The notes below the pieces were generated by a model that was not told where the DNA came from, ran no database searches, and was given only the letters and a program-made list of their open reading frames with translations. From IMG/VR virus record IMGVR_UViG_3300010165_000001, positions 32,001 through 96,000 of that record: 64,000 bases of DNA; one strand, given 5' to 3'. The stretch comes from a virus. Below, in pieces: positions 1-64,000 of this stretch; the stretch's first letter is position 1, and every line of letters starts with the position of its first letter. The position numbers were made by a program, and so were the translations under genes.

Positions 1-19
1 TCCTACTTGTCTTTTTTAC
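1..19 (-). repeat. 19-bp exact direct repeat (copy 1; copy 2 at 1336..1354)
   Basis: tcctacttgtcttttttac occurs at 1..19 and 1336..1354. In copy 2 it encodes the C-terminal ..KKDK-stop of the 97-aa ORF. Copy 1 touches the window edge and may extend further. Confidence 0.9.
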
Positions 20-29
20 GTTTTGATAT

Positions 30-45
30 TTCTTTATTCATACTT
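30..45 (-). repeat. 16-bp exact direct repeat (copy 2 at 120..135)
   Basis: ttctttattcatactt occurs at 30..45 and 120..135. The minus sense is AAGTATGAATAAAGAA. It is related to GACAAGTAGGAAT motifs at 1333..1346 and 7602..7614. Confidence 0.9.
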
Positions 46-173
46 ATGATTTTTACTCTTACAGAGACACTACAGAGTGGTCTCCTTGGACTTCATTTCA
101 TTTTAGGATTAATCCTACCTTCTTTATTCATACTTGTCTAAAACAAGCTCCTATTATCTCTCTGATTAAACAT

Positions 174-203
174 AAAAAAAACTACCCAACTTAATGAGTA
201 GTT
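174..203 (-). terminator. rho-independent terminator after 209..1114
   Basis: Minus-strand hairpin AACTACTC-ATTAAGTT-GGGTAGTT (8 bp including one G-U pair), followed by a T-run. Confidence 0.6.
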
Positions 204-208
204 AACAT

Positions 209-1114
209 TTATGGTATAAGTAAATCTAGTTCTTCTATTGTTTCATATACTAATGGTTCTTCATCGAGTATTTCATATCCATTATTATCGTATGCTCGAA
301 TAGTAATTTTATTGTAATTTTCATGAGGTTTAATAATAGTAATCGCATCCTTACTTTCAATTGCTACAAAATTAACTTTATCATCCTTGCAATCAATTGA
401 ATAAGTAAAATAACATGAGTCTAAATGTTTTATAACCTCTTCGATTACATCATCTACTAAAGCATTTTCACTTATAACAGAATTTAGTTCTTCAATACTA
501 CCAATTTCTACTGATTTTACGTACCCTACTAAGTTTGATAAATACAACTTACCTTTATTCTCGAAAAATTCTAAGTCTCTTCCAGGAAATTTTACACTAA
601 TTTTATCACCTGTATCATCAAAAGCATAGCCTGTATCAACTAAATAATTGAAAACCTTAACTAGCTTATCCTCTTTTAAAATACTACCAATCTCTTTTTG
701 TACATTCCTACTTAGGAAAGTTTCTAATTCTTGAGAAGTCATTTCAAAATTTAGGTCTCCGATAAATAAAACGAAGTCTTTTTCTGAACCTTTATTTATA
801 ACAATCTCTTTACTATCTAACTTGATATATACTTGGAAATCTCCTGATAAATATTCAAGGTCAAAATCTAGTTCATACTTGTCTAAAAGTGATTCTAGTT
901 CTACTAGATTCTCATTCTTAATTTGCTTAATAATATTATTTAAAGCAATTTTTTCACCTTCAATATCAAATAATACTGCATCTATACTTGTGACTTTTGA
1001 ACCTATATATTCCTTTACGTTTTTTTTAAGTTTCTCGTCACCTTCTATTCTTTCTGTAAGTAAATCATCTAATAATTCTAGTACCTTTGTTTGGTATCTT
1101 GTTTTATTTGTCAT
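209..1114 (-). CDS. hypothetical acidic protein (301 aa)
   Basis: Long ORF with AGGAGG 8 nt upstream of the ATG. Last gene before the terminator. No motif recognised. Confidence 0.75.
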   Translation of the reverse strand: MTNKTRYQTKVLELLDDLLTERIEGDEKLKKNVKEYIGSKVTSIDAVLFDIEGEKIALNNIIKQIKNENLVELESLLDKYELDFDLEYLSGDFQVYIKLDSKEIVINKGSEKDFVLFIGDLNFEMTSQELETFLSRNVQKEIGSILKEDKLVKVFNYLVDTGYAFDDTGDKISVKFPGRDLEFFENKGKLYLSNLVGYVKSVEIGSIEELNSVISENALVDDVIEEVIKHLDSCYFTYSIDCKDDKVNFVAIESKDAITIIKPHENYNKITIRAYDNNGYEILDEEPLVYETIEELDLLIP

Positions 1115-1134
1115 TATAAATTCCTCCTAATTTT

Positions 1135-1317
1135 TTAATAGTAATAATATACTGGTGTTGTCCATACTTGGTATGAATGATATACAACACACAGTGAAAA
1201 TGCTAATAACATTAATTGAAACCAAAGTTGTTCTTTATCTCCAACTTGATAACATTCCCATACATTTCTTAATAAGTATACTGAAGCCATGATACTAATA
1301 ATCATTGCAAATCCCAT
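1135..1317 (-). CDS. small membrane protein (60 aa)
   Basis: Two hydrophobic segments and a C-terminal YYYY. RBS GGAGTG upstream. Confidence 0.6.
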   Translation of the reverse strand: MGFAMIISIMASVYLLRNVWECYQVGDKEQLWFQLMLLAFSLCVVYHSYQVWTTPVYYYY

Positions 1318-1337
1318 AGTCTTTTCACTCCTTATTC

Positions 1338-1631
1338 CTACTTGTCTTTTTTACCGAATCTCTCTTGTGCTAATTTAGACATTTGCTCTCTCGTCTCTTT
1401 CTTAACAGGTTTTCTAAAGCTAATTAAGTCCTCTTCTAATTTTACTCTAATATATGTTGGTGTACCATTTTCATATTGTTCTACAACCTCTGCTTGAGGG
1501 TATTGTTTTAGTATTTTTGTGATGTGTTTCCTAGTTGAACTCTCGATAATCCAACATCCATTTAGTGCATCCCATACACAAACTGTTTCCATCTCTTCTT
1601 TAGGTACACCTGTTTCTGTTATTTTAACCAT
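1338..1631 (-). CDS. hypothetical protein (97 aa)
   Basis: AGGAGGA RBS 7 nt upstream. The C-terminal KKDK tail is encoded by the 19-bp repeat. Confidence 0.7.
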   Translation of the reverse strand: MVKITETGVPKEEMETVCVWDALNGCWIIESSTRKHITKILKQYPQAEVVEQYENGTPTYIRVKLEEDLISFRKPVKKETREQMSKLAQERFGKKDK

Positions 1632-1646
1632 TTAATTTTCCTCCTA

Positions 1647-2018
1647 TCATCCTTTAATATTACTAATTAATTCTTTGATAGCTACATACTCAGGTGCGAA
1701 TATTCCTATAATGTTAAAACCAATCAATAAAAGTCCTACACATGCTAATATTGCTATAATTAACCAACCTGAAATAGCTATTGTTGTGCTTGAGTCTAAT
1801 ACGTATACGTCTGAGTCATTTAAGGAACTTTTCTCCCCTAACTTATCAATAGTTCGGTCTGCATACTTAAATACAAAAGGAATAATAGCTAAACATATTA
1901 AACCTATTAGGGTATACACTATACTAGAAGCCCAAACCCCTTGTACATATGTTTCAAATCCTTGGCTACTTATGTCTTTCAAATACTTTCCTACTTCATT
2001 AATCATTTTATCATCCAT
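1647..2018 (-). CDS. two-TM membrane protein, paralog of 3227..3631
   Basis: AGGAGGAG RBS. Two TM helices. The C-terminal motif APEYVAIKELISNIK matches VPEIYAIKEILYQIK in the 134-aa ORF. Confidence 0.75.
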   Translation of the reverse strand: MDDKMINEVGKYLKDISSQGFETYVQGVWASSIVYTLIGLICLAIIPFVFKYADRTIDKLGEKSSLNDSDVYVLDSSTTIAISGWLIIAILACVGLLLIGFNIIGIFAPEYVAIKELISNIKG

Positions 2019-2238
2019 TTAATTCTCCTCCTATATAGTTAATACTTCTAATTGAATCTACCATTATTATAGTATAACCTTCTATGTTATGCAAGTCATT
2101 TTTAACTTTATCTACGTTTTTATTCAATGAAACAAATATAATTTTTCTCGTATCATCGATGTAAATATCCATACCATCTTCATTATTTGTTAAAATCGTA
2201 TTTTCTTTTTTATTCAACAGGTTCACCACTTTCCTCAT
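2011..2238 (-). CDS. hypothetical protein (75 aa)
   Basis: ORF overlaps the upstream gene by 29 nt. Weak RBS AGAAAGG. Confidence 0.5.
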   Translation of the reverse strand: MRKVVNLLNKKENTILTNNEDGMDIYIDDTRKIIFVSLNKNVDKVKNDLHNIEGYTIIMVDSIRSINYIGGELNG

Positions 2239-2629
2239 AATAACCTTTCTCTTGAAACTTTCTTTCTTTTTCTCTATTTTCTTCTACCTGACGATTTACG
2301 CCCTCTTTCCATCTCTCGTATTCACCTTCTTCGTAACCATAACTTCCTCCACTAAATTCTATTAACTCTTCTTCAGCTTCCTCTGCGTGAGGGTCTACCC
2401 ATTCATCTTCAGATGTATCAACAGTAGCTCCATTTTCTTCATAAGGTACTTCTTCTAGTTTCTCCTGTCCACCTTCTTCTTCCCACCAAGGTACGTTAGG
2501 GTCATCTTTCTTTGTTTCTACTTGTGTTTTTTCTTTTGTTGGTTCCTCTTTACTTACTTGTTCTTCATTTCCACATGCTCCTAGTAACAATACACTACCT
2601 ATAACTAAACTTCCTAATAATTTTTTCAT
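2210..2629 (-). CDS. secreted acidic lipoprotein (139 aa)
   Basis: Signal peptide MKKLLGSLVIGSVLLLGAC with lipobox L-G-A-C. Very E/D-rich mature part. AAGGAG RBS and its own consensus promoter. Confidence 0.8.
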   Translation of the reverse strand: MKKLLGSLVIGSVLLLGACGNEEQVSKEEPTKEKTQVETKKDDPNVPWWEEEGGQEKLEEVPYEENGATVDTSEDEWVDPHAEEAEEELIEFSGGSYGYEEGEYERWKEGVNRQVEENREKERKFQEKGYYEESGEPVE

Positions 2630-2661
2630 TTAAATCGTCTCCTTTTATTTGGTATATACTT

Positions 2662-2690
2662 AGTATAAATGATTTCTATAAGATTGTCAA
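2662..2690 (-). promoter_or_regulatory. sigma-A type promoter
   Basis: Minus strand TTGACA (2690..2685), 17 nt, TATACT (2667..2662). Confidence 0.75.
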
Positions 2691-2692
2691 TA

Positions 2693-2797
2693 CTATTTTT
2701 TAAATAAATCTACTAAAGAATAAATACTACTTACAATGATAGTTAATAACACTAATAATACTACGAAGCCTGAGAATATACTTCCAATTGTAATCAT
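2693..2797 (-). CDS. 34-aa hydrophobic peptide (below ORF-track cutoff)
   Basis: GGAGGTG, 5 nt, ATG. Sequence MITIGSIFSGFVVLLVLLTIIVSSIYSLVDLFKK. Own promoter about 25 nt upstream. Confidence 0.45.
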   Translation of the reverse strand: MITIGSIFSGFVVLLVLLTIIVSSIYSLVDLFKK

Positions 2798-2827
2798 TCT
2801 AACACCTCCTAATTGATTATATATTAA

Positions 2828-2856
2828 ATATAACATACCCGCTTCATAGCTGTCAA
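2828..2856 (-). promoter_or_regulatory. sigma-A type promoter
   Basis: TTGACA (2856..2851), 17 nt, TTATAT (2833..2828). Confidence 0.65.
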
Positions 2857-2882
2857 GAATAGAAGCAGGTATTTCATTTCAC

Positions 2883-3215
2883 TTATTCTTCTGTATGTTC
2901 TTCATTTAAGCTTAACACTGTTCTTTTATTCAAATTAGTTGTATTTCTATCATAGTAGCCTTTAAGGTTTTTAATCTTAGTGTTATTCTCAAGTATAACT
3001 TTATTAACACTATAAGATTTATTATCCATGAAATTGTACATATCTATTAACTCATATATTTTTTCATATATTTTTGCCTGTTCAAGCATTAATTTTTTTC
3101 TGTAACTACTTAATTCATTTGTTTCTTCTTCTAGTTCTTGTATCTTATCTTTAAACGGTTCGTTATTCAATAGTTCAGTAATATACTCTTTATCAATTTT
3201 AATTTCTTCATTCAT
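2883..3215 (-). CDS. hypothetical coiled-coil protein (110 aa)
   Basis: AGGAGAG RBS. Heptad-like K/E-rich sequence. Confidence 0.7.
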   Translation of the reverse strand: MNEEIKIDKEYITELLNNEPFKDKIQELEEETNELSSYRKKLMLEQAKIYEKIYELIDMYNFMDNKSYSVNKVILENNTKIKNLKGYYDRNTTNLNKRTVLSLNEEHTEE

Positions 3216-3226
3216 AATTATCTCTC

Positions 3227-3631
3227 CTATTTAATTTGATATAATATTTCTTTTATAGCATAGATTTCTGGTACGCTTAGTCTCATAACCCCAGAGTATA
3301 CTAAGAATATAGATGATATAATCCCAATAGCAGATACCCCAAATAATAACACTACGATAATTATTCCAGAATCTGTAAACTCAATATCTTCAAAATAATC
3401 AATTTCAAAAACACTATTGTCTCTATCTGTTCTTTTAACTTTACTGTATTGTTTTTTGATAAATAATACAGTAAAAAATACAAATAGTAAAATCAAGAAA
3501 GCTCCTACAAGCTGACAAATACCTGTAATAATTTCATATTTAATCAATGAATCCCAAGCATGTGTACCTAACCCATTTAACTTCTCACTCAATACGTCTA
3601 CTCTATCTAATACCTTATCTTCTAGTTTCAT
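3227..3631 (-). CDS. two-TM membrane protein, paralog of 1647..2018
   Basis: TGGAGGA RBS. ATGA overlap with the upstream HNH-like gene. Shares topology and C-terminal motif with the 123-aa ORF. Confidence 0.75.
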   Translation of the reverse strand: MKLEDKVLDRVDVLSEKLNGLGTHAWDSLIKYEIITGICQLVGAFLILLFVFFTVLFIKKQYSKVKRTDRDNSVFEIDYFEDIEFTDSGIIIVVLLFGVSAIGIISSIFLVYSGVMRLSVPEIYAIKEILYQIK

Positions 3632-4245
3632 TTGTTTCCTCCAATTTTAATTTTTTTAATATCTAGATTAAACTCTACCATTCCTTTATCTTCTAAACCA
3701 AAGATTTGGAAAGTATTATTATCTTTATACAATACAAACTTATCTTTAACAACTTTCATATCCATATCTTCATCAAACATTGATTGAATATACTTAAGAA
3801 CTGTGTTGTGTCCTGTAAGTTCTTTTAAGTAACTCTCTACGTCTTTACGTGTTAGGTAAGAATTATTCAATTTATAAATTCTAGTTCTAACTGTTCCTGC
3901 ACCAATAAACATATTGTCTACATGACAGTTCGTTCTATCTCCGTCTTTAAAACATACATTACCTGTTCTAATATCTCCACGTGACTGACTAATCAATTCT
4001 GGAAATGTACTTGCGATTAAGTGTGCTCTTGAGTATGATGTTTTCTTAGGATGTAGGAAATATACAATTTCATGAGCAGTGTGCTTAGGATGATACTTTC
4101 GTGTCATAGTCCCTTTAATCAATTTCTTAGTTTTTCTATTACGAATCATTCCATTTATATTCGCTTCAAATAAACTATTTTGTGGGATAACCCTCCAGCC
4201 TGTTTCAGGTTGGATTGAGCTATCTAAATGTTCTCTTGTCTTCAT
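3628..4245 (-). CDS. NUMOD4/HNH_3-like homing-endonuclease homolog, probably degenerate
   Basis: GWRVIP...NGMIRN is NUMOD4-like and AHLIASTF is similar to VHRLVAEAF. VCFKDGDRTNCHVDNM aligns to VxHxDGNKxNNxxxNL with the first His replaced by Phe. Start moved to the second ATG, 9 nt from AGGAGG. Confidence 0.55.
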   Translation of the reverse strand: MKTREHLDSSIQPETGWRVIPQNSLFEANINGMIRNRKTKKLIKGTMTRKYHPKHTAHEIVYFLHPKKTSYSRAHLIASTFPELISQSRGDIRTGNVCFKDGDRTNCHVDNMFIGAGTVRTRIYKLNNSYLTRKDVESYLKELTGHNTVLKYIQSMFDEDMDMKVVKDKFVLYKDNNTFQIFGLEDKGMVEFNLDIKKIKIGGNK

Positions 4246-4274
4246 AATCATTCTCCTCCTATAAATCTATCGTT

Positions 4275-4778
4275 TTACTCCCAAAATCCCCATTCATTAT
4301 TTTCTTTTTCTTTTACAATATAATTATAACTTACTTCATCTAACCCATCATCAAGAAATTCTTTTAATCTTTTCTTACGATTAATTAAAACATGTAAGTT
4401 TCCATTATTAGCCATTTGTGTATCTTGATAATTATTTATATACTCACTATCCCAATCCCAATCAACAAAGTATTCTTCTTTTGAATCATAATATGCAACT
4501 TCTATACTTGTTATATCTTCATGTTGCATCAATCTTTGAGAACAACTAAGAATTTCTTTATCATCTTCGTTAAACATTCCTAATGTTTTAATTATTTCTG
4601 GTTTAATAATTTCTAAATATATACTATTAGCAGTTTGTATCTTATCAATAGCATTGATTGCTGTTCGTCTTACGCTCATATCTACATCTTCAATAATTAT
4701 GTTTCCTAAATGCTTAGTTGGAATCTTTATATATTCACAGTTTTCTAAAACTAGCACTATTTCTTTTACTTTTGTCAT
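4275..4778 (-). CDS. hypothetical protein (167 aa)
   Basis: AGGAGGAAA RBS. No motif recognised. Confidence 0.7.
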   Translation of the reverse strand: MTKVKEIVLVLENCEYIKIPTKHLGNIIIEDVDMSVRRTAINAIDKIQTANSIYLEIIKPEIIKTLGMFNEDDKEILSCSQRLMQHEDITSIEVAYYDSKEEYFVDWDWDSEYINNYQDTQMANNGNLHVLINRKKRLKEFLDDGLDEVSYNYIVKEKENNEWGFWE

Positions 4779-5095
4779 AATGTTTTTCCTCCTAATTGTA
4801 GATTGTGATAATTATATATGTCCTTTGTTACGCTCTTAATAAAATATTTAATAGCAAAGTCTTCATTACCTTCTTTAACTCTATCATAACTAAACTCTGG
4901 TGTTACAAAGATAACAAATCCTCCTAAATCTATCCCATTATCAAACACATCAAATGTAATCATTTCTCCATCAAAAGTTTTAATTCTAAATTCCTTATCT
5001 GTACCTAAATTTTTAGGGAAGTGCATTTTCCCTTGTTCATATAACCACTCTACAGCAATTCCAAATAGTCTTTCTACATTTTCTTTACTTAACAT
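4775..5095 (-). CDS. hypothetical protein (106 aa)
   Basis: The track start at 5137 lies inside the promoter spacer. The ATG at 5095 (MLSKEN..) follows AAGGGA and the predicted transcription start. Confidence 0.6.
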   Translation of the reverse strand: MLSKENVERLFGIAVEWLYEQGKMHFPKNLGTDKEFRIKTFDGEMITFDVFDNGIDLGGFVIFVTPEFSYDRVKEGNEDFAIKYFIKSVTKDIYNYHNLQLGGKTL

Positions 5096-5127
5096 ATTAA
5101 TCATTCCCTTTCTTAATTTGTACATTA

Positions 5128-5156
5128 AGTATAACATGGTAAGAAAGAAGAGTCAA
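5128..5156 (-). promoter_or_regulatory. sigma-A type promoter
   Basis: TTGACT (5156..5151), 17 nt, TATACT (5133..5128). Confidence 0.65.
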
Positions 5157-5161
5157 TAGTT

Positions 5162-5362
5162 TTATCGAGTAATTTTAAATTGTTTTGTCTTTAAGTCTAC
5201 CTTAAATCTGTAACCTCTAAATTTAAAGGCTCGTTTAAGATACTTAACGTCCTCTTTCGTTAACTCCAGCTCTAAAAACCCTACAGAACGATATAGAGAA
5301 CCATTGTCTCTAAAATCTTCCGTCTCTTTTAGCATAAAATTATCTAGTTTATCTTTATCCAT
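5162..5362 (-). CDS. hypothetical basic protein (66 aa)
   Basis: AAGGAGG lies 7 nt before the ATG at 5362 (MDKDKL..). The track start at 5398 has no RBS. Confidence 0.6.
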   Translation of the reverse strand: MDKDKLDNFMLKETEDFRDNGSLYRSVGFLELELTKEDVKYLKRAFKFRGYRFKVDLKTKQFKITR

Positions 5363-5363
5363 A

Positions 5364-6461
5364 CTAAACCTCCTTAAATGGTAATGTTTTTGAGTCATCT
5401 AGTTCTACTTTACCTGTAGTGTTATTGTATACCATATCAGGTACTTCTTTATGTTTAAAAGGTAGAATATTTTTACTCTCTTCTAGAATATCTTTAATAT
5501 TGCGAAGTAAAAGCTCATACTTTCCAAAAGAACCATGTCTTGTGTCTAAATCATTCTTATTATAACTATATTGTTTATGGAATGGTTTAACTTCAAAGTA
5601 ATACGTATTGAATTCATTAAGGTATTCAAACTTCATTGTATAGTCCTCTTCCACAACTAAAGAATCCATATCTAAATTAAATCCATTAATACGTACATTC
5701 ATCATACTTCTGAAAGCATCTGTAAAGTTAGATAAATCATAAAGTAGCTTACTTTCAATCTCTTCTAATGCAGGGTTAATCTCAGCTAAGCTATTAACTC
5801 TTTTATAATAACTATCAAAATATTCTTCATTTATAACATAAGAATGTATACCTCTAGAAAATATGTCAGATTTAATAAGCCTATTTCCATGGTAAATCTT
5901 TACTTCTTCCTTTGGGTCAAACATTCTAGTAAAATCTTGAATGGTTATAGGTATATGGTTATACTCTAAAAGTAACTTATTATCTTCTTCACCTACAATT
6001 AAATCTTTAAAGTTATTTTTAATATCTAAGAATAAATTAAAATCTTCTTTATATGTTTTAATTTGTTTTAACATCTCTCTAACATCTTTAAGTACCTCTG
6101 CCTTTAATATCCATTTACCTACGTCCCTAGACATATGTCCACTTGAATAATTACTATCATCTTTTAAGTGTCTAAATTCCACAAAAAAAGTATCCTTTAT
6201 TGCAGAATCTTGTATAGATACTTCTAACTTGTAACCTAAATAACTAAATGCAAAGTATTCTGTTTCGTTAGTTATATATTCAACACCTTCTTCATTTAAA
6301 CATTTCTTTATAATTTCAGAAATGGTTGATTTACTTAGTTTTTCTTCTTTTTTAACTACTTCTTCCTTTATATCTTCCCCTTCATTATAGACAGACCAAA
6401 CAACACCAACTATTAAAACTAAACAAAATAATACACAAATTCCTATTGTAATCCAAACCAT
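5364..6461 (-). CDS. N-terminally membrane-anchored protein (365 aa)
   Basis: AAGGAGGAAA RBS. N-terminal TM segment WITIGICVLFCLVLIVGVVW. Confidence 0.75.
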   Translation of the reverse strand: MVWITIGICVLFCLVLIVGVVWSVYNEGEDIKEEVVKKEEKLSKSTISEIIKKCLNEEGVEYITNETEYFAFSYLGYKLEVSIQDSAIKDTFFVEFRHLKDDSNYSSGHMSRDVGKWILKAEVLKDVREMLKQIKTYKEDFNLFLDIKNNFKDLIVGEEDNKLLLEYNHIPITIQDFTRMFDPKEEVKIYHGNRLIKSDIFSRGIHSYVINEEYFDSYYKRVNSLAEINPALEEIESKLLYDLSNFTDAFRSMMNVRINGFNLDMDSLVVEEDYTMKFEYLNEFNTYYFEVKPFHKQYSYNKNDLDTRHGSFGKYELLLRNIKDILEESKNILPFKHKEVPDMVYNNTTGKVELDDSKTLPFKEV

Positions 6462-6474
6462 AATTATTTCCTCC

Positions 6475-6717
6475 TTATACTAACCCTAAATATTTTAACA
6501 TTTTATTTGCTTCTACTTCATTCAGTTCTTCTAAGTACAGATACACACTTAGAAATCTATTCTGTAATCTAAACTTATAATAAGGATTCTTAGTCCTTAG
6601 TATAAATGTTACCATCTGTGATAACGTTGCTCTGATATAAGGTATCTTATCTTCCTTTGTTCTTAAAATCTTTTTACTATCTTTCATTATAAATTTATAT
6701 CGTTCTCTTTCTGTCAT
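6475..6717 (-). CDS. hypothetical protein (80 aa)
   Basis: AAGGAG RBS 8 nt upstream. Immediately downstream of the tRNA. Confidence 0.65.
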   Translation of the reverse strand: MTERERYKFIMKDSKKILRTKEDKIPYIRATLSQMVTFILRTKNPYYKFRLQNRFLSVYLYLEELNEVEANKMLKYLGLV

Positions 6718-6741
6718 ATAAGTACTCCTTTTTATTATTAG

Positions 6742-6818
6742 TGCCCTGTATAGGATTTGAACCTATACAATCACATGGTTTAGGAGACCATGGCTCTATC
6801 CTATTGAGCTAACAGGGC
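6742..6818 (-). tRNA. tRNA-Arg (anticodon CCU), 77 nt, no encoded CCA
   Basis: Hand-folded cloverleaf. Acceptor GCCCTGT/ACAGGGC. D arm GCTC-AATAGGATA-GAGC. Anticodon arm ATGGT-CTCCTAA-ACCAT. T arm ATAGG-TTCAAAT-CCTAT. Unusual 8-nt variable region GTGATTGT. Confidence 0.8.
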
Positions 6819-6846
6819 ATGTAGGTAGCTCTCACTACCTATTAAA

Positions 6847-7236
6847 TTATTTATAACTCTGTGAGTCTATTTTGTTAATATATTCTTGAATATCTTTATC
6901 TAAATCTTTAGTCATCTTATTTAATTGCTTAGCTAATTTTTTCTCACTGTGACCTTTTTTAATAATACTTCCTTTAGTTACAGGTTCTGGGTCTACATAC
7001 AAACCTTTAGCTCTTTGTGTATTTAATTCAAATTGTTCCTTACGTTCTTGTTCTTCTAAATACACAATAGATAGTGTATTAACTAATGTTGTTCCTAGTG
7101 TCGTAACTTTATTTATCGTGTGTTGATGTTTTGTGACTTTACCTTTCGTGAACACAATACTATTGTATAAATCTAACCCACTTAATACTAAATTACTAAT
7201 CTTTAATGCTCTAATTTTCTTTTTTCTGTTTAACAT
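6847..7236 (-). CDS. hypothetical protein (129 aa)
   Basis: AAAGGAGAG RBS. Own promoter upstream. Confidence 0.7.
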   Translation of the reverse strand: MLNRKKKIRALKISNLVLSGLDLYNSIVFTKGKVTKHQHTINKVTTLGTTLVNTLSIVYLEEQERKEQFELNTQRAKGLYVDPEPVTKGSIIKKGHSEKKLAKQLNKMTKDLDKDIQEYINKIDSQSYK

Positions 7237-7266
7237 AATATCTCTCCTTTAATTATTTATGTACTT

Positions 7267-7296
7267 ATCTTACCACACTTCATTATTGCTTGTCAA
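7267..7296 (-). promoter_or_regulatory. sigma-A type promoter (extended -10)
   Basis: TTGACA (7296..7291), 18 nt, TGg-TAAGAT. Confidence 0.55.
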
Positions 7297-7299
7297 TAC

Positions 7300-7566
7300 T
7301 TAGATTAATAAATTTAAAACTATTAGTAATAACATACCTATAAGACTTGCAATACTCAAACCTTTAATGTAAGTTGTCATTCCTATATAGTATAGAATTA
7401 ATACACCCAAACCTATCAAAATAGACACATCAAAAGTAATAACTAACTTAATTAATTCTAACAAGAATACAAGTAAGAATAAATTTATTGGTACAATCCC
7501 ATACTTAAAGCCTTGTACTATTAGAATAATAAATAATATCATAGATATAAAACTAAAAACTTCCAT
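7300..7566 (-). CDS. polytopic small membrane protein (88 aa)
   Basis: Almost entirely hydrophobic (3 TM-like segments). AAGGAGG RBS. Perfect consensus promoter upstream. Confidence 0.7.
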   Translation of the reverse strand: MEVFSFISMILFIILIVQGFKYGIVPINLFLLVFLLELIKLVITFDVSILIGLGVLILYYIGMTTYIKGLSIASLIGMLLLIVLNLLI

Positions 7567-7587
7567 TACCTAACCTCCTTAAATACA

Positions 7588-7616
7588 ATTATACAGACTT
7601 CATTCCTACTTGTCAA
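7588..7616 (-). promoter_or_regulatory. perfect consensus sigma-A promoter
   Basis: TTGACA (7616..7611), 17 nt, TATAAT (7593..7588). Confidence 0.85.
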
Positions 7617-7626
7617 CACTAAACTT

Positions 7627-7652
7627 AAAAAAATAAGGGAAATTAATCCCTT
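7627..7652 (-). terminator. rho-independent terminator
   Basis: AAGGGA-TTAATT-TCCCTT, then ATTTTTTT. Sits 10 nt upstream of the next -35. Confidence 0.6.
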
Positions 7653-7801
7653 AAATTAATGTAGTTATACTTCCTATGAAAGTAAGCTTGCCATTCTTCT
7701 TTTTTCATATTCTTAAAAGGACTTTCCACTTTTACTTCTCTCTTCTTGTGTACTGCTGTTTGTCTACTTTCTTCTTTAAGTAAATCTCTAAGATTCTTCA
7801 T
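7643..7801 (-). CDS. candidate 52-aa basic protein (below cutoff)
   Basis: ATG overlaps the end of 7788..8009 in another frame and the stop lies inside the terminator hairpin. RBS is weak. Confidence 0.3.
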   Translation of the reverse strand: MKNLRDLLKEESRQTAVHKKREVKVESPFKNMKKEEWQAYFHRKYNYINLRD

Positions 7802-8009
7802 TACGATTACCTAACAATATCTCTTTATGCACTTTATCACGTAAGAATTTTGCAAACTCATCATCAGAAGAAAAGACAACCTCTTCATCACTATCTTCTT
7901 GAAACTCATTAATTAAGTCTAATACTGAAGCTATGAAAGTATCTTCATCAGTTGTATACATATGAAGTAGCCTTAAGTCTCCTAAGATACTTTGAATACA
8001 TTTATCCAC
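7788..8009 (-). CDS. small acidic protein (73 aa)
   Basis: GTG start in a TAGTG overlap, 6 nt after AGAGGTGA. D/E-rich. Confidence 0.65.
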   Translation of the reverse strand: MDKCIQSILGDLRLLHMYTTDEDTFIASVLDLINEFQEDSDEEVVFSSDDEFAKFLRDKVHKEILLGNRNEES

Positions 8010-8218
8010 TATAAATCACCTCTAATTGCAATAATCAAAATCATTATACCTGCAAAACATAAAAATAAGCTTGCCATACTATATATTAAACCGAGTGTAA
8101 TTGTTCCTACATAAAAGTATACCGAAGCTATAGCTATATAATAAGCTGAAAAGTAAATAATAATTAAGCTTATTGCAATCAATAATAATCTTACAAACAA
8201 TCCTTTCACAGTCTTCAC
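8009..8218 (-). CDS. small membrane protein (about 66-69 aa)
   Basis: Two TM helices. GTG start; the second GTG (codon 4) is better spaced from AAGGGAG. Confidence 0.65.
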   Translation of the reverse strand: MKTVKGLFVRLLLIAISLIIIYFSAYYIAIASVYFYVGTITLGLIYSMASLFLCFAGIMILIIAIRGDL

Positions 8219-8619
8219 TCCCTTATATACAAGGTATTATTGAATGTGATACTTCCTTCTTCTGATAAAGTCTTTCTACTATTATCAATCTTCAAAGGAT
8301 TATATACTGTATAATATCTCCATATCTTACTATTATCTTCTACTGTTTTTACTTTACCATCAATCTCATCATAATACTTTAATAACTTTTTAACTTTCCT
8401 ATGATAACTCCAATATGATTTAAATGTATGGAACCCATAACGTTTCCATACATAAAAAGGTATCTTATAATCTGGTAACTGACTTTCTTTACCAAATTGA
8501 TACTCATATATACTTGGGATATTATCTAAGAATACAAAACCTTTAAGGTTAAAGTCATTAGAACTATAAGGACTACATAAGTAAAGTAACCTATCTAAAT
8601 CTCTAAAAAACTTCTCCAT
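8215..8619 (-). CDS. hypothetical protein (134 aa)
   Basis: AAGGAGA RBS. Y/W/K-rich. No motif recognised. Confidence 0.7.
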   Translation of the reverse strand: MEKFFRDLDRLLYLCSPYSSNDFNLKGFVFLDNIPSIYEYQFGKESQLPDYKIPFYVWKRYGFHTFKSYWSYHRKVKKLLKYYDEIDGKVKTVEDNSKIWRYYTVYNPLKIDNSRKTLSEEGSITFNNTLYIRE

Positions 8620-8634
8620 AATATCTCTATCTCC

Positions 8635-8703
8635 TTACGACATCCACCAAAGAATTAAAACAACAATAACTGTAATAATTGCTACCCAAATTATTGATTC
8701 CAT
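8635..8703 (-). CDS. candidate 22-aa TM micro-peptide
   Basis: TAATG overlap with the upstream stop. Sequence MESIIWVAIITVIVVLILWWMS. Its stop overlaps the next RBS. Confidence 0.3.
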   Translation of the reverse strand: MESIIWVAIITVIVVLILWWMS

Positions 8704-9086
8704 TACTTATCACTCGTCTCATCATCAAAATCTCGGACAAACTTATACTCTGCTACTGTACTTCCGTCTTTATTTTCTTTGTAAATTCTCATAAGCTTAA
8801 ACTTGTGTCCTTCTTTTAATTCACTTGTTTTATAAGAATCTAGGTCGATACTATTTTTTCCTGTTTTACCAGGTATATAAGACGGTAAATCCTCTACAAA
8901 ATACGCTCTATTGTTTTTAATTTCTTGTAATGTAAAATTTTCTATATAATCCACACTGTTTGTTTTATTTATTGGAACTTCATAGTTACTCTTTAATTCT
9001 CTATCCATAAGATAGAATATGCTTGCAATTGCAAACAATAACAAAACAAGAATTAAAAGTAAAATACCTTGTTTTCTTTTATTCAT
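8703..9086 (-). CDS. membrane-anchored or secreted protein (127 aa)
   Basis: N-terminal KRKQ followed by a hydrophobic helix. TAATG coupling. GAGGGTGA RBS. Confidence 0.7.
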   Translation of the reverse strand: MNKRKQGILLLILVLLLFAIASIFYLMDRELKSNYEVPINKTNSVDYIENFTLQEIKNNRAYFVEDLPSYIPGKTGKNSIDLDSYKTSELKEGHKFKLMRIYKENKDGSTVAEYKFVRDFDDETSDK

Positions 9087-9781
9087 TATTTTTCACCCTC
9101 AAATATATAAACTTCTCTGTCAATAATAGGGCAAAACACCATTTTCTTATTTCCTTCTAGTAATTCTTTATACTTTAAACTTCGTTTAATATCTTCATCT
9201 GGATTAGTTAATTCTTTGTACCTGCTTAAGACTTCATCAATTCTATTATCAAAATAGTTTTGGTCTACTATCTCTAAGTAATCTACTTTAGCATTACTCA
9301 TTAAGATTTTATTGTCTCCAATATCTTCAACTTCCTTAACCTTTAAACCTTCTTCTAACTTCTGAACCATTTCTCCTTGTGTAATGCTATTATCACCAAT
9401 TTTGAATAATAGTTCACAGTTATTCACATAATCTAGTGTATCTTTAGATATAGGTTCTTCTCCCATATCTTCAACTTCTAGAATATAATCTTCTAAGTTC
9501 ACAGGTTCTTTACCTAAAGCAATGTAACTACCTTGAGGAATATCATAGAATTCACTTGCATACTTATCTACATGAATATATAGAAGGTTTGCTTGTTCAT
9601 TCTTTTTAAGTTCCTCAAAGTCTCCAATAAAATCACTTGTATTGTCTTTGAATAAGTTATTAATCATTGTCTCCTTAGTGTAGTTATGGTTCTCAACTTT
9701 TTCATGAGTACCTTCAGGTAGACTTTCTAATTTCTTAGATTGTTTAAGTTCATTAATTCTATCTTGTATATTTTTACGCAA
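9086..9781 (-). CDS. hypothetical acidic protein (231 aa)
   Basis: TTG start 7 nt after AAAGGAGAG. Confidence 0.7.
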   Translation of the reverse strand: MRKNIQDRINELKQSKKLESLPEGTHEKVENHNYTKETMINNLFKDNTSDFIGDFEELKKNEQANLLYIHVDKYASEFYDIPQGSYIALGKEPVNLEDYILEVEDMGEEPISKDTLDYVNNCELLFKIGDNSITQGEMVQKLEEGLKVKEVEDIGDNKILMSNAKVDYLEIVDQNYFDNRIDEVLSRYKELTNPDEDIKRSLKYKELLEGNKKMVFCPIIDREVYIFEGEK

Positions 9782-9795
9782 TATAAATCTCTCCT

Positions 9796-10224
9796 TTAGT
9801 CACTAAGGATTTCTTCTCTCTCTTTATCTTTTCTTGGTACATCATATTTATCTAAGATATAGTATAAACCATTCTTATATAAATCATACTTCTCATAAAT
9901 ATCTTTAAGTTTCATAAACTGATAATCATTAATTAATTCTTGTAAGACTTTTGGATTATCTAGAATATGACTTACTCTTTCTTCTACCTTTAAACTCTTT
10001 CTACGATTTAATCTACCATAGTTATTAACAACAGATTGTACAGTACCACTACTAATCTTAAACTCTTTCATAATTTCTCTCATTGTAAAACCTGCATAGT
10101 AAGCTTCACAAATTGCTTTTTCCTTTTCAGTCTTGAAAGACTTCTTACTAATTGGTGTATACTCTTTCTTTGGTGTTACCTTTTGTTTATCTTTATTACT
10201 TAATTTAATTTCCACAATACCCAC
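9796..10224 (-). CDS. HTH DNA-binding protein (about 139-142 aa)
   Basis: ICEAYYAGFTMREIMKEFKISSGTVQSVV resembles a sigma-70 region-4 / resolvase-type HTH. GTG start. Confidence 0.55.
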   Translation of the reverse strand: MGIVEIKLSNKDKQKVTPKKEYTPISKKSFKTEKEKAICEAYYAGFTMREIMKEFKISSGTVQSVVNNYGRLNRRKSLKVEERVSHILDNPKVLQELINDYQFMKLKDIYEKYDLYKNGLYYILDKYDVPRKDKEREEILSD

Positions 10225-10230
10225 TCCTAA

Positions 10231-10671
10231 TTAATATTTATTTAAATCTGATTCTTTATATACATTTGAATCATTACTTACAGTATACCAGTAATCTTTA
10301 TTATTGTCAATATAAATATTTGTAATTTCTGCAATATCTTTTTCAAACCCATCAACAGGGTTATAAGATACAGGTTGCCCAATCTTAAATCTGTTATCTT
10401 GTTCTTGCCATTCAGAATCTAAATACACTTTATAGTTCATTAAAGCATTTAAAGAATAATTATTTAATTGCCAATAACGATTATAATAGAAGGTTTCTTT
10501 TTTAGTATCTAGACTTGTTTCTGTAGCTGTATACTTTCCTTTCTTAATACGTATTAAGACTGGTGTACCTTCTTGGTCTACTCTTAAAACATTACCTTCT
10601 TCTAATAATCTTACTATATCTACAATACTATCTATCGGTTTTAATTCTTTAACTTCTTTTAAATCAGACAT
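10231..10671 (-). CDS. hypothetical protein (146 aa)
   Basis: AAGGAGAG RBS. Confidence 0.7.
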   Translation of the reverse strand: MSDLKEVKELKPIDSIVDIVRLLEEGNVLRVDQEGTPVLIRIKKGKYTATETSLDTKKETFYYNRYWQLNNYSLNALMNYKVYLDSEWQEQDNRFKIGQPVSYNPVDGFEKDIAEITNIYIDNNKDYWYTVSNDSNVYKESDLNKY

Positions 10672-10682
10672 TTAAACTCTCC

Positions 10683-11423
10683 TTAAATAGAGTATCCAAT
10701 ACGTTCTAATGATTCCTTAAGTTTTCTATCTTCATCATCTAAGTCTAAGTTTCTGTAGAATTCTTCTTCGACCTCTTGCATTTTATTTAATACTTCTTCA
10801 TGTTGGTCTTCTGGAATATATTCTAACATTGTTTCAGTCATAGCGGTTTCCTTAGCTACTTGTTTTAACTGTAATTCTCTTAAACCTAATAAAGACATTC
10901 CTTTTAATTGACCATCAGTAATCTTATCTTTAATTTCAATAGCTTTCATAGCAATACTAGGGTCTAGTGTGTAAATCTCATCTAAACCTATATCACCTTT
11001 ACTAATAATTTTATCTAAGAAACTAACATCATCTAAAAGGTCTCTCGTCTTACTCATTGTAGCATTAAAAGGATGGTTTTCACTATTAGGGTTTGTATCT
11101 AGAATATCTTGTTCTTTATGTTCTATAGAAACAACATTTGTTTTCTTACGTTTATCTAGATAGTCACCTAAGTCCCAACCATTCTTAACACATTCTTCTC
11201 TAGATTTACTATATCTAGACAATGAAGGAATAGAAATATCAAAATCATATGCTTGACAAAGCTCTTGTATCTCTTCTAAAGTATATCCTTTATCTAAAGC
11301 ATTGTGTACTTTAGAGGATAGCTCTTTATTATTATAAAGCTTTGTTTGAACATTTTCTCGTTTTGGTTTCTCTTGTTTTGACTTTGCATCATTTTTATTT
11401 CTTAAATTTTTCTTATTACTCAT
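10683..11423 (-). CDS. putative DNA-binding protein (246 aa)
   Basis: Basic N-terminus, then an HTH-like segment GYTLEEIQELCQAYDFDISIPSLSRYSK. First gene after the 320-bp gap. Confidence 0.65.
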   Translation of the reverse strand: MSNKKNLRNKNDAKSKQEKPKRENVQTKLYNNKELSSKVHNALDKGYTLEEIQELCQAYDFDISIPSLSRYSKSREECVKNGWDLGDYLDKRKKTNVVSIEHKEQDILDTNPNSENHPFNATMSKTRDLLDDVSFLDKIISKGDIGLDEIYTLDPSIAMKAIEIKDKITDGQLKGMSLLGLRELQLKQVAKETAMTETMLEYIPEDQHEEVLNKMQEVEEEFYRNLDLDDEDRKLKESLERIGYSI

Positions 11424-11658
11424 TATCCTTACGCTCCTAATATAATAGTTAAACTTTTTGAATTGAAAATTATAGTTAAATATGACCCTTAAATCATTGA
11501 CACTAAAGGGTTTAGTATTTCGGTTTTCAGTATTAATATATCAACTTTTTACAGTTTTTAATTAATAATAGTTCTCACTATAAAAAAGTACACTAAGTAG
11601 TATATTTTTTAACTGTATATATTGTATATACACACTATACATACTGGAAATATTTTCT

Positions 11659-11701
11659 AAACCATTTTCATTTTTTATTTCTAAAGTGAAAACCATTTTC
11701 A
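11659..11701. repeat. two 12-bp direct repeats aaaccattttca (11659..11670, 11690..11701)
   Basis: Exact copies 31 bp apart inside the largest non-coding gap. The second copy lies within the 6-3-6 palindrome tgaaaa-cca-ttttca. Confidence 0.8.
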
Positions 11702-11743
11702 AAATATCTAACTATTAACTATACAATTATGTGTATGAAAAAT

Positions 11744-11968
11744 CTATTTAGTACGGTCTACATCATCTAAATTCTTTAGTTCAGGCTCTGAATTAGACTC
11801 AGAAGTTACTTCTTCAGAATCAGACTCATAGTCATCTTCCTCATCGTATCCCTCATCATCATAATATAATTGGTCATATAAACCATCTTCCCAATTCTCA
11901 TCTATCTTTTTACTTAGGTATAAACCTACACCTGCACAAACCATGAATATTAAAATATACATAAACAT
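11744..11968 (-). CDS. TM protein with poly-acidic tail (74 aa)
   Basis: N-terminal TM MFMYILIFMVCAGVGLYL, then YDDEGYDEEDDYESDSEE. AAGGAGG RBS 9 nt upstream. Confidence 0.7.
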   Translation of the reverse strand: MFMYILIFMVCAGVGLYLSKKIDENWEDGLYDQLYYDDEGYDEEDDYESDSEEVTSESNSEPELKNLDDVDRTK

Positions 11969-11970
11969 GT

Positions 11971-12021
11971 AAAAAAACCTCCTTGATTAATTATACTCTT
12001 AGTATACATTAATCAAGGAGG
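11971..12021 (-). terminator. strong hairpin terminator that includes the next gene's RBS
   Basis: 14-bp perfect inverted repeat CCTCCTTGATTAAT/ATTAATCAAGGAGG plus an inner 6-bp TATACT/AGTATA stem, followed by T7. Confidence 0.7.
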
Positions 12022-12029
12022 GTTGTCAA
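12001..12029 (-). promoter_or_regulatory. sigma-A promoter nested in the hairpin
   Basis: TTGACA (12029..12024), 17 nt, TATACT (12006..12001). Confidence 0.75.
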
Positions 12030-12032
12030 GCA

Positions 12033-12959
12033 TTAAATATAAATTGTTAGTTCTTTTTCTTTACCAAAATTAAAGTTTAACTCAAATCTTGTATTATCTG
12101 CTTTAGATATAACTTCTGCACTTTTTAATTTACTTAAGTCTAAATTAATAAATGAATTACTACTCAAGACAGATACTCTTTGGTCTTCTTGATTAACAAT
12201 AATACGCATACCTTTATAATTAATATTAAATAGGTTTACTCTAAGTTCTTCACCTGAATAATAAGCTCCACCTATTTCTTTATTTAATATTGTGTTACCA
12301 CTAATCAACATTAGTAAGTTTCTAGCACTTGTAGGTGTTAAAGATTCTTCTAATGATAACTTACCTAATAAAGTTTCTCCGTCATATTCTGGTACTGTAG
12401 TTAATATCTCTACACCATGTGTGTATTCTACACCCTCATCATTAAAATCAGTTACAATACCCGTTTCATAAATACGGTATAAACGATATTTATTATCTTT
12501 ACCTATCTTGAAGTCTTGGTATTCTACAGTAGGATTAACAAACTGATGTCTCATACTTACTCTAAAGTTTTCTGAAGTCTTCATATCTTTAAGGATTTGA
12601 GCAGTTAAGAAACCTTGTCCTACATTAAGTTGTCCATAAAGTTCATTCATATTTATGTCTGCAAAACCTGTTTGTTCTGCAATATACATAAAATCTTTAA
12701 GTCTATCTACATCAGAAGCATGAACTTTAAGTATACTTGTAAATTCTATGTTACTTGTATCAGATACATCATAGATATAAGAGTCACTAACAATACCTTC
12801 TATCATATTATCACTAATAACTTTTACACCTAATACTTCAAATTCTTTTTTCTTTAACTTATTTAAAAATGATTGTATTTTCATTTCTTTAATTGTACTT
12901 TTCATTTCTGTTTTATCCATAACTCTAATTCTATCCTTTCTTTTGGTCTTTAGATTCAT
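12033..12959 (-). CDS. hypothetical protein (about 295-308 aa)
   Basis: Long ORF. The start could be the ATG at 12959 or the internal MDKTEMK. No motif recognised. Confidence 0.7.
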   Translation of the reverse strand: MNLKTKRKDRIRVMDKTEMKSTIKEMKIQSFLNKLKKKEFEVLGVKVISDNMIEGIVSDSYIYDVSDTSNIEFTSILKVHASDVDRLKDFMYIAEQTGFADINMNELYGQLNVGQGFLTAQILKDMKTSENFRVSMRHQFVNPTVEYQDFKIGKDNKYRLYRIYETGIVTDFNDEGVEYTHGVEILTTVPEYDGETLLGKLSLEESLTPTSARNLLMLISGNTILNKEIGGAYYSGEELRVNLFNINYKGMRIIVNQEDQRVSVLSSNSFINLDLSKLKSAEVISKADNTRFELNFNFGKEKELTIYI

Positions 12960-13389
12960 TAGTTAGACTTCTAGCTTTCCTACCAGAAACTCTAACCCTA
13001 TATCTAAAGATAATAATTAAGTTTGTTTGAGTAAATGTTCTTTGTTCTCTAATACTACATTTACCTAACAACTTTTTCCCTTTTCTTATATAATATACCC
13101 TATCTGTATGAAGAATATCTTCCGTTTTCTTATGCTGTCTTACTGTAAGGAATTGTTCTTTAATATTTAAGAAATCTGTAATTAAATTTAAGGCATATTT
13201 TCTTTGTAGACTTAAATCTTTAGATGATACATTTTTATATACTTTAACAAAAGCTATTTTATACTTAATTGTTTTAGCACTATCACTAATTTCTACTTTC
13301 TTTCGTTTATAAAATAAGGGTTTGTTATTTACACCTAACATATTTCCTAAGGGAGCATAGTTAACAAAAGGTTTATTTTTCTTTGTCAA
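12931..13389 (-). CDS. hypothetical basic protein (152 aa)
   Basis: K/R-rich ORF overlapping both neighbours. Confidence 0.6.
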   Translation of the reverse strand: MTKKNKPFVNYAPLGNMLGVNNKPLFYKRKKVEISDSAKTIKYKIAFVKVYKNVSSKDLSLQRKYALNLITDFLNIKEQFLTVRQHKKTEDILHTDRVYYIRKGKKLLGKCSIREQRTFTQTNLIIIFRYRVRVSGRKARSLTNESKDQKKG

Positions 13390-14125
13390 GTAAATCCCCC
13401 ATTTCTGTGTTTAAAGCTTTAAAGAAGTTATCTTCAACAATCTTCCATCTATCATTATAACCATAAATAACAGTTCTTGTAAAGAGTTTATAAGCATTAT
13501 TCCATCCTAAATAACTAAGTAAACCATTAATAATCTGTGGTTTTGTATTTCTTTTTCTAGAAAAAGCTAAGTTATTCGCATGCCCTTCACCTGAAGAGTG
13601 TCCTTGAGCATTAATATTGTATCCTGTTCTAAATGTAACAGGGTCTCTTACGTACCTCATTAGAATAAGTAATACGTTCTTCCATAAAATATTCAAACAA
13701 TGATAAGGATTTCTATGTGGGCTATATGTTGCTTGCTTGTACTTACCTATCATTACTTCACCCTTAAACTCTATATAACTTAAAATACCTACATGATTAT
13801 GGTTATGGTCTTTTAAAATCTTCTCTACTTTAGGTAAATGTTTGTCATGACAGAGTACATATACATAAGAACACACCTGACTATAGTAAAACATTTGTTT
13901 ATTCAGTCTATGTGTGGAATCTCTCTCTGTCTTGATTTCTATACCTAATGTATGCCCGTTTTTATCTAATACAAAACAGTCCATAATACACTTACCTTGT
14001 GCTATAGCTTTCTCATTATATATACGAATGTCATCTATATCACTTGTAATCCCATCATCGTAGAATAAATGTCTTTCTTTTAATACTGCCTTCTTGATAT
14101 CTGCTTCATAAAATTTCTTAGACAT
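13373..14125 (-). CDS. PD-(D/E)XK nuclease-fold protein (MmcB-like), 250 aa
   Basis: CFVLDKNGHTLGIEIKTERDS gives D..(E)IK, followed by QMFYYSQVCSYVYVL. Start moved to 14125 (GGTGGA RBS, ATGTCTAA overlap). Confidence 0.5.
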   Translation of the reverse strand: MSKKFYEADIKKAVLKERHLFYDDGITSDIDDIRIYNEKAIAQGKCIMDCFVLDKNGHTLGIEIKTERDSTHRLNKQMFYYSQVCSYVYVLCHDKHLPKVEKILKDHNHNHVGILSYIEFKGEVMIGKYKQATYSPHRNPYHCLNILWKNVLLILMRYVRDPVTFRTGYNINAQGHSSGEGHANNLAFSRKRNTKPQIINGLLSYLGWNNAYKLFTRTVIYGYNDRWKIVEDNFFKALNTEMGDLLDKEK

Positions 14126-14657
14126 TGATATTATCTTCCACCATTCTCTGATACTCTGAAATAACACTTTCTAATGGAACATAAGACTTAACCCAAGATA
14201 TTGTTTCTAATGAAATAAACACTCCTGTGTAGTCCCCACCTGTTTGTTTTGCTCCTTTATTACTATAAATCGTACCTTCAGGTCTACGTTCAAAGAAACC
14301 TTTACCATACTTACCTGTAATAGTATCTCTACCATTATGAACAACTACAGAAGCAAATAAAGGGTCTTCATAAACAGTTTTATACTCATACTTATCTCCT
14401 ACACTACGTCTAATAGAATCACTTAATGTTGTTCCTCCAGGTAAGAGTTTATCAGTTTTATTGATAGAAACTTTCTTATGTGCTCTTGTAGGTTTATCAG
14501 ACTTAGGGTCTTGCACCCTATAAACTAACACATACTCCTCTCCATATTCCTCAATATAAACTATGTAATACTGCGGAACATCTTTAAAGTAATATATACC
14601 TTCACTAATACGTGTTGTTAGGTTATTTTCTTCCATATTTAAGTTACTGAATTCCAT
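14118..14657 (-). CDS. hypothetical protein (179 aa)
   Basis: GAGAGGTGA RBS. Own consensus promoter. Confidence 0.7.
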   Translation of the reverse strand: MEFSNLNMEENNLTTRISEGIYYFKDVPQYYIVYIEEYGEEYVLVYRVQDPKSDKPTRAHKKVSINKTDKLLPGGTTLSDSIRRSVGDKYEYKTVYEDPLFASVVVHNGRDTITGKYGKGFFERRPEGTIYSNKGAKQTGGDYTGVFISLETISWVKSYVPLESVISEYQRMVEDNINV

Positions 14658-14678
14658 CTATTTCACCTCTCTCTATCT

Positions 14679-14707
14679 ATTATAGCATAAAAAAAGAGAT
14701 AAGTCAA
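14679..14707 (-). promoter_or_regulatory. sigma-A promoter nested in a terminator
   Basis: TTGACT (14707..14702), 17 nt, TATAAT (14684..14679). Confidence 0.8.
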
Positions 14708-14720
14708 ATTACTTATCTCT
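14689..14720 (-). terminator. rho-independent terminator
   Basis: AGAGATAAGT-AATTTG-ACTTATCTCT (10 bp), then T7. The 5' arm is the end of the 108-aa ORF. Confidence 0.75.
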
Positions 14721-15035
14721 CTTCTGTAACAATGATACAATTAAATTACCTAGTAAAGTACATACAGTATATAAGATGTAAGCACCTACTGTTACCCATA
14801 TTACATTATTAAATGTAAATGATAAAGGTGTAGTAGGTATTTTTAAAACTATACATCCTACAATAATAAATACCAATTGAGGTACAATTGTATAACTATA
14901 TGTCCATTTAGGAAAGCTCTCTCCTGTTCTTTGGAAAGCTTTCCTTTCTTCAATTAGTCCTGTAGTTACTTGAACAGCTGTGTTAACTGTTGTGACAAAT
15001 AATAAAACATATATAACAATATTAATTAGTTCCAT
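14709..15035 (-). CDS. membrane protein (108 aa, 3 TM)
   Basis: Hydrophobic throughout. RBS GGTGAG. Confidence 0.7.
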   Translation of the reverse strand: MELINIVIYVLLFVTTVNTAVQVTTGLIEERKAFQRTGESFPKWTYSYTIVPQLVFIIVGCIVLKIPTTPLSFTFNNVIWVTVGAYILYTVCTLLGNLIVSLLQKRDK

Positions 15036-15043
15036 TTGCTCAC

Positions 15044-16288
15044 CTACAAATAAACTGTTTTAAGTTCAATATCATCTGAATTATGTTCCAAGAACAATAA
15101 TTGCTGAGAAGGTGCTGTACGTGATAAGTTAAGTTCTTTGCTATATGTGTTATAACCAATCGTACTACCTACTGTAATATGTTGTCTTGTATAATCTTCT
15201 TGTTTAACTTTAAGATGGTGTACATGTCCTGTAATAAGGATATCAAACACTTGGTCTTTAATAAACTTAGGAATATGGTTTACATTACCTTTAAGTGTAT
15301 CTCCATGATTTACAATAATATTCTTACCACATACTTGGTCTTCAATTGTGTATACATCGTCCCTATTATCAATAATTTCAATACCATTAAATAATTCTAA
15401 TTCCTGTAAATTAATCAATGTATCTAAAACAATGTAAGCTACATTATCATTGTAAATCTTTTCATTCTTATTACCTTGTAAACGGTCATGATTTCCACCA
15501 ATCATACCAAACTTCAAGTTACCTTCAGTTACATCACTAATTTGTTGGATTACATCAATCAATAATCGAGTACCTTTTGTAATTTGCTCTGATAAAGTAA
15601 ACTCTGTATCAAATGCTTGGTTTACATTTCTCATTGAAACGTGTTCGATAAGGTCTCCTACAAAGTATATTGTAACATTACGAATATCTCTTTCCAAGAT
15701 TTCTTTTACTGTTTTATTAACAAAGTGTTGGATACGTTCTTTTAAGATTTCAAAGTTATATCCACCTGTTTTAGAATCTTTAAACTGGTAACCAATATGA
15801 GTATCGCTCAATAATACAACTAATTCTTTATCATTAGACTCTTTAATAGTAATACCTGATTCTCTATCTAAGATAGGTTCCTCAATAGACTTAAAATCTT
15901 CTCTTAAGTCTTGCATAAGTATTGTAGTATAAGCATGAGGTTCTTGTTGTTTCCTAACCTCTCTTAGTTCGGCTAACCTACGCTTGTTATCTACAACATA
16001 GTTAGATACAGCATCTACGAGTTTCTTATCTTCAAAAGGTTTATCACCTGTAACTCCTTCTACTGTATCTAAAGTAATTTCACCATCAATTGCTTGTTCT
16101 TTAATATCTGCTAAATAATTATCAGCATCGATTTCATTATAAATCTCTTGTATCTCTTTTGCCCTTACTCTATCTAATCCTAGTTCATTGATAATCTTAT
16201 TGAATTTAGATGATACAATCTTACCTTCATCTCTTAATAAGACACCAAAGACGACTGCATATACTTCTTCTACTGTGTTAAACTTCAT
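15044..16288 (-). CDS. calcineurin-like metallophosphoesterase (414 aa)
   Basis: Motifs LSDTHIG, VGDLIEH, GGNHD, VNHGD and ITGHVHH appear in canonical order, after a roughly 150-aa N-terminal extension. Confidence 0.8.
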   Translation of the reverse strand: MKFNTVEEVYAVVFGVLLRDEGKIVSSKFNKIINELGLDRVRAKEIQEIYNEIDADNYLADIKEQAIDGEITLDTVEGVTGDKPFEDKKLVDAVSNYVVDNKRRLAELREVRKQQEPHAYTTILMQDLREDFKSIEEPILDRESGITIKESNDKELVVLLSDTHIGYQFKDSKTGGYNFEILKERIQHFVNKTVKEILERDIRNVTIYFVGDLIEHVSMRNVNQAFDTEFTLSEQITKGTRLLIDVIQQISDVTEGNLKFGMIGGNHDRLQGNKNEKIYNDNVAYIVLDTLINLQELELFNGIEIIDNRDDVYTIEDQVCGKNIIVNHGDTLKGNVNHIPKFIKDQVFDILITGHVHHLKVKQEDYTRQHITVGSTIGYNTYSKELNLSRTAPSQQLLFLEHNSDDIELKTVYL

Positions 16289-17006
16289 TGTTCTCCTCCA
16301 TAAATTTCTTTATTTGTTTTCCTAATACGTTAATGTGACTAGGTATAAACATACTTACAATATTTGAATGTTCTGGATAGTCTAAGTTAAATATTTCACA
16401 CACTTTATCTTTGTCTACATCTTTCATATAAATAGTTAAGATGTCATTATTACTTCTAGTTTGTGAAACAGTAATAAATAAACCACTTGTATTTTTAAGT
16501 GCTTCGTGTGCTAATAATATCTTAAGTTTAGGGTCATTCTCATATAATAAATAGATATGTTTATCACCTATATTACTATAATAACACTTTTCTATTAATT
16601 CGTCAAGCTTAATTGGGTTATTATCCGAAATAAAACTTTGAATATTTTGATTGTATTCTAAAAAGTTAAAGTAATTATCGTGTTCTAATGCTACTCTCTT
16701 AAGTTCTTTGCTACTTTCAAGTAAACCTAAATAAAGTAATTGATGAATGATACTATAATGTTTCTTATCTTCTCCTACAGTATTAAAACCTTGAGGCATT
16801 GTACCTATGTTAGTGATAAAGTAAGTATTCTTGTTTTTAAAATAATCAAACTTACCTTCTTTATAGATGAAACCGATTAAAATATATTGTTCATTATCTA
16901 CATATCTAATAGGTTCTTTTTCTATATCTGATATACCATGAGTTTCTTTAAACAATCTAGGTATATATTTACTTTGTGTACTTTTCTCATTATATATAAC
17001 TATCAT
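16278..17006 (-). CDS. hypothetical protein (242 aa)
   Basis: AAGGAGG RBS. No motif recognised. Confidence 0.7.
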   Translation of the reverse strand: MIVIYNEKSTQSKYIPRLFKETHGISDIEKEPIRYVDNEQYILIGFIYKEGKFDYFKNKNTYFITNIGTMPQGFNTVGEDKKHYSIIHQLLYLGLLESSKELKRVALEHDNYFNFLEYNQNIQSFISDNNPIKLDELIEKCYYSNIGDKHIYLLYENDPKLKILLAHEALKNTSGLFITVSQTRSNNDILTIYMKDVDKDKVCEIFNLDYPEHSNIVSMFIPSHINVLGKQIKKFMEENNEV

Positions 17007-17020
17007 ATAAACCTCCTTGT

Positions 17021-17233
17021 CTATCCCATAATATTATCGTCATCTAATTTATCGATATACTTTCTTACAGAATCGTTTTTAGTTTCGATGTTTTTTATAG
17101 CTTTGCAAATATGATTAGTTCCTAATGTTATCGCTGCAACTATCAGTAAAGTATCGAATTTAAAATCGTGAAATTTACTCATACCTTCTTTGAGGTTGGC
17201 ATATACCTTTTCAAGTTCTATTAAAGAATACAT
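17021..17233 (-). CDS. hypothetical protein (70 aa)
   Basis: AAGGAGGA RBS with TAAATG junction. Confidence 0.6.
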   Translation of the reverse strand: MYSLIELEKVYANLKEGMSKFHDFKFDTLLIVAAITLGTNHICKAIKNIETKNDSVRKYIDKLDDDNIMG

Positions 17234-17458
17234 TTACTCGTCCTCCTTGTCGTACTCATAGTCATATACCAATGTACGTATATCGTCTGCTAAGTCCTGT
17301 GAAACAAATTCTGTTTTAACTTTTTTAATCACTTCATCAAAAGCCTTAGCTTTGCGATAGACTTCTTGTAGTTCTTTTAATATCTCTTTCTTTTCACTCT
17401 CGACCCACACACCTGATAACTTAGCAATTAAATTTTTCGTCTCATATTCATACGCCAT
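17234..17458 (-). CDS. hypothetical acidic protein (74 aa)
   Basis: TGGAG RBS. Contiguous with its neighbours. Confidence 0.6.
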   Translation of the reverse strand: MAYEYETKNLIAKLSGVWVESEKKEILKELQEVYRKAKAFDEVIKKVKTEFVSQDLADDIRTLVYDYEYDKEDE

Positions 17459-17800
17459 CTAATCACGCTCCAATCTATCAATGTAGTTAACCAAATCTAT
17501 ATAACGACTTACCCCTGGGTTCATTTCTGCTTTTGTCCGTATGTGACTGGTTAGGGTGGTGTATCTATCTTCTATTACTTCAAACGATTCTTGATAGCGA
17601 TAACATTTAACCCTAAGGTCTCTATAGAACTCCTGTAACTCCTCGTTCTCTCGTTCCAACCGTTTATTATTCGCACGCAAGACGATTAAATCATCCACAC
17701 AGTGTTGGTACGCTTTTTTGTATTGATTAAGTTCATTCATTACTTGTCTATATTCATTTTCAGACATTGTTATTCTATCGCTTTTGACATCTATTCTCAC
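17459..17800 (-). CDS. coiled-coil protein (113 aa), GTG start
   Basis: Starts with the GTG of the 20-bp repeated initiation cassette AAAGGAGTGATGGCGAGTG. Confidence 0.65.
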   Translation of the reverse strand: MRIDVKSDRITMSENEYRQVMNELNQYKKAYQHCVDDLIVLRANNKRLERENEELQEFYRDLRVKCYRYQESFEVIEDRYTTLTSHIRTKAEMNPGVSRYIDLVNYIDRLERD

Positions 17801-17817
17801 TCGCCATCACTCCTTTA
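17798..17817 (-). repeat. 20-bp exact direct repeat (copy 2 at 18213..18232)
   Basis: cactcgccatcactccttta is present twice. The minus sense TAAAGGAGTGATGGCGAGTG is RBS plus GTG start for 17459..17800 and for 18030..18215. Confidence 0.95.
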
Positions 17818-18024
17818 TTGATTAGGTAATCCATAACTCATGCACTCATTAAACAGTTCATCTTGTGCTATCCCTTTTTTGAGTTCGTGTATTTTATTAC
17901 TCACTTCTTCATTACTCATCATCTTTATTTCAGTTTTTGATAACATACCTTCTTCAGATATATCGCTGTCATAATACTGTGCTTGTAATGATTGAACATA
18001 CTTTACTTGTTTATCTGTAGCCAT
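17815..18024 (-). CDS. hypothetical protein (69 aa)
   Basis: GAGGAGTG lies 6 nt before the ATG at 18024 (MATDKQVKYVQSL). The ATxKQ motif is shared with 19624..19842. Confidence 0.6.
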   Translation of the reverse strand: MATDKQVKYVQSLQAQYYDSDISEEGMLSKTEIKMMSNEEVSNKIHELKKGIAQDELFNECMSYGLPNQ

Positions 18025-18029
18025 TTTAA

Positions 18030-18215
18030 TCACTCCTCGTAATTTCGTGTGTTCCATATCTTAACTAACTTATCTACGCTATCTGTTTTAACGTGTAACC
18101 ATGTAGAAGGTTGTAATTTACATTTAGTGTTAGTACATTCAACTAAAGCTTTGTCGAAACTATAACTTAAATCTGCACGACCTCCACAAAAGGGGCAGGG
18201 TTTTAATAATTCCAC
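18030..18215 (-). CDS. lar: Lar-family (restriction alleviation-like) zinc-ribbon protein, 61 aa
   Basis: LKPCPFCGG .. VECTNTKC .. IWNTR matches the pattern I recall for the Lar family (CPFCGG, second Cys pair, C-terminal WNxR). Confidence 0.6.
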   Translation of the reverse strand: MELLKPCPFCGGRADLSYSFDKALVECTNTKCKLQPSTWLHVKTDSVDKLVKIWNTRNYEE

Positions 18216-18221
18216 TCGCCA

Positions 18222-18764
18222 TCACTCCTTTAGTAAATGTGGGTGTTCGTATATTCTTTGTCTAATAACGCTACGGTCACAACCGTATATTCTTGATATC
18301 TGACTTATGTTTAGTCCATTGTCTAAATGTGACTTTAACTCTTTCAAATCAATGTTGTATTTCCTCTTATATTTAATACCTTTCCTATTCTTATTTGCTT
18401 TAGAAATACCTTCCTTATGTTTTTCTGTAAATTCTCTTCCAGTTAAATGGTTAGATAAATGAGTAAAACTATCTAACACCTCTAAATTGTTTTTTGAAGA
18501 ATCTAATTTATTTTCGTTTATATGATGAACATGCTCATTAGTTTCTAATTTTCTATCTAACCAATACATCATTAACAATCTATGAACATGATATTTTTTA
18601 TCATGTATTGATACGCACGGATAACAACCATGCATATATATTTTCTTTTTGCTCAATGTTGGTTTACTCTGAAACCATAGAATTGCTTTTTCTAGTTCTT
18701 CATAATCAACAATACAATTAGCTACATTATTAAATTTAATAGGTTTTTGATTATTCACTGTCAT
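18222..18764 (-). CDS. free-standing HNH endonuclease with C-terminal HTH (180 aa)
   Basis: HVHHINENKLDSSKNNLEVL..H is an intact HNH motif. C-terminal LNISQISRIYGCDRSVIRQRI is an HTH. Confidence 0.8.
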   Translation of the reverse strand: MTVNNQKPIKFNNVANCIVDYEELEKAILWFQSKPTLSKKKIYMHGCYPCVSIHDKKYHVHRLLMMYWLDRKLETNEHVHHINENKLDSSKNNLEVLDSFTHLSNHLTGREFTEKHKEGISKANKNRKGIKYKRKYNIDLKELKSHLDNGLNISQISRIYGCDRSVIRQRIYEHPHLLKE

Positions 18765-19122
18765 ATTCTAATAACTCCTTATGCTCAAATTTATTACCAA
18801 TGATTTCAAAAAGTCCGTTTAAATCTTCATGCCATGACAAATACTGTTTAACACCTTCTGAATAAAATTTTGCACTGCCGTATTTGACTACACCAATGTG
18901 TCTACCATGTTCACCGTATTTTGTTTTAACAACATCTCCCTCAAACACCTCAACACCATGCTTGTCTTTAAGCCCTGTGGATTGGAGGAGTATAATATCC
19001 TTAAAATCTGCTACTTCTGTGTATTTTCCATTTTCATATACAATCTCTTTATATTTATAATTAATCTCTTGTACATCTACAATGATTCCTGTTCCTTTTA
19101 AATACGCTCTAAACTTAATCAT
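18751..19122 (-). CDS. YopX-family protein (123 aa)
   Basis: MIKFRAY.., LLQSTGLKDKHGVEVFEGDVV and ..IIGNKFEHKELLE are typical YopX signatures. Confidence 0.75.
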   Translation of the reverse strand: MIKFRAYLKGTGIIVDVQEINYKYKEIVYENGKYTEVADFKDIILLQSTGLKDKHGVEVFEGDVVKTKYGEHGRHIGVVKYGSAKFYSEGVKQYLSWHEDLNGLFEIIGNKFEHKELLEYDSE

Positions 19123-19548
19123 CTACTCCACCAGCCCTTTATCGTGTGTCCAAATTAAATGTGGTATTCCTTTATCATCAAAATAAGTTATGCTTAATTG
19201 TTCACTCACATACATCAAGCTGTCAGATTGACTTAATACACTTTTCTTACATTTATCTTCATACCAATGTGTTTCAATTTTATCGTTGTCTTTTTTGTAA
19301 GTTAATAATAAATAATTAAACACTGTATCTTCTGTGACCTCCTCCTCGACTTCGACTGTGAAAGTGTCTTTATTATTTATAGATTGACTTGTTCTAACAC
19401 CGTAACCATCTACAGAAAACTGCACATAAGGGCTGTATTCGTCATGTTCTTTTGTTAAATATAGTTTGCCTTTTACCAACTCTGGATTATTAAATCCCCA
19501 CTCAATCAACTGCGGTAAGTTTAATTCTTTCTTTTGTTTAATCTTCAT
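19123..19548 (-). CDS. hypothetical protein (141 aa)
   Basis: The second ATG is 9 nt from GGAGGAGA. Confidence 0.65.
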   Translation of the reverse strand: MKIKQKKELNLPQLIEWGFNNPELVKGKLYLTKEHDEYSPYVQFSVDGYGVRTSQSINNKDTFTVEVEEEVTEDTVFNYLLLTYKKDNDKIETHWYEDKCKKSVLSQSDSLMYVSEQLSITYFDDKGIPHLIWTHDKGLVE

Positions 19549-19623
19549 AACCATTCTCCTCCATTACTTTCCTGTATAGTTTAACATACTAAGATAAATA
19601 AGTAAAGCTATTTTTTTATTTTT

Positions 19624-19842
19624 TTATCTATCTCCTACATCTTCACAGTAGCACTCTGCTTCTATCTCTATCCATAAGTCTTCTATCTCTTTAATATATA
19701 CGAAAGCTTCATCAATTGTTAGAGAGTCAAAGTCTATGTCTTCATGTATACTGTACTCCTTAATGAAAGCTACCTGTTTAGGGGTGGCTTTATTAATTTC
19801 TTTGTGTTCATGATTAAGTAATCTCTTGAAGTTTCTATTCAT
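19624..19842 (-). CDS. hypothetical protein (72 aa)
   Basis: ATGA coupling. KATPKQVAFIKE motif similar to 17815..18024. Confidence 0.6.
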   Translation of the reverse strand: MNRNFKRLLNHEHKEINKATPKQVAFIKEYSIHEDIDFDSLTIDEAFVYIKEIEDLWIEIEAECYCEDVGDR

Positions 19843-20213
19843 AACATATCTACCAATCTCATTAAATCAATAACAGTATCATTGTATTCAGGACTACCAT
19901 TTAATTCTCTTAGTTTAGATAGTTTATCTTTAACTATAGCTTTAATCTTTTCATCTCTACTATCTTTAAGGTTAGGATTCTCATCTAAATATTTTAAAAC
20001 TTTCTCTATATTTCCATTTATGATTTTAAAGTTTTCGTATTCAAAATCAGGTATTGTTTTAATATATTCAAACAAACCGTCTATGGAAGCTTTATTTAAA
20101 TCAGCTTTATCTTTAATATCCCATGTATTTCTTAAAGTATTTTTAATATCATGGTCTTCTAACAACTTTATCCTTGATTTAATATCTCGTAATAAAACCA
20201 TTTCCTCTGTCAT
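19839..20213 (-). CDS. hypothetical protein (124 aa)
   Basis: GAGGAGGA RBS. Confidence 0.65.
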   Translation of the reverse strand: MTEEMVLLRDIKSRIKLLEDHDIKNTLRNTWDIKDKADLNKASIDGLFEYIKTIPDFEYENFKIINGNIEKVLKYLDENPNLKDSRDEKIKAIVKDKLSKLRELNGSPEYNDTVIDLMRLVDML

Positions 20214-20215
20214 GA

Positions 20216-20470
20216 TTATTCCTCCTCTTTCTCTTTCTTATACATGTAACCGAAAGTATCTCCACCTGGTTCTGTGAACCCATACTCACTAATACCATAT
20301 CCATTACCTACTCGAATAAAATTAATTTCATCTGCAATAGCTTGAACATTTAGTGTCTTAGTAGAAACTTTATCAAATACGACTGCAATATCTTCATTGT
20401 CTTTTACATCTTTCATTTTCTCTCTTACCTTTTCTAAATCATTCCACGTTCTAAATGTAATTACTTCCAT
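20216..20470 (-). CDS. hypothetical protein (84 aa)
   Basis: AAAGGAGAGG RBS. First gene after a consensus promoter. Confidence 0.65.
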   Translation of the reverse strand: MEVITFRTWNDLEKVREKMKDVKDNEDIAVVFDKVSTKTLNVQAIADEINFIRVGNGYGISEYGFTEPGGDTFGYMYKKEKEEE

Positions 20471-20502
20471 GTAAAACCTCTCCTTTTATTTGATATGTAT
20501 AT

Positions 20503-20531
20503 ACTATACCATAGTTAATAGTTTATGTCAA
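20503..20531 (-). promoter_or_regulatory. sigma-A promoter (extended -10)
   Basis: TTGACA (20531..20526), 17 nt, TGg-TATAGT (20508..20503). Confidence 0.8.
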
Positions 20532-20532
20532 T

Positions 20533-20562
20533 AAAAAAAGACCAACAAATTAATGTTGGTCT
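20533..20562 (-). terminator. rho-independent terminator
   Basis: AGACCAACA-TTAATT-TGTTGGTCT (9 bp), then T7, abutting the next -35. Confidence 0.8.
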
Positions 20563-20572
20563 AAAATATTTT

Positions 20573-20809
20573 TTAAGCTTCAGGTTCTCCCGACTCTTCT
20601 GGTTGTTCAGCTTGTTCTGTTGTAAATGTAGGTACATCTACTTTAGCACTTTCCCCTGATTCATTAGAGAACGAGACTTGGAAAGTACCTTCAGGATACT
20701 CAGTTCCTGCATCTAAGCCACTAATAGTAGCTTTAGCAGAACCATCTTCCCCTACTTCTGTATATTGTACTACTTCTTCACCTTTATAAACATTGAATAC
20801 TTTTGCCAT
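20573..20809 (-). CDS. small beta-rich structural-like protein (78 aa), paralog of the N-domain of 20826..21341
   Basis: VYKGEE...GTEYPEGTFQVSFSNESGESAKVDVPTFTT aligns with LYKGEE...NTTYPKGTYQVAFENESGESDKVDVPEFKT. Confidence 0.65.
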   Translation of the reverse strand: MAKVFNVYKGEEVVQYTEVGEDGSAKATISGLDAGTEYPEGTFQVSFSNESGESAKVDVPTFTTEQAEQPEESGEPEA

Positions 20810-20825
20810 AAGTTAGAGTTTCCTC

Positions 20826-21341
20826 CTATACGATAATATCTGCTGTTGTTTCACTTGGTTCTACAGTTACATCTTCAGGTGCATCAGGTATTGGGTCTTT
20901 TACAGTTACTTCACAAGTAGCTTGTTTATTACCTTCTTCACTTGTAACAGTAATAGTAGCTGTACCTGGACTAATTGCTAATACACTACCTGAATCATCT
21001 ACAGTAGCAACGTCTTCATTATCTGAAGAGAAACTTACATTTTTATTATCTGCTTCATTAGGACTTACTGTTGCTGTTAGGGTATCTGTTTGTTCAGTTT
21101 CTAATTCTAAAGTGTTTTTATCTAAAGATACACTAACTACACCAACAGATTTAGTTTTAAATTCAGGAACATCTACCTTATCACTTTCACCCGATTCATT
21201 TTCAAAAGCAACTTGATATGTTCCTTTAGGATATGTCGTATTAGAGTCTAAGTCTGTAATTGTAACAGAAGCAATATCTCCTTGTTTTTCTCCAGATGTT
21301 AATAATTCTTCACCTTTATACAAATTTAACTTTTCTACCAA
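20826..21341 (-). CDS. Ig-like (Big_2) domain protein (171 aa)
   Basis: The segment VSLDKNTLELE..TLTATVSPNEADNKNVSFSSDNEDVATVDDSGSVLAISPGTATITV is a classic Big_2 pattern. Confidence 0.8.
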   Translation of the reverse strand: MVEKLNLYKGEELLTSGEKQGDIASVTITDLDSNTTYPKGTYQVAFENESGESDKVDVPEFKTKSVGVVSVSLDKNTLELETEQTDTLTATVSPNEADNKNVSFSSDNEDVATVDDSGSVLAISPGTATITVTSEEGNKQATCEVTVKDPIPDAPEDVTVEPSETTADIIV

Positions 21342-21359
21342 AACATTTCATCCTTTCAA

Positions 21360-22010
21360 TTATTCAGCAGATACATCTGCTTCTTTTTCTTTTGGCTCTA
21401 CGTCTACATTTTCTGGTTCTTTAGGTGCTTCGATTTCTTTTTCTTCTTTAGCTACTGATTCAGCTACACCTTCTGGGTATGGTCTCATTTCAGTACGTGT
21501 TGAACCCCAAGCAAAACGTTCTTCTCTTGCTCGTGCAGAAGGTGTATCAGAGTCTTCAAAGTTCTCTGCATCTTCATCAGAGCTATCTTTAACACCGAAA
21601 GCATCTTCTGTATTTGTAAAGAATACGTTATAAACACCTAATGTAAAGTTATCATAAGCAAATGCTAAGAAAGCTTGTAATACTTGTTTAGCTTTGTCTA
21701 ATCCTTTAATATCTTCTTCACGAATAATTGGGTGTTCGTATGGGTCTGTAACTGTACTTACTACGAAATATACAATATCTCCATCAGTGTAAATGATTGG
21801 TGATTTCTTACGTGTAACAAGTGTACCTTTACCATCAGTTTCTACTGGGTATACAAAGTACTCTTCACCTTCTTGAACCACTTTATAAGAGTATACCCCA
21901 TTATGTGTTCCTGTATAACCGTCTGCATTTGTTTTAACTTCTAGATATTTATTATTAATATCTACTGTACCATCTTGAAAGATTACATCTTTCAATACTT
22001 CTTTAACCAT
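21360..22010 (-). CDS. hypothetical (structural?) protein with acidic tail (216 aa)
   Basis: GGAGATGA RBS. Sits with the Ig-like genes, as in Twort-like phages. Confidence 0.65.
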   Translation of the reverse strand: MVKEVLKDVIFQDGTVDINNKYLEVKTNADGYTGTHNGVYSYKVVQEGEEYFVYPVETDGKGTLVTRKKSPIIYTDGDIVYFVVSTVTDPYEHPIIREEDIKGLDKAKQVLQAFLAFAYDNFTLGVYNVFFTNTEDAFGVKDSSDEDAENFEDSDTPSARAREERFAWGSTRTEMRPYPEGVAESVAKEEKEIEAPKEPENVDVEPKEKEADVSAE

Positions 22011-22060
22011 TTATTTTCATCTCCTAATTGATTTAAATTATTATTATTGTTTTCAGTAAT

Positions 22061-22069
22061 AATATATCA
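22061..22069 (-). promoter_or_regulatory. candidate extended -10 element (TGaTATATT)
   Basis: No -35. Lies about 60 nt upstream of the 21360..22010 start. Resembles the element at 58316..58324. Confidence 0.3.
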
Positions 22070-22086
22070 CTCATACGGTACTCTTC

Positions 22087-22740
22087 CTACATTTCCCACG
22101 TATTATTTTCAGTATTCACTCTACCTTTAACAATATCTATATCCTTATTATTACTTTCATGTGCATGTAACTTAAACCTTATAAAATCTTTTAGTTCTGT
22201 TAATGTTCGTGTAACATCTTTTCTAGGTACTTCCATTCGACTAGCTACATTAGATACAATGATAGGGTCATCTACATTCTCATCATTTGTAAATATTTCA
22301 TGTAATAACTCACTCTCAACTTCAGTGAAATCAACACCATCGAATAAATAACTTACCAAATCATTCATATATAAATCACTATCACTTGATTCGATAATCG
22401 TTTCTAATGTATCATCATCATTACCAAATACAACATTAGCTTCCCTATCTCTATTCTTTTTAACATAACTATTTCTAACTCTCATTGTTAATTTACTTTT
22501 AATGTAATAAGGGAAGTCTACTTCACTATGAATATTATATTCTTTAACAAGTTTAATGAATTGCTCATTAATGTATTCTAAGAGTTCTTCTTTCTTAACA
22601 TAACTATCCATTTGGTTTGCAAATCTATAATATAGAGCATATCTAAGGTTTTTATAGTTGTGCATAAGCTTATCTATGTCTCTATCTAATTCATGACTCA
22701 ATCCTTCTGTATCTATTACATATCTATTTCCATTATTCAA
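22087..22740 (-). CDS. sigma-70-like transcription factor (217 aa)
   Basis: Region-2-like LVKEYN..DFPYYIKSKLTMRVRNSYVKK and region-4-like HTH VSNVASRMEVPRKDVTRTLTELK. Its position matches the sigma-like gene of Twort-like phages. Confidence 0.5.
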   Translation of the reverse strand: MNNGNRYVIDTEGLSHELDRDIDKLMHNYKNLRYALYYRFANQMDSYVKKEELLEYINEQFIKLVKEYNIHSEVDFPYYIKSKLTMRVRNSYVKKNRDREANVVFGNDDDTLETIIESSDSDLYMNDLVSYLFDGVDFTEVESELLHEIFTNDENVDDPIIVSNVASRMEVPRKDVTRTLTELKDFIRFKLHAHESNNKDIDIVKGRVNTENNTWEM

Positions 22741-23099
22741 CTCATTTCACTCCGATACGGGTTAGCTCCCTCTACAATAATCTTTACTTTATTATATTTA
22801 TCTTGTACATATATATCTGAATAATGAATTGTTCTAGGTACTTGGATATTTTCTCCATTAAATCTAGTAATAGAATAACCCCTACACCATCTATCATATA
22901 CATCAGTAATGTAAATTACCATTGCATCTGTGTAAGGAAATCCACTTTCTTCATAGATAATATACAATCCATTCTCTTTAATATATTTGAACCTTGTCTT
23001 AATATCTCTATAAGGTTCAGGTACTGCTTCTAAATAAGATTCATCTTCTAAACTCTGTTTAATACGTTCTAGGTTATCATCAATCATATTACTTGTCAA
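22737..23099 (-). CDS. hypothetical protein (120 aa), TTG start
   Basis: TTG lies 8 nt after AAGGAGG. Confidence 0.65.
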   Translation of the reverse strand: MTSNMIDDNLERIKQSLEDESYLEAVPEPYRDIKTRFKYIKENGLYIIYEESGFPYTDAMVIYITDVYDRWCRGYSITRFNGENIQVPRTIHYSDIYVQDKYNKVKIIVEGANPYRSEMS

Positions 23100-23116
23100 G
23101 ACACTTACCTCCTTTT

Positions 23117-23143
23117 AAAACAAGAAGACCTTTATTGGTCTTC
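23117..23143 (-). terminator. weak terminator or attenuator hairpin
   Basis: GAAGACC-AATAAA-GGTCTTC, then TTGTTTT. Overlaps the recA-like stop. Confidence 0.4.
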
Positions 23144-24358
23144 CTGCTCTCCTTTTGTTTCTTCTTTAGGTTTTTCTTTTTCTAATTCATCATAATATTC
23201 TTCTAGTGCTTTATATTCAGGTATAGTTGTAATATCTACATCTTTATTCTTTAATGGTGCATACCCTTTAGGGAAATTTGCTACATAAGTACGTTTAAAT
23301 AGCTCTTCAAACAACTCAGGGTCTTCCTTAAGTCTAGGAGTCCATTCAGCATCACGTAATTTAATCTCTTCACCATTTAAAGTAACATAATTTCTCCATG
23401 CTCCTTTAGTAATAAAACCTTTTTCTACTGCTTCTTGATAAATTGTATACTCAGGGTCTAAACCATTAATAACTTCTCCTGTAGGTAAATCCCATTCTGA
23501 AAGTAAATCAGCACTTGCTTTTTGATTAGGTCTAGATAATTTAGATTTCTTAGTTTCTAATCTCATAGAGTGTCCTGAATATTCTTCTTTACCTGCTGTT
23601 TCTTTATGTTGTTTTACTTGTGCTCCTTTATTAACTTTAAGTCTTAAACTAGCACTATGCTCAAAAGCTTTACCCCCACCAGATTTAACTTTATCCCCAT
23701 ACATACCTGCATCCATGTCGTCTCTTGCTTGGTTTACAACAATAATACCTGTGTTTGTATTATTTAATTTAGGTGTTATAGCATTAATAACTTTTTGTGT
23801 GGCAGAAGCTCTTATACCCATCTGTTTAGTATCAATACCGCCATCTATTTCTGTTTGTGAACGTGTAGCACCTAGTGAATCCCATATAAATACAATAGGA
23901 ACACCTGGGTACTTCTCATTAAAAGTATCTACCCAATACTCTAACTCCTTACCTACTTGTTCAATAGATAACTCAACTGTATTTTTAAGTCTCTGACCTT
24001 CTCCTGCTTGAATAGAGAATATCTTAGTAATATCCACACCTAGTTGTTCCATTCTTGCATTATCGGCTGTACCTTCTGTATCTACCCAAACAGTAATAAT
24101 ACCTAAATCAATTAGTGTTTTTGTTAGGTGCACAGCAAAAGTCGATTTACCGCTACTAGGTATCCCGTAAACCTCGGTAAGTCTTCCTAAAGGAATCCCT
24201 CCACCCATAATTCTATCATATTGAGGTACTCTTGTAGGTAATATATTTTTAATATCTGCTTTGTTTGTATCTGATAGGATTGTCAATCCCATTTCTTTAC
24301 CTAAATCAATTGTATTTAAATCAGACATATCAAATTGTTTTTTACTGCTTCTTGCCAT
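23132..24358 (-). CDS. RecA/UvsX-like recombinase (408 aa)
   Basis: RIMGGGIPLGRLTEVYGIPSSGKSTFAVHL (Walker A in RecA context), VWDSLG (Walker B-like) and a loop-2-like VNQARDDMD. Confidence 0.85.
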   Translation of the reverse strand: MARSSKKQFDMSDLNTIDLGKEMGLTILSDTNKADIKNILPTRVPQYDRIMGGGIPLGRLTEVYGIPSSGKSTFAVHLTKTLIDLGIITVWVDTEGTADNARMEQLGVDITKIFSIQAGEGQRLKNTVELSIEQVGKELEYWVDTFNEKYPGVPIVFIWDSLGATRSQTEIDGGIDTKQMGIRASATQKVINAITPKLNNTNTGIIVVNQARDDMDAGMYGDKVKSGGGKAFEHSASLRLKVNKGAQVKQHKETAGKEEYSGHSMRLETKKSKLSRPNQKASADLLSEWDLPTGEVINGLDPEYTIYQEAVEKGFITKGAWRNYVTLNGEEIKLRDAEWTPRLKEDPELFEELFKRTYVANFPKGYAPLKNKDVDITTIPEYKALEEYYDELEKEKPKEETKGEQEDQ

Positions 24359-24384
24359 AAATCTTTTCCTCCTTTTGTATACCT

Positions 24385-24415
24385 AAAAAATAAAGTAGCA
24401 CAGTTAAGTGCTACT
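24385..24415 (-). terminator. rho-independent terminator
   Basis: AGTAGCAC-TTAACT-GTGCTACT, then TTATTTTTT. Confidence 0.7.
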
Positions 24416-24424
24416 ATTAAATTC

Positions 24425-25594
24425 TTATAGTCCAATATTCCCTAGAATATCGTCTACACTCTTCATTTTGTTCTGTGATTGCTGTTCTTGAGGAATATTA
24501 GGTTGTTCTTGTTGTTGTTGTGCTTGTTGTTGTTGTTGTGTATTGAATGGTACTTGTGAGTCATCTACACTACCTGTACCCACACCAGACCATGGATTAC
24601 CTTGTTCTGGTTGTGATTGTTGTTGAGCTAAGTTATTCCAATCAACATTACCTTGTTGAGTAGATTGAGACTGTTGAACAGGCTGTTGTTGCTCTACAGG
24701 TTGACTTTGAGTTGGAGCTCCTAAGTTTGAAGGCATTTGATTATCGATTTGTTGCTGTGAAGGTGATTGTCCTCCAGATTGACCTTGACTTGGTGCTGTA
24801 TTACCATCATCTTCAAAATCAAAGTTCTTGATTGATTTATCTGTACCATTAATACTGTTGATTACAAAGTTTACAAAACCTGGTGAACTTTCCTCTGTTG
24901 GTTCAGCCATTTTTTGAATGTCACTTGTTAAGTTTTCCCATCCTTGTGGTAATTGACCTAAATCTTGACGTTGGTAAACTTCTGCTTTATAACTTGTATC
25001 TGTTCCTTGACCTGTACGATATAGTTTAACTGCAAAGGCATGGTTTTCTGAGATAAAATTTAAGTTAGAATCTTGTGTTGGCATTAAGTTTTCATCTTGT
25101 AACTTAACTGATAAGTCGTCAAATAATGTTTTTGTTAATTCCATAGGTGCTACAAGAACATTACCCATAGGGTCTACTTGATATTGGAATTGACCTTGAT
25201 TAGATACTAATGGGATTACGTTTACTAAATAACGTTGTGCAGGGTTTGTATTATAGTCATTAATCTTAACGTTATTATTCTTCCAGTTAGAAATAAATGA
25301 ATCTAATACTGATTCTCCCATAGTGAATGGTAATGTGAATGGTGAACTTGTAGCTGTTCCATCACCTTTAACATAGTTTAAGAAAATACTACGGAATTTA
25401 CTAAAGAATTGAAGACCTTCTGTATCTTCTTGTGTTTTAACTCCTGGTAATACACGTACAATAATCTCAGGGTTTTGTTTATTTAAACGAATTGTTTTAT
25501 TCTTTGGTTGGTATCTCTCTTGTTGGTTATTATTGAAATTACTCTCTGTACTTTGTTGTTCTTGTGATAAAAAATTACTAAATGAATTCATCAT
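24425..25594 (-). CDS. putative ssDNA-binding protein (gp32-like) with long Q-rich linker (389 aa)
   Basis: Sits between the mediator-like and RecA-like genes. About 110 aa of Q/P/S low complexity, then an acidic C-terminal tip DDILGNIGL. The fold assignment is inference. Confidence 0.45.
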   Translation of the reverse strand: MMNSFSNFLSQEQQSTESNFNNNQQERYQPKNKTIRLNKQNPEIIVRVLPGVKTQEDTEGLQFFSKFRSIFLNYVKGDGTATSSPFTLPFTMGESVLDSFISNWKNNNVKINDYNTNPAQRYLVNVIPLVSNQGQFQYQVDPMGNVLVAPMELTKTLFDDLSVKLQDENLMPTQDSNLNFISENHAFAVKLYRTGQGTDTSYKAEVYQRQDLGQLPQGWENLTSDIQKMAEPTEESSPGFVNFVINSINGTDKSIKNFDFEDDGNTAPSQGQSGGQSPSQQQIDNQMPSNLGAPTQSQPVEQQQPVQQSQSTQQGNVDWNNLAQQQSQPEQGNPWSGVGTGSVDDSQVPFNTQQQQQAQQQQEQPNIPQEQQSQNKMKSVDDILGNIGL

Positions 25595-25611
25595 ATTTAT
25601 TCCTCTCCTAA

Positions 25612-26097
25612 TTAATATTGTAGTGGACTTGTAATACCACCATTTTTATTTGTTTTTCTTTGTTCAGCACCTAAGTGTGTTAGAGCATTTACCCTTTGCT
25701 CGAAAGCTTTGACTATATAATTTAATTGTTTAGTCTTATAAGACCAATCCTCTACAATGTTTAATTGATTCTGATAGTTTTGATTAATAAACACATCAGC
25801 CTCAATCATATCTTTTGTAGGCTTTTCACCTTTTTGCTTATAGGCTTGTCTAACTGTTAAGTTTAACTGACTACCTATGGTTTCTAACTTTCTTTGCTCT
25901 GCTTCATAATATCGTCTTACAATTTCTAATAATGAAGCCCAATAAGCATACTTGCCTGACTGCTTCATAAACTCTTCGTTGATATTATTCTCATCAATCA
26001 TTAATTCATCATTAATGTTAAGATTTTCCCTATTACCATTCTTATCAATGATTGTAAAAGTATCAAAATCTAAACTATCAACATAAATTTCCATCAA
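25612..26097 (-). CDS. hypothetical protein, possible UvsY-like recombination mediator (161 aa)
   Basis: Sits upstream of the SSB-like and RecA-like genes. KYAYWASLLEIVRRYYEAEQRKLE loosely resembles the UvsY helix. Weak support. Confidence 0.3.
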   Translation of the reverse strand: MMEIYVDSLDFDTFTIIDKNGNRENLNINDELMIDENNINEEFMKQSGKYAYWASLLEIVRRYYEAEQRKLETIGSQLNLTVRQAYKQKGEKPTKDMIEADVFINQNYQNQLNIVEDWSYKTKQLNYIVKAFEQRVNALTHLGAEQRKTNKNGGITSPLQY

Positions 26098-26122
26098 ATT
26101 CCTCCTTTCCAGTTACCTATCT

Positions 26123-26151
26123 ATTATAACATCTGTTTCCATTCTTGTCAA
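26123..26151 (-). promoter_or_regulatory. perfect consensus sigma-A promoter
   Basis: TTGACA (26151..26146), 17 nt, TGt-TATAAT (26128..26123). The -35 overlaps the upstream stop codon. Confidence 0.85.
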
Positions 26152-26741
26152 GCTCGATATTTCATACACATAAAGAAACATATAATAATTAAGATTAGAT
26201 TAACTACTTCTGTTATAATAACATGTATATAAGCATTTGTCAATAACAAATTAAGTATTAAAAATAATATAGCCATTCCTAAAATAAAGTATAGTAAAGG
26301 GCTTGTACCTACTGCTGTTTTCCTTACTACAAATCTAATTATCTGGTCTACATATGCTAAAATAATTGTTATTGTCGCTATAGACTGTAAACTGCTTAGT
26401 GAAATATCAAATACAAAGTAAACCATTAAGTTTATTACTATATATAGTATTGTATATAATATTCCGATTGCTTGGTATCTTAATATATTCTTCCAAGCTA
26501 ACATAATTAAAGCTAAAAACATATTACAACCTACTACAACAATATTTACAATATCTGCTCCTGTGATAATTAAAGTGTAGAAACTAAATGAAACTGTAGT
26601 TAATACCAGTTCCCAAAATAATTGTGATACTCCTTCTACGCTCTTATCTATATACATAGCTCTTAATCCAGGAAGATAGCCTACAATGTATAGTATCCCA
26701 GATAAAAAGAATAATATCCATGCTAGTGCTTCTATGTTCAT
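26148..26741 (-). CDS. 7-TM membrane protein with two PQ-loop-like repeats (197 aa)
   Basis: 3+1+3 TM layout. YLPGLRAMYIDKSVEGVS after TM1 and DQIIRFVVRKTAVGTS after TM5 resemble PQ-loop motifs (PQxxxxxKSxxGxS). Confidence 0.5.
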   Translation of the reverse strand: MNIEALAWILFFLSGILYIVGYLPGLRAMYIDKSVEGVSQLFWELVLTTVSFSFYTLIITGADIVNIVVVGCNMFLALIMLAWKNILRYQAIGILYTILYIVINLMVYFVFDISLSSLQSIATITIILAYVDQIIRFVVRKTAVGTSPLLYFILGMAILFLILNLLLTNAYIHVIITEVVNLILIIICFFMCMKYRA

Positions 26742-27046
26742 TGTTCTTTAATCCTTACTTCTTTTATTTTTAAACTATGATATTTCGTTTCTATTGTATC
26801 TTCCAGTATTCCATTAAAGATTACATCACTACTTATAATTAATGAAGAATGTTCTCCTGTGATAATTAGCTCAATATTACTATTATCTAATTTATTAGTA
26901 TGTTCTATAACAAGTTCATACCCTATTTTTCCTTTACTTTCCAATTCTAAAAATTTGTACATATCAATATTATGTTTTTCAAGATAATCTATTCTTGATT
27001 TTTTCGATAACTTAGAAAACACTCTAGGTTCTTGTTCTCTTGCCAT
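26738..27046 (-). CDS. hypothetical protein (102 aa)
   Basis: ATGA-coupled on both sides. Confidence 0.65.
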   Translation of the reverse strand: MAREQEPRVFSKLSKKSRIDYLEKHNIDMYKFLELESKGKIGYELVIEHTNKLDNSNIELIITGEHSSLIISSDVIFNGILEDTIETKYHSLKIKEVRIKEQ

Positions 27047-27645
27047 TACGTATTACTCCCTAATTTTTCTAATCTCTTTAAAACTTCTTCCCAAGAGATA
27101 AATCCCTCTCCATTGGTCAATGACAAAATCATGCCATAGATAAATTGGTTCGTACTAAATTCAGCTCTATCAGGGTCATTGTAAGGTTTACCATGCCCTT
27201 GACGAATATCTGAACAATAAATTAAAACAGGTTTATTTACAATATCTACAGCTAATCTATAAGCATCATTAAGATGTTCGTCAGATATAACACTATTATT
27301 ATCTACAGTATGCTTAGCTTTATTGATAGTTTGTTGTGCTTGGTGTTTCATACCTAATAAGATACCTAGCTCTGCAATTGTCCCTAATCCTTCATTAAGA
27401 ATATCAAATACAAAAATATCTGATTCTTGCATAGCTTTAAAATCGTTACTTAAGATACGTTCCGCTAACTTAGTTTGTTCTGCGTTAGCTTTATCATTAA
27501 TTGATTTATCTTTATGAGGACTATAAGGAGTTACTCCTATAATGCCTTCTACTTGTTTATGTTGTTTGTCTCTATAATCTACCATAGCTTGGTTAAGTAG
27601 ATGACCTCCTAGATAACAAACTTTATCTTTAATATAATTAGTCAT
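27046..27645 (-). CDS. nucleoside 2-deoxyribosyltransferase-like protein (199 aa)
   Basis: CYLGGHL.., SDIFVFDILNEGLGTIAELGILLG matches the family's D..(D/E)xGTxxExG core. Confidence 0.65.
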   Translation of the reverse strand: MTNYIKDKVCYLGGHLLNQAMVDYRDKQHKQVEGIIGVTPYSPHKDKSINDKANAEQTKLAERILSNDFKAMQESDIFVFDILNEGLGTIAELGILLGMKHQAQQTINKAKHTVDNNSVISDEHLNDAYRLAVDIVNKPVLIYCSDIRQGHGKPYNDPDRAEFSTNQFIYGMILSLTNGEGFISWEEVLKRLEKLGSNT

Positions 27646-27660
27646 TTATCTTTTCTCCTT

Positions 27661-27840
27661 TTAACTTAATAATGTTATCATAGAACCTATAATTAATACT
27701 CCAACCATACATACTACTGATTGAGTTAAATACATACTACTTGTAATTTCATTTCCATTTTTAGCTTCTTTAATAGAAAGAAAACTGTATACTAATTGGA
27801 ATACAAATAAAGCAATCAAAAACATAAAAGCTACTGTCAT
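27661..27840 (-). CDS. 59-aa two-TM peptide (below cutoff)
   Basis: TAATG overlap with the upstream stop. GGAGGA RBS 6 nt upstream. Confidence 0.5.
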   Translation of the reverse strand: MTVAFMFLIALFVFQLVYSFLSIKEAKNGNEITSSMYLTQSVVCMVGVLIIGSMITLLS

Positions 27841-28061
27841 TATTTATCCTCCTTTTTATTTACAATTGCTAAAAGAATAATACTCACACTAGCTAAAAAT
27901 GCTAGTACAATTAAACCTGGTAGGTTTAGTACTGTAGATAAGAATAGTGATAAAGCACTTACTACGTATACTAAACCACATAATACAATTGTAAGTAATA
28001 CAATCGTTACCATTTTAATAAACCAGTTACTATTTAAAAATACATTAGCTAAGTAATTCAT
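27840..28061 (-). CDS. small membrane protein (73 aa)
   Basis: Two TM helices and a charged C-terminus KKEDK. Confidence 0.65.
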   Translation of the reverse strand: MNYLANVFLNSNWFIKMVTIVLLTIVLCGLVYVVSALSLFLSTVLNLPGLIVLAFLASVSIILLAIVNKKEDK

Positions 28062-28072
28062 TTATAGTCATC

Positions 28073-28195
28073 CTATATAATCATCGCCAGCCTCTTGACT
28101 AATTTCGTATTCCCTTTCAATATCTTCTTCTGATTTACCTTGTAATCTTCTGCAACTTCACCATATTCATCAAATAAAAAATCTAAAAGTCCCAT
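28073..28195 (-). CDS. candidate 40-aa peptide
   Basis: TAATG overlap with GGAGG 7 nt upstream. See the rejected frameshift idea. Confidence 0.35.
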   Translation of the reverse strand: MGLLDFLFDEYGEVAEDYKVNQKKILKGNTKLVKRLAMII

Positions 28196-28446
28196 TATAA
28201 AACCTCCTCAAAGTCGTAGTCTAAAGCATCTAATACTTCTGTTAATATTAAGTGTTCTTGGTCTAAGCTAACTGTTGTTGTTTTTAAATCATTATCTAAA
28301 ATCTCTGCGTAATAATCTTCTACAAAATCCATTGTAATTGAATGTCCTTCCGAATCCTCAACAGTATAATACCCTTGACTTCCATCTACTTCTAATCCTT
28401 CGTTTTCTAATACTTCAATAATACGGTTTTGTTTTTCTGTAATCAT
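28195..28446 (-). CDS. highly acidic small protein (83 aa; 23 D/E vs 3 K/R)
   Basis: AAAGGAGAG RBS. First gene after a consensus promoter. Confidence 0.7.
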   Translation of the reverse strand: MITEKQNRIIEVLENEGLEVDGSQGYYTVEDSEGHSITMDFVEDYYAEILDNDLKTTTVSLDQEHLILTEVLDALDYDFEEVL

Positions 28447-28475
28447 TTAAATCTCTCCTTTAATTTTATATATTA

Positions 28476-28504
28476 ATTGTACCACGACTCAAAAGTAATG
28501 TCAA
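28476..28504 (-). promoter_or_regulatory. sigma-A promoter (extended -10)
   Basis: TTGACA (28504..28499), 17 nt, TGg-TACAAT (28481..28476). Confidence 0.8.
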
Positions 28505-28517
28505 TCATTATTTTAAA

Positions 28518-28646
28518 TTATTTTCCACCTTCTTCTGAAAATCTACTTAGTTCTTCAATTTGAGCTTTAAGCTCTTTGTTTTCTTTTCTTAGTTCCTCAT
28601 TCTCTTTGATTAGTGCTTCTTGATAATCTGTATCGTATTTATTCAT
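28518..28646 (-). CDS. candidate 42-aa coiled-coil peptide
   Basis: GGGGAGA RBS 6 nt before the ATG. Sequence MNKYDTDYQEALIKENEELRKENKELKAQIEELSRFSEEGGK. Confidence 0.4.
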   Translation of the reverse strand: MNKYDTDYQEALIKENEELRKENKELKAQIEELSRFSEEGGK

Positions 28647-28658
28647 TTATATCTCCCC

Positions 28659-29171
28659 TTAATCAAATTTTCTCCATTCTTTAATAAAATCTTTATATTC
28701 TTTATCTTCGTGTTCCCAAGTTAAAGTAATCTCACCATCAATATCTCTGTAAAGTTTAGCTTCTATATTACTTGAGTCATAGTATCTACGATAATCCAAA
28801 TCCCTTTTCTTTTCATTTTCATTGAATTCTTCTACATAACCCTTAAGTGTTGTTAATATAGATTTATTAATATTTTCATTTGATTCTAATTCTAGTTTTC
28901 GTTTAGGGACGGAAACATAACTTGCCCAACCTACATAGATAGGTAGTATTGTATAATCTTTATACCCTTTCATATCTAAATTAACAAGTACGTAAACTTG
29001 GAATGGATAAAATTCATCTTCATAATCCTCCCAAATCTCATGAACTTTATCTACAATTGGTTTAGGTTCTTCATTTTCTTTTTGCCTAACAACAAGTCTC
29101 TCAAAGTCTCTGAATGGGCTCGTAATGAGCAATTCATTACCATATACTTTTAAGTCTTCAAAGTTAATCAT
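28659..29171 (-). CDS. hypothetical protein (170 aa)
   Basis: ATGA/TAATG-type coupling to the upstream gene. Confidence 0.7.
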   Translation of the reverse strand: MINFEDLKVYGNELLITSPFRDFERLVVRQKENEEPKPIVDKVHEIWEDYEDEFYPFQVYVLVNLDMKGYKDYTILPIYVGWASYVSVPKRKLELESNENINKSILTTLKGYVEEFNENEKKRDLDYRRYYDSSNIEAKLYRDIDGEITLTWEHEDKEYKDFIKEWRKFD

Positions 29172-29533
29172 TACAATTCCTCCAATACAGTATTAAGAGT
29201 TTCAAAGAATTCTTCTTCTTGTTTACGTTCATTTAATATATAATCTGATTCTTTTTTAACTTCTTCTTTAATATATTCTACTAACTCTTTAAGTCCTCTT
29301 AGTTCTTTACTATTCACTACAAAATTATAATCACTTATATGGTAAACATCTATATCTACTTTTCTTAAACTTCCTGGAGTATTGTCTGCAAATCCCATAT
29401 ACAAGTATGGTATAGATACATGAAAGTCTATAACTTCCATTTTTTTTCTCACGTTATATAATTCAAATATTCCGATTGTTAATTTTTCTTTGTTTTCTTT
29501 AGACAAAAAATATTTTTCTAATAAATCAATCAT
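29171..29533 (-). CDS. hypothetical protein (120 aa)
   Basis: AAAGGAGGAGA RBS. Confidence 0.7.
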   Translation of the reverse strand: MIDLLEKYFLSKENKEKLTIGIFELYNVRKKMEVIDFHVSIPYLYMGFADNTPGSLRKVDIDVYHISDYNFVVNSKELRGLKELVEYIKEEVKKESDYILNERKQEEEFFETLNTVLEEL

Positions 29534-29560
29534 ATTATCTCCTCCTTTATTTCTAATACA

Positions 29561-29589
29561 AGTATATAATAAAAGGAAACCTAAGTCAA
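29561..29589 (-). promoter_or_regulatory. sigma-A promoter nested in a terminator
   Basis: TTGACT (29589..29584, in the hairpin loop), 17 nt, TATACT (29566..29561). Confidence 0.75.
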
Positions 29590-29599
29590 TAGGTTTCCT
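29571..29599 (-). terminator. terminator after the DNA polymerase gene
   Basis: AGGAAACCT-ATTGACTT-AGGTTTCCT (9 bp), then TTTTATTAT. Confidence 0.65.
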
Positions 29600-29608
29600 A
29601 AACTTTTT

Positions 29609-32600
29609 TTAAATTTCTTGATATAAATGTTTCTGTTCTTCCACTTGACTAATTGCTTCTTTATATTGCTCTTCATTAATTTTCTTAGATTCAAAGTAAT
29701 CACTTAATTTATCTAATGCTAAATGATATTTAATGTATCCTTGATAGGATTTAAAAGTTTCTATCTCTTCTTCATCATATTCAACAGCATCATTATAGTT
29801 AAATCCTATTTCCATATCTGCATCTATAGGGTATCTTATCTTTTCTCCTTTATAGTCTACAAATAAGAAATCAAAAGGTAAATTCTCCATACAAGTAAGA
29901 ATAACTTTAGACATTGTTTTAACTTCTTCTGGAGGGCAATCTACAACTATACTATCATGTACTGTAGCTACTAATTTACTTCTCATATTTCTTGTTTGAA
30001 TATATTCATCTATATATGTTATTGCCATATTAGTAAAGTAAGCTCCCCCACCTTGAATAACTGTATTAAATGATTGTCTTAAAGCTTCATTCTTTTTCTT
30101 TCTATCTGTACTTTGAGCATCTGCTAAAAATCTTCTATGTCCATTCATTGTTTCTACATAACCATTTTCCTGAACAAAATTATGAACATCATCTATAGAT
30201 TGTTTAACTTTAGGTTTAGTAGCATAATATTTATTAAATATATCTTCTGCTTCATCTACAGTCATATTATTTTTCCCTGCAAACGATTGCGGTGTTTCCC
30301 CATAAGCTAAACCGAAGTTAACAGCTTTACTAGCTTGTCTTTCTTCTTTAGTTACTTCATCTACAGGTTTTTTATACATAATACTTGCAGTAGCTTTATG
30401 AATATCTTCCCCATTTAAAAATGACTCTAACATATTTTCATCTTTAGTATATAGTCCTATAACCCTCATTTCAAGAGAACTATAGTCTGCCATTAGATAA
30501 ATACCATCTTTAAATCTAGATGTATAAGAACGTTTAATTGGGTGCCAATAATCAAAATCACTAACGTTATTTGTATGTGCAGGTTGGTTTTGAAGATTCG
30601 GATTATTACTTGAAAGTCTAGAAGAGGCAGTACCTGTTTCGTTAAAGTTACCATGAACATTACCTGTCTGAGGATTAACTATTTTAGGTAACTTCTTAGT
30701 GAAACTATTTCTCTTAGTTTGAAGACTTGCATAATACTGTAATAATTCAACAAACTCTTTTGTACCTTCATTTACATCTAATTCACCTAAAATATATTTT
30801 AAAGCATTTTTATCAGTTTTATAGTCTGACCAAGATAATTCACTTTCTGGAATATTTGCATTGAAAGGTTTATCTTTTACATACTGTTTGTCATAAGGTA
30901 AATGTAATCCTAAAATATCGTAAAGTATTTCACCTTTATGTTCTCCTGAGCTTGGACTAAACTTCCATCCTCCATCTTTAAACTTAGTTCTATATTCAGC
31001 TAACTCTTTATCTCTATCTTTAGGTGGTTTATTCTCAAATTCTTCTAAACCTTTTTCAAAGAGATTATATCTTATTTCTTCAAACTCAAGTACCGCCCAA
31101 TGTTTTCTCATTTCTTCGTGAGTCTTTTCCATTTCTTCTCTATAAGCCTTATCATTATTTTCCATATAGTCTAGGTCTGTATGGAACCCATTACTTTGTA
31201 TTCTGGCTAATGTTCTTGTTAGTCTTGGGTAATCTTCCTTTAGAAGCCTAAGAACTTTAGGTCTATCTTGCTTCTCTAACTTTCTTAATACTTCACAATA
31301 AATTCTTCGACAAACATCAACGTCTCCACTAGCGTAAGGGTGCATTAGTTCTACAGGGAACCAATCATAACTAAATTTACCTCCATCTACTTCATTAATA
31401 ACATTCTTCTGTTCTCTGAATTTATTAATTAAGTTAATAGCTGTAGTTATTGTGTATTCCTTACCTTTATCAGATAAGTTCATATACTCTTCTGATTCTT
31501 CTAACACATTTTGATTAATGTGTTCTTTTGTTACAACTTCTGGGTTAAGATTTAAGTTAGTGTATTGTTCTTCTAAATCTTTAGTGAAATCAATATTGTC
31601 TTCTATCCACTTCTTATACTCATTCGCTTTAATGCCATATTCTTTTTTAGCTATCTTCTTGTTTTCTTTCTGTATCTCTTTCATTTCTTTATCTAATTCT
31701 TTTAAGAGTTTTGTAATAAACCATACTTTAAAGTTTTCTAATGGCTCATCATACCCTCCCATATCAGTGGCTTCATAAGCTAAATTTGTAAGCCTTAAAG
31801 ACTCACTTGCTTCTTGAGATACTGCTAAATACCAACCTACCTTAGTATCTTCATTACTTTCAAAATCTGTAAATCCTTCAGTAGTCATAAGGAAGTTAAT
31901 ATCATATCTACCGTTATGAAGGACTTTTACATCTTGATTATTAGCTAACCATTCTTTCATTAAACTTAACACTTCATCAATATCTTGTTGTCCATTAGCC
32001 CACTCAAAATCTGATTTGTATAAAGGTATTGTTACTCCTTGACCATTCTTCCAACTTAGAGATGTTACTAGAGCTTTACTTCCTTCTAAGTCTGGTCTTA
32101 ATGAATTGGTTTCTAAATCCCATGCAGTTATATCTACACCATCATTCTCATCTTGTTTAACTTCTTTAGTAAATATTTCTCTTACTCTTTCAATATTATC
32201 TACAAACTCATATTTAACTTCTTTAGGTTTAAAGACTTCTTCACCGTTTTGTACGTATCTTTCTAATATGTCCATATCAGCTAAGACTTGTCTTTCACTG
32301 TTTTTATTTACATTTGTGTATTCAATACTGTATGTTGGTAGTACCCAAGTAGAAACTTCCCCTATATCTATCTTTTTAGGAACCCCTCTAACAGAACCTA
32401 ACTTAGTTACATTCAATAACATCTTAATACCTAATTTACCTGTAGGTACTATAATATCTGGTTTAATTTCTTCTATTCTAGCTTTAAGTTCTTCCATGAA
32501 AGGTTTAGCTTCTGTTAGCTTTACATCTTCATATTTGATAACCTTACCATAGTTATTGTAAATAGGTTGAGGAATTTGATTATATACATAGTCAAATACA

Positions 32601-32752
32601 TAGTCTTTACGTTGTCCATCTCTTCTTAAACTTGTTGTTGATTCTATAACTTGTTTAAATGTTTTACCATTCTGTGTTTGCAAGTATTTCCAATGTCCAT
32701 TATTGTCGTAATGGTCTATTCTAATAAAGTCTAATAAAAATAAAACTTTCAT
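29609..32752 (-). CDS. family A DNA polymerase with 3'-5' exonuclease and N-terminal UDG-like domain (1047 aa)
   Basis: Exo motifs DITAWDLETNSL, HNGRYDINFL and YASGDVDV. Pol motif A is LMADYSSLEMRV, motif B is RQASKAVNFGLAYG and motif C is VATVHDSIVVD. Confidence 0.95.
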   Translation of the reverse strand: MKVLFLLDFIRIDHYDNNGHWKYLQTQNGKTFKQVIESTTSLRRDGQRKDYVFDYVYNQIPQPIYNNYGKVIKYEDVKLTEAKPFMEELKARIEEIKPDIIVPTGKLGIKMLLNVTKLGSVRGVPKKIDIGEVSTWVLPTYSIEYTNVNKNSERQVLADMDILERYVQNGEEVFKPKEVKYEFVDNIERVREIFTKEVKQDENDGVDITAWDLETNSLRPDLEGSKALVTSLSWKNGQGVTIPLYKSDFEWANGQQDIDEVLSLMKEWLANNQDVKVLHNGRYDINFLMTTEGFTDFESNEDTKVGWYLAVSQEASESLRLTNLAYEATDMGGYDEPLENFKVWFITKLLKELDKEMKEIQKENKKIAKKEYGIKANEYKKWIEDNIDFTKDLEEQYTNLNLNPEVVTKEHINQNVLEESEEYMNLSDKGKEYTITTAINLINKFREQKNVINEVDGGKFSYDWFPVELMHPYASGDVDVCRRIYCEVLRKLEKQDRPKVLRLLKEDYPRLTRTLARIQSNGFHTDLDYMENNDKAYREEMEKTHEEMRKHWAVLEFEEIRYNLFEKGLEEFENKPPKDRDKELAEYRTKFKDGGWKFSPSSGEHKGEILYDILGLHLPYDKQYVKDKPFNANIPESELSWSDYKTDKNALKYILGELDVNEGTKEFVELLQYYASLQTKRNSFTKKLPKIVNPQTGNVHGNFNETGTASSRLSSNNPNLQNQPAHTNNVSDFDYWHPIKRSYTSRFKDGIYLMADYSSLEMRVIGLYTKDENMLESFLNGEDIHKATASIMYKKPVDEVTKEERQASKAVNFGLAYGETPQSFAGKNNMTVDEAEDIFNKYYATKPKVKQSIDDVHNFVQENGYVETMNGHRRFLADAQSTDRKKKNEALRQSFNTVIQGGGAYFTNMAITYIDEYIQTRNMRSKLVATVHDSIVVDCPPEEVKTMSKVILTCMENLPFDFLFVDYKGEKIRYPIDADMEIGFNYNDAVEYDEEEIETFKSYQGYIKYHLALDKLSDYFESKKINEEQYKEAISQVEEQKHLYQEI

Positions 32753-33024
32753 TATCTCACCTCAATATCTACAGTATCATGGTCTGACCAAGTGTCTAAC
32801 TTAACATTAGTTTCTACCTCTATATCAGATAAAACATCCTCTATACCTTTATAAATATCCTCTGAGAGTTCATCTTTATCAATAACACCTTTATTAAAAG
32901 CTTCTGCTATCACAACTTCAATAATAGTTTTAAATTCTATCTCGTTAATCATAACCTCCTTATCAACTTTTAGATGTCTAAATAAATCATAGTTCTCAAA
33001 TAAATCTCTAATTGTAATTTTCAT
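32752..33024 (-). CDS. small acidic protein (90 aa)
   Basis: AAAGGAGAGG RBS with ATGA-type coupling to the polymerase gene. Confidence 0.65.
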   Translation of the reverse strand: MKITIRDLFENYDLFRHLKVDKEVMINEIEFKTIIEVVIAEAFNKGVIDKDELSEDIYKGIEDVLSDIEVETNVKLDTWSDHDTVDIEVR

Positions 33025-33055
33025 CTTAACCTCTCCTTTTATTCGTTATGTATAT

Positions 33056-33084
33056 AGTGTATCACAAACAAAAAAAGAAAGCAA
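33056..33084 (-). promoter_or_regulatory. candidate promoter (extended -10) nested in a terminator
   Basis: TTGCTT (33084..33079, the 3' arm of the hairpin), 17 nt, TGa-TACACT (33061..33056). Confidence 0.45.
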
Positions 33085-33100
33085 GTACTAATTGCTTTCT
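33070..33100 (-). terminator. rho-independent terminator
   Basis: AGAAAGCAA-TTAGTAC-TTGCTTTCT (9 bp), then T7. Confidence 0.75.
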
Positions 33101-33387
33101 GTGTTTATATCTTCTATCGCTTTTTCTAGTTGTGTTAATGGTTTAAATTCTATATATTTTCTTTCTGGTAATTCAAAGTATTCTTTATTAAAACCATCAT
33201 ATGCTTTCTTACTTGGTCTAGTCTTAATCTCTAATTGAAATAGTTTATGATGTTTGATTTTCTTATGTCCTTCTGATATAAATTCTGCTATACTATCTTC
33301 TTCGGCTTCTAGTATTTCTTCTATATCTCTTATAAAATAACCTGTCTTATCAGATATTCTTCTAGCTAAGTCTTTTCTGTTAATCAT
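33088..33387 (-). CDS. HU/IHF-like DNA-binding protein (99 aa)
   Basis: MINRKDLARRISDKTGYFIRDIEEILEA.. has the typical HU N-terminal helices, followed by a beta-arm region. Confidence 0.65.
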   Translation of the reverse strand: MINRKDLARRISDKTGYFIRDIEEILEAEEDSIAEFISEGHKKIKHHKLFQLEIKTRPSKKAYDGFNKEYFELPERKYIEFKPLTQLEKAIEDINTESN

Positions 33388-34112
33388 GAGGTTATATTAT
33401 TCTCCTTTTTGACTTTAGTAATAATTTTAGATACTTCTTCGTAGTCTTTATCTGTGTTTGTTATTATATAGAGATACATTTTCCATACCGATAATGGGAG
33501 TCTTAGTTTAGTTGTAAAATCATATTTGTAATCAGGTTTAACATCATACCCTTCCCCATCATAGAAGTAATACTCTTCTTGGTCTTCTTGGATACTTGTT
33601 AGTCTAGGAAATGATAAATGAATCTCATCTACACTCATCTTCAAACTATATAGACCTTTAATAATAAGATAAGGGTTAACATAAGGGAAAGTAATAGCTA
33701 CATCAATAACTACTTTCACACCCATATAACTTAAAGATATATTATCAATTTGTTTATCTGTGAAATCTTCTTTCATTTGATAAACTACAGTAGAGTTTTT
33801 ATTATTAGATAATTGTTTAAATACATAGTAAGGAACAACTGTATCTGTATAAAATGTAACCCCACTACTATGTGAACATATCTTTTCTATAAGTCTATCA
33901 TTATTATATTGTTCATTAAATAACATGTACTTCTTATCTGTCTTAGCTTTGTATCTCTTAGACTTCTTTTCTAATTCATTCATTTCTTTTTCTATTTCAT
34001 CTTCATTAAGTCTAGTTACTTTTATGTACTCTTGGAATTCATCTTTTGTCTTTGTATGAATGTTAAAGTACCTATCACTATTATATATAGTCAGTGTTTT
34101 ATTTTTACCCAA
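33384..34112 (-). CDS. hypothetical protein (242 aa), TTG start
   Basis: TTG lies 6 nt after AAAGGAGAG. Confidence 0.7.
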   Translation of the reverse strand: MGKNKTLTIYNSDRYFNIHTKTKDEFQEYIKVTRLNEDEIEKEMNELEKKSKRYKAKTDKKYMLFNEQYNNDRLIEKICSHSSGVTFYTDTVVPYYVFKQLSNNKNSTVVYQMKEDFTDKQIDNISLSYMGVKVVIDVAITFPYVNPYLIIKGLYSLKMSVDEIHLSFPRLTSIQEDQEEYYFYDGEGYDVKPDYKYDFTTKLRLPLSVWKMYLYIITNTDKDYEEVSKIITKVKKENNITS

Positions 34113-34138
34113 CTTTAACTCTCCTTTAATTTTATATT

Positions 34139-34187
34139 AAAAAACACCACTACCCTGTTACATATATTATAACATAAGTAGTGGTGT
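34139..34187 (-). terminator. long-loop hairpin terminator
   Basis: ACACCACTAC ... GTAGTGGTGT (10 bp) with inner TGTTA/TAACA pairing, then T6. Confidence 0.6.
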
Positions 34188-34194
34188 ATTCAAA
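34166..34194 (-). promoter_or_regulatory. candidate promoter with its -10 in the hairpin loop
   Basis: TTTGAA, 17 nt, TATAAT (34171..34166). The -35 is weak. Confidence 0.35.
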
Positions 34195-34200
34195 ATATAA

Positions 34201-34593
34201 TTAGCTTAAACTAATTCCTAAGTCTTTTACTAAAGCATCCATTTTATTAATACCTTCTGTAGGTTCTTTTATTTCTTTTTGAGAAACTAGTTCTCCATCT
34301 TTAAAACCTAATAGTGTAGGTACTTCTTTAATATCAAAATACTTTTCTACAGTTTCTTTTCCTTCTTTAGCTTGGTCTGTATTTAAGTTAACTGAGTGAA
34401 TATCTAATTGTAAGGCATCTATATAACTTCCAATACCAAACTCTAACATAGAACAAAAACCACAATTATCTTCACTAATCATTACTAATAACTTATCATT
34501 AGTTCCAGCTAAAGTTTCTAATTCTACTAAACTTTCTACTTGTTCAATCTTTTTAGGCTCCATAATAATCTCCTTTATTGTTAAGCTTCGCAA
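34201..34593 (-). CDS. thioredoxin-fold protein, CGFC active site (130 aa)
   Basis: ..LLVMISEDNCGFCSML.. then ..EVPTLLGFKDGE.. (cis-Pro region). Overlaps the nrdA end by 13 nt. Confidence 0.6.
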   Translation of the reverse strand: MRSLTIKEIIMEPKKIEQVESLVELETLAGTNDKLLVMISEDNCGFCSMLEFGIGSYIDALQLDIHSVNLNTDQAKEGKETVEKYFDIKEVPTLLGFKDGELVSQKEIKEPTEGINKMDALVKDLGISLS

Positions 34594-36263
34594 TTAATAC
34601 ATAGTTTTGATAGGTTGAATTGTTGTGCTGCATTAGTACCATGTTGGTAATATAATGATTTAATTCCATTAGCCCAAGCAAATAGGTATAATTCATTTAA
34701 TTCTTCAGAAGTAACATTAGTAGGATTAACCATAATATTTAGAGATTGTCCTTGGTCAATATAATATTGTCTTGTTGCTGCTTGGTCTAAAATATTATAT
34801 TGGTTGATTTCTCCATAAGTCTTGAATACTTCTTTTTCTGTTTGGTTTAGGAAATCTAAGTGTTGAACAGAACCATCAGTATCTCTAATACTTTCCATTA
34901 CTTCTTTTGTGTCCTTACCTTTTTCTTGTAATAATTCTTTTAGATAAGGGTTAATCATAGTTTTTTTAACTTTAGCAGTATCAACAACATAGTAGTTACT
35001 CATGAAAGGTTCTATTGATTTAGAAACTTGTCCAAGAATGAATGAACTTGAAGTTGTTGGAGCTACAGCGAGTAACGTTGTGTTACGTCTACCATACCCT
35101 TTTAGAATTTCTGGTTCTCCTAATAAGTTTGCTAATTCTTCACTTGCTTTATATGCACGTTTTCTTATTAAAGCAAATATTTGTGAATTTAATCTACTTG
35201 CCTCCACACTTTCAAAAGGAATAAGTTTAGATTGTAAGTATGAGTGCCAACCTAACACACCTAAACCTAAGGCACGATTTTCTTTAGCAAAGTTGTAAGC
35301 ACGCTCCATTAATTTAAAAGCTTCTACTTCTTCTCTATCTCGTGAATCTCTCATTAATTCTAGGTCTGAAATAAACTCACTCATTACTGCATCTAAGAAA
35401 TAAATCATTGTTTCTACTGCATCAGTGTCTTTCCATTCTTCATATTTAACTAAGTTCATACTAGATAAGTCACAAACAAATGACCAATCTTCTTTATTAG
35501 GTAACATTATCTCTGAACATAAGTTTGAGTTGTTAATTAATAATCCTTTATCTTTATAAACATCTACCGTATTTTTATTAGCATTAGTATGGAAGAATAT
35601 ATAAGGGAAACCTAGTTGAGTTCTACGTGTAAGTACTTTAGACCATATTCTACGTTTCTCTGTATCACCATTAATCATCTCTAACATCCAGTCATCTGTA
35701 ATAGATACTGCATGTGTCATGTTTTGGATTGGGTTACCTTCTGTACCTATTTCTAAAAATTCATCAATATCAGGGTGGTCAATAGGTAAGTAAGGACTAA
35801 AACGTCCTCTACGTGTGTTTCCCTGAGATACTACATCTGTTTCTGTTTCAAATAATTTCATAAAATGTACAGAACCACTTGTTTCACCATTATCAGTGAT
35901 TTTAGCACCTCTAGGTCTTATTTCACCAAAGTAACCGCTAGTACCTCCTCCATACTTACTCATTATTCCTACTTCACTGGCAGAGTTTAAAATACTTGGT
36001 ATGTTATCTTCAACATAACTACCAAAACAACTTATACTTAATCCTTTACCTTTACCAAAGTTAGCCCATACAGGACTTGATAAGGAATAAAAACCTCTAC
36101 CCATGTAATCATAAAATTTATCTGAAAAGCCTTCGATACCTAAAATATCTTCGGCTTTATCTGCTATATCTTTAATTCGTTGTTCAGGTGTCTCACCCTC
36201 ACTTAAGTACCCTCTTTCTAAGAATACTCGTGAATCTGTGTTTAACCATTCAAAGTTTGCCAA
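34581..36263 (-). CDS. nrdA: class I ribonucleotide reductase alpha subunit without ATP-cone (560 aa)
   Basis: LSISCFG, NNSNLCSEIMLP (N-x-C-x-E), VCDLSSMNL, KSLYYQH (YY pair) and a C-terminal CINCEA redox tail. Confidence 0.9.
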   Translation of the reverse strand: MANFEWLNTDSRVFLERGYLSEGETPEQRIKDIADKAEDILGIEGFSDKFYDYMGRGFYSLSSPVWANFGKGKGLSISCFGSYVEDNIPSILNSASEVGIMSKYGGGTSGYFGEIRPRGAKITDNGETSGSVHFMKLFETETDVVSQGNTRRGRFSPYLPIDHPDIDEFLEIGTEGNPIQNMTHAVSITDDWMLEMINGDTEKRRIWSKVLTRRTQLGFPYIFFHTNANKNTVDVYKDKGLLINNSNLCSEIMLPNKEDWSFVCDLSSMNLVKYEEWKDTDAVETMIYFLDAVMSEFISDLELMRDSRDREEVEAFKLMERAYNFAKENRALGLGVLGWHSYLQSKLIPFESVEASRLNSQIFALIRKRAYKASEELANLLGEPEILKGYGRRNTTLLAVAPTTSSSFILGQVSKSIEPFMSNYYVVDTAKVKKTMINPYLKELLQEKGKDTKEVMESIRDTDGSVQHLDFLNQTEKEVFKTYGEINQYNILDQAATRQYYIDQGQSLNIMVNPTNVTSEELNELYLFAWANGIKSLYYQHGTNAAQQFNLSKLCINCEA

Positions 36264-36279
36264 TATCTATTCTCCTCCA

Positions 36280-37629
36280 TTAATTACCTAGTGTTAACAT
36301 TCTCATTCTTAAAATCTCATTAACCTTGTCTTTAGACAGTTTTTCTTCATTTTCCTCAAACTCTGAATTAGATGAGAATAGTGTATCTTCTGTTACTGTA
36401 TTTGTAAATTTAGTATAGTTAACAGAACGTTTAGATAAGAAATCCGTTAGTTTCGTACTAATAACTTCATCATCAAACCATGCTGTTTCTGCTAACACTT
36501 CTTCATCAATTTTAAATAATTTTTCAAATCCGATTGATTCTAAAGAATTGTTTAATCTGTTTTTAATAAATTCTTTTACAGTACGCTTAGGTAAGAACTC
36601 TAACTCACCGTCTTCATATAACCAGTCTAAAACTTTTTTCTCTGTTTCATATGAATGTTCGCATGCTTCATATACTGTACGTTTCATTTCCCCATCGAAC
36701 CATTCAGGATGTTCTCCTCTTAAGATATTAATAATTTCAATACCAAATAGACCATGAATTTGTTCTTCTTTAGATGTAGCCTCAATAGCATTAGATAACC
36801 CTCTGAATAGGTTCTTATGTTTATTGAAACTCATCATGATTAAGAATTGACTGAATAATGATACATGCTCAATAAATAGTGAGAATAGTAATACTGACAG
36901 TACATAGTCTCTATTATCTTCACTCTTACTTAATTTAGTGTGCATAGTAAGCTCATCTACACGCTCTCTTAATGCAGGTATATCGTCTATATGTTTAAAT
37001 TCTTCATTTAATCCTAACAATTCTAGTAGGTGAGAGTAAGCATCAGCATGTCTAACTTCTGATTCTGAGAACGTTGCACCAACTGCACCTGTTTCCCATT
37101 TAGGCATACGATGATATAGGTCACCCCAAAATGTTTTAACAGCAACTTCAACTTGTGCAATAGCTAACATAGCATTTTTAATTGCAGTTCGTTCGTGAGG
37201 TTTAACATTTTGTTTAAAGTCTTGAATATCACTTGTATAATTAAATTCGGTATGAATCCAATAACTGTTTCTAATAGCATCTGCATATTCTAGTAATTCA
37301 GGGTATTCATAAGGTTTTAATTCTTTTCTTGGTTTAAATATATCTCGTCTACGTTCTCTATCTCTTTTGTCTCTATACAAAATAAAAGCCTTAGCAGTAT
37401 CTTTATACTTACTACCAAGCAATACTTCTTCCACTGTATCTTGAACACACTCTACTGTAAGTGTCTCTTCTTTTTCTTCTAATAGACTATCTACATCTTC
37501 TACTAAAGTATCGATATTATCTTCCAAGAACTCATTCGTTTCTGTATTAGCTCTTAGGATAGCATTTGTTATTTTATTTAGGTCATACTCCACAACAGAC
37601 CCGTCACGTTTCTTAATTTGCGTAATCAA
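36280..37629 (-). CDS. nrdB: ribonucleotide reductase beta subunit with N-terminal ATP-cone (449 aa)
   Basis: Residues 1 to about 92 read IKKRDGSVVEYDLNKITNAILRA ... AFILYRDKRD, which is an ATP-cone. The rest is a ferritin-like R2 with QVE, SEVRHADAY (ExxH..Y), FIEH and KEEQIHG. Confidence 0.9.
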   Translation of the reverse strand: MITQIKKRDGSVVEYDLNKITNAILRANTETNEFLEDNIDTLVEDVDSLLEEKEETLTVECVQDTVEEVLLGSKYKDTAKAFILYRDKRDRERRRDIFKPRKELKPYEYPELLEYADAIRNSYWIHTEFNYTSDIQDFKQNVKPHERTAIKNAMLAIAQVEVAVKTFWGDLYHRMPKWETGAVGATFSESEVRHADAYSHLLELLGLNEEFKHIDDIPALRERVDELTMHTKLSKSEDNRDYVLSVLLFSLFIEHVSLFSQFLIMMSFNKHKNLFRGLSNAIEATSKEEQIHGLFGIEIINILRGEHPEWFDGEMKRTVYEACEHSYETEKKVLDWLYEDGELEFLPKRTVKEFIKNRLNNSLESIGFEKLFKIDEEVLAETAWFDDEVISTKLTDFLSKRSVNYTKFTNTVTEDTLFSSNSEFEENEEKLSKDKVNEILRMRMLTLGN

Positions 37630-37644
37630 TCAAATATCCCCTTT

Positions 37645-37956
37645 TTATTTATGTTTTTCAATCATTTCCTCAATTTTTTCTTTAGGTGCAAAACCATTAA
37701 TACTATCTACTTTTTCTCCATCTTTGTATAGTATCAATGTAGGAATACTCATAACTCCAAGATTTGAAGATACATCAGGTTCTTCATCAATATTAACTTT
37801 AAGAACATCCAGGTCATTAGATTCTTCACCGATAGCTTCTACAGAAGGCATAACCATTTTACATACACTACACCAAGGTGCCCATAAATCAACTAGGTTT
37901 AACCCTTCTTTTGTTTTATTATCAAAATCTTTTGTTTCTATATCAATTACTGCCAT
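37645..37956 (-). CDS. thioredoxin (103 aa), WCSVC active site
   Basis: LVDLWAPWCSVCKMV and ..MSIPTLILYKDGE.. are canonical Trx landmarks. Confidence 0.85.
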   Translation of the reverse strand: MAVIDIETKDFDNKTKEGLNLVDLWAPWCSVCKMVMPSVEAIGEESNDLDVLKVNIDEEPDVSSNLGVMSIPTLILYKDGEKVDSINGFAPKEKIEEMIEKHK

Positions 37957-37971
37957 TATTAAACATTCTCC

Positions 37972-38580
37972 TTATAATTTATCCATAATATTTTCTATAG
38001 CCTTGTCCTCATCTTTATTATCTTTTGTAGTTTCACTTTCTATCACTTTATAAGGTTCAGGCTTAAAATCGTCATAGTGATATTTAATATAGGAGGTCTT
38101 AAAACTGGTCAACGTATCAATGGTCATTATCATTACATCAAAATATTGTTTATCTTTTCTTATATTTTCAGTAATGAAATCCGTTCTCATGATAGGCTCA
38201 CCTGTGTCTCTTACATCTTCATATACACTTTCAATATATGGTAATGCTACAAATGTGTTAGCTCTATTCCTTGTAAATATCAAACAAGGAGCTTTACCTA
38301 TTCTATTTGAATCAGTGATTACTTGCTCCCACCAAGTATGTGGTTCTTTGTTATTAAGCATTATATTTTCTATTGTCCAATTTTCTCTATGCTTACATTC
38401 TATTACTAATGGAAAGTTAGCTTGCGGAGGGGCAACTATATCCCCTACCGCATTATTATCAGCTAACCAATGAGAACCTCCTGATTGAGGAGTTCTAGAA
38501 AACTTGAACCCCCACCAATCACCAAGGACTTTAGCAATCTTTCTCTCGAAAGTATTACCTTTTTGTTTACTATTAACCAT
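37972..38580 (-). CDS. Hjc-like PD-(D/E)XK endonuclease, putative Holliday-junction resolvase (202 aa)
   Basis: KQKGNTFERKIAKVL.., GDIVAP..LVIECKH (D..ExK). Position matches the resolvase gene of Twort-like phages. Confidence 0.6.
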   Translation of the reverse strand: MVNSKQKGNTFERKIAKVLGDWWGFKFSRTPQSGGSHWLADNNAVGDIVAPPQANFPLVIECKHRENWTIENIMLNNKEPHTWWEQVITDSNRIGKAPCLIFTRNRANTFVALPYIESVYEDVRDTGEPIMRTDFITENIRKDKQYFDVMIMTIDTLTSFKTSYIKYHYDDFKPEPYKVIESETTKDNKDEDKAIENIMDKL

Positions 38581-38975
38581 TATTTATCGTCTTTCTTGAA
38601 TTGGACAACTTTCTCATCAGATTTATTTTCTTTTTCTTCTGCTTCTTGGTCTTCTTTGAATTTCTCTTGGATTTCTTTCTCTCTTTCATCAAGAGCTCTT
38701 TCAATATCTTCTGTAGTTACATTAATTTTATCACGTAAAATAAAGAATACTGAGTCTAACATTGCTGTTAAGTTGTTAATATCACTTTGAGTTTCTAGTC
38801 TTACTAAATACTGTGCAATTGTAGAAGCATCAGCTAAGTTTACTGTTCTCTTAGATAAACGTTCTAATTGTTTTACTTGTTTTTCAGAAGGTTCTTTACC
38901 TTCTACTTTACCAAACGTAATAAATTCTACCCACATTCTTAAGTCTTGTTCACTAATTTGTTTTTCTTCAGCCAT
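38580..38975 (-). CDS. hypothetical protein (131 aa)
   Basis: ATGA-type coupling. K/E-rich. Confidence 0.7.
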   Translation of the reverse strand: MAEEKQISEQDLRMWVEFITFGKVEGKEPSEKQVKQLERLSKRTVNLADASTIAQYLVRLETQSDINNLTAMLDSVFFILRDKINVTTEDIERALDEREKEIQEKFKEDQEAEEKENKSDEKVVQFKKDDK

Positions 38976-39292
38976 TATTCATTCTCCTCTACTTTTTGTT
39001 TATTTTCATAAATTTTATTTTGCATCTCTTCTACAGTATCTTCTGTAATAATTCCTGTGTCAATCATAGATTCAATCATTATGTTTAAATCTTCAACTAA
39101 CCCATCTTCTGTATTAGTCATTTGTGTATCAATGTTACGAATTAAGTTAGTTACAACTAATGCTAATTCTTCTCGTGTAACAGTAATATCTCTACCTTCT
39201 TTTAAAGTTTCTTCATAGTCTTGTTTATCTTTCATTGTCATACTATGAATAACTTTATCAATATAATTTAAAATACTTTCTTTCTCTTCCAT
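38975..39292 (-). CDS. hypothetical acidic protein (105 aa)
   Basis: AAGGAGGAAA RBS. Promoter upstream. Confidence 0.7.
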   Translation of the reverse strand: MEEKESILNYIDKVIHSMTMKDKQDYEETLKEGRDITVTREELALVVTNLIRNIDTQMTNTEDGLVEDLNIMIESMIDTGIITEDTVEEMQNKIYENKQKVEENE

Positions 39293-39321
39293 CTACATTT
39301 CCTCCTTGTGTCGATATATTC

Positions 39322-39350
39322 ATTATACCACAATATCTTGTATTTAACAA
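39322..39350 (-). promoter_or_regulatory. sigma-A promoter (extended -10)
   Basis: TTGTTA (39350..39345), 17 nt, TGg-TATAAT (39327..39322). Confidence 0.6.
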
Positions 39351-39352
39351 GC

Positions 39353-40414
39353 TTAATTTATAAGTTTTTGTTGAATTTCATAATTTGTTAATCCTTCTGG
39401 TGTTGCTTTAATTCTTTTGTCTTTAATTAATTGAAAAGCTTTCTCAGTACCTAAATCATTTGGGTCTTCCTCCCCATGAGGTACAACATAAGTATTTGGA
39501 AACTTCTTAAATAATTCTCTAGCTACTTTTACATTGTACGTATAAGCATCACTATCTAGCATTAAATAAATATCTGTGTCTGGTTTTACATATTTCTTAA
39601 TCAATTTAATTTGATTATCAGATACTGCTTTACCGAATGTAGCTATACCGTATTGATGAAATGTTAGTGCATCAAAAACACCCTCAGTTATAATTAACAT
39701 TCTTTGGTCTTTAGCCTTATTGAAGTTAAATAAAACATCTTTCTTACCATATTGTTCATCACTTGCAGGTGCATTAATAGTTTTCATCTTGGTTGGAATA
39801 ATACTTCTTGTATTCCAATAAACGTATTCACCTTGTGCATTATACGTAAAGAATATTAAACTATTGTAGAAAGTAAAGGTTTGAATATTATCTGACTTAT
39901 AACATTTAGACTCTACAGTATAAGCAATATTATGTTCGATAATTTGCTGTAGTGTAACCCCTCTACTATTTAGGTACCTTAGAAAAGGAACAGCTTCTTT
40001 ATTATATAAGTTTTGAGATAAGAATTTATAATTAAAAGGTAATTTAGGTGGCTTCTTTTTAACTTCATATTCTTCAGGTTCTACACCTCTTAGTAGAAGT
40101 ATTAACTTTTCACTATCTGATAGACTATTATCAAATTTAATTGTTTTATCCATGTCTATTTCAATATTATTTTGTTCTAATAGTTTTACTGCATTTCTAC
40201 TATCAACGTTATAATATTGTTTCATAAATGTAATAGGATTTCCTGTTTCACCACAATTAAAACAAATGTATTGTCCATTCTTAGAATCTAAAGATTGTTT
40301 AACATAGAAACGTTTCTTTGTATCTGAACAGAAAGGACAATTATATCTTAATTCTCCTACTGTACTTTCTAAAGGTGCACCTAAAGTACCTTGTAAAAAT
40401 TCTTCAAACCTCAT
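39353..40414 (-). CDS. DnaG-type DNA primase (353 aa)
   Basis: Zinc ribbon CPFCSD..CFNCGETG and Toprim IITEGVFDALTF .. LMLDSDAY. Confidence 0.85.
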   Translation of the reverse strand: MRFEEFLQGTLGAPLESTVGELRYNCPFCSDTKKRFYVKQSLDSKNGQYICFNCGETGNPITFMKQYYNVDSRNAVKLLEQNNIEIDMDKTIKFDNSLSDSEKLILLLRGVEPEEYEVKKKPPKLPFNYKFLSQNLYNKEAVPFLRYLNSRGVTLQQIIEHNIAYTVESKCYKSDNIQTFTFYNSLIFFTYNAQGEYVYWNTRSIIPTKMKTINAPASDEQYGKKDVLFNFNKAKDQRMLIITEGVFDALTFHQYGIATFGKAVSDNQIKLIKKYVKPDTDIYLMLDSDAYTYNVKVARELFKKFPNTYVVPHGEEDPNDLGTEKAFQLIKDKRIKATPEGLTNYEIQQKLIN

Positions 40415-40418
40415 ATAA

Positions 40419-41057
40419 TCATTCCTTTAACATATACTGTAGACTTTCAAGTCTATCTTTATATCCTATCCCTTTTCCAATACTTGCAATTTTCTTCATA
40501 ATCACAGTCATATTATATAACTGTCCTAATTCATCATAAGCATTGTTTAAAGTATCATCACTCTTACTTAATGCTCTATCAATTTGTGTCGTTAAATCAT
40601 TATCGATTAGTCTCTTTAATTGTTTATTATTTAAAGTCTCTTTATATTTCTCTAATACAATTAAATTAACTTTTTCAAAAATCATTCTAATCTTAGCAAA
40701 GTTCATTAATACTTTTTCTATATCAAAGTCTTCATCTATGAATGTAATATCAAATTCCTTTGCTCTTTCTTTAAGTTTAAGGTTATCTTCTTTCACACTA
40801 TCAAATGTAAAGTATTCAGTGTAATCTTGTTCATCTACTAAGTAAGTGTCTGTTTCTTTATAATGTTTAGGTAATGTAGAAGTTAATCTACATAGTTGTA
40901 TTTTATCACCTGTATTACTTATTTTCAAGTCATATGCTAAACTTAATGGATACCATTCAATTAAATTATCCAAGTTAACCTTAATAATTTTATCCTCTGA
41001 ATTCTTATATCTACATTTCAAATAACTATTTTCCCTATCTTTAATTACTAATTTCAC
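40419..41057 (-). CDS. hypothetical protein (212 aa)
   Basis: Tightly packed between the Rad50-like and primase genes. Confidence 0.7.
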   Translation of the reverse strand: MKLVIKDRENSYLKCRYKNSEDKIIKVNLDNLIEWYPLSLAYDLKISNTGDKIQLCRLTSTLPKHYKETDTYLVDEQDYTEYFTFDSVKEDNLKLKERAKEFDITFIDEDFDIEKVLMNFAKIRMIFEKVNLIVLEKYKETLNNKQLKRLIDNDLTTQIDRALSKSDDTLNNAYDELGQLYNMTVIMKKIASIGKGIGYKDRLESLQYMLKE

Positions 41058-41060
41058 TAA

Positions 41061-42971
41061 TTAATCCTCCAGTCTTGATATTCCTTCTTCTTTTATTACT
41101 TTAATTGTATTATCAAACAAACTCTTAAGATTTTCATTATGAGTAATGACAAATATTGTACTTACAATATTCAATCTATCTTTAAGTAGTTTAATAACAT
41201 TCTCACAACCTATTGCATCTAAACCATCAAATACTTCATCATAGAGTGCAATATTTGTTGATATTTCTTCCTTACTCATTATTAAGTCCTGTATTGCAAA
41301 GCTTATAGCAATATCAATTCGTTTTTGTTCTCCTGCTGAGTTAGACTTGTAAGAACTTCCACCTTTACTATTATTAACAATAACATCAAACTTATCTTTA
41401 AGTTCTCCTTTAGCATTTTCTACTTGTGTTTGGAATTCTATTTCTATTCCTGAACCTGATAAAGTTTGTAAATATTCATTTGCTTTTTCATTTAAGAAAG
41501 GTGTAATGAAGTCTAAGACTACAGAACGAATACCTTTATTACTAAAAGCATTAACTGCTTGGTTATATCTTTGTTTCTTACTTTCTAATTGTACTATATC
41601 TTCCTTATAGTTGTCAATAGTTTTTTCTAATTCTTTTATTTCTTTTTGATGTTCTTCTTGATTAGGTTCCTTAATATAGGAATAATCATTTGCTTGAGGT
41701 ACTTGTAATCGATTCATTTCTCTTTCTAATTGAGAAATTTTATCATAGTATTGCTGTTGGTTTTGTAGTTTTTCTCTATTCTCTTTTTCGAGTTGTTCTT
41801 TTTGTTGTTCTTCCTGAACCTGTAATTGTCTCAATTCATCTATCTTATCCTTAACAGTTATTATTTTCTCTGCATACTGATTTATTTGTTTTTGCAATTC
41901 TTCTTCTTGTTTCTCTTGACTAGATATTGTCTCATTCATCTTTTCTTGCTCTTTTATCTTATGAGAGTTATCTATAGGTGAACCACATACTGGACAAGTA
42001 TCACTTGTATCTAATTTCTCTAAGTTATCTTTAGTCATAACAGTATTAAAATGTATTGCTTTTTGCAATTCTATTAAATCATCTTGTTCAGGTTCAAGTG
42101 TTTCTTTGAGAGCTTTATTTAGTTTATCTATACCTTCAGAACAAAGGTTGTATTGGTCTGTGAAGATATATTCTTCAGTATGAACTTTTGGTATCTGTTC
42201 CTTTACTTTTTCTATAGTTTCACTGTATCTTTGTCTCTCTTGAGTTATAATATTTGTTTGTTCTTCAATATATTTTTGTTCTTCTTCTTGTTTCTTTTTA
42301 ACTTCTTGATATTGTGCTAAGTCTTTTTGGAATTGTTGTTCAGTTAATTCTTTTTTATAACCTACTTTTTCAATTTCTTGTTCTAGGTTGTTTTGTTTTT
42401 CTTCTACTTCTTTATATTTCTCTTTAGCTACTTCTTGAGCTTCTTTATAAATATCTGTTTTAGTAATAGATTCTAAAATTTCCTTTTTACCTTTGTCAGT
42501 GGCTTGAGAAAACATAGGAATATCCCCTTGACCATATATGATAGAGTTAAGGTAAGTATTAAAGTCAATTCCAAACAATTCTTGTATTTGTTTATCTGTC
42601 ACATCATTTGTAGAACCTGTAATATCTTTATCGTTTAGGAATAGTTTAACTTTATTCTTATTTTCTTTATCTTTACGGTATCTTTCAATATGATAATGGT
42701 CTTCTCCAATATCAAAGTAAAGTTTAACATATGTGTTTTTACCTATCTTATTATTTACAACATCATCTGCTTTTAAACCTTTTTCTGTTTTACCATAAAG
42801 AGCATAAGTAATAGAAGATACTAAAGATGATTTACTAGACCCATTAGATTGAAAGGATTCATTTGTTTTATTCTCACCTTCTATTAGTATTAATCCTCTA
42901 TTATCTAATTCTAAATTAGCTTCCTTAATTGCCATGAAGTTTTGCATCTCAACTTTTTTAAATCGAACCAT
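41061..42971 (-). CDS. Rad50/SbcC-like ATPase (636 aa)
   Basis: N-terminal P-loop region, a long coiled coil with a CPVCGS zinc hook, and C-terminal LYDEVFDGLD (Walker B). Confidence 0.8.
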   Translation of the reverse strand: MVRFKKVEMQNFMAIKEANLELDNRGLILIEGENKTNESFQSNGSSKSSLVSSITYALYGKTEKGLKADDVVNNKIGKNTYVKLYFDIGEDHYHIERYRKDKENKNKVKLFLNDKDITGSTNDVTDKQIQELFGIDFNTYLNSIIYGQGDIPMFSQATDKGKKEILESITKTDIYKEAQEVAKEKYKEVEEKQNNLEQEIEKVGYKKELTEQQFQKDLAQYQEVKKKQEEEQKYIEEQTNIITQERQRYSETIEKVKEQIPKVHTEEYIFTDQYNLCSEGIDKLNKALKETLEPEQDDLIELQKAIHFNTVMTKDNLEKLDTSDTCPVCGSPIDNSHKIKEQEKMNETISSQEKQEEELQKQINQYAEKIITVKDKIDELRQLQVQEEQQKEQLEKENREKLQNQQQYYDKISQLEREMNRLQVPQANDYSYIKEPNQEEHQKEIKELEKTIDNYKEDIVQLESKKQRYNQAVNAFSNKGIRSVVLDFITPFLNEKANEYLQTLSGSGIEIEFQTQVENAKGELKDKFDVIVNNSKGGSSYKSNSAGEQKRIDIAISFAIQDLIMSKEEISTNIALYDEVFDGLDAIGCENVIKLLKDRLNIVSTIFVITHNENLKSLFDNTIKVIKEEGISRLED

Positions 42972-43333
42972 TATAGAACCTCCTTAGTCACAATAAAGAA
43001 ACATCGGTGAGAACCATAATCAATTTTATAGTAATCATCATATTCTATAATTCTATTGTAATAGTTTTTCTCAAAACCACTATCTTTGAAAATCTTTTTC
43101 ATTTTATTCATTCCATCTTCTAAATCTATAACATTACATATATTTACTCTACTTCCGTCTGATTCTTCAAATTGTAAGATAGACTTATTTAAGAATAAGT
43201 CTTCTTGATATACATTTCTAATATCTAAATAATTCGTTTTAGGTCTTGTATTTTCTACATAGTCAATTAAGTCTTGAGTTAAATCATCTTTATCCAATTT
43301 ATATTCTTCTAAACCATTAATATATTTTTTCAT
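42971..43333 (-). CDS. hypothetical protein (120 aa)
   Basis: ATGA-coupled between the Mre11-like and Rad50-like genes. Confidence 0.7.
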   Translation of the reverse strand: MKKYINGLEEYKLDKDDLTQDLIDYVENTRPKTNYLDIRNVYQEDLFLNKSILQFEESDGSRVNICNVIDLEDGMNKMKKIFKDSGFEKNYYNRIIEYDDYYKIDYGSHRCFFIVTKEVL

Positions 43334-44358
43334 TATAGAACCTCCTTAAGACATTCTATTATTTCTTTCTTAGCTTCTGGTGTGAATTGTTTAGCATATG
43401 CTTCTGCAATTGTTAATGGGTCATCTGATACATCACTATCAATACGTTTTTCTACGGTATACTCTTTTTTAACTTGAACTTCAATATTATCTTCTTGTTC
43501 TTTATTTAAATTAATTTGTTTAGCTTGTTCAGGTGTCCCTATAAAACGAATAAAGTTTCCTTTTTCTACAAGCTCATCAATATTATCAGGAACATTATCT
43601 CCTTGTATTGTAATGAACTTACGTGTATCTAAAGGTATGAATTCAGTAGTTAATTTATCTGTATCTATTAAGTGTACCCCATTAGACTCTTGTTCATCTG
43701 AGAAGGATTGTTGTAATAAAGAACCCCCATAAAAATGATTAGGATTAGTGAAATACTGTCTTCTATGATAGTGACCTAATAGAATAAAAGCATAGTTGTC
43801 AGGTAATAAATCTTGATAACCAAATGCACCTTCAAGTCTGTGTGAACCCTTACCTGTCAGAGAACCCTCTACACCTAAGTGTCCTACTAGAATATTTACT
43901 TTACCTTCTTGGTAGCTATCTTTAATAAATTCTTTAATCTCTTCTGTCTCATCCCCATAAGCACACATCGTTAACTGTACCTTTGAGCTTAAAGGCTCAC
44001 TTCTTAATGTTTTAGCTACTTCTACATTAGGTAAAGTTTCAAATATATCTATACTTGAATCAGTGTATAGTGAGTTACTTACAGCATCATGATTACCTCT
44101 AACCATATAAACTTTAATGTCTTGATTATTAGCAAATATTTCAAAGACCTTGTTATACACTCTAGTATCTACTGAATTACGTTTGTGGAACAAATCTCCT
44201 CCAAATATAACTTTAGCTTTTTCTTCTCTAGCAATATTAAACACTTTCTGTAATGCCTCTATTTGCTCTTTAAATCTATCATTTACATAATATTCATCAG
44301 GTTTTGCATAGTTTGTAAATAAATGAAAATGACTATCAGTAAAAAATATAAATTTCAT
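43333..44358 (-). CDS. Mre11/SbcD-like nuclease (341 aa)
   Basis: FFTDSHFH, GGDLFH, RGNHD, VGHLGVEGS and LLGHYHRRQ. Confidence 0.85.
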   Translation of the reverse strand: MKFIFFTDSHFHLFTNYAKPDEYYVNDRFKEQIEALQKVFNIAREEKAKVIFGGDLFHKRNSVDTRVYNKVFEIFANNQDIKVYMVRGNHDAVSNSLYTDSSIDIFETLPNVEVAKTLRSEPLSSKVQLTMCAYGDETEEIKEFIKDSYQEGKVNILVGHLGVEGSLTGKGSHRLEGAFGYQDLLPDNYAFILLGHYHRRQYFTNPNHFYGGSLLQQSFSDEQESNGVHLIDTDKLTTEFIPLDTRKFITIQGDNVPDNIDELVEKGNFIRFIGTPEQAKQINLNKEQEDNIEVQVKKEYTVEKRIDSDVSDDPLTIAEAYAKQFTPEAKKEIIECLKEVL

Positions 44359-44639
44359 TATTTATCCTCCAAATCCTCTTCAACAAGTTTGTGTATATGT
44401 TTTTCTAGTTCGTCAGATGAAGTATCTACATCATTTACATAAGTAGTTATTTTATTATTGTTATCTGTTAAAATAATTGTATTTGGTTTATATTCAAGCT
44501 CAAACACTCTATCTTCTGGACTTGCTACTTCAATTGTCATCCCTTTAGTTTCTGACTCACTTGTTAGAAATACTACATATCCTTCTGGTTTACTTCTATT
44601 AAAAAATCTAAAGTTAATTATTGGGTCAAAATTTCTCAT
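44358..44639 (-). CDS. hypothetical protein (93 aa)
   Basis: The ATG at 44639 lies 7 nt after AAAGGAGAG. The longer track start lies upstream of the predicted transcription start. Confidence 0.65.
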   Translation of the reverse strand: MRNFDPIINFRFFNRSKPEGYVVFLTSESETKGMTIEVASPEDRVFELEYKPNTIILTDNNNKITTYVNDVDTSSDELEKHIHKLVEEDLEDK

Positions 44640-44671
44640 TATAAATCTCTCCTTTTTTTGTTTGTAAACCA

Positions 44672-44700
44672 AGTATACTATAATACTTGGTCATTGTCAA
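44672..44700 (-). promoter_or_regulatory. sigma-A promoter overlapping a hairpin
   Basis: TTGACA (44700..44695), 17 nt, TATACT (44677..44672). Confidence 0.75.
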
Positions 44701-45016
44701 TATTTAAATACATTGTGCATACAATTGTTTCTGAACTGTTATTTAGTTTTTCTTCCAAATGGAATATCCCCATTTCATCTAGTACTCTAGGTACAAAGTG
44801 TGCATATTCCCATCCTTCTGTATACCATGTATCAACAAAGTCTTCTCCTTTTTTAATACCTTCTAATACTTTAATTGTCATTTCTAGTTTTATTAGATTA
44901 TATTCATCCTCGTCACCTTTTTGTTCATCTAAAACAATATCAATTGCACCTTCTAATGTTTCTATTAGACTTTCAATACTTTCCTCTGATAATTCTTTTA
45001 TGTAATTAATATTCAT
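44678..45016 (-). CDS. hypothetical acidic protein (112 aa)
   Basis: The ATG at 45016 lies 7 nt after AAAGGAGAGG. The track start at 45046 sits inside the -10 box. Confidence 0.65.
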   Translation of the reverse strand: MNINYIKELSEESIESLIETLEGAIDIVLDEQKGDEDEYNLIKLEMTIKVLEGIKKGEDFVDTWYTEGWEYAHFVPRVLDEMGIFHLEEKLNNSSETIVCTMYLNIDNDQVL

Positions 45017-45044
45017 ATAAAACCTCTCCTTTATTTGTAATCTC

Positions 45045-45073
45045 ATTATACAATAAAAAACTACCTAAGTCAA
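45045..45073 (-). promoter_or_regulatory. sigma-A promoter nested in a terminator
   Basis: TTGACT (45073..45068, the entire hairpin loop), 17 nt, TATAAT (45050..45045). Confidence 0.8.
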
Positions 45074-45082
45074 TAGGTAGTT
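45054..45082 (-). terminator. rho-independent terminator
   Basis: AACTACCTA-TTGACT-TAGGTAGTT (9 bp), then TTTTTAT. Confidence 0.75.
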
Positions 45083-45086
45083 TAAA

Positions 45087-45359
45087 TTATTTTTCCTTTA
45101 ATTTTATTTCTATAGCTTCTATTACCTCATCTAAAGAATTACAAGGTATTGCAGGTTTTTTATCAGACATAACATTGTATTTATATCCTGAGGGGTTCCC
45201 TTCTTTACCTTGTAGTTTAGCCGACTCATCTAAGTCAATTACTCCTATACTTGTTCCTTTTAAATAAAAAGCTTTAATATTTCCTTTATCTTCCCATGTT
45301 GCTTTATGTCTTGTGAATATACGTCTTGCTTTTTTATAAATCTTTTTAAAATCATCCAA
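45087..45359 (-). CDS. hypothetical protein (90 aa)
   Basis: Overlaps the end of the DnaB-like gene by 8 nt. Confidence 0.65.
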   Translation of the reverse strand: MDDFKKIYKKARRIFTRHKATWEDKGNIKAFYLKGTSIGVIDLDESAKLQGKEGNPSGYKYNVMSDKKPAIPCNSLDEVIEAIEIKLKEK

Positions 45360-46797
45360 TGGACATACCTCCGAATTTATTATTTAAAGCTTCTCTTTTA
45401 TTTTCAGTCTTCTCAAATTTACTGTTATTCGGTTTGCTGTCTGAATCATTAATTAAGGATTTATGTTCAATTAATTCATCTTCAGTCTCATCTCTAATTC
45501 TCATTTTCTCTGGTTCTACTTTCAGATGTACGAATGGGTCTCCTGTTCTTGTACCGTTACGAACTTTATCTAGATAAAGTCTCATAAATCCAGATTTAAA
45601 TTCCTCACTTGTTTGGTTAAGAACTAAAGCTACTTCTACAGTGTTAAGTATTTTCCTAGAACCTTCTACATGTTCACTTGTAATTACTTCTGCACTATAT
45701 GCAGTTCTATTTGTTTGAGCTAGTGTCCAACATACAAAATCATATTTCTGTGCTAGACTTCGTATTTCTTCAAACATCTTACCACCTGACTCACTTATAT
45801 CATAGTATCTATCAAATTGGTTTCTCATAAGTTTAGGATAGTCAATTACAACTACATCTATATTTTTACCTTTTTTAATTGTTGTATCTATAATCAATTG
45901 TTCCAAGTTACCAATTGAAAGTTCATTAGGTTGGTATTTAGCAATATAATAATCACCAAACATATGTCCATCTCTTTTATAAATACTTTGGATACCTTCA
46001 AATAAGTCTTCGTTTAGTTGCATCTCAGAGTTCATTAAAGTCTTCTTATCTATACCAGCAAATTGTTGCTCTGCTCTTAGTACTAATCTGTTTTCTAATT
46101 CCTCTAATGCTACATACAAAACATTAAGTCCTTGCTTAACATAATTTCTTGCTAAGTTAGAAGCAAAGAAAGATTTACCTTTACCTGTAGGTGCAATGAA
46201 TACTCCAACTTCCCCTCTTGCAATCCCACCTTCAATTTCTCTATCTAAAGCATGATATCCTGTAGAGAATTTATTTTGATTGATTGTATTTAAGAGTTCA
46301 CGTTTTTTATCTACATCATTAAAGAAGTCAATAAAAGAACCATTTGTTCCTGCTATATCTTTAATGTCTATTTGTTTTAACTCATCTATAAGTTCATTCA
46401 AGTTCTCTGAATCTTCTTGTTTGTTTTCAGATAAGAATTTAGCTAGAGCATTTTTAGATAATTCTGTTTTAACATATCTCTCTATCTCTTTATTTAATCC
46501 TTTATCTTGACTATCTACCTCAACATTATATAATTCATCTAAATATTGAATTGTTTGTGTTACTTCTTCAGGGTCTTTTTTACTTCTATCTAATAGTTCT
46601 TCAATCTTAGCTGATAATGCTTGCTGAGATAATGGTTCAGAGTTAGTCACAGCATTTCTTTTAAGAACTGTAAATATTGTACTCATATTATCATTATCTG
46701 TAAATAACTTACCAGGTAAAGTTGTAAGAACATCCTTCGCAAACCCAATATCTTTAATAGATTTACTTAAGATAGAATCTTTAATCGTTTTACTCAT
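45352..46797 (-). CDS. DnaB-like replicative helicase (481 aa)
   Basis: GVFIAPTGKGKSFFASNLA (Walker A), VVVIDYPKLM (Walker B) and a RecA-like core with an N-terminal helical domain. Confidence 0.8.
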   Translation of the reverse strand: MSKTIKDSILSKSIKDIGFAKDVLTTLPGKLFTDNDNMSTIFTVLKRNAVTNSEPLSQQALSAKIEELLDRSKKDPEEVTQTIQYLDELYNVEVDSQDKGLNKEIERYVKTELSKNALAKFLSENKQEDSENLNELIDELKQIDIKDIAGTNGSFIDFFNDVDKKRELLNTINQNKFSTGYHALDREIEGGIARGEVGVFIAPTGKGKSFFASNLARNYVKQGLNVLYVALEELENRLVLRAEQQFAGIDKKTLMNSEMQLNEDLFEGIQSIYKRDGHMFGDYYIAKYQPNELSIGNLEQLIIDTTIKKGKNIDVVVIDYPKLMRNQFDRYYDISESGGKMFEEIRSLAQKYDFVCWTLAQTNRTAYSAEVITSEHVEGSRKILNTVEVALVLNQTSEEFKSGFMRLYLDKVRNGTRTGDPFVHLKVEPEKMRIRDETEDELIEHKSLINDSDSKPNNSKFEKTENKREALNNKFGGMSIG

Positions 46798-46812
46798 CTT
46801 AGTACTCCTTTC

Positions 46813-48357
46813 CTATATATTTAACATACCATATTTTGTGAATGGAATCAAATGTTTTTTATTATATTTTTCTAGTATGTGTTTTATATCTCTCATATCT
46901 ATGTCTAACCCTGTGTAGTAACCAAACATTCTTAAAGTATTATAGTCTATAATATCATTATAAGCATTTACAAAGTCTGCTCCTAATCGTATATCTGCTT
47001 CAGTATCAGTCAAACCTTCAATCTCTAAGACGTTGTTATTAAGAGGTCGGATTAACCCTATCCTTCTTAGATGTGCTACAGATAAAACTCTAGTTTGTTC
47101 TGAAAGAATTAAATCAATTAAATACATTCTTTGTAGAGGGAACATAGATAATCTATAAGTATTAGTAATTGTTTTAGGTGCATAACTATCTATAATTAGT
47201 AGCTTAACAAACCTATCTATCTTTTCTTTGTCCTCTTGTTCAAATTGTTTTATTTCTTCTTTGAACGTTTGGTAATAATTAAGTAAGTGTTGTTGTTTCT
47301 GCTCGATTAATCCTATTTGATAATCTTCTAAATCCATAGCTACATTAAATACTGTATTAATATCATAAGTTAAATGATGATAGTCTTTAATTAATAATAG
47401 CTTTAATTGTTGTAAGATTGTATCTTCATTATATTCAACTTCACTATTCATTCGTTGTGTGTAGTTAGTGAGTTGTCTATTATCACTATTCATACGATTT
47501 CTAATTGCATCCAGATATTTATAATAATTATCTATCTTTCTTTGTTCTGTAAACTCTACAGGTTGAGGTACAGGTTTATCTTCTTTACCTTGCTCAAACA
47601 TAAAACTATGTGTACTAAATACATTTATCATAAATTTAATTATATCTATTTCATAAGATAGATGATACAGGTATAGGAAATAACCATAAGTTGTGTTACC
47701 AAAGAAATCATCATTAAGAGTTTGTTGTCTTTCGTACTTAACAACTTGTTCTGCATAATAATTAGATTTAGCTTCTAAAGAAGAAATGTATTCTGGATAT
47801 TCATTATTCTTAATTGCTTTCTCTGTTTGTTCTTTAAACTTTCTTTTTCTAACCTTTAAATGTATTGTACAAAGCTTATCATATATTTTTGAAAGTATAT
47901 AAGTCTTAAAATGTTTCTCTGGGTCTGAGGATACTTCAAAGACTTCTTTGGTTGGAAATCTACTATATCTCATTCTAAAGTTCATTTCTTGAATTATTTT
48001 TCTTTCCTCATCTTTAATCGAATCAAAGACAACTTGTTCTTTAGGTGTTCTCTTATTCTCTTTTCTGTAAAATACCCTAGACCTCAAGTCTTTTGCATAA
48101 TCACTATCAGATTCTATAATATTTTCGTTAGTATTGAGAAAATCTTGAAGGTCTACTTCTGTATTAATAATAATATCTAAACCTTGTTTCTTCTTTTCTA
48201 CTTTAATTTTATTCTCTTCTTCTAGTTGTTTTAGTCTACTATTTAATATAGGTATAGAGATACTTAATTTTTCAGCTAGTAATTTCTTAGTTCTTATATT
48301 AAATAATCTTTGCTTACTGTTTTCTTTTAAATATTTAAGTACTTCTTGCTTATCCAC
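46813..48357 (-). CDS. replication-associated protein with N-terminal wHTH (514 aa)
   Basis: LLAEKLSISIPILNSRLKQLEEENKI is an HTH. Its position between two helicase genes matches the Rep-like gene of Twort-like phages. Confidence 0.45.
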   Translation of the reverse strand: MDKQEVLKYLKENSKQRLFNIRTKKLLAEKLSISIPILNSRLKQLEEENKIKVEKKKQGLDIIINTEVDLQDFLNTNENIIESDSDYAKDLRSRVFYRKENKRTPKEQVVFDSIKDEERKIIQEMNFRMRYSRFPTKEVFEVSSDPEKHFKTYILSKIYDKLCTIHLKVRKRKFKEQTEKAIKNNEYPEYISSLEAKSNYYAEQVVKYERQQTLNDDFFGNTTYGYFLYLYHLSYEIDIIKFMINVFSTHSFMFEQGKEDKPVPQPVEFTEQRKIDNYYKYLDAIRNRMNSDNRQLTNYTQRMNSEVEYNEDTILQQLKLLLIKDYHHLTYDINTVFNVAMDLEDYQIGLIEQKQQHLLNYYQTFKEEIKQFEQEDKEKIDRFVKLLIIDSYAPKTITNTYRLSMFPLQRMYLIDLILSEQTRVLSVAHLRRIGLIRPLNNNVLEIEGLTDTEADIRLGADFVNAYNDIIDYNTLRMFGYYTGLDIDMRDIKHILEKYNKKHLIPFTKYGMLNI

Positions 48358-48373
48358 ATTAACCCACCACTTT

Positions 48374-50119
48374 CTATTTTATTTCTCTTACTTCAAAGTT
48401 TTCGTTATCATAAATACTTCTTCTCTCTAAATAATGTTTATAGAGGAATTTGTTTGTCATGTCTATAAAATCGTATATCTGTGTTGTATTATCTTCTTCT
48501 TTACGTCTTAAAGCACGACCTATTCTTTGTAATACTTGCCTTAAGGACTTTCCTCCTGCTGCAATAATTAAAGTATTAATTCCAGAAATATCCACACCTT
48601 CATCTATAAGTGAAGTAGCAATAAGAACTTTAAGTTTACCTGACTTCATATCAGATAAATACTGTTTACGTTTATCTGTTTCTAAATCACCGTAAATAAA
48701 TTCATGAGGAATATCATAACTTTCTAGTAATTCCGATATATTATTACCATGTTGTAAGAAATTAACAATAATTAAAATACCTTTATTATCATAATAACAC
48801 TTTTCTGTTATTTTTGCAACTAATGTATTTCTAAATTCATTATTCACAATACCTTTATCATATGCTACTTGGTATTGATTTTCTTCCTCTAAGTCAGTTG
48901 GGTTAGCTATAGGTATTGAATTGATTGTTGGTCTAGCTGATATTCCTCTTTCTATTAGATAATCATTAGATACTTTAATAAGTATTTCTCCACATAATGC
49001 TTTTAGTCTCTGTACTGTTAGAGGGTCACTGTGGTCAATAGAACCTGTCAGTCCTATTTTGTATAGAGCATTTTCACATTGTAATAAACTTGTATACCAA
49101 GTATCAGATTTAGCATGATGGAACTCATCACCAATGAAACATACAATACTCTGTAAGAAGTCTTTCATCTTGTAGTACTTATCATACTTCTTTTCATTTT
49201 TCTTTCTAAGGATTTCTTGGTACTTAACATTATACGTATTTAATTTCATCATTAATTCTGAATCTGATTTGTGGTCTTGATATATTTTAGTTAGTTCTTC
49301 TTTAAATGCTTGGTCTGCTTTTGTTTTAACTTTCATTTGTTCTAATATTAAGAATAACATTGTTCTCTTGTTAGGTGTTGTAGATAGTTTAGGTAATACC
49401 TGTAAAGCAACCTTCTTATAAATCATTTGTTTCTGGGTTAAAGTTACACCCTCACTTGGGTCTTTAAGATTTGCATTAACTGTAGGTATCATTACCACAT
49501 TTACTTGTTTTATATCAAATGAACCTGCACCTATTTTACCTATAGGAATATTTAGCCTTTCTTTCATTCTGTCTGCTGTTTGATGGAATATTTCTTTACT
49601 GTGTGTGAAGAAAGCAATCGTTTCTCCTTTTTCTAAGTAAGGTAGAAGTTCTTGTATAATTCCTGCTGCTATCTCACTTTTCCCTGCATTAGTGGCTGCA
49701 TTTAATATGCCATTATACTTAACTAGGGATTCTTCTACACCTTCTTGTTGATAGTCTCTTAGTGTAATTGTTCCTATCTTGTTATCTAATAACTTTATTT
49801 CTTTAGTTATATCTTCTGGTTCTAAGAAAGCTTCACTTCTTTCATCCACAACATCAAATTGGAATGTATATCTATTCTGTAAATCGTATAATAATTCCTT
49901 TACTTGTTCTAAGAGACCACTAGGAAATCTATCTTTATCGAATTCATAGAAGTCTGTATATCCATCCCATTTCTTAAGTTTAAATGCTTTAACAAACTGA
50001 TAACCTTGTGCTCTTACGCCTATATGTGTATGAACCCTTTTTCTAAAAACCTCCCTTAACGTTTCTTCATTACCACCAAACTCCACGTAAGTATAAATAT
50101 TTTGTAAATATAATTTCAT
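48374..50119 (-). CDS. SF2 (DEAH/DExH) helicase (581 aa)
   Basis: ATNAGKSEIAAG (motif I), FIGDEFHHA (motif II), LTGS (motif III) and QRIGRALRR (motif VI). The ATG lies 5 nt after AAAGGAGAA. Confidence 0.85.
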   Translation of the reverse strand: MKLYLQNIYTYVEFGGNEETLREVFRKRVHTHIGVRAQGYQFVKAFKLKKWDGYTDFYEFDKDRFPSGLLEQVKELLYDLQNRYTFQFDVVDERSEAFLEPEDITKEIKLLDNKIGTITLRDYQQEGVEESLVKYNGILNAATNAGKSEIAAGIIQELLPYLEKGETIAFFTHSKEIFHQTADRMKERLNIPIGKIGAGSFDIKQVNVVMIPTVNANLKDPSEGVTLTQKQMIYKKVALQVLPKLSTTPNKRTMLFLILEQMKVKTKADQAFKEELTKIYQDHKSDSELMMKLNTYNVKYQEILRKKNEKKYDKYYKMKDFLQSIVCFIGDEFHHAKSDTWYTSLLQCENALYKIGLTGSIDHSDPLTVQRLKALCGEILIKVSNDYLIERGISARPTINSIPIANPTDLEEENQYQVAYDKGIVNNEFRNTLVAKITEKCYYDNKGILIIVNFLQHGNNISELLESYDIPHEFIYGDLETDKRKQYLSDMKSGKLKVLIATSLIDEGVDISGINTLIIAAGGKSLRQVLQRIGRALRRKEEDNTTQIYDFIDMTNKFLYKHYLERRSIYDNENFEVREIK

Positions 50120-50156
50120 TTGTTCTCCTTTCAATATTCATACCCACCATGTATTT

Positions 50157-50185
50157 ATTATACCATATAAGTTAAATTAAGTCAA
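50157..50185 (-). promoter_or_regulatory. sigma-A promoter (extended -10)
   Basis: TTGACT (50185..50180), 17 nt, TGg-TATAAT (50162..50157). Confidence 0.8.
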
Positions 50186-50215
50186 AAAAAAAGATGCCTT
50201 TATTAAAAGGCATCT
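50184..50215 (-). terminator. rho-independent terminator
   Basis: AGATGCCTT-TTAATA-AAGGCATCT (9 bp), then T9 running into the -35. Confidence 0.8.
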
Positions 50216-51588
50216 ATCATATTATAACCAATGATTCTGGTTACATATTGAGGTTTAGGGTTGTTTATAGCACTATCTTTAAGTTGGAAAGTATCATTTT
50301 TAAATTCCACACCAACTCTGTAGATGTTTTGTTCTGGTGGGCTTTCTCCTCCTACCATAGTTCCAGTTACTGCGTAATAACTTTCCCCGTCTCTGTAGAA
50401 TTTGTGTGCTTTATTTTGAATATAGTCTTTACCTTTAGTAGCTTTATCTGTTCTCATTTTAGTATATATTTCAACATAATCATAATTATTGATTGTATCT
50501 CTCATTGTTTGAGTTTTACCAACTGTAGTGAAACTCAAAGCCCCTTGCCATAAGACGTTTCCACTTGGTGTAGTATTTGGAGTGGTGAAAGTGGAACTAC
50601 TTATAGCTCCTGTAAATAATCGCCCACCATTGGTAATTGCGTAATAAATACCGTAACCACCTTCTGGTGTATCAGAAATTACCATTCCTCGGCTACTATA
50701 CTTACCGGCAGGTGACTTATCTACGCCACCTTGACAATAGAAGGTAAACATTGTTTTACCTGTTTTTAACTTATTTAATACCGCTGTTTCCCAATCAATA
50801 TCATCTGATTTATAAACAAATAAACCAAAGTTTGAATACTCTTTACCTGTCTCTGTAACACCTACATCCCCTAATAAGAGGTTCTGTATTTCACTTGCAT
50901 CTGTTTTATTTGTCTTCCAACCTATTGATGATTGAGATGAAGTTTTATACCCTGTATAGAACATTCCTAATTCATTATTATAATATTCATAGTATTTATT
51001 ATTATTGTTATCTACAAATATTTTAACAACACCTTCAGGATTTTTAATTTCTTCAGGTAAACCAGTACTATTATTTGTTAAGAAATAAGTACCAGGTTCA
51101 GCTGTATTTGATAAGTCTAAAGACTTACTAAAATATCTATTATTAGATAACGCATTAAAGTATACCCACTCTGAGTTACCTTCTTGTGTAATAAACCTAT
51201 AAACAACTTTACCATCTTCTAAGTTTTTACCTAATGTTGTGATTTGCTGAATAACTTCAGCTTCTCTTCTTGTAGGTTTTATTTCTATAATAGAATCACT
51301 TGTAATTAGAGATTTAGGTTTATCTGGTAATGTTGCTAATACAGATGCTGTCACATAATAAGTACCTGCTTGAGTTAAGTCTGACAAGTATCTTATTGTC
51401 TTGCTTAAAGCTAATCCTGTATCTGTTGTTAGTTTGTATCTTTGTGAGTTTCCTAAAGAAGATTTTAAGTCATTAACTTGGGTGAAGATATTGCCTGATT
51501 TAGACAACTCCCCACCTATTTTATTAAGTTCTTCTGTGTATTTAAGGAAGGTATCAGTTTCTGTTATTCTGTTAAATTCTACAGCCAT
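50203..51588 (-). CDS. tail-fibre / receptor-binding-like protein (461 aa)
   Basis: Paralog of 52016..53998 (shared N-terminus MAxEFN.. and C-terminal FTFYCQGG.., LWQG, NNYDYVEIY). Position as in Twort-like phages. Confidence 0.6.
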   Translation of the reverse strand: MAVEFNRITETDTFLKYTEELNKIGGELSKSGNIFTQVNDLKSSLGNSQRYKLTTDTGLALSKTIRYLSDLTQAGTYYVTASVLATLPDKPKSLITSDSIIEIKPTRREAEVIQQITTLGKNLEDGKVVYRFITQEGNSEWVYFNALSNNRYFSKSLDLSNTAEPGTYFLTNNSTGLPEEIKNPEGVVKIFVDNNNNKYYEYYNNELGMFYTGYKTSSQSSIGWKTNKTDASEIQNLLLGDVGVTETGKEYSNFGLFVYKSDDIDWETAVLNKLKTGKTMFTFYCQGGVDKSPAGKYSSRGMVISDTPEGGYGIYYAITNGGRLFTGAISSSTFTTPNTTPSGNVLWQGALSFTTVGKTQTMRDTINNYDYVEIYTKMRTDKATKGKDYIQNKAHKFYRDGESYYAVTGTMVGGESPPEQNIYRVGVEFKNDTFQLKDSAINNPKPQYVTRIIGYNMIDAF

Positions 51589-52001
51589 TATTTAGATTCT
51601 CCCTTACCTAATATTAATTTTTTAAGTTCTTCTAATTCTTTAGCTAGTTTATCATATTCTTCTCTAGATACTGTTTCAACTTGTTGTTGTTGTTCTTCTC
51701 TTTTACGTTGTTCTTCTTCTCTACGTTTTACAATTTCCCCATATTCGGTATTTTCTCTAACCTCGTAAGGTTCTGTAAGTAAAACAAACCTATCTGTATC
51801 ATAGTCTTTAAAGAAATTATCGGGTAAAAGTAGGCTTGCATTTTCAAAGTAAAAACTTCTAGGGTCATCTTCTCCTGTTATACCTCCGAATGTTGTATAC
51901 CCTGTAATAATCCCTGTTTCAGTATCAACGTTTAAGGTTATATTATCATTATTTCTATAGTCTACATTTCTAAAACTAGGTTCAATTGTTTTAGTCATCA
52001 T
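51588..52001 (-). CDS. hypothetical protein between the two fibre genes (137 aa)
   Basis: ATGA-coupled. C-terminal E/Q/K coiled coil. Could be a fibre chaperone or adaptor. Confidence 0.6.
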   Translation of the reverse strand: MMTKTIEPSFRNVDYRNNDNITLNVDTETGIITGYTTFGGITGEDDPRSFYFENASLLLPDNFFKDYDTDRFVLLTEPYEVRENTEYGEIVKRREEEQRKREEQQQQVETVSREEYDKLAKELEELKKLILGKGESK

Positions 52002-52015
52002 AAATCTCTCCTTTT

Positions 52016-53998
52016 CTACAATGTATTAATTCCTGTTATACGTTTTATTGATATATCACCTTTTTCATTAAATCTATTTACTTTTTTATCTGTAACACTT
52101 AAATTTTTAGACATTCCAGATACAGCCTCTATAGGATTATCATTAGATACAATAAAATAGCCCTCGAAAGCATCGAATCCTGTTCTTGTAGAACTATTAC
52201 TTAAGTTAAAGTCTCTTATATAATAGTATTCAGAGAAATCAGGAGAAACTCTAACTCTTCTAGTAGCAAGATGTCCTGCTGCATTTGTATAATAAGTTAC
52301 ATCTAAAAACTCATAATTGTGTATACTATCAGATAATTTAACTTTAGCTCCTATTTCTCCTAAGTCTAGGGTACCATCCCACAAGTATGTTGCTTGTTCT
52401 GTCTTTCTTAAAGGAGACCACCCTTCTTGACTGTCTGCTTCACTGAATCTATTATCATCGTAATACAAATTATAGTTTAACCCATCGTAATCTGTAAATT
52501 GTGCATTAATAAACTTACGACCTGATTTTGTATCTCCATTATCATTATCTACTTGAACTGTTCCTCTTACAGAATTACCTTTTGGAGTCCCTTCTATACC
52601 ACCTTGAGCGTAAAAAGTATGGAAACCTTGAGGTAGTGTTTGTATTAAATCTTGTAAAGTCATATTTCCTACTTCGTTCTTCCAAAACGTATATTTGAAA
52701 TAGTTATCATTGTTAATATCTGTTGGGTAGTTATTTAATATAGATTGTTCATCAGGGTTTTCTAACCAATTTGTATAGATTTCATCAAATTGTTTCTTAT
52801 CATCTACATGTGTAATAAATGGGGTAACTTTATCTCCCTTTTCCAATTTAGGTAGTGCGAAATAAGCTGTCCAACTGTTTGATGGGGCTGTTCTAGTTAA
52901 ATTCCCTCTTAAGTTACCTGTAATGTACTTAACTCCTGAAGGAACTGTTTGTGTATTGGTTATTCTTACCCACTCACCTGGTTTAATTATTTCTATAGCA
53001 TTAGTTCCATTAACCGTTGTAGCACTACCTATTTGATTATTTATGTCTGAATTTATACTATCATATTTAGCAATTTGTATATAAACCCAGTTATCTTTCA
53101 TAGCATCTACATTATCAACCATAACGTAAGAAGAGAACGTAATTTCGTCTCCCACTTTAACATCTTTACCTACTTCTAAATAATTACTTCTTATTAATGG
53201 ATGATTATATGAAGTAGTATCCGAAATACCTACTGTTTTTTGACCTTGAAATTTAACTCCTGTATCAAAATCTATACCTCTTGATACACCAATTATTTGA
53301 GAGCTCCAAGCTTTATCTACTGTTTCTTCTGTGTACCTCTGAGGTATTTTTGTAAATAAAGCATCTTTAATTAAGTTAGGGTTTTGTACTTCCCTAGCTC
53401 TTTTTTGCATTTTTGTATATGTTGTAGTAGAATTAACAGGATTGAATGTTGTGATACTTGTATTACCATTCTCATGAACTTTTGTCTCTAACCATCCTTC
53501 ATTCATTTCAGGTTTTGGAGGGTCTACTAAGTTCTTAACATATATTGTTTTACTATTATTTAATTCTCTAATATCTATATCTTCTTGTGTAGTATATTGA
53601 CCTTGTTCATTGGTAAATTTATATTTTTGCCAATTATTTGTTTCTTCGTCCAATACAAACTTTTTCCAATCAGATAGTACTCCATTACGGTAGGTTCTTA
53701 AATATAAGTTTTCATTATTATAAGGATTAAAATATATTTTGTAGGAGTTATTATTTCTCTTTTCAAAGAAAACAAAACCATTCCAATTTGAATCTTTAGG
53801 TTGGTTTTTAGAGGTTGTTACATAATAATTTCCTGTTACATTTATATATTTTAAAATATCTTCAAAGTCAGGAGAATCTACGGTCTCTACATCTTCTTTA
53901 GTTAGTTCATTCTTTAGGTATTCTCCTACCTTATTTACTTCCTTAGTCATATCAGATAAATATTGCTTTTCAGTTAAGCTATTAAATTCAAATGCCAT
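52016..53998 (-). CDS. tail-fibre / receptor-binding-like protein (660 aa)
   Basis: Paralog of 50203..51588 with a roughly 200-aa central insertion. Confidence 0.6.
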   Translation of the reverse strand: MAFEFNSLTEKQYLSDMTKEVNKVGEYLKNELTKEDVETVDSPDFEDILKYINVTGNYYVTTSKNQPKDSNWNGFVFFEKRNNNSYKIYFNPYNNENLYLRTYRNGVLSDWKKFVLDEETNNWQKYKFTNEQGQYTTQEDIDIRELNNSKTIYVKNLVDPPKPEMNEGWLETKVHENGNTSITTFNPVNSTTTYTKMQKRAREVQNPNLIKDALFTKIPQRYTEETVDKAWSSQIIGVSRGIDFDTGVKFQGQKTVGISDTTSYNHPLIRSNYLEVGKDVKVGDEITFSSYVMVDNVDAMKDNWVYIQIAKYDSINSDINNQIGSATTVNGTNAIEIIKPGEWVRITNTQTVPSGVKYITGNLRGNLTRTAPSNSWTAYFALPKLEKGDKVTPFITHVDDKKQFDEIYTNWLENPDEQSILNNYPTDINNDNYFKYTFWKNEVGNMTLQDLIQTLPQGFHTFYAQGGIEGTPKGNSVRGTVQVDNDNGDTKSGRKFINAQFTDYDGLNYNLYYDDNRFSEADSQEGWSPLRKTEQATYLWDGTLDLGEIGAKVKLSDSIHNYEFLDVTYYTNAAGHLATRRVRVSPDFSEYYYIRDFNLSNSSTRTGFDAFEGYFIVSNDNPIEAVSGMSKNLSVTDKKVNRFNEKGDISIKRITGINTL

Positions 53999-54001
53999 AT
54001 T

Positions 54002-54172
54002 CTATTTACCTTCTCTCAATTTGTTTAATTCTTTCATATATTCTTCTTTTATTTTTTTAACTTCGTCTAGTTCACTTCTCAAATCTTCTTTAAGCTTTTT
54101 TGTTGTTCTTTCTTCTCGTGTAGGTACAAATAATAATGCACCTGAATAATAATCTCTTTTTTCTGTAGGCAT
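54002..54172 (-). CDS. 56-aa protein (below cutoff)
   Basis: AGAGGTGA lies 5 nt before the ATG. Sequence MPTEKRDYYSGALLFVPTREERTTKKLKEDL.. Confidence 0.5.
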   Translation of the reverse strand: MPTEKRDYYSGALLFVPTREERTTKKLKEDLRSELDEVKKIKEEYMKELNKLREGK

Positions 54173-54203
54173 TTCTTTCACCTCTTAAGTATTTTTTGTA
54201 TGT

Positions 54204-54228
54204 AAGAAAAAGGGCTTGATAGCCCTTT
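54204..54228 (-). terminator. rho-independent terminator
   Basis: AAAGGGCT-ATCA-AGCCCTTT, then TTCTT. Directly after the stop of the 1165-aa ORF. Confidence 0.6.
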
Positions 54229-54230
54229 TA

Positions 54231-57200
54231 TTATTCTTCTCTCATCGTACACATAAGTCTTCTAATTCTTGGTCTTAAGAAGCTATTTTGTGTTTCTAAA
54301 TCTAAACGAACTTTAAAGTTATCATATGTTCCACTAGATTTAACTTTTTCTTCTATAACATATCTATAGAATTCTGTGTTTGCTCTTCTAACATCTGGTG
54401 TCTCAGTGAACGTTTTCCATGTAGAACCATTATCTGTAGAATATTTAGGTGTTACTTTTGTTCCTTGTGGTAAGAAAGCTTCATAACTTATTCTAATAGT
54501 GTTGTATGGTGCTTCTGACATGTCGATTGCTCTACCTACATAACTACCTGTTAATTCAGTTAAGAATGTAGTAAATGTTAAGTCACTTGAGCTTAGTAAT
54601 GGGGAAATATATCTATTAGATTTAAATGTAGCTCTAAGTTTAATCTGTCTAGCTTTTGCCCCTAAGTCAATATCTTGATAGTTACCAATTGGTTGCCAAG
54701 TAAGCATATCGAACGTTACACCTTCATCCATGTCTTCAAAAATAATCTTAGCTTCCCAGAAACAACCTGTATTTTCTGGAGTTAGATAAGAAGACATAAG
54801 CACTACTCTATCTGCTTCTACATTCTCAATAGGGTCAAATTCTATAGTACCGTTTTCTTCATATCTAGAAGTATATACGCCAAATTTCATATCAGAGTTT
54901 TGGTGAACAGACCATGTACTTGCGTTGGATGAACTGAATAGTACACCTTCTAAATAAGGGTTACCAGATATTGTTTCTTTAGGTTTATCTATTTTCGGTT
55001 GTGTTCTTGTCCCTATCCACATAGTATAATCATCATTCTCTGTAATAACTACAATTGCATACTCTTTACCTGCTTGAGCCATCATTGGGTCATCAAAGTA
55101 AACTCTTGTTTCTGCACTTGCATCATTAGAGATTTTAATGTCGTCAGCATTTAATACTGTTTCAGCACAAATTACTTTTGTTGGGAAACCTTGGTCTCCC
55201 ATTTCACGAATTTGAATTGTTACGTTAGAATTCTTATCCCCTTTACTAGCAAAGTATAATCCTAGAGAACTTATCGTTCTATTATCTAAGAATTGGAATG
55301 ATTGTGCTAGTGGGTCTACTAAGTTAATCGTAACTCGTGTACGAATAATAACATCTTGTACTGTTTTCTTACGTCCATGTGCTGAGTATGAAGTAGAAGC
55401 TACAGATTCATCGTTTCTTATTGTAACCTCTCTTGTACCACAACGTACACCTGCTGGAATTGTAAAGTGACCTTCAGCTCTTCCTTTAGCATTTGTTCTA
55501 ATTGTACCAGATTCAGAACCTTTTGTGAACCCTCTATCTGTATGTGGAACAATAGGACAACGAATTCCATCGAACAGTACGTATAAGTTATCAGCATTAG
55601 GATGTAATCCTGTAACTGTAAAATTAATATCTCTTACACGAATAAATTCAATAGCTTCTTCTAGTGTTCTAGTTCCACCTGCTTCAAGCATTGTACCAGT
55701 ACGACCATATTTAGTATCATATCTGTAAGCAGCACCTGCTGTTCGTCCTTGATTACCCCATGATTGCCCTGCATCTAATTTAATATTATTAAATGCTGCT
55801 TGTTCATTAGAACCGAACCTGTTAGGGTCATCTAAGTGTCTCCACCAACGATTAACGGTCATTGTTTTTGTTTTTTGGTCTGTAACTGTAATACGTTCCT
55901 CATCAATCCAGTTATCCTCACTTGGTGTAATTCGTAATACGCCTTGTTTATTTGGAATGTTATAAGGGTTAACGTTCATTGTTTCACTTGCTTGTGATTG
56001 GAAAAGTGCCCTCTCTTCTGTAAATGGAGCAGAAACTAATCTTCCCCATATATGAGCATTTGTTTTGTTCTTGTCAATACTAGGTTCATTAACTGCTGTA
56101 GTAAACTGTAATGTAGCCTCAGCATCTTCAAAACTAAAGGATACACCAAAATTAGAGTTAGTGATGTCTGCTTTATCAAGACTAATAAAACCTTCTGAAA
56201 AAACAGAACGTAGTGTAAGAGGGTCTTGCCCTTCCATTGCATCTTGGTCTAAAGCATTAACAGCTTGGTTATATTCTACGTTTTCTAGTCTTGTTTTAAG
56301 TTTCTGTAATTCAGACATTGATAAACGTTTAACAGAATCTTCTTCACAATAAGCTTCATCTGAATTAGGTAATACAGTTACGATACCTAATTTTAAGTTT
56401 AATGGGTCTGTTTGTTGTGGTGCAACTGCCATTCTTAGAATATCAGGTTCACCTTCAAGTCTAGTAATATCCCCATATTTATTTAACATAAGAACATCTT
56501 TACGTGCTAAGTAGTAAGTATAGTCTACTAAAATAACGGATTGGTCAATTGGTTTAACACCATTTAGATTGAAGTCTAAGTATGTTCTTTCTAATACACC
56601 TTCACCTTCATTTACATTGACTACTTTGTAATCTGTTCCTTCACGCATAGTTCTTGTGTATTTATATGATACATAGTAACTTGTACCACCTTGAGGTTCT
56701 TGACCTTGAGGAGACCAATTAATTTCTTGTCCATTGGTTAACACATAATCTTGACCTTGTTTATATTCTTTAAGTGTATTACCTGGGCTTGATTCTGTCC
56801 ATACTTTTACAACTTCAAAAGCTGTGTTGTTTTTTAGGTAGTCTGCACTATCTCCTGCACTTGCTCTACCTACTTCTTCTTTAGTAACTAACACTTGACC
56901 AGATACTCTATCTACTGATTTAACAGGTGCATTTGCTAGAGTGATTTTATTGTCAGATTTATTAAATACTGTAGATTCATTTGTACCTTTTTTCGTTGCT
57001 GTAGACTTTGGTACAGATATTCGAGTTGAGGTTGGTTTATCTACTTTAAAACCTTCTACATAAGCTTTACCTGCATCAATAACTACAGGTACAGTATCTT
57101 TACCTTTATCTTCTGGTCTTTCCTCAGAGAAGATATTAAATCCTTCTACTTTATACGAACCTGATTCGTCATATGTTCTTTCAGCTAGTATAGTATGGAA

Positions 57201-57728
57201 CTTCTCGGCTTCAGGGTTAAGTGAACGAATATATAATTTTCCATCTTGGAAAACATGTATTGGTGCTGAAGTAGGGTCATTTAGTGCTATTGATAATTTT
57301 TCTTCGAGCCTATCAGCACCTCTAGAGAAGTAACTAGGTACACCATTTGTTTGGTCTAATAAACTAGAATCTTCATCAGGTGTTATAATTGTTTGTGTTA
57401 ATTTCAATCCTATTGTCTCTTTACCTACACCTGATAATTGAATAGAATCATCACCATCATAGTAACGAATTCTTCCTCCTATATATACATAACCTGGGTT
57501 TAAGGTTAGGACATTATCTTGTGTTAATGTAAAGTTTAATCCTGATTGAATATCTCCGTCTTTGAAGATTGAATCTCCAAAATTCTTTTGGTAATATTCT
57601 ATGATAGATTGCATTTCATTTAATTCAGCTTGTTGTAATGGTCTATCAGGATTAAACAATAACTTGACCCTATCTTTTCTAGGGTCAAATCTATCATTAT
57701 AAGGAGAAGTCCTTAAATTAATTGCCAT
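54231..57728 (-). CDS. large baseplate / adsorption-associated structural protein (1165 aa)
   Basis: Giant ORF whose size and position match the roughly 1150-aa tail protein of Twort-like phages. No catalytic motif recognised. Confidence 0.7.
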   Translation of the reverse strand: MAINLRTSPYNDRFDPRKDRVKLLFNPDRPLQQAELNEMQSIIEYYQKNFGDSIFKDGDIQSGLNFTLTQDNVLTLNPGYVYIGGRIRYYDGDDSIQLSGVGKETIGLKLTQTIITPDEDSSLLDQTNGVPSYFSRGADRLEEKLSIALNDPTSAPIHVFQDGKLYIRSLNPEAEKFHTILAERTYDESGSYKVEGFNIFSEERPEDKGKDTVPVVIDAGKAYVEGFKVDKPTSTRISVPKSTATKKGTNESTVFNKSDNKITLANAPVKSVDRVSGQVLVTKEEVGRASAGDSADYLKNNTAFEVVKVWTESSPGNTLKEYKQGQDYVLTNGQEINWSPQGQEPQGGTSYYVSYKYTRTMREGTDYKVVNVNEGEGVLERTYLDFNLNGVKPIDQSVILVDYTYYLARKDVLMLNKYGDITRLEGEPDILRMAVAPQQTDPLNLKLGIVTVLPNSDEAYCEEDSVKRLSMSELQKLKTRLENVEYNQAVNALDQDAMEGQDPLTLRSVFSEGFISLDKADITNSNFGVSFSFEDAEATLQFTTAVNEPSIDKNKTNAHIWGRLVSAPFTEERALFQSQASETMNVNPYNIPNKQGVLRITPSEDNWIDEERITVTDQKTKTMTVNRWWRHLDDPNRFGSNEQAAFNNIKLDAGQSWGNQGRTAGAAYRYDTKYGRTGTMLEAGGTRTLEEAIEFIRVRDINFTVTGLHPNADNLYVLFDGIRCPIVPHTDRGFTKGSESGTIRTNAKGRAEGHFTIPAGVRCGTREVTIRNDESVASTSYSAHGRKKTVQDVIIRTRVTINLVDPLAQSFQFLDNRTISSLGLYFASKGDKNSNVTIQIREMGDQGFPTKVICAETVLNADDIKISNDASAETRVYFDDPMMAQAGKEYAIVVITENDDYTMWIGTRTQPKIDKPKETISGNPYLEGVLFSSSNASTWSVHQNSDMKFGVYTSRYEENGTIEFDPIENVEADRVVLMSSYLTPENTGCFWEAKIIFEDMDEGVTFDMLTWQPIGNYQDIDLGAKARQIKLRATFKSNRYISPLLSSSDLTFTTFLTELTGSYVGRAIDMSEAPYNTIRISYEAFLPQGTKVTPKYSTDNGSTWKTFTETPDVRRANTEFYRYVIEEKVKSSGTYDNFKVRLDLETQNSFLRPRIRRLMCTMREE

Positions 57729-57746
57729 TCATTTTCTCTCCTTTTA

Positions 57747-58265
57747 TTAAAATTCTACAACCATTCGCTCTGTTGTAGTTACTTGTTCAGTTCTGTTTTG
57801 GAATTGTTTGTTATCATAGAACATTAAAGTACCTTGTGAATTTAACTCACTAGGCAATAATGCCTGTTTACCGATACCTGTTTTAGGTTCTACATCGATT
57901 GCGATTCCTGCTTGTCTATGTGTACCTGTAGGTAGTTCATCTCCAACTACTTTACTTTCAAAGTACACCCATTTAGCTCCTTCTGCTATAGCTTCTCCCT
58001 CACCAATCACTGTCCATGATTTGTTTCCGTAAGATATAATTTCTCTGTTTGAATCACTGTCTTTAGTTGGTCTAACTAATACAGCTTTTGTTACTTTCTT
58101 ATATCCGATTATATCATCTAATTTTGTTGTTCTTTCAGTAGGCTCAGGTGGTGCTTGTTCATTTGACCAAGGTGTTGGTCTACCGATTACTAAGTAAGTT
58201 GTATTAATCTTACTTATGATAAACTTAGCTAGTTCTACCCTAGCATTATAGGTTGTAATTGCCAT
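57747..58265 (-). CDS. baseplate-module structural protein (172 aa)
   Basis: Synteny only. Confidence 0.6.
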   Translation of the reverse strand: MAITTYNARVELAKFIISKINTTYLVIGRPTPWSNEQAPPEPTERTTKLDDIIGYKKVTKAVLVRPTKDSDSNREIISYGNKSWTVIGEGEAIAEGAKWVYFESKVVGDELPTGTHRQAGIAIDVEPKTGIGKQALLPSELNSQGTLMFYDNKQFQNRTEQVTTTERMVVEF

Positions 58266-58315
58266 TTTGTTATTTCCCTTCTTTATAAGTTTTCTATCTG
58301 TTCTAATATAATATT

Positions 58316-58324
58316 ATTATATCA
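58316..58324 (-). promoter_or_regulatory. candidate extended -10 element TGaTATAAT
   Basis: No -35. Lies about 60 nt upstream of the 57747..58265 start. Confidence 0.35.
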
Positions 58325-58339
58325 TATTATTGTGTTTTT

Positions 58340-61300
58340 TTAAAGTTCAATTATATCTAAACTATAAATTGTGCTTTCATTACCATCATAAGGTCTGACA
58401 TTTAATATTATAGTTTCATTTAGTCTAGGTTTATCACTTGTTTCATCTCTTGCTATAATTTCTCTTGTACCTACACCATTAATAACCTGTTCTGGATAAA
58501 TAAATGTTTCATTAAAGTTAGTATTCGAATTATATACAGAGATAAATACATTATCTTTGAAATCACCTTCAACAATAACTCTATATCTCTTACCTGTTTC
58601 TATAGGTTTAATTAAAGGATATTCAGCAAATTGTGATTGTGTTACTTTCTTCTCTTTATAACTATCTCTAATAATTAAGTCTCTTGTAGTTGTTTCTGTA
58701 GTAACTTGAGGTACATGAGTAATATTTATCTCTTTTGTACTTAGTTTTGTATCTGCTAATTCACCTAATGTTAAGTTAGAGTCTAATGTAAGTGATTGTT
58801 TATATACTGAAGGTACTAATGTTTTTATATCTACATCTGTATAGGTATTAATACTTTGTTTAGGTATCTTTATAACATCTCCTGTAGAGTTATCTATAGT
58901 TCCGTTTGCTACATCTTTTAATACTTTAGGTGTTGGGTTTTTATGCTCAGAGTAAATATCTACTTCTTGCCATAACGCATTAAAGAACCCATTAGGTAAG
59001 TCTACAATATTACCTATATCTTCCATCAATTTAGTTATTGTGAAATCTAAGAATGGTCTTATGATTACTTGACTAAATGGATTTAATGTTTGGTATGTTA
59101 AGTTCTTAATACCATACAAGTCAATTGTATCATTTTCTACGTGTGTTTCTCCTACTGGTAATGTAGTAAACTTCTTCATATTAAGGAAATCATTTCCATA
59201 TACTCCGTATTGTAAATTAACATTATTTAAGTCTGTTGTAGTTCTTAAACCTATAGATTGTATATCATTGTAGACCCCTGTGAACCTGATTGTCTTATCT
59301 AGAAATGACACCATATCTTCTGGGGAAGTGTTATAAGGTGTTGCTTTAGTTTCGTATTGTAATACAGTTTTACTAGGTTTTATATTACCTTCTATATCTT
59401 TAGCTATAATGTCTACATATTTATTGGGGTCATTAGCTCCATATATATCTTCAGGGTTAGGTTGGTAGGGTGTTGCCTTATTACCTAACTCCATTTTAAC
59501 ATCTTTCATTTCAAAGTCAAGGTCTTCGCTACCATTTGGTCTAAACTGTATGTGGGGCGAGCCTCCTGTATAAGAATATCCCTCTGCTTTAAAATAAACA
59601 GTTTCGTTTTCGTTATAATAAAAGTTATTACCGTCTTGTGAATAAAATCCATTCAGTGTTATCTTTAAAGGTTTTTTTGTCTTTAACTTAAATGATATAG
59701 ATATTTCTTCTAACATATAGCTAAATATTTCATTTAATTCATAAAAGGCTTTAACATCCCAGTCACCACCAGTAAGTTTTACTCGTGTATACCCATTAGA
59801 ACTCTTCTCTATCGTTTTTGTAGCTCCTCGAAAAGTGTTTATATGGTTATCTATATCTTGTGAGTTAAAAACTAAGTTTCTGTTAATACTATTATCATAC
59901 CCATCTGTTAACCTTAAATATTGCGTAGGTTGATAACCAGATTTAGTAATAATATCTCCATTATCTAATTCTATATCTTTTATAGCATCTAACTCTGCTA
60001 AGTAATCTGTTTCTTGATGGTTTTCTATTAATCCTTTAAATGGTTTTATTGTATAAACATCTTTTTCATATCTTCTAAATGTTAAATCAAAGTAACCTAT
60101 CCTTAATTCTGTATCTTCTTTAACAGGCTCAACTTCTAACTTAATAAATATAGTTAAGTTATCATTTAAATAATCTACTAAGTTACCTATTTTATTACCT
60201 ATATTTTTTTCTGTTAAAGTTAAAGTTTCCCTAGATACTATAACCCAAGAGTAAGACTCAAAATCGTAGATACAAAGTTTTACAGATACAGGATTTGAAG
60301 GTGAAACCATGGCTTGTATATCTAAGTCTAAACTAACTTCCCCAAAATAATTACTAACATAGTTAGTTAGTTCTCGTTCACTCATCCCTAAATTAGAAAC
60401 AACAATACCTTTTCTTCTTAAATATTCTATTGTATCTAAGTTAAAATGTATATTTGTTCGTTTATTATTTCCTTTAAGTACCAACTCTGGTTTTATATTA
60501 TCCCTAACTGATGTTTCTGTATAAAAGTCTTTAGCTAATTCTTCTCCTATGGCTTGGTTAAACATAGTAGATATTGTTGTGACGTAATCTTCCTTTGTTG
60601 GCTCATATTTACGTTGTGTTTGATAAGCGTAGTTATAAAATTCCCTACCAACCGTAGCAGAACCTGACAAAACGTCTAAACTATTAATTAAACTATTATT
60701 TGTTTTAAAAACATCTGTAATATCTTTAACTTTAGCTATACCTAAATTTAAATGCCCGTATAAAATTCTCCCATATCCTCTAAATATATCTACATCTTGG
60801 TATGTTGTTACTTTAGGATAACCTTTATAAAACACAGGTGTAATTATTTTATCTTCACCTAAGTCATAACTGCCATCATACGTAAAGTAAACTTTAACTC
60901 CAGCAGGTTTAAACTTGTTAATTTCATCAATAATTTCTAAAGGGAATGATTTACCGATTGTAATATCTATAACCGCAAACCTATAATAGTTACCCATTAA
61001 GTGGTCTTCACCATTTAAATGAGATTTATTTGTATAGAATATATTTTTAAAAGGCTCATATATATCTACATAAACATCTTCATCCTCTAAAAACCTTTTA
61101 ATAGCTCCTATAATAGAATTGTTTGTTCCTCTTTTTAAAAGTACATACTCAATAATTCTATCTCTATAAGTATCATCAAGTTCATTTTTCTTTCTAACTA
61201 ATCCGTACCAATCTCCATAAATATCTAAGTACTTTCCTGTAGCAGTACCTAAACTAGATTGTATTTTACTATCAATCGTTTCTTGTTCTAAATTATCTAA

Positions 61301-61405
61301 CTCTTCACTAAACATATTAATAATTGCATAGTGAGGGTCTTTATTGTCTTTTGGGTTTTTCTTACGTTTTAATAAAGGATGTAAGTTTTTTAAAAAGTTA
61401 CTCAA
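58340..61405 (-). CDS. large baseplate / tail morphogenesis protein (1021 aa), TTG start
   Basis: TTG lies 6 nt after GGAGG. Size and position match the roughly 1020-aa protein after Baseplate-J in Twort-like phages. Confidence 0.7.
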   Translation of the reverse strand: MSNFLKNLHPLLKRKKNPKDNKDPHYAIINMFSEELDNLEQETIDSKIQSSLGTATGKYLDIYGDWYGLVRKKNELDDTYRDRIIEYVLLKRGTNNSIIGAIKRFLEDEDVYVDIYEPFKNIFYTNKSHLNGEDHLMGNYYRFAVIDITIGKSFPLEIIDEINKFKPAGVKVYFTYDGSYDLGEDKIITPVFYKGYPKVTTYQDVDIFRGYGRILYGHLNLGIAKVKDITDVFKTNNSLINSLDVLSGSATVGREFYNYAYQTQRKYEPTKEDYVTTISTMFNQAIGEELAKDFYTETSVRDNIKPELVLKGNNKRTNIHFNLDTIEYLRRKGIVVSNLGMSERELTNYVSNYFGEVSLDLDIQAMVSPSNPVSVKLCIYDFESYSWVIVSRETLTLTEKNIGNKIGNLVDYLNDNLTIFIKLEVEPVKEDTELRIGYFDLTFRRYEKDVYTIKPFKGLIENHQETDYLAELDAIKDIELDNGDIITKSGYQPTQYLRLTDGYDNSINRNLVFNSQDIDNHINTFRGATKTIEKSSNGYTRVKLTGGDWDVKAFYELNEIFSYMLEEISISFKLKTKKPLKITLNGFYSQDGNNFYYNENETVYFKAEGYSYTGGSPHIQFRPNGSEDLDFEMKDVKMELGNKATPYQPNPEDIYGANDPNKYVDIIAKDIEGNIKPSKTVLQYETKATPYNTSPEDMVSFLDKTIRFTGVYNDIQSIGLRTTTDLNNVNLQYGVYGNDFLNMKKFTTLPVGETHVENDTIDLYGIKNLTYQTLNPFSQVIIRPFLDFTITKLMEDIGNIVDLPNGFFNALWQEVDIYSEHKNPTPKVLKDVANGTIDNSTGDVIKIPKQSINTYTDVDIKTLVPSVYKQSLTLDSNLTLGELADTKLSTKEINITHVPQVTTETTTRDLIIRDSYKEKKVTQSQFAEYPLIKPIETGKRYRVIVEGDFKDNVFISVYNSNTNFNETFIYPEQVINGVGTREIIARDETSDKPRLNETIILNVRPYDGNESTIYSLDIIEL

Positions 61406-61419
61406 GGTTAACCTCCTTT

Positions 61420-62466
61420 CTATTTAAGAGTTACATTTATTTCACCTGAACGAATAATTTCGTGAGGCTCTGTTATAATATTCTCATGATTTATATTATA
61501 TGTCAAGTCATAAATGAGTGAATCATCTATATTCATAATGACTTGTGTTAAGTCTGCAAGTATTAAATCTTTATTTACTGTAAAATCGTTTAAATAGTTT
61601 CTAATGACATTCTCAATATGTTCTTTAAGTGTATCATTAATTCTTTGTTTGTTTGTGATTTCTACATCAACATTCACATCTACACTTATTTTGTCTACAG
61701 GTTGAACATCTAATTTAATACCACTTGGTCTATAGTCTTCTATATTTTCATATATTTCTTTAACCATGATATTGGATAGGTTACCATTACGGTCATGGGC
61801 GTAAACTAAAACTCTTCCTACTTGTTCATATACATATACGCCCTCAACATCTAGAACACTCAATACTCCATATTGAATAGCTTTGTTAGTAGCTCTTCCT
61901 CTAGATTCAATAAATAAATGGAATCTTTCTTTTAAATCTTCTAAACTTTCTAAATCTTGTCCTGTATTAAATGATGTTTCATTATCTACTTCTTTAATCA
62001 CTGAGCTTGCACTTGACATACTATCAATAGTATGTTCAGGTATATTTCCATAAGTTCCTGCTTCTAAACAATACACTTCAATTTCAGCTTCAGTTGAACC
62101 TTGCTCTATATAATAGTCTACAAGAGTTTCGTATTGCTGACTGAATTGATTATTGCTAGAGGTAAATATTGTTCCTCTTGGTATATAATATCTTTGTTCT
62201 AAAGGGTTATACATTCTTAAGGTAACATCACCATATGCTTTACGATTCTTTTTCCTTTCAAAATCAAAAGCTTCCGTTGTCCCTTCTGCAATACCCCACT
62301 CAATATTCTCTTTTGTTAAAATATAAAATTGCTCTATCTCTAAAGATACAGCTTCTAGTAATGAACGGATTGCTGAACCTGGTGAAAAATCTGTTACTCG
62401 GTCAGTTCCTATCATTACTTTATCTATCATACGTGTTAGTATTTCAGATAGCTTTCTCGTCTTCAT
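61420..62466 (-). CDS. Baseplate-J-like protein (348 aa)
   Basis: N-terminal ..RVTDFSPGSAIRSLLEAVSLEIEQFY.. is typical of the gpJ/gp6 family. Confidence 0.75.
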   Translation of the reverse strand: MKTRKLSEILTRMIDKVMIGTDRVTDFSPGSAIRSLLEAVSLEIEQFYILTKENIEWGIAEGTTEAFDFERKKNRKAYGDVTLRMYNPLEQRYYIPRGTIFTSSNNQFSQQYETLVDYYIEQGSTEAEIEVYCLEAGTYGNIPEHTIDSMSSASSVIKEVDNETSFNTGQDLESLEDLKERFHLFIESRGRATNKAIQYGVLSVLDVEGVYVYEQVGRVLVYAHDRNGNLSNIMVKEIYENIEDYRPSGIKLDVQPVDKISVDVNVDVEITNKQRINDTLKEHIENVIRNYLNDFTVNKDLILADLTQVIMNIDDSLIYDLTYNINHENIITEPHEIIRSGEINVTLK

Positions 62467-62475
62467 ATTATCCCC

Positions 62476-63174
62476 CTACTCAAAAATAGCGAATACACCG
62501 CTATCGTCTGCTCCAAGAACGAAATTTAAGGATTGGTCTACCGATATGATACTAACAGAAAATTCTCCTCTAAATAAGTTACCATCAATAACCCAATTAT
62601 TCAAATTCACTTCAGTAACTCTTGAATCTTCTAGTAATGTTCTGTTAATTTCATTTTGTATTTTCATTCCTTGTTCAGGTGTATTCAATTCAAATAATTT
62701 GTGTAAATCAGAACCGTAGTTAGGATGTAGTAATAAAGAACCTCTCCTAGTTAACATTCTGGTTTGTAATTGTTGTTTTAAATTCTCTATACCTCTTACT
62801 GTATCTAAATCTCTATGTCCATTATCTTTAAGAGAAAGTATTTCATCACTTGTACCACTTATTTTCATATCATCATTCGTAATATTTAAGTCTCTTCCCA
62901 AAGATAATTCAACAATTTTATCTCTATCTCTTTTATTAATTTCTTGTGCCTGAAGGTTTTTTAAGTCGTCTTGTATAGGTATGATTATGTAATCACCATA
63001 AGTAACTAACTCTTCAGGTCTCTTTTGTTTCTCTTCATCAGTATCTACAATGTACGGATATTTTAAATTATTATGTTCAATTAAATCTAACCAATGTTCT
63101 GGTGTGTCAAAATAAGATTGCGAAATGCTTTGTAACGTCTCTCCATATTGTATATAATGTTTTCTTAATCTCAT
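62476..63174 (-). CDS. LysM + gp25/GPW-like baseplate wedge protein (232 aa)
   Basis: N-terminal YIQYGETLQSISQSYF..W..L is LysM. GSLLLHPNYGSDLHKLF is the gp25-like motif. Confidence 0.7.
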   Translation of the reverse strand: MRLRKHYIQYGETLQSISQSYFDTPEHWLDLIEHNNLKYPYIVDTDEEKQKRPEELVTYGDYIIIPIQDDLKNLQAQEINKRDRDKIVELSLGRDLNITNDDMKISGTSDEILSLKDNGHRDLDTVRGIENLKQQLQTRMLTRRGSLLLHPNYGSDLHKLFELNTPEQGMKIQNEINRTLLEDSRVTEVNLNNWVIDGNLFRGEFSVSIISVDQSLNFVLGADDSGVFAIFE

Positions 63175-63698
63175 GTCTCACCATATTCTTTCTTAATTAA
63201 TGGTAATTGTAATTTTATAAAATCTATATCTAAACTTATATTTCTTAAATCTTGTATAATACTATTATAGTCATCTATTTCACCTAAATAATCACATACA
63301 TAATTAATATTATCACTTAAAATATTTAAATCTTTCTCAGTTAAATGTTTTACATTTTCTGGGTTTTCAGTTAAAGCATTTATTGTAGAATACACCTCTA
63401 AAACAATCAGTTGCATTAAACGATAAACTTTAGAATTTTGCCTTTTTAATCCTGATTTTATAACTCTTCTTACAAAACTATTTTCCCCTAAATCTTGGGA
63501 AGTAAGTTGTACATTACCATTTTTTAAATATTTTAAATTTTCTTCTGCTAATAAACTAATTTGTAAATTAGGTGTATAATAGAAAGAAATAAAATCTAAT
63601 TCATCATCTAACATATTCGTGCTTAAGAAACTATTCTTAACTTCTATACTTGTTAAAAATTTAACCAATTCAGGTGGTTGTGGTATAATTTGATTCAT
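63171..63698 (-). CDS. baseplate-module protein (175 aa)
   Basis: GGAGGA RBS with TAATG overlap to the upstream ORF. Called by synteny. Confidence 0.6.
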   Translation of the reverse strand: MNQIIPQPPELVKFLTSIEVKNSFLSTNMLDDELDFISFYYTPNLQISLLAEENLKYLKNGNVQLTSQDLGENSFVRRVIKSGLKRQNSKVYRLMQLIVLEVYSTINALTENPENVKHLTEKDLNILSDNINYVCDYLGEIDDYNSIIQDLRNISLDIDFIKLQLPLIKKEYGET

Positions 63699-64000
63699 TA
63701 AAATCCTCCTAATCCATAACCAATAGCTAAGGACATATTGCTTAAAGAACCCTCTAAACCATTTGTATTTACTCTTGGATTATATATTGTTCTTCCTTTA
63801 CTATCTACGCCTAATGAGCCTACACCTTCTGGTGACGTTGAACCTTTTCCTCTAGCTCTATCTATCGTATCCATAGCTTGTTTATTTCTAGCATTTTGTT
63901 CTTCCTCTGCTCTTGTTTGGTCTTGTATATACCTATCACTTGTATATCCAGAACTCTTATTGTTATTTCCAATATTAGAAGAATCTATTGTATCAAACTC
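63698..64000 (-). CDS. 3' part of a tail/baseplate gene (partial, runs off the window)
   Basis: The frame is open from the window edge to the TAA at 63698..63700. It ends ..SLAIGYGLGGF-stop. Confidence 0.6.
   Translation of the reverse strand, partial: EFDTIDSSNIGNNNKSSGYTSDRYIQDQTRAEEEQNARNKQAMDTIDRARGKGSTSPEGVGSLGVDSKGRTIYNPRVNTNGLEGSLSNMSLAIGYGLGGF

Follow-up and report, generated by a model that had tools for sequence, protein, structure and literature searches.

By its sequence, the phage enzyme examined here is a complete class Id (NrdAi/NrdBi) RNR with the ATP-cone on its beta subunit. It is a known but unusual type of RNR found in a real and tidy module swap, rather than a new kind of system. 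The explanation that best accounts for the whole, and that we consider very probable, is a phage-borne class Id RNR with control similar to that of L. blandensis, carried on an exchangeable module. Within the window (the whole stretch of 64,000 nucleotides analysed) the locus consists of four genes, all on the minus strand and located where the first-pass annotation had placed them: trx (37645..37956, 103 aa, active site WCSVC), the first gene in the exchanged block; the ATP-cone::nrdB fusion (36280..37629, 449 aa), coding for the radical-generating subunit NrdBi; a cone-less nrdA (34581..36263, 560 aa), coding for the catalytic subunit NrdAi; and the gene of a thioredoxin-like protein, Tio (34201..34563, 120 aa, CGFC). 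The order trx-nrdB-nrdA-trx-like is borne out by these positions, and the bacterial loci surveyed indicate that beta before alpha is the family-wide norm and no special trait of this phage.

The beta subunit carries most of the evidence. Its N-terminus, which had been described as a textbook ATP-cone at approximately 37354-37629, matches PF03477 well above the cutoff (E 6e-20, 72 bits against 25.8) along residues 4-91 (37357..37620, minus strand), covering profile positions 2-88 of 88. In the same unbroken reading frame it is followed by the ferritin-like R2 core, of dimanganese type, with the dimetal site (PF00268, residues 102-375, E 5e-56; 36505..37326, minus strand), i.e., the cone is indeed fused to a complete R2. 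The motifs noticed at first sight, QVE (E161), ESEVRHADAY (E191, H194 and Y198), FIEH (E254) and EEQIH (E288 and H292), align with the metal-binding residues of a homologue of known structure, the L. blandensis NrdB (5OLK), and all six ligands (E161, E191, H194, E254, E288 and H292) are identical to it, as are the class Id residues K165, W168, Y198 and T285. Identity to 5OLK is 60% over the full length including the cone (E 4e-158, residues 2-418), being 45% in the cone and 65% in the core. The positions of the cone-cone interface (D64, E67, L71, K80, I83, L84 and R86) are identical or conservatively substituted, the nucleotide-proximal segments of the cone are conserved, and K7, R8, K19, D64, E67, Y85 and R86 are invariant among 44 homologues. 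The AF2 model of beta matches 5OLK, cone included (target-normalised TM-score 0.86-0.91), with the cone modelled as a beta-hairpin plus four helices (pLDDT 76-91).

The alpha subunit contains the catalytic landmarks expected (NLCSE, SCFGSY, FVCDLSSMNL, YY and the C-terminal CINC), and the profile search of the 560-aa ORF gave no PF03477 match, so that its description as a catalytically equipped subunit lacking a cone holds. It scores 737 bits (E 1e-221) against the NrdAi model TIGR02510, whose cutoff is 602, and matches the solved structures 6DQX (E 1e-211), which we take to be from Actinobacillus ureae, and 6DQW (E ~1e-182). A cone exon upstream of alpha was considered and ruled out: nrdA starts 16 nt past the nrdB stop codon and the alignment with the solved cone-less alphas begins at residue 3, leaving no space for it. 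A 12-residue insertion missing from 6DQX is common to the phage alpha and all 76 other full-length alphas aligned, whose partner beta is in every case cone-bearing or an NrdBi. The NrdAi/NrdBi subclass suggested at the outset is thus supported by the full-length match to L. blandensis, the conserved ligands, signature and interface residues of beta, and the alpha score above the NrdAi cutoff.

One might suspect the fusion of cone and R2 to be an artefact, produced by a sequencing frameshift or by a pseudogene. We give this practically no credence, since the frame is continuous, the functional residues are strongly conserved and the same full-length architecture keeps recurring (~65 independent records from phages, 569 or more loci in bacteria and dozens of metagenomic contigs), which effectively refutes it. 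With such numbers of bacterial genome loci and of Staphylococcus phage records carrying ATP-cone::NrdB, the initial view of the fusion as rare is out of date. This type of fusion was reported in a 2018 paper that already counted viruses among its carriers (PMC5794259). A 98%-identical phage, vB_SurM-PSU4, is present in GenBank with its enzyme annotated as "class Ia".

The reference for the mechanism is the L. blandensis NrdAi/NrdBi, a class Id enzyme with an N-terminal ATP-cone on NrdB (5OLK, 6SF4/6SF5; eLife 2018, PMC5794259; Front Mol Biosci 2021, PMC8350387). The phage shares with it the domain order of beta (cone, short linker, R2 core and flexible tail), the cone-less alpha, the nrdB-nrdA gene order, the metal ligands, the class Id Lys/Trp/Tyr/Thr and the cone-cone interface. 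The first-pass annotation had pointed to a subclass inhibited by dATP through the joining of beta subunits; dATP-driven tetramerisation of beta was shown in L. blandensis, and its interface is conserved here. For the phage enzyme we infer by analogy that dATP binds and drives tetramerisation, and likewise which metal and which reductant it uses. With ATP bound, beta would be a dimer forming the active alpha2-beta2 complex, as in L. blandensis with its 60% identical beta. As dATP builds up it would bind the cone, the cones would pair via their last two helices and a beta tetramer would result, to which alpha could bind only non-productively, in a quasi-symmetrical alpha4-beta4 complex with radical transfer blocked. 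Also from L. blandensis, the cofactor expected is Mn2(III/IV); a tyrosyl radical would be absent and NrdI dispensable.

Other members of the family place these features in perspective. Facklamia ignava, a Firmicute, has a Grx::ATP-cone::NrdB protein followed by a cone-less NrdAi (J Biol Chem 2018, PMC6187632). This protein is likewise an NrdBi and its order of redoxin, cone and R2 mirrors that of trx followed by cone::nrdB, but its redoxin is a glutaredoxin fused in the polypeptide, while that of the phage is of the thioredoxin family and has a gene of its own; F. ignava fell outside our close matches, and the likeness concerns the published domain and gene layout. The cone-less class Id RNRs (Flavobacterium johnsoniae, Actinobacillus ureae and Aggregatibacter actinomycetemcomitans; PDB 6CWO-6CWQ, 6DQW, 6DQX and 8DQ3) share with the phage the alpha subclass, the metal site and a beta core of 45-55% identity, but their beta lacks the ATP-cone. 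From L. blandensis itself the phage RNR differs in being found in a virulent Staphylococcus myovirus, where it alternates with a class Ib cassette, in having a thioredoxin gene 15 nt upstream (0/78 bacterial loci within 4 kb) and in a conserved 31-residue extension of beta past the ...DLF terminus.

This extension (residues 419-449, SSNSEFEENEEKLSKDKVNEILRMRMLTLGN; 36283..36375, minus strand) follows directly the ...DTLF alpha-docking tail. It measures 26-31 residues among the phage-borne copies, has the consensus SPxSE[FIL]E...KxKVNxxLR[ML]RM[LI]xL and is present in 81 of the 120 best matches. In all the solved NrdBi structures and in 78 bacterial loci with full-length NrdB, beta ends at [DE]DLF or a near variant, with the sole exception of a Lysinibacillus locus whose NrdB has an 11-residue tail unrelated to that of the phages. 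As judged from alignment and an NJ tree, what is new here is that the phage copies are a single clade with a conserved extension beyond the alpha-docking C-terminus, restricted to phage-type contexts among those examined. The extension could alter the interaction between alpha and beta, given that the reference enzyme of L. blandensis is devoid of it. The cone might then be present but overall activity controlled in a way unlike L. blandensis, with the extension changing how beta engages alpha or how it oligomerises (auto-inhibition, a changed stoichiometry or tethering to another phage protein could be examples). The conserved KVNxxLR[ML]RM motif, confined to one clade and to phage-type contexts, speaks for this, as does the loss of the free ...DLF carboxy-terminus of all the other members. 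Besides, the behaviour of the cone varies within NrdBi, that of F. ignava being reported to bind one ATP and two dATP (PMC6187632). Still, we deem such altered control distinctly unlikely: conservation extends to the cone interface and to the nucleotide-proximal segments, neither the internal DTLF nor the pathway Tyr of NYTKF has been lost from the phage beta (F418 and Y405 being invariant), and the extension, modelled with modest confidence as a helix (433-447, pLDDT 54-59, AF2) that is docked to nothing, showed no significant amphipathicity when tested.

The exchange of the module is best appreciated by comparison with Baoshanvirus BS2, of the same genus. Genes at both flanks are 95-99% identical (amino acid), but the slot between them holds nrdI-nrdE-nrdF in BS2; the RNR genes are non-homologous and the identity of Tio falls to 49%. 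The left junction (37957..37971) lies in the resolvase-trx intergenic spacer, where the two sequences hardly differ up to and including the resolvase stop codon and the ribosome-binding site, and diverge fully once the first codon of the cassette is reached, that of trx in the window and of nrdI in BS2; blastn identity picks up again at 37961. The right junction (34230..34260) is inside the 3' end of Tio, with ~99% identity downstream of alignment column 401 (~34240), patchy identity upstream and an identical C-terminal LDALVKDLGISLS in both Tio proteins. Homologous recombination in these conserved flanks, where the resolvase gene ends and within the 3' end of Tio, would swap the class Id block with nrdI-nrdE-nrdF as an exchangeable module. 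As had been stated for Twort-like relatives, the class Ib cassette occupies exactly this slot, between the PDDEXK resolvase and Tio, in phages K, Twort, phiIPLA-C1C (Sepunavirus C1C) and phiSA_BS2. It serves the same overall function, aerobic dNTP supply for the phage, with a different RNR subclass that requires the NrdI flavodoxin, has alpha before beta and an NrdF ending in an ordinary acidic ...DEFL. Its alpha (704 aa) has an RNR_N domain and no PF03477 cone; therefore the swap adds or removes the whole cone switch and does not move it from alpha to beta, and the proposal that allosteric control had been relocated has to be abandoned.

The replacement itself is real and sharply bounded with respect to BS2, but its direction is another matter, since this lineage may have had class Id first. 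Contrary to the direction implied at the outset, BS2-type phages would then have acquired class Ib, the window keeping the ancestral cassette, something that we regard as quite possible. A more distant Baoshan-like metagenomic phage (L097, 71-82% backbone identity) carries trx-cone::nrdB-nrdA-Tio, is collinear with the window at 78.6% nucleotide identity over the whole region and has a Tio 76% identical, a divergence similar to that of the backbone. If this phage is taken as outgroup, one Id-to-Ib change is no less parsimonious than a change in the opposite direction. Silviavirus, Sciuriunavirus and the L098 lineage likewise carry class Id at this site. Against this, six of the eight Baoshanvirus-type records have the class Ib state (flank-only matches) and two are class Id; class Ib-type genes are located here in Kayvirus, Twortvirus, Sepunavirus and the outgroup Listeria phage P100, and the class Id carriers could be nested among the class Ib carriers. 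In favour of the swap itself, whatever its direction, both cassette states occur within Baoshanvirus, and no remnants of class Ib (NrdI, NrdF or other) were found anywhere in the 64 kb window.

Both genes bracketing the RNR do code for thioredoxin-fold proteins, as originally proposed, but their matches to PF00085 differ widely in strength. The upstream Trx gives E 8.7e-24 (and 102.1 bits against TIGR01068, curated cutoff 96.8), has WCSVC in place of the canonical WCGPC and shares 60% identity with its positional counterpart in SscM-1. Tio reaches 26.8 bits for a cutoff of 23.5, and has a weak DUF6568/PedC-like match as well. Among the loci examined, a nearby redoxin gene is limited to the phage-borne copies, also a new observation: wherever this RNR clade was examined in a phage context, a Trx- or Grx-like gene lies within a few kb, and none was found within 4 kb of the RNR in ~78 bacterial loci. 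The upstream Trx is likely the reductant of the NrdA C-terminal cysteines, which would be re-reduced after each turnover, with a possible contribution of Tio and with electrons ultimately coming from the host thioredoxin reductase.

Alternatively, one or both proteins might not be RNR reductants, and Tio especially may serve another role. In staphylococcal Twortvirinae Tio belongs to the backbone and accompanies both RNR classes, with homologues in 326 Staphylococcus myovirus records, class Ib carriers included, even if its 5' nine-tenths fall inside the exchanged block. In SscM-1 its second active-site Cys is lost (CAKS). The link of Tio to the RNR is weak for these reasons, its association with class Ib cassettes and the lost Cys. 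Its marginal Pfam score points the same way, as does its position three genes upstream of polA. T7 DNA polymerase uses thioredoxin, and one possibility would be that Tio acts as a processivity or accessory factor of the nearby family A DNA polymerase. Even for the upstream Trx, Silviaviruses keep the same RNR without it, and it was not found in the Romulus locus compared. We nevertheless find it rather doubtful that neither or only one of them serves the RNR, in view of the phage-only redoxin neighbourhood, the proximity of trx to nrdB, with which it moves inside the exchanged block, and the CxxC retained at the C-terminus of NrdA, which needs a redoxin.

The four genes show the traits of an operon, with tight spacing (15 nt between trx and nrdB), a ribosome-binding site each (AGGAGA 10 nt ahead of the trx ATG, AAAGGGG before the nrdB TTG and GGAGGAG before the nrdA TTG) and a hairpin plus T-run past Tio. 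The true start of Tio is the ATG at 34563, preceded by AAGGAG and annotated likewise in PSU4; the TTG at 34593, which overlaps nrdA, was rejected. The hairpin (34139..34186, minus strand, CACCACTAC ... GTAGTGGTG followed by TTTTTT) would act as a terminator, and phage K has an annotated terminator at the corresponding site. Embedded in this hairpin region there is also a promoter-like TTGAAT-16-TATAAT (34193-34166).

At 34201-37956 of the window there are four genes, all co-directional on the minus strand and arranged as the first-pass annotation had described them, with the beta subunit before the alpha: trx, coding for a thioredoxin (37645-37956, minus strand, 103 aa, active site WCSVC), the ATP-cone::nrdB fusion coding for beta (36280-37629, minus strand, 449 aa), nrdA coding for alpha (34581-36263, minus strand, 560 aa) and a gene for a thioredoxin-like protein, named Tio as in related phages (34201-34563, minus strand). 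Tio starts at the ATG at 34563; an overlapping TTG start at 34593 was rejected. The intergenic spacers measure 15-17 nt and a Shine-Dalgarno site precedes each gene. On the 3' side of Tio (~34139-34186) there is a hairpin followed by a run of T, and phage K has an annotated terminator at the equivalent position. Upstream of the block, in the gap separating the primase gene from the first small ORF that lies upstream of the resolvase, a strong sigma-70-like site (39322-39350, minus strand; TTGTTA, a 17-nt spacer and TATAAT, with an extended -10 TG) is a candidate promoter of the transcription unit containing the RNR block.

The 449-aa product had been read as an ATP-cone fused to an R2 protein, and profile searches recovered both parts in the same reading frame: residues 4-91 match the ATP-cone model PF03477 over the whole profile (72 bits, cutoff 25.8) and residues 102-375 match the R2 model PF00268 (E 5e-56). 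Among solved structures the best matches are NrdBi proteins (5OLK, E 4e-158; 6SF4, 2e-141; 8DQ3, 6e-117; 6CWO, 6e-95). The closest is the NrdB of Leeuwenhoekiella blandensis (5OLK), which likewise has an ATP-cone at its N terminus and aligns with residues 2-418 at 60% identity overall (45% in the cone, 65% in the core); the next-closest solved betas are the cone-less class Id proteins 8DQ3 and 6CWO. An AF2 model of beta (mean pLDDT 78.8) fits 5OLK, cone included, with target-normalised TM-scores of 0.86-0.91, and the characterised NrdBi structures with 0.86-0.97. The cone itself is modelled as a beta-hairpin plus four helices (pLDDT 76-91) and aligns with that of 5OLK. NrdBi proteins are recognized by six carboxylate/histidine ligands, a Lys directed at the metal site, a Trp in helix 1 and a Tyr unbonded to that site. 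All six ligands of the phage protein (E161, E191, H194, E254, E288, H292) are identical to those of L. blandensis (E170, E200, H203, E263, E297, H301), as are the class Id residues K165, W168, Y198 and T285 (K174, W177, Y207, T294). The L. blandensis paper names seven positions at the cone-cone interface of the tetramer (D73, D76, M80, K89, I92, I93, R95), and all seven are identical or conservatively replaced in the phage (D64, E67, L71, K80, I83, L84, R86), the M-to-L and I-to-L changes preserving the hydrophobic core. Judged from its sequence, the phage beta is a class Id NrdBi with a bona fide N-terminal ATP-cone in one frame.

The alpha subunit passes TIGR02510 ("NrdE-prime") with 737 bits against a curated cutoff of 602 and matches the cone-less class Id alphas 6DQX (E 1e-211) and 6DQW (E 1e-182). 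The motifs NLCSE, SCFGSY, FVCDLSS, LYYQ and the C-terminal CINCEA were all found and align with 6DQX. Alpha thus keeps its redox cysteines, and also the catalytic NLCSE, the tyrosine pair YY and the C-terminal CINC (CxxC) that the first reading of this 560-aa protein had named. No match to PF03477 was found in alpha, whose N terminus aligns from residue 3 with 6DQX; just 16 nt separate nrdB from nrdA, which leaves no space for an upstream exon encoding a cone. On these matches alpha is a cone-less NrdAi catalytic subunit. The Pfam, structural-homologue and residue checks on both subunits therefore bear out throughout what had been observed in the DNA.

Compared with 6DQX, the phage alpha has a 12-residue insertion at residues ~296-311 (about 35331-35378), within ...LELMRDSRDREEVEAF.... 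This insertion is missing from 6DQX, whose partner beta has no cone, and common to the phage alpha and all 76 other full-length alphas aligned (76/77 aligned alphas, the sole exception being the intron-split gene of phage Romulus), and its presence may correlate with a cone on beta. We rejected it as a co-varying partner of the beta C-terminal extension described below, since bacterial alphas whose betas have ordinary DDLF tails all have it.

If the phage enzyme behaves like that of L. blandensis, from which the mechanism is taken (PMC5794259, PMC8350387), beta would stay dimeric with ATP and form an active alpha2-beta2 complex. With dATP, two molecules would load each cone and the cones would pair through their helices 3 and 4, giving beta4, alpha2-beta4 and quasi-symmetrical alpha4-beta4 complexes. 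In these inhibited complexes the asymmetric radical-transfer complex could not form. The expected cofactor is Mn2(III/IV) acting as the oxidant, with neither a tyrosyl radical nor a requirement for NrdI. Both dATP binding and oligomer-based inhibition are inferred for the phage from homology.

The first-pass annotation had called such fusions a rare subclass, a description that does not hold. The window belongs to a Staphylococcus myovirus whose RNR block shares 98.4% DNA identity with that of phage vB_SurM-PSU4 (Herelleviridae, Twortvirinae, Baoshanvirus), and full-length cone::NrdB proteins occur in about 65 phage records, with 79% identity in Silviavirus (Romulus, Remus, SA11, Stau2) and 85% in Sciuriunavirus (SscM-1). 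In 2018 the paper that defined the fusion already counted 93 RefSeq NrdBi with N-terminal cones, carried by viruses and bacteria (PMC5794259). A scan with one genome per species gave at least 569 loci with the fusion; the matches listed showed 57-64% identity and included Flavobacteriaceae, Patescibacteria, Erysipelothrix, Clostridia and Lysinibacillus. These counts therefore make the fusion a known and widespread subclass, and the RNR block is a known enzyme type, its mechanism dissected in 2018-2021 and its carriage by viruses noted then. In GenBank the PSU4 genes bear the annotation "ribonucleotide reductase of class Ia", and class Id genes are likewise labelled class Ia (aerobic) in OL436245.1, LC557520.1, NC_047767.1 and others; these labels are inaccurate and the annotation of these phage genes needs correcting. 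One of these records also has, for the beta subunit, a likewise inaccurate note on a predicted transmembrane domain.

In the phage backbone the primase gene is followed by two genes for hypothetical proteins and the PDDEXK resolvase; next come the RNR block and Tio, then a gene for a hypothetical protein of 242 aa, HU/IHF and polA. The RNR slot is occupied by nrdI-nrdE-nrdF (class Ib) in phage K, Twort, Sepunavirus C1C and Baoshanvirus BS2, as had been stated for related phages, and by cone::nrdB-nrdA in Romulus, SscM-1, PSU4 and the window. BS2 and PSU4 belong to one genus. Between the window and BS2 amino acid identity is 98% for the primase, 95% for the hypothetical protein hyp131 and 97% for the resolvase, and 96% and 99% for the 242-aa hypothetical protein and HU/IHF on the other side; the RNR genes are non-homologous and Tio is 49% identical. 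On the left, the boundary of the exchange falls within the spacer between the resolvase gene and trx, where DNA identity to BS2 runs through the ribosome-binding site and stops at the start codon. The right junction lies at ~34240, within the 3' end of Tio, with DNA ~99% identical to BS2 downstream, so that ~3.7 kb are exchanged. Two records with Baoshanvirus-type flanks carry class Id (PSU4 and Golestan101-M) and six match the flanks alone, the pattern given by BS2, a confirmed class Ib carrier. By tblastn no homologue of NrdI or NrdF was found across the 64 kb window, NrdE matched nrdA at a mere 25% identity, and the window proteins scored far under the cutoffs of the NCBIfam class Ib models.

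The proposal of a cassette replacement thus stands, with BS2 flanks 95-99% identical around non-homologous RNR genes, but its second half, that the replacement relocates allosteric control, does not. As no PF03477 cone was found in the class Ib cassette, the exchange amounts to the gain or loss of a full cone switch. Closely related, tractable, therapy-type Staphylococcus myoviruses differ essentially in the RNR module alone, and this natural pair permits a direct test of the fitness conferred by each RNR type when metals are limiting, under oxidative stress or when dNTPs are imbalanced: class Ib is NrdI-dependent and lacks a full cone, whereas class Id is expected to rely on a superoxide-dependent dimanganese site and to have a dATP off-switch on beta. 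In the literature searched we found nothing relevant on the phage Ib/Id dichotomy or on Baoshanvirus RNRs.

A Baoshan-like metagenomic phage (L097) with backbone proteins 71-82% identical to those of the window bears on the direction of the exchange. It has the same class Id block, collinear and 78.6% identical in DNA (NrdB 94%, NrdA 90%, Tio 76%, Trx 53% identity), and, taken as the outgroup, it could mean that class Id is ancestral and that the BS2 type gained class Ib, although class Ib predominates and is the state of the outgroup genera as well. The DNA polymerase of the window is 97% identical to that of BS2 and 84% to that of PSU4, and for a 90-aa ORF (hyp90) the corresponding figures are 88% and 37%. 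These two genes lie at 29609-33024 (compared with loci L001 and L009); in the RNR block, identity to PSU4 is 98-100%. On these identities the window itself is a mosaic, and recombination between class Ib and class Id carriers is evidently ongoing. The window polA is a single uninterrupted ORF of 1047 aa; those of BS2 and phage K are split by intervening sequences.

The solved NrdBi proteins all terminate at ...DDLF, a flexible tail with which beta docks into alpha, and the bacterial copies, one from Lysinibacillus excepted, stop at that position too. The window beta runs 31 residues past its ...DLF tail (residues 419-449; 36283-36375, minus strand), and across the phage clade the extension measures 26-31 residues. 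It consists of an acidic linker and then KVNEILRMRML, and its consensus SPxSE[FIL]E...KxKVNxxLR[ML]RM[LI]xL is conserved in 81 of the best 120 database matches. No counterpart exists in the solved structures. Of the 78 bacterial loci in which a full-length NrdB was called, 77 lack the extension and the remaining one (Lysinibacillus, L020) has an unrelated 11-residue tail. In sister phages with class Ib the motif is absent from the NrdF tails. AF2 places a helix at 433-447 (pLDDT 54-59) after a disordered tail. An amphipathic nature of this helix was rejected, as a fraction of 0.44 of the shuffled sequences reached the observed hydrophobic moment.

In an NJ tree the extension-bearing proteins form a single clade, sister to the cone::NrdBi that end in DDLF, and all members whose context was inspected lie among phage genes. 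This includes the only complete bacterial chromosome with an NrdB of this clade, that of Nosocomiicoccus ampullae (L010, CP079109.1, 1128917-1146251), where the neighbours are polA, Dam, HNH, DUF3310, nucleoside deoxyribosyltransferase and dUTPase, and where nrdA is interrupted by an HNH gene. The copy is therefore phage-derived, and a bacterial origin of the clade in Nosocomiicoccus was discarded; the phage-like region around the copy resembles a prophage or the remnant of an integrated phage. Flagellimonas matches reaching residue 447 were also discarded as a flavobacterial extension: the NrdB ends at DDLF and tblastn had run into nrdA. We found no mention of C-terminal extensions of NrdBi in the searchable literature and, as far as it goes, this phage-only feature is undescribed.

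The two thioredoxin-fold genes that bracket the subunits are non-equivalent. The upstream trx scores 102.1 bits against TIGR01068 (equivalog cutoff 96.8), and its active site departs from the canonical WCGPC (WCSVC here, WCGSC in SscM-1, CGPC in the N. ampullae element) with both cysteines retained. In the Baoshan-like, Sciuriunavirus-like and L098 lineages it accompanies the class Id block; it is missing from Silviavirus. Given its adjacency and the C-terminal CxxC retained in NrdA, it probably reduces the C-terminal cysteines of alpha. Tio matches PF00085 (26.8 bits, cutoff 23.5), had no match in PHROG, and has homologues in 326 staphylococcal myovirus records regardless of RNR class. Its active site reads CGFC in the window; BS2, K and Twort have CGKC, Romulus and C1C have CAKC, and SscM-1 (L005, 9398-9709) has CAKS, with the second Cys lost. 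This variation appears to argue against a strictly dithiol redox role. A redoxin gene lies within a few kb in every phage context examined. In bacteria, all 78 loci have cone::nrdB followed by cone-less nrdA, and none has a Trx, Grx or NrdH gene within 4 kb.

In Facklamia ignava a redoxin is fused to the N terminus of cone::NrdB; the phage trx is a separate gene, and no covalent fusion of the Grx::ATP-cone::NrdB type was found, its stop codon (37645-37647) being followed by a 15-nt spacer with a ribosome-binding site and then nrdB. The extension might recruit the phage thioredoxin to the holoenzyme, as a non-covalent counterpart of the F. ignava fusion; it might gate the docking of the beta tail into alpha, or might anchor the enzyme to the machinery of phage replication or dNTP synthesis. 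That the extension of this distinct, redoxin-linked clade of phage cone::NrdBi proteins is a phage-specific second control or recruitment element is a speculative reading to which we give a low probability. The extension is located at the most interaction-critical end of beta, and truncation is a cheap test.

Several variants of the block were seen along the way. Insertions of GIY-YIG or HNH homing endonucleases interrupt the nrdA of the extension clade in Silviavirus and several metagenomic phages (L004, Romulus, 7354-11883; also L010, L093, L095 and L096); the nrdA of the window is unsplit. Golestan101-M aligns to only 63% of the block, as two pieces. Metagenomic alleles near-identical to the window NrdB (L011, 5001-7331, and L012, 540-2870, protein P0001; also P0092 and P0101) contain a 326-aa intein (CYIEGTEILTPNGW...VLIAGN, then Cys +1) whose insertion point, after E191 and before position 192, falls within the metal-ligand motif ExxH. 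The allele of the window is intein-free, with Val at position 192. A non-canonical intein with Val at +1 was rejected, the junction ...IAGN|CRHADAY having the canonical Cys. The class Id subclass is not known to need NrdI. On one phage contig of the extension clade (L094), a gene for an NrdI-like flavodoxin (PF07972; 5633-6046) lies ~1 kb upstream of the class Id genes cone::nrdB-nrdA, which may hint at a phage-supplied source of superoxide.
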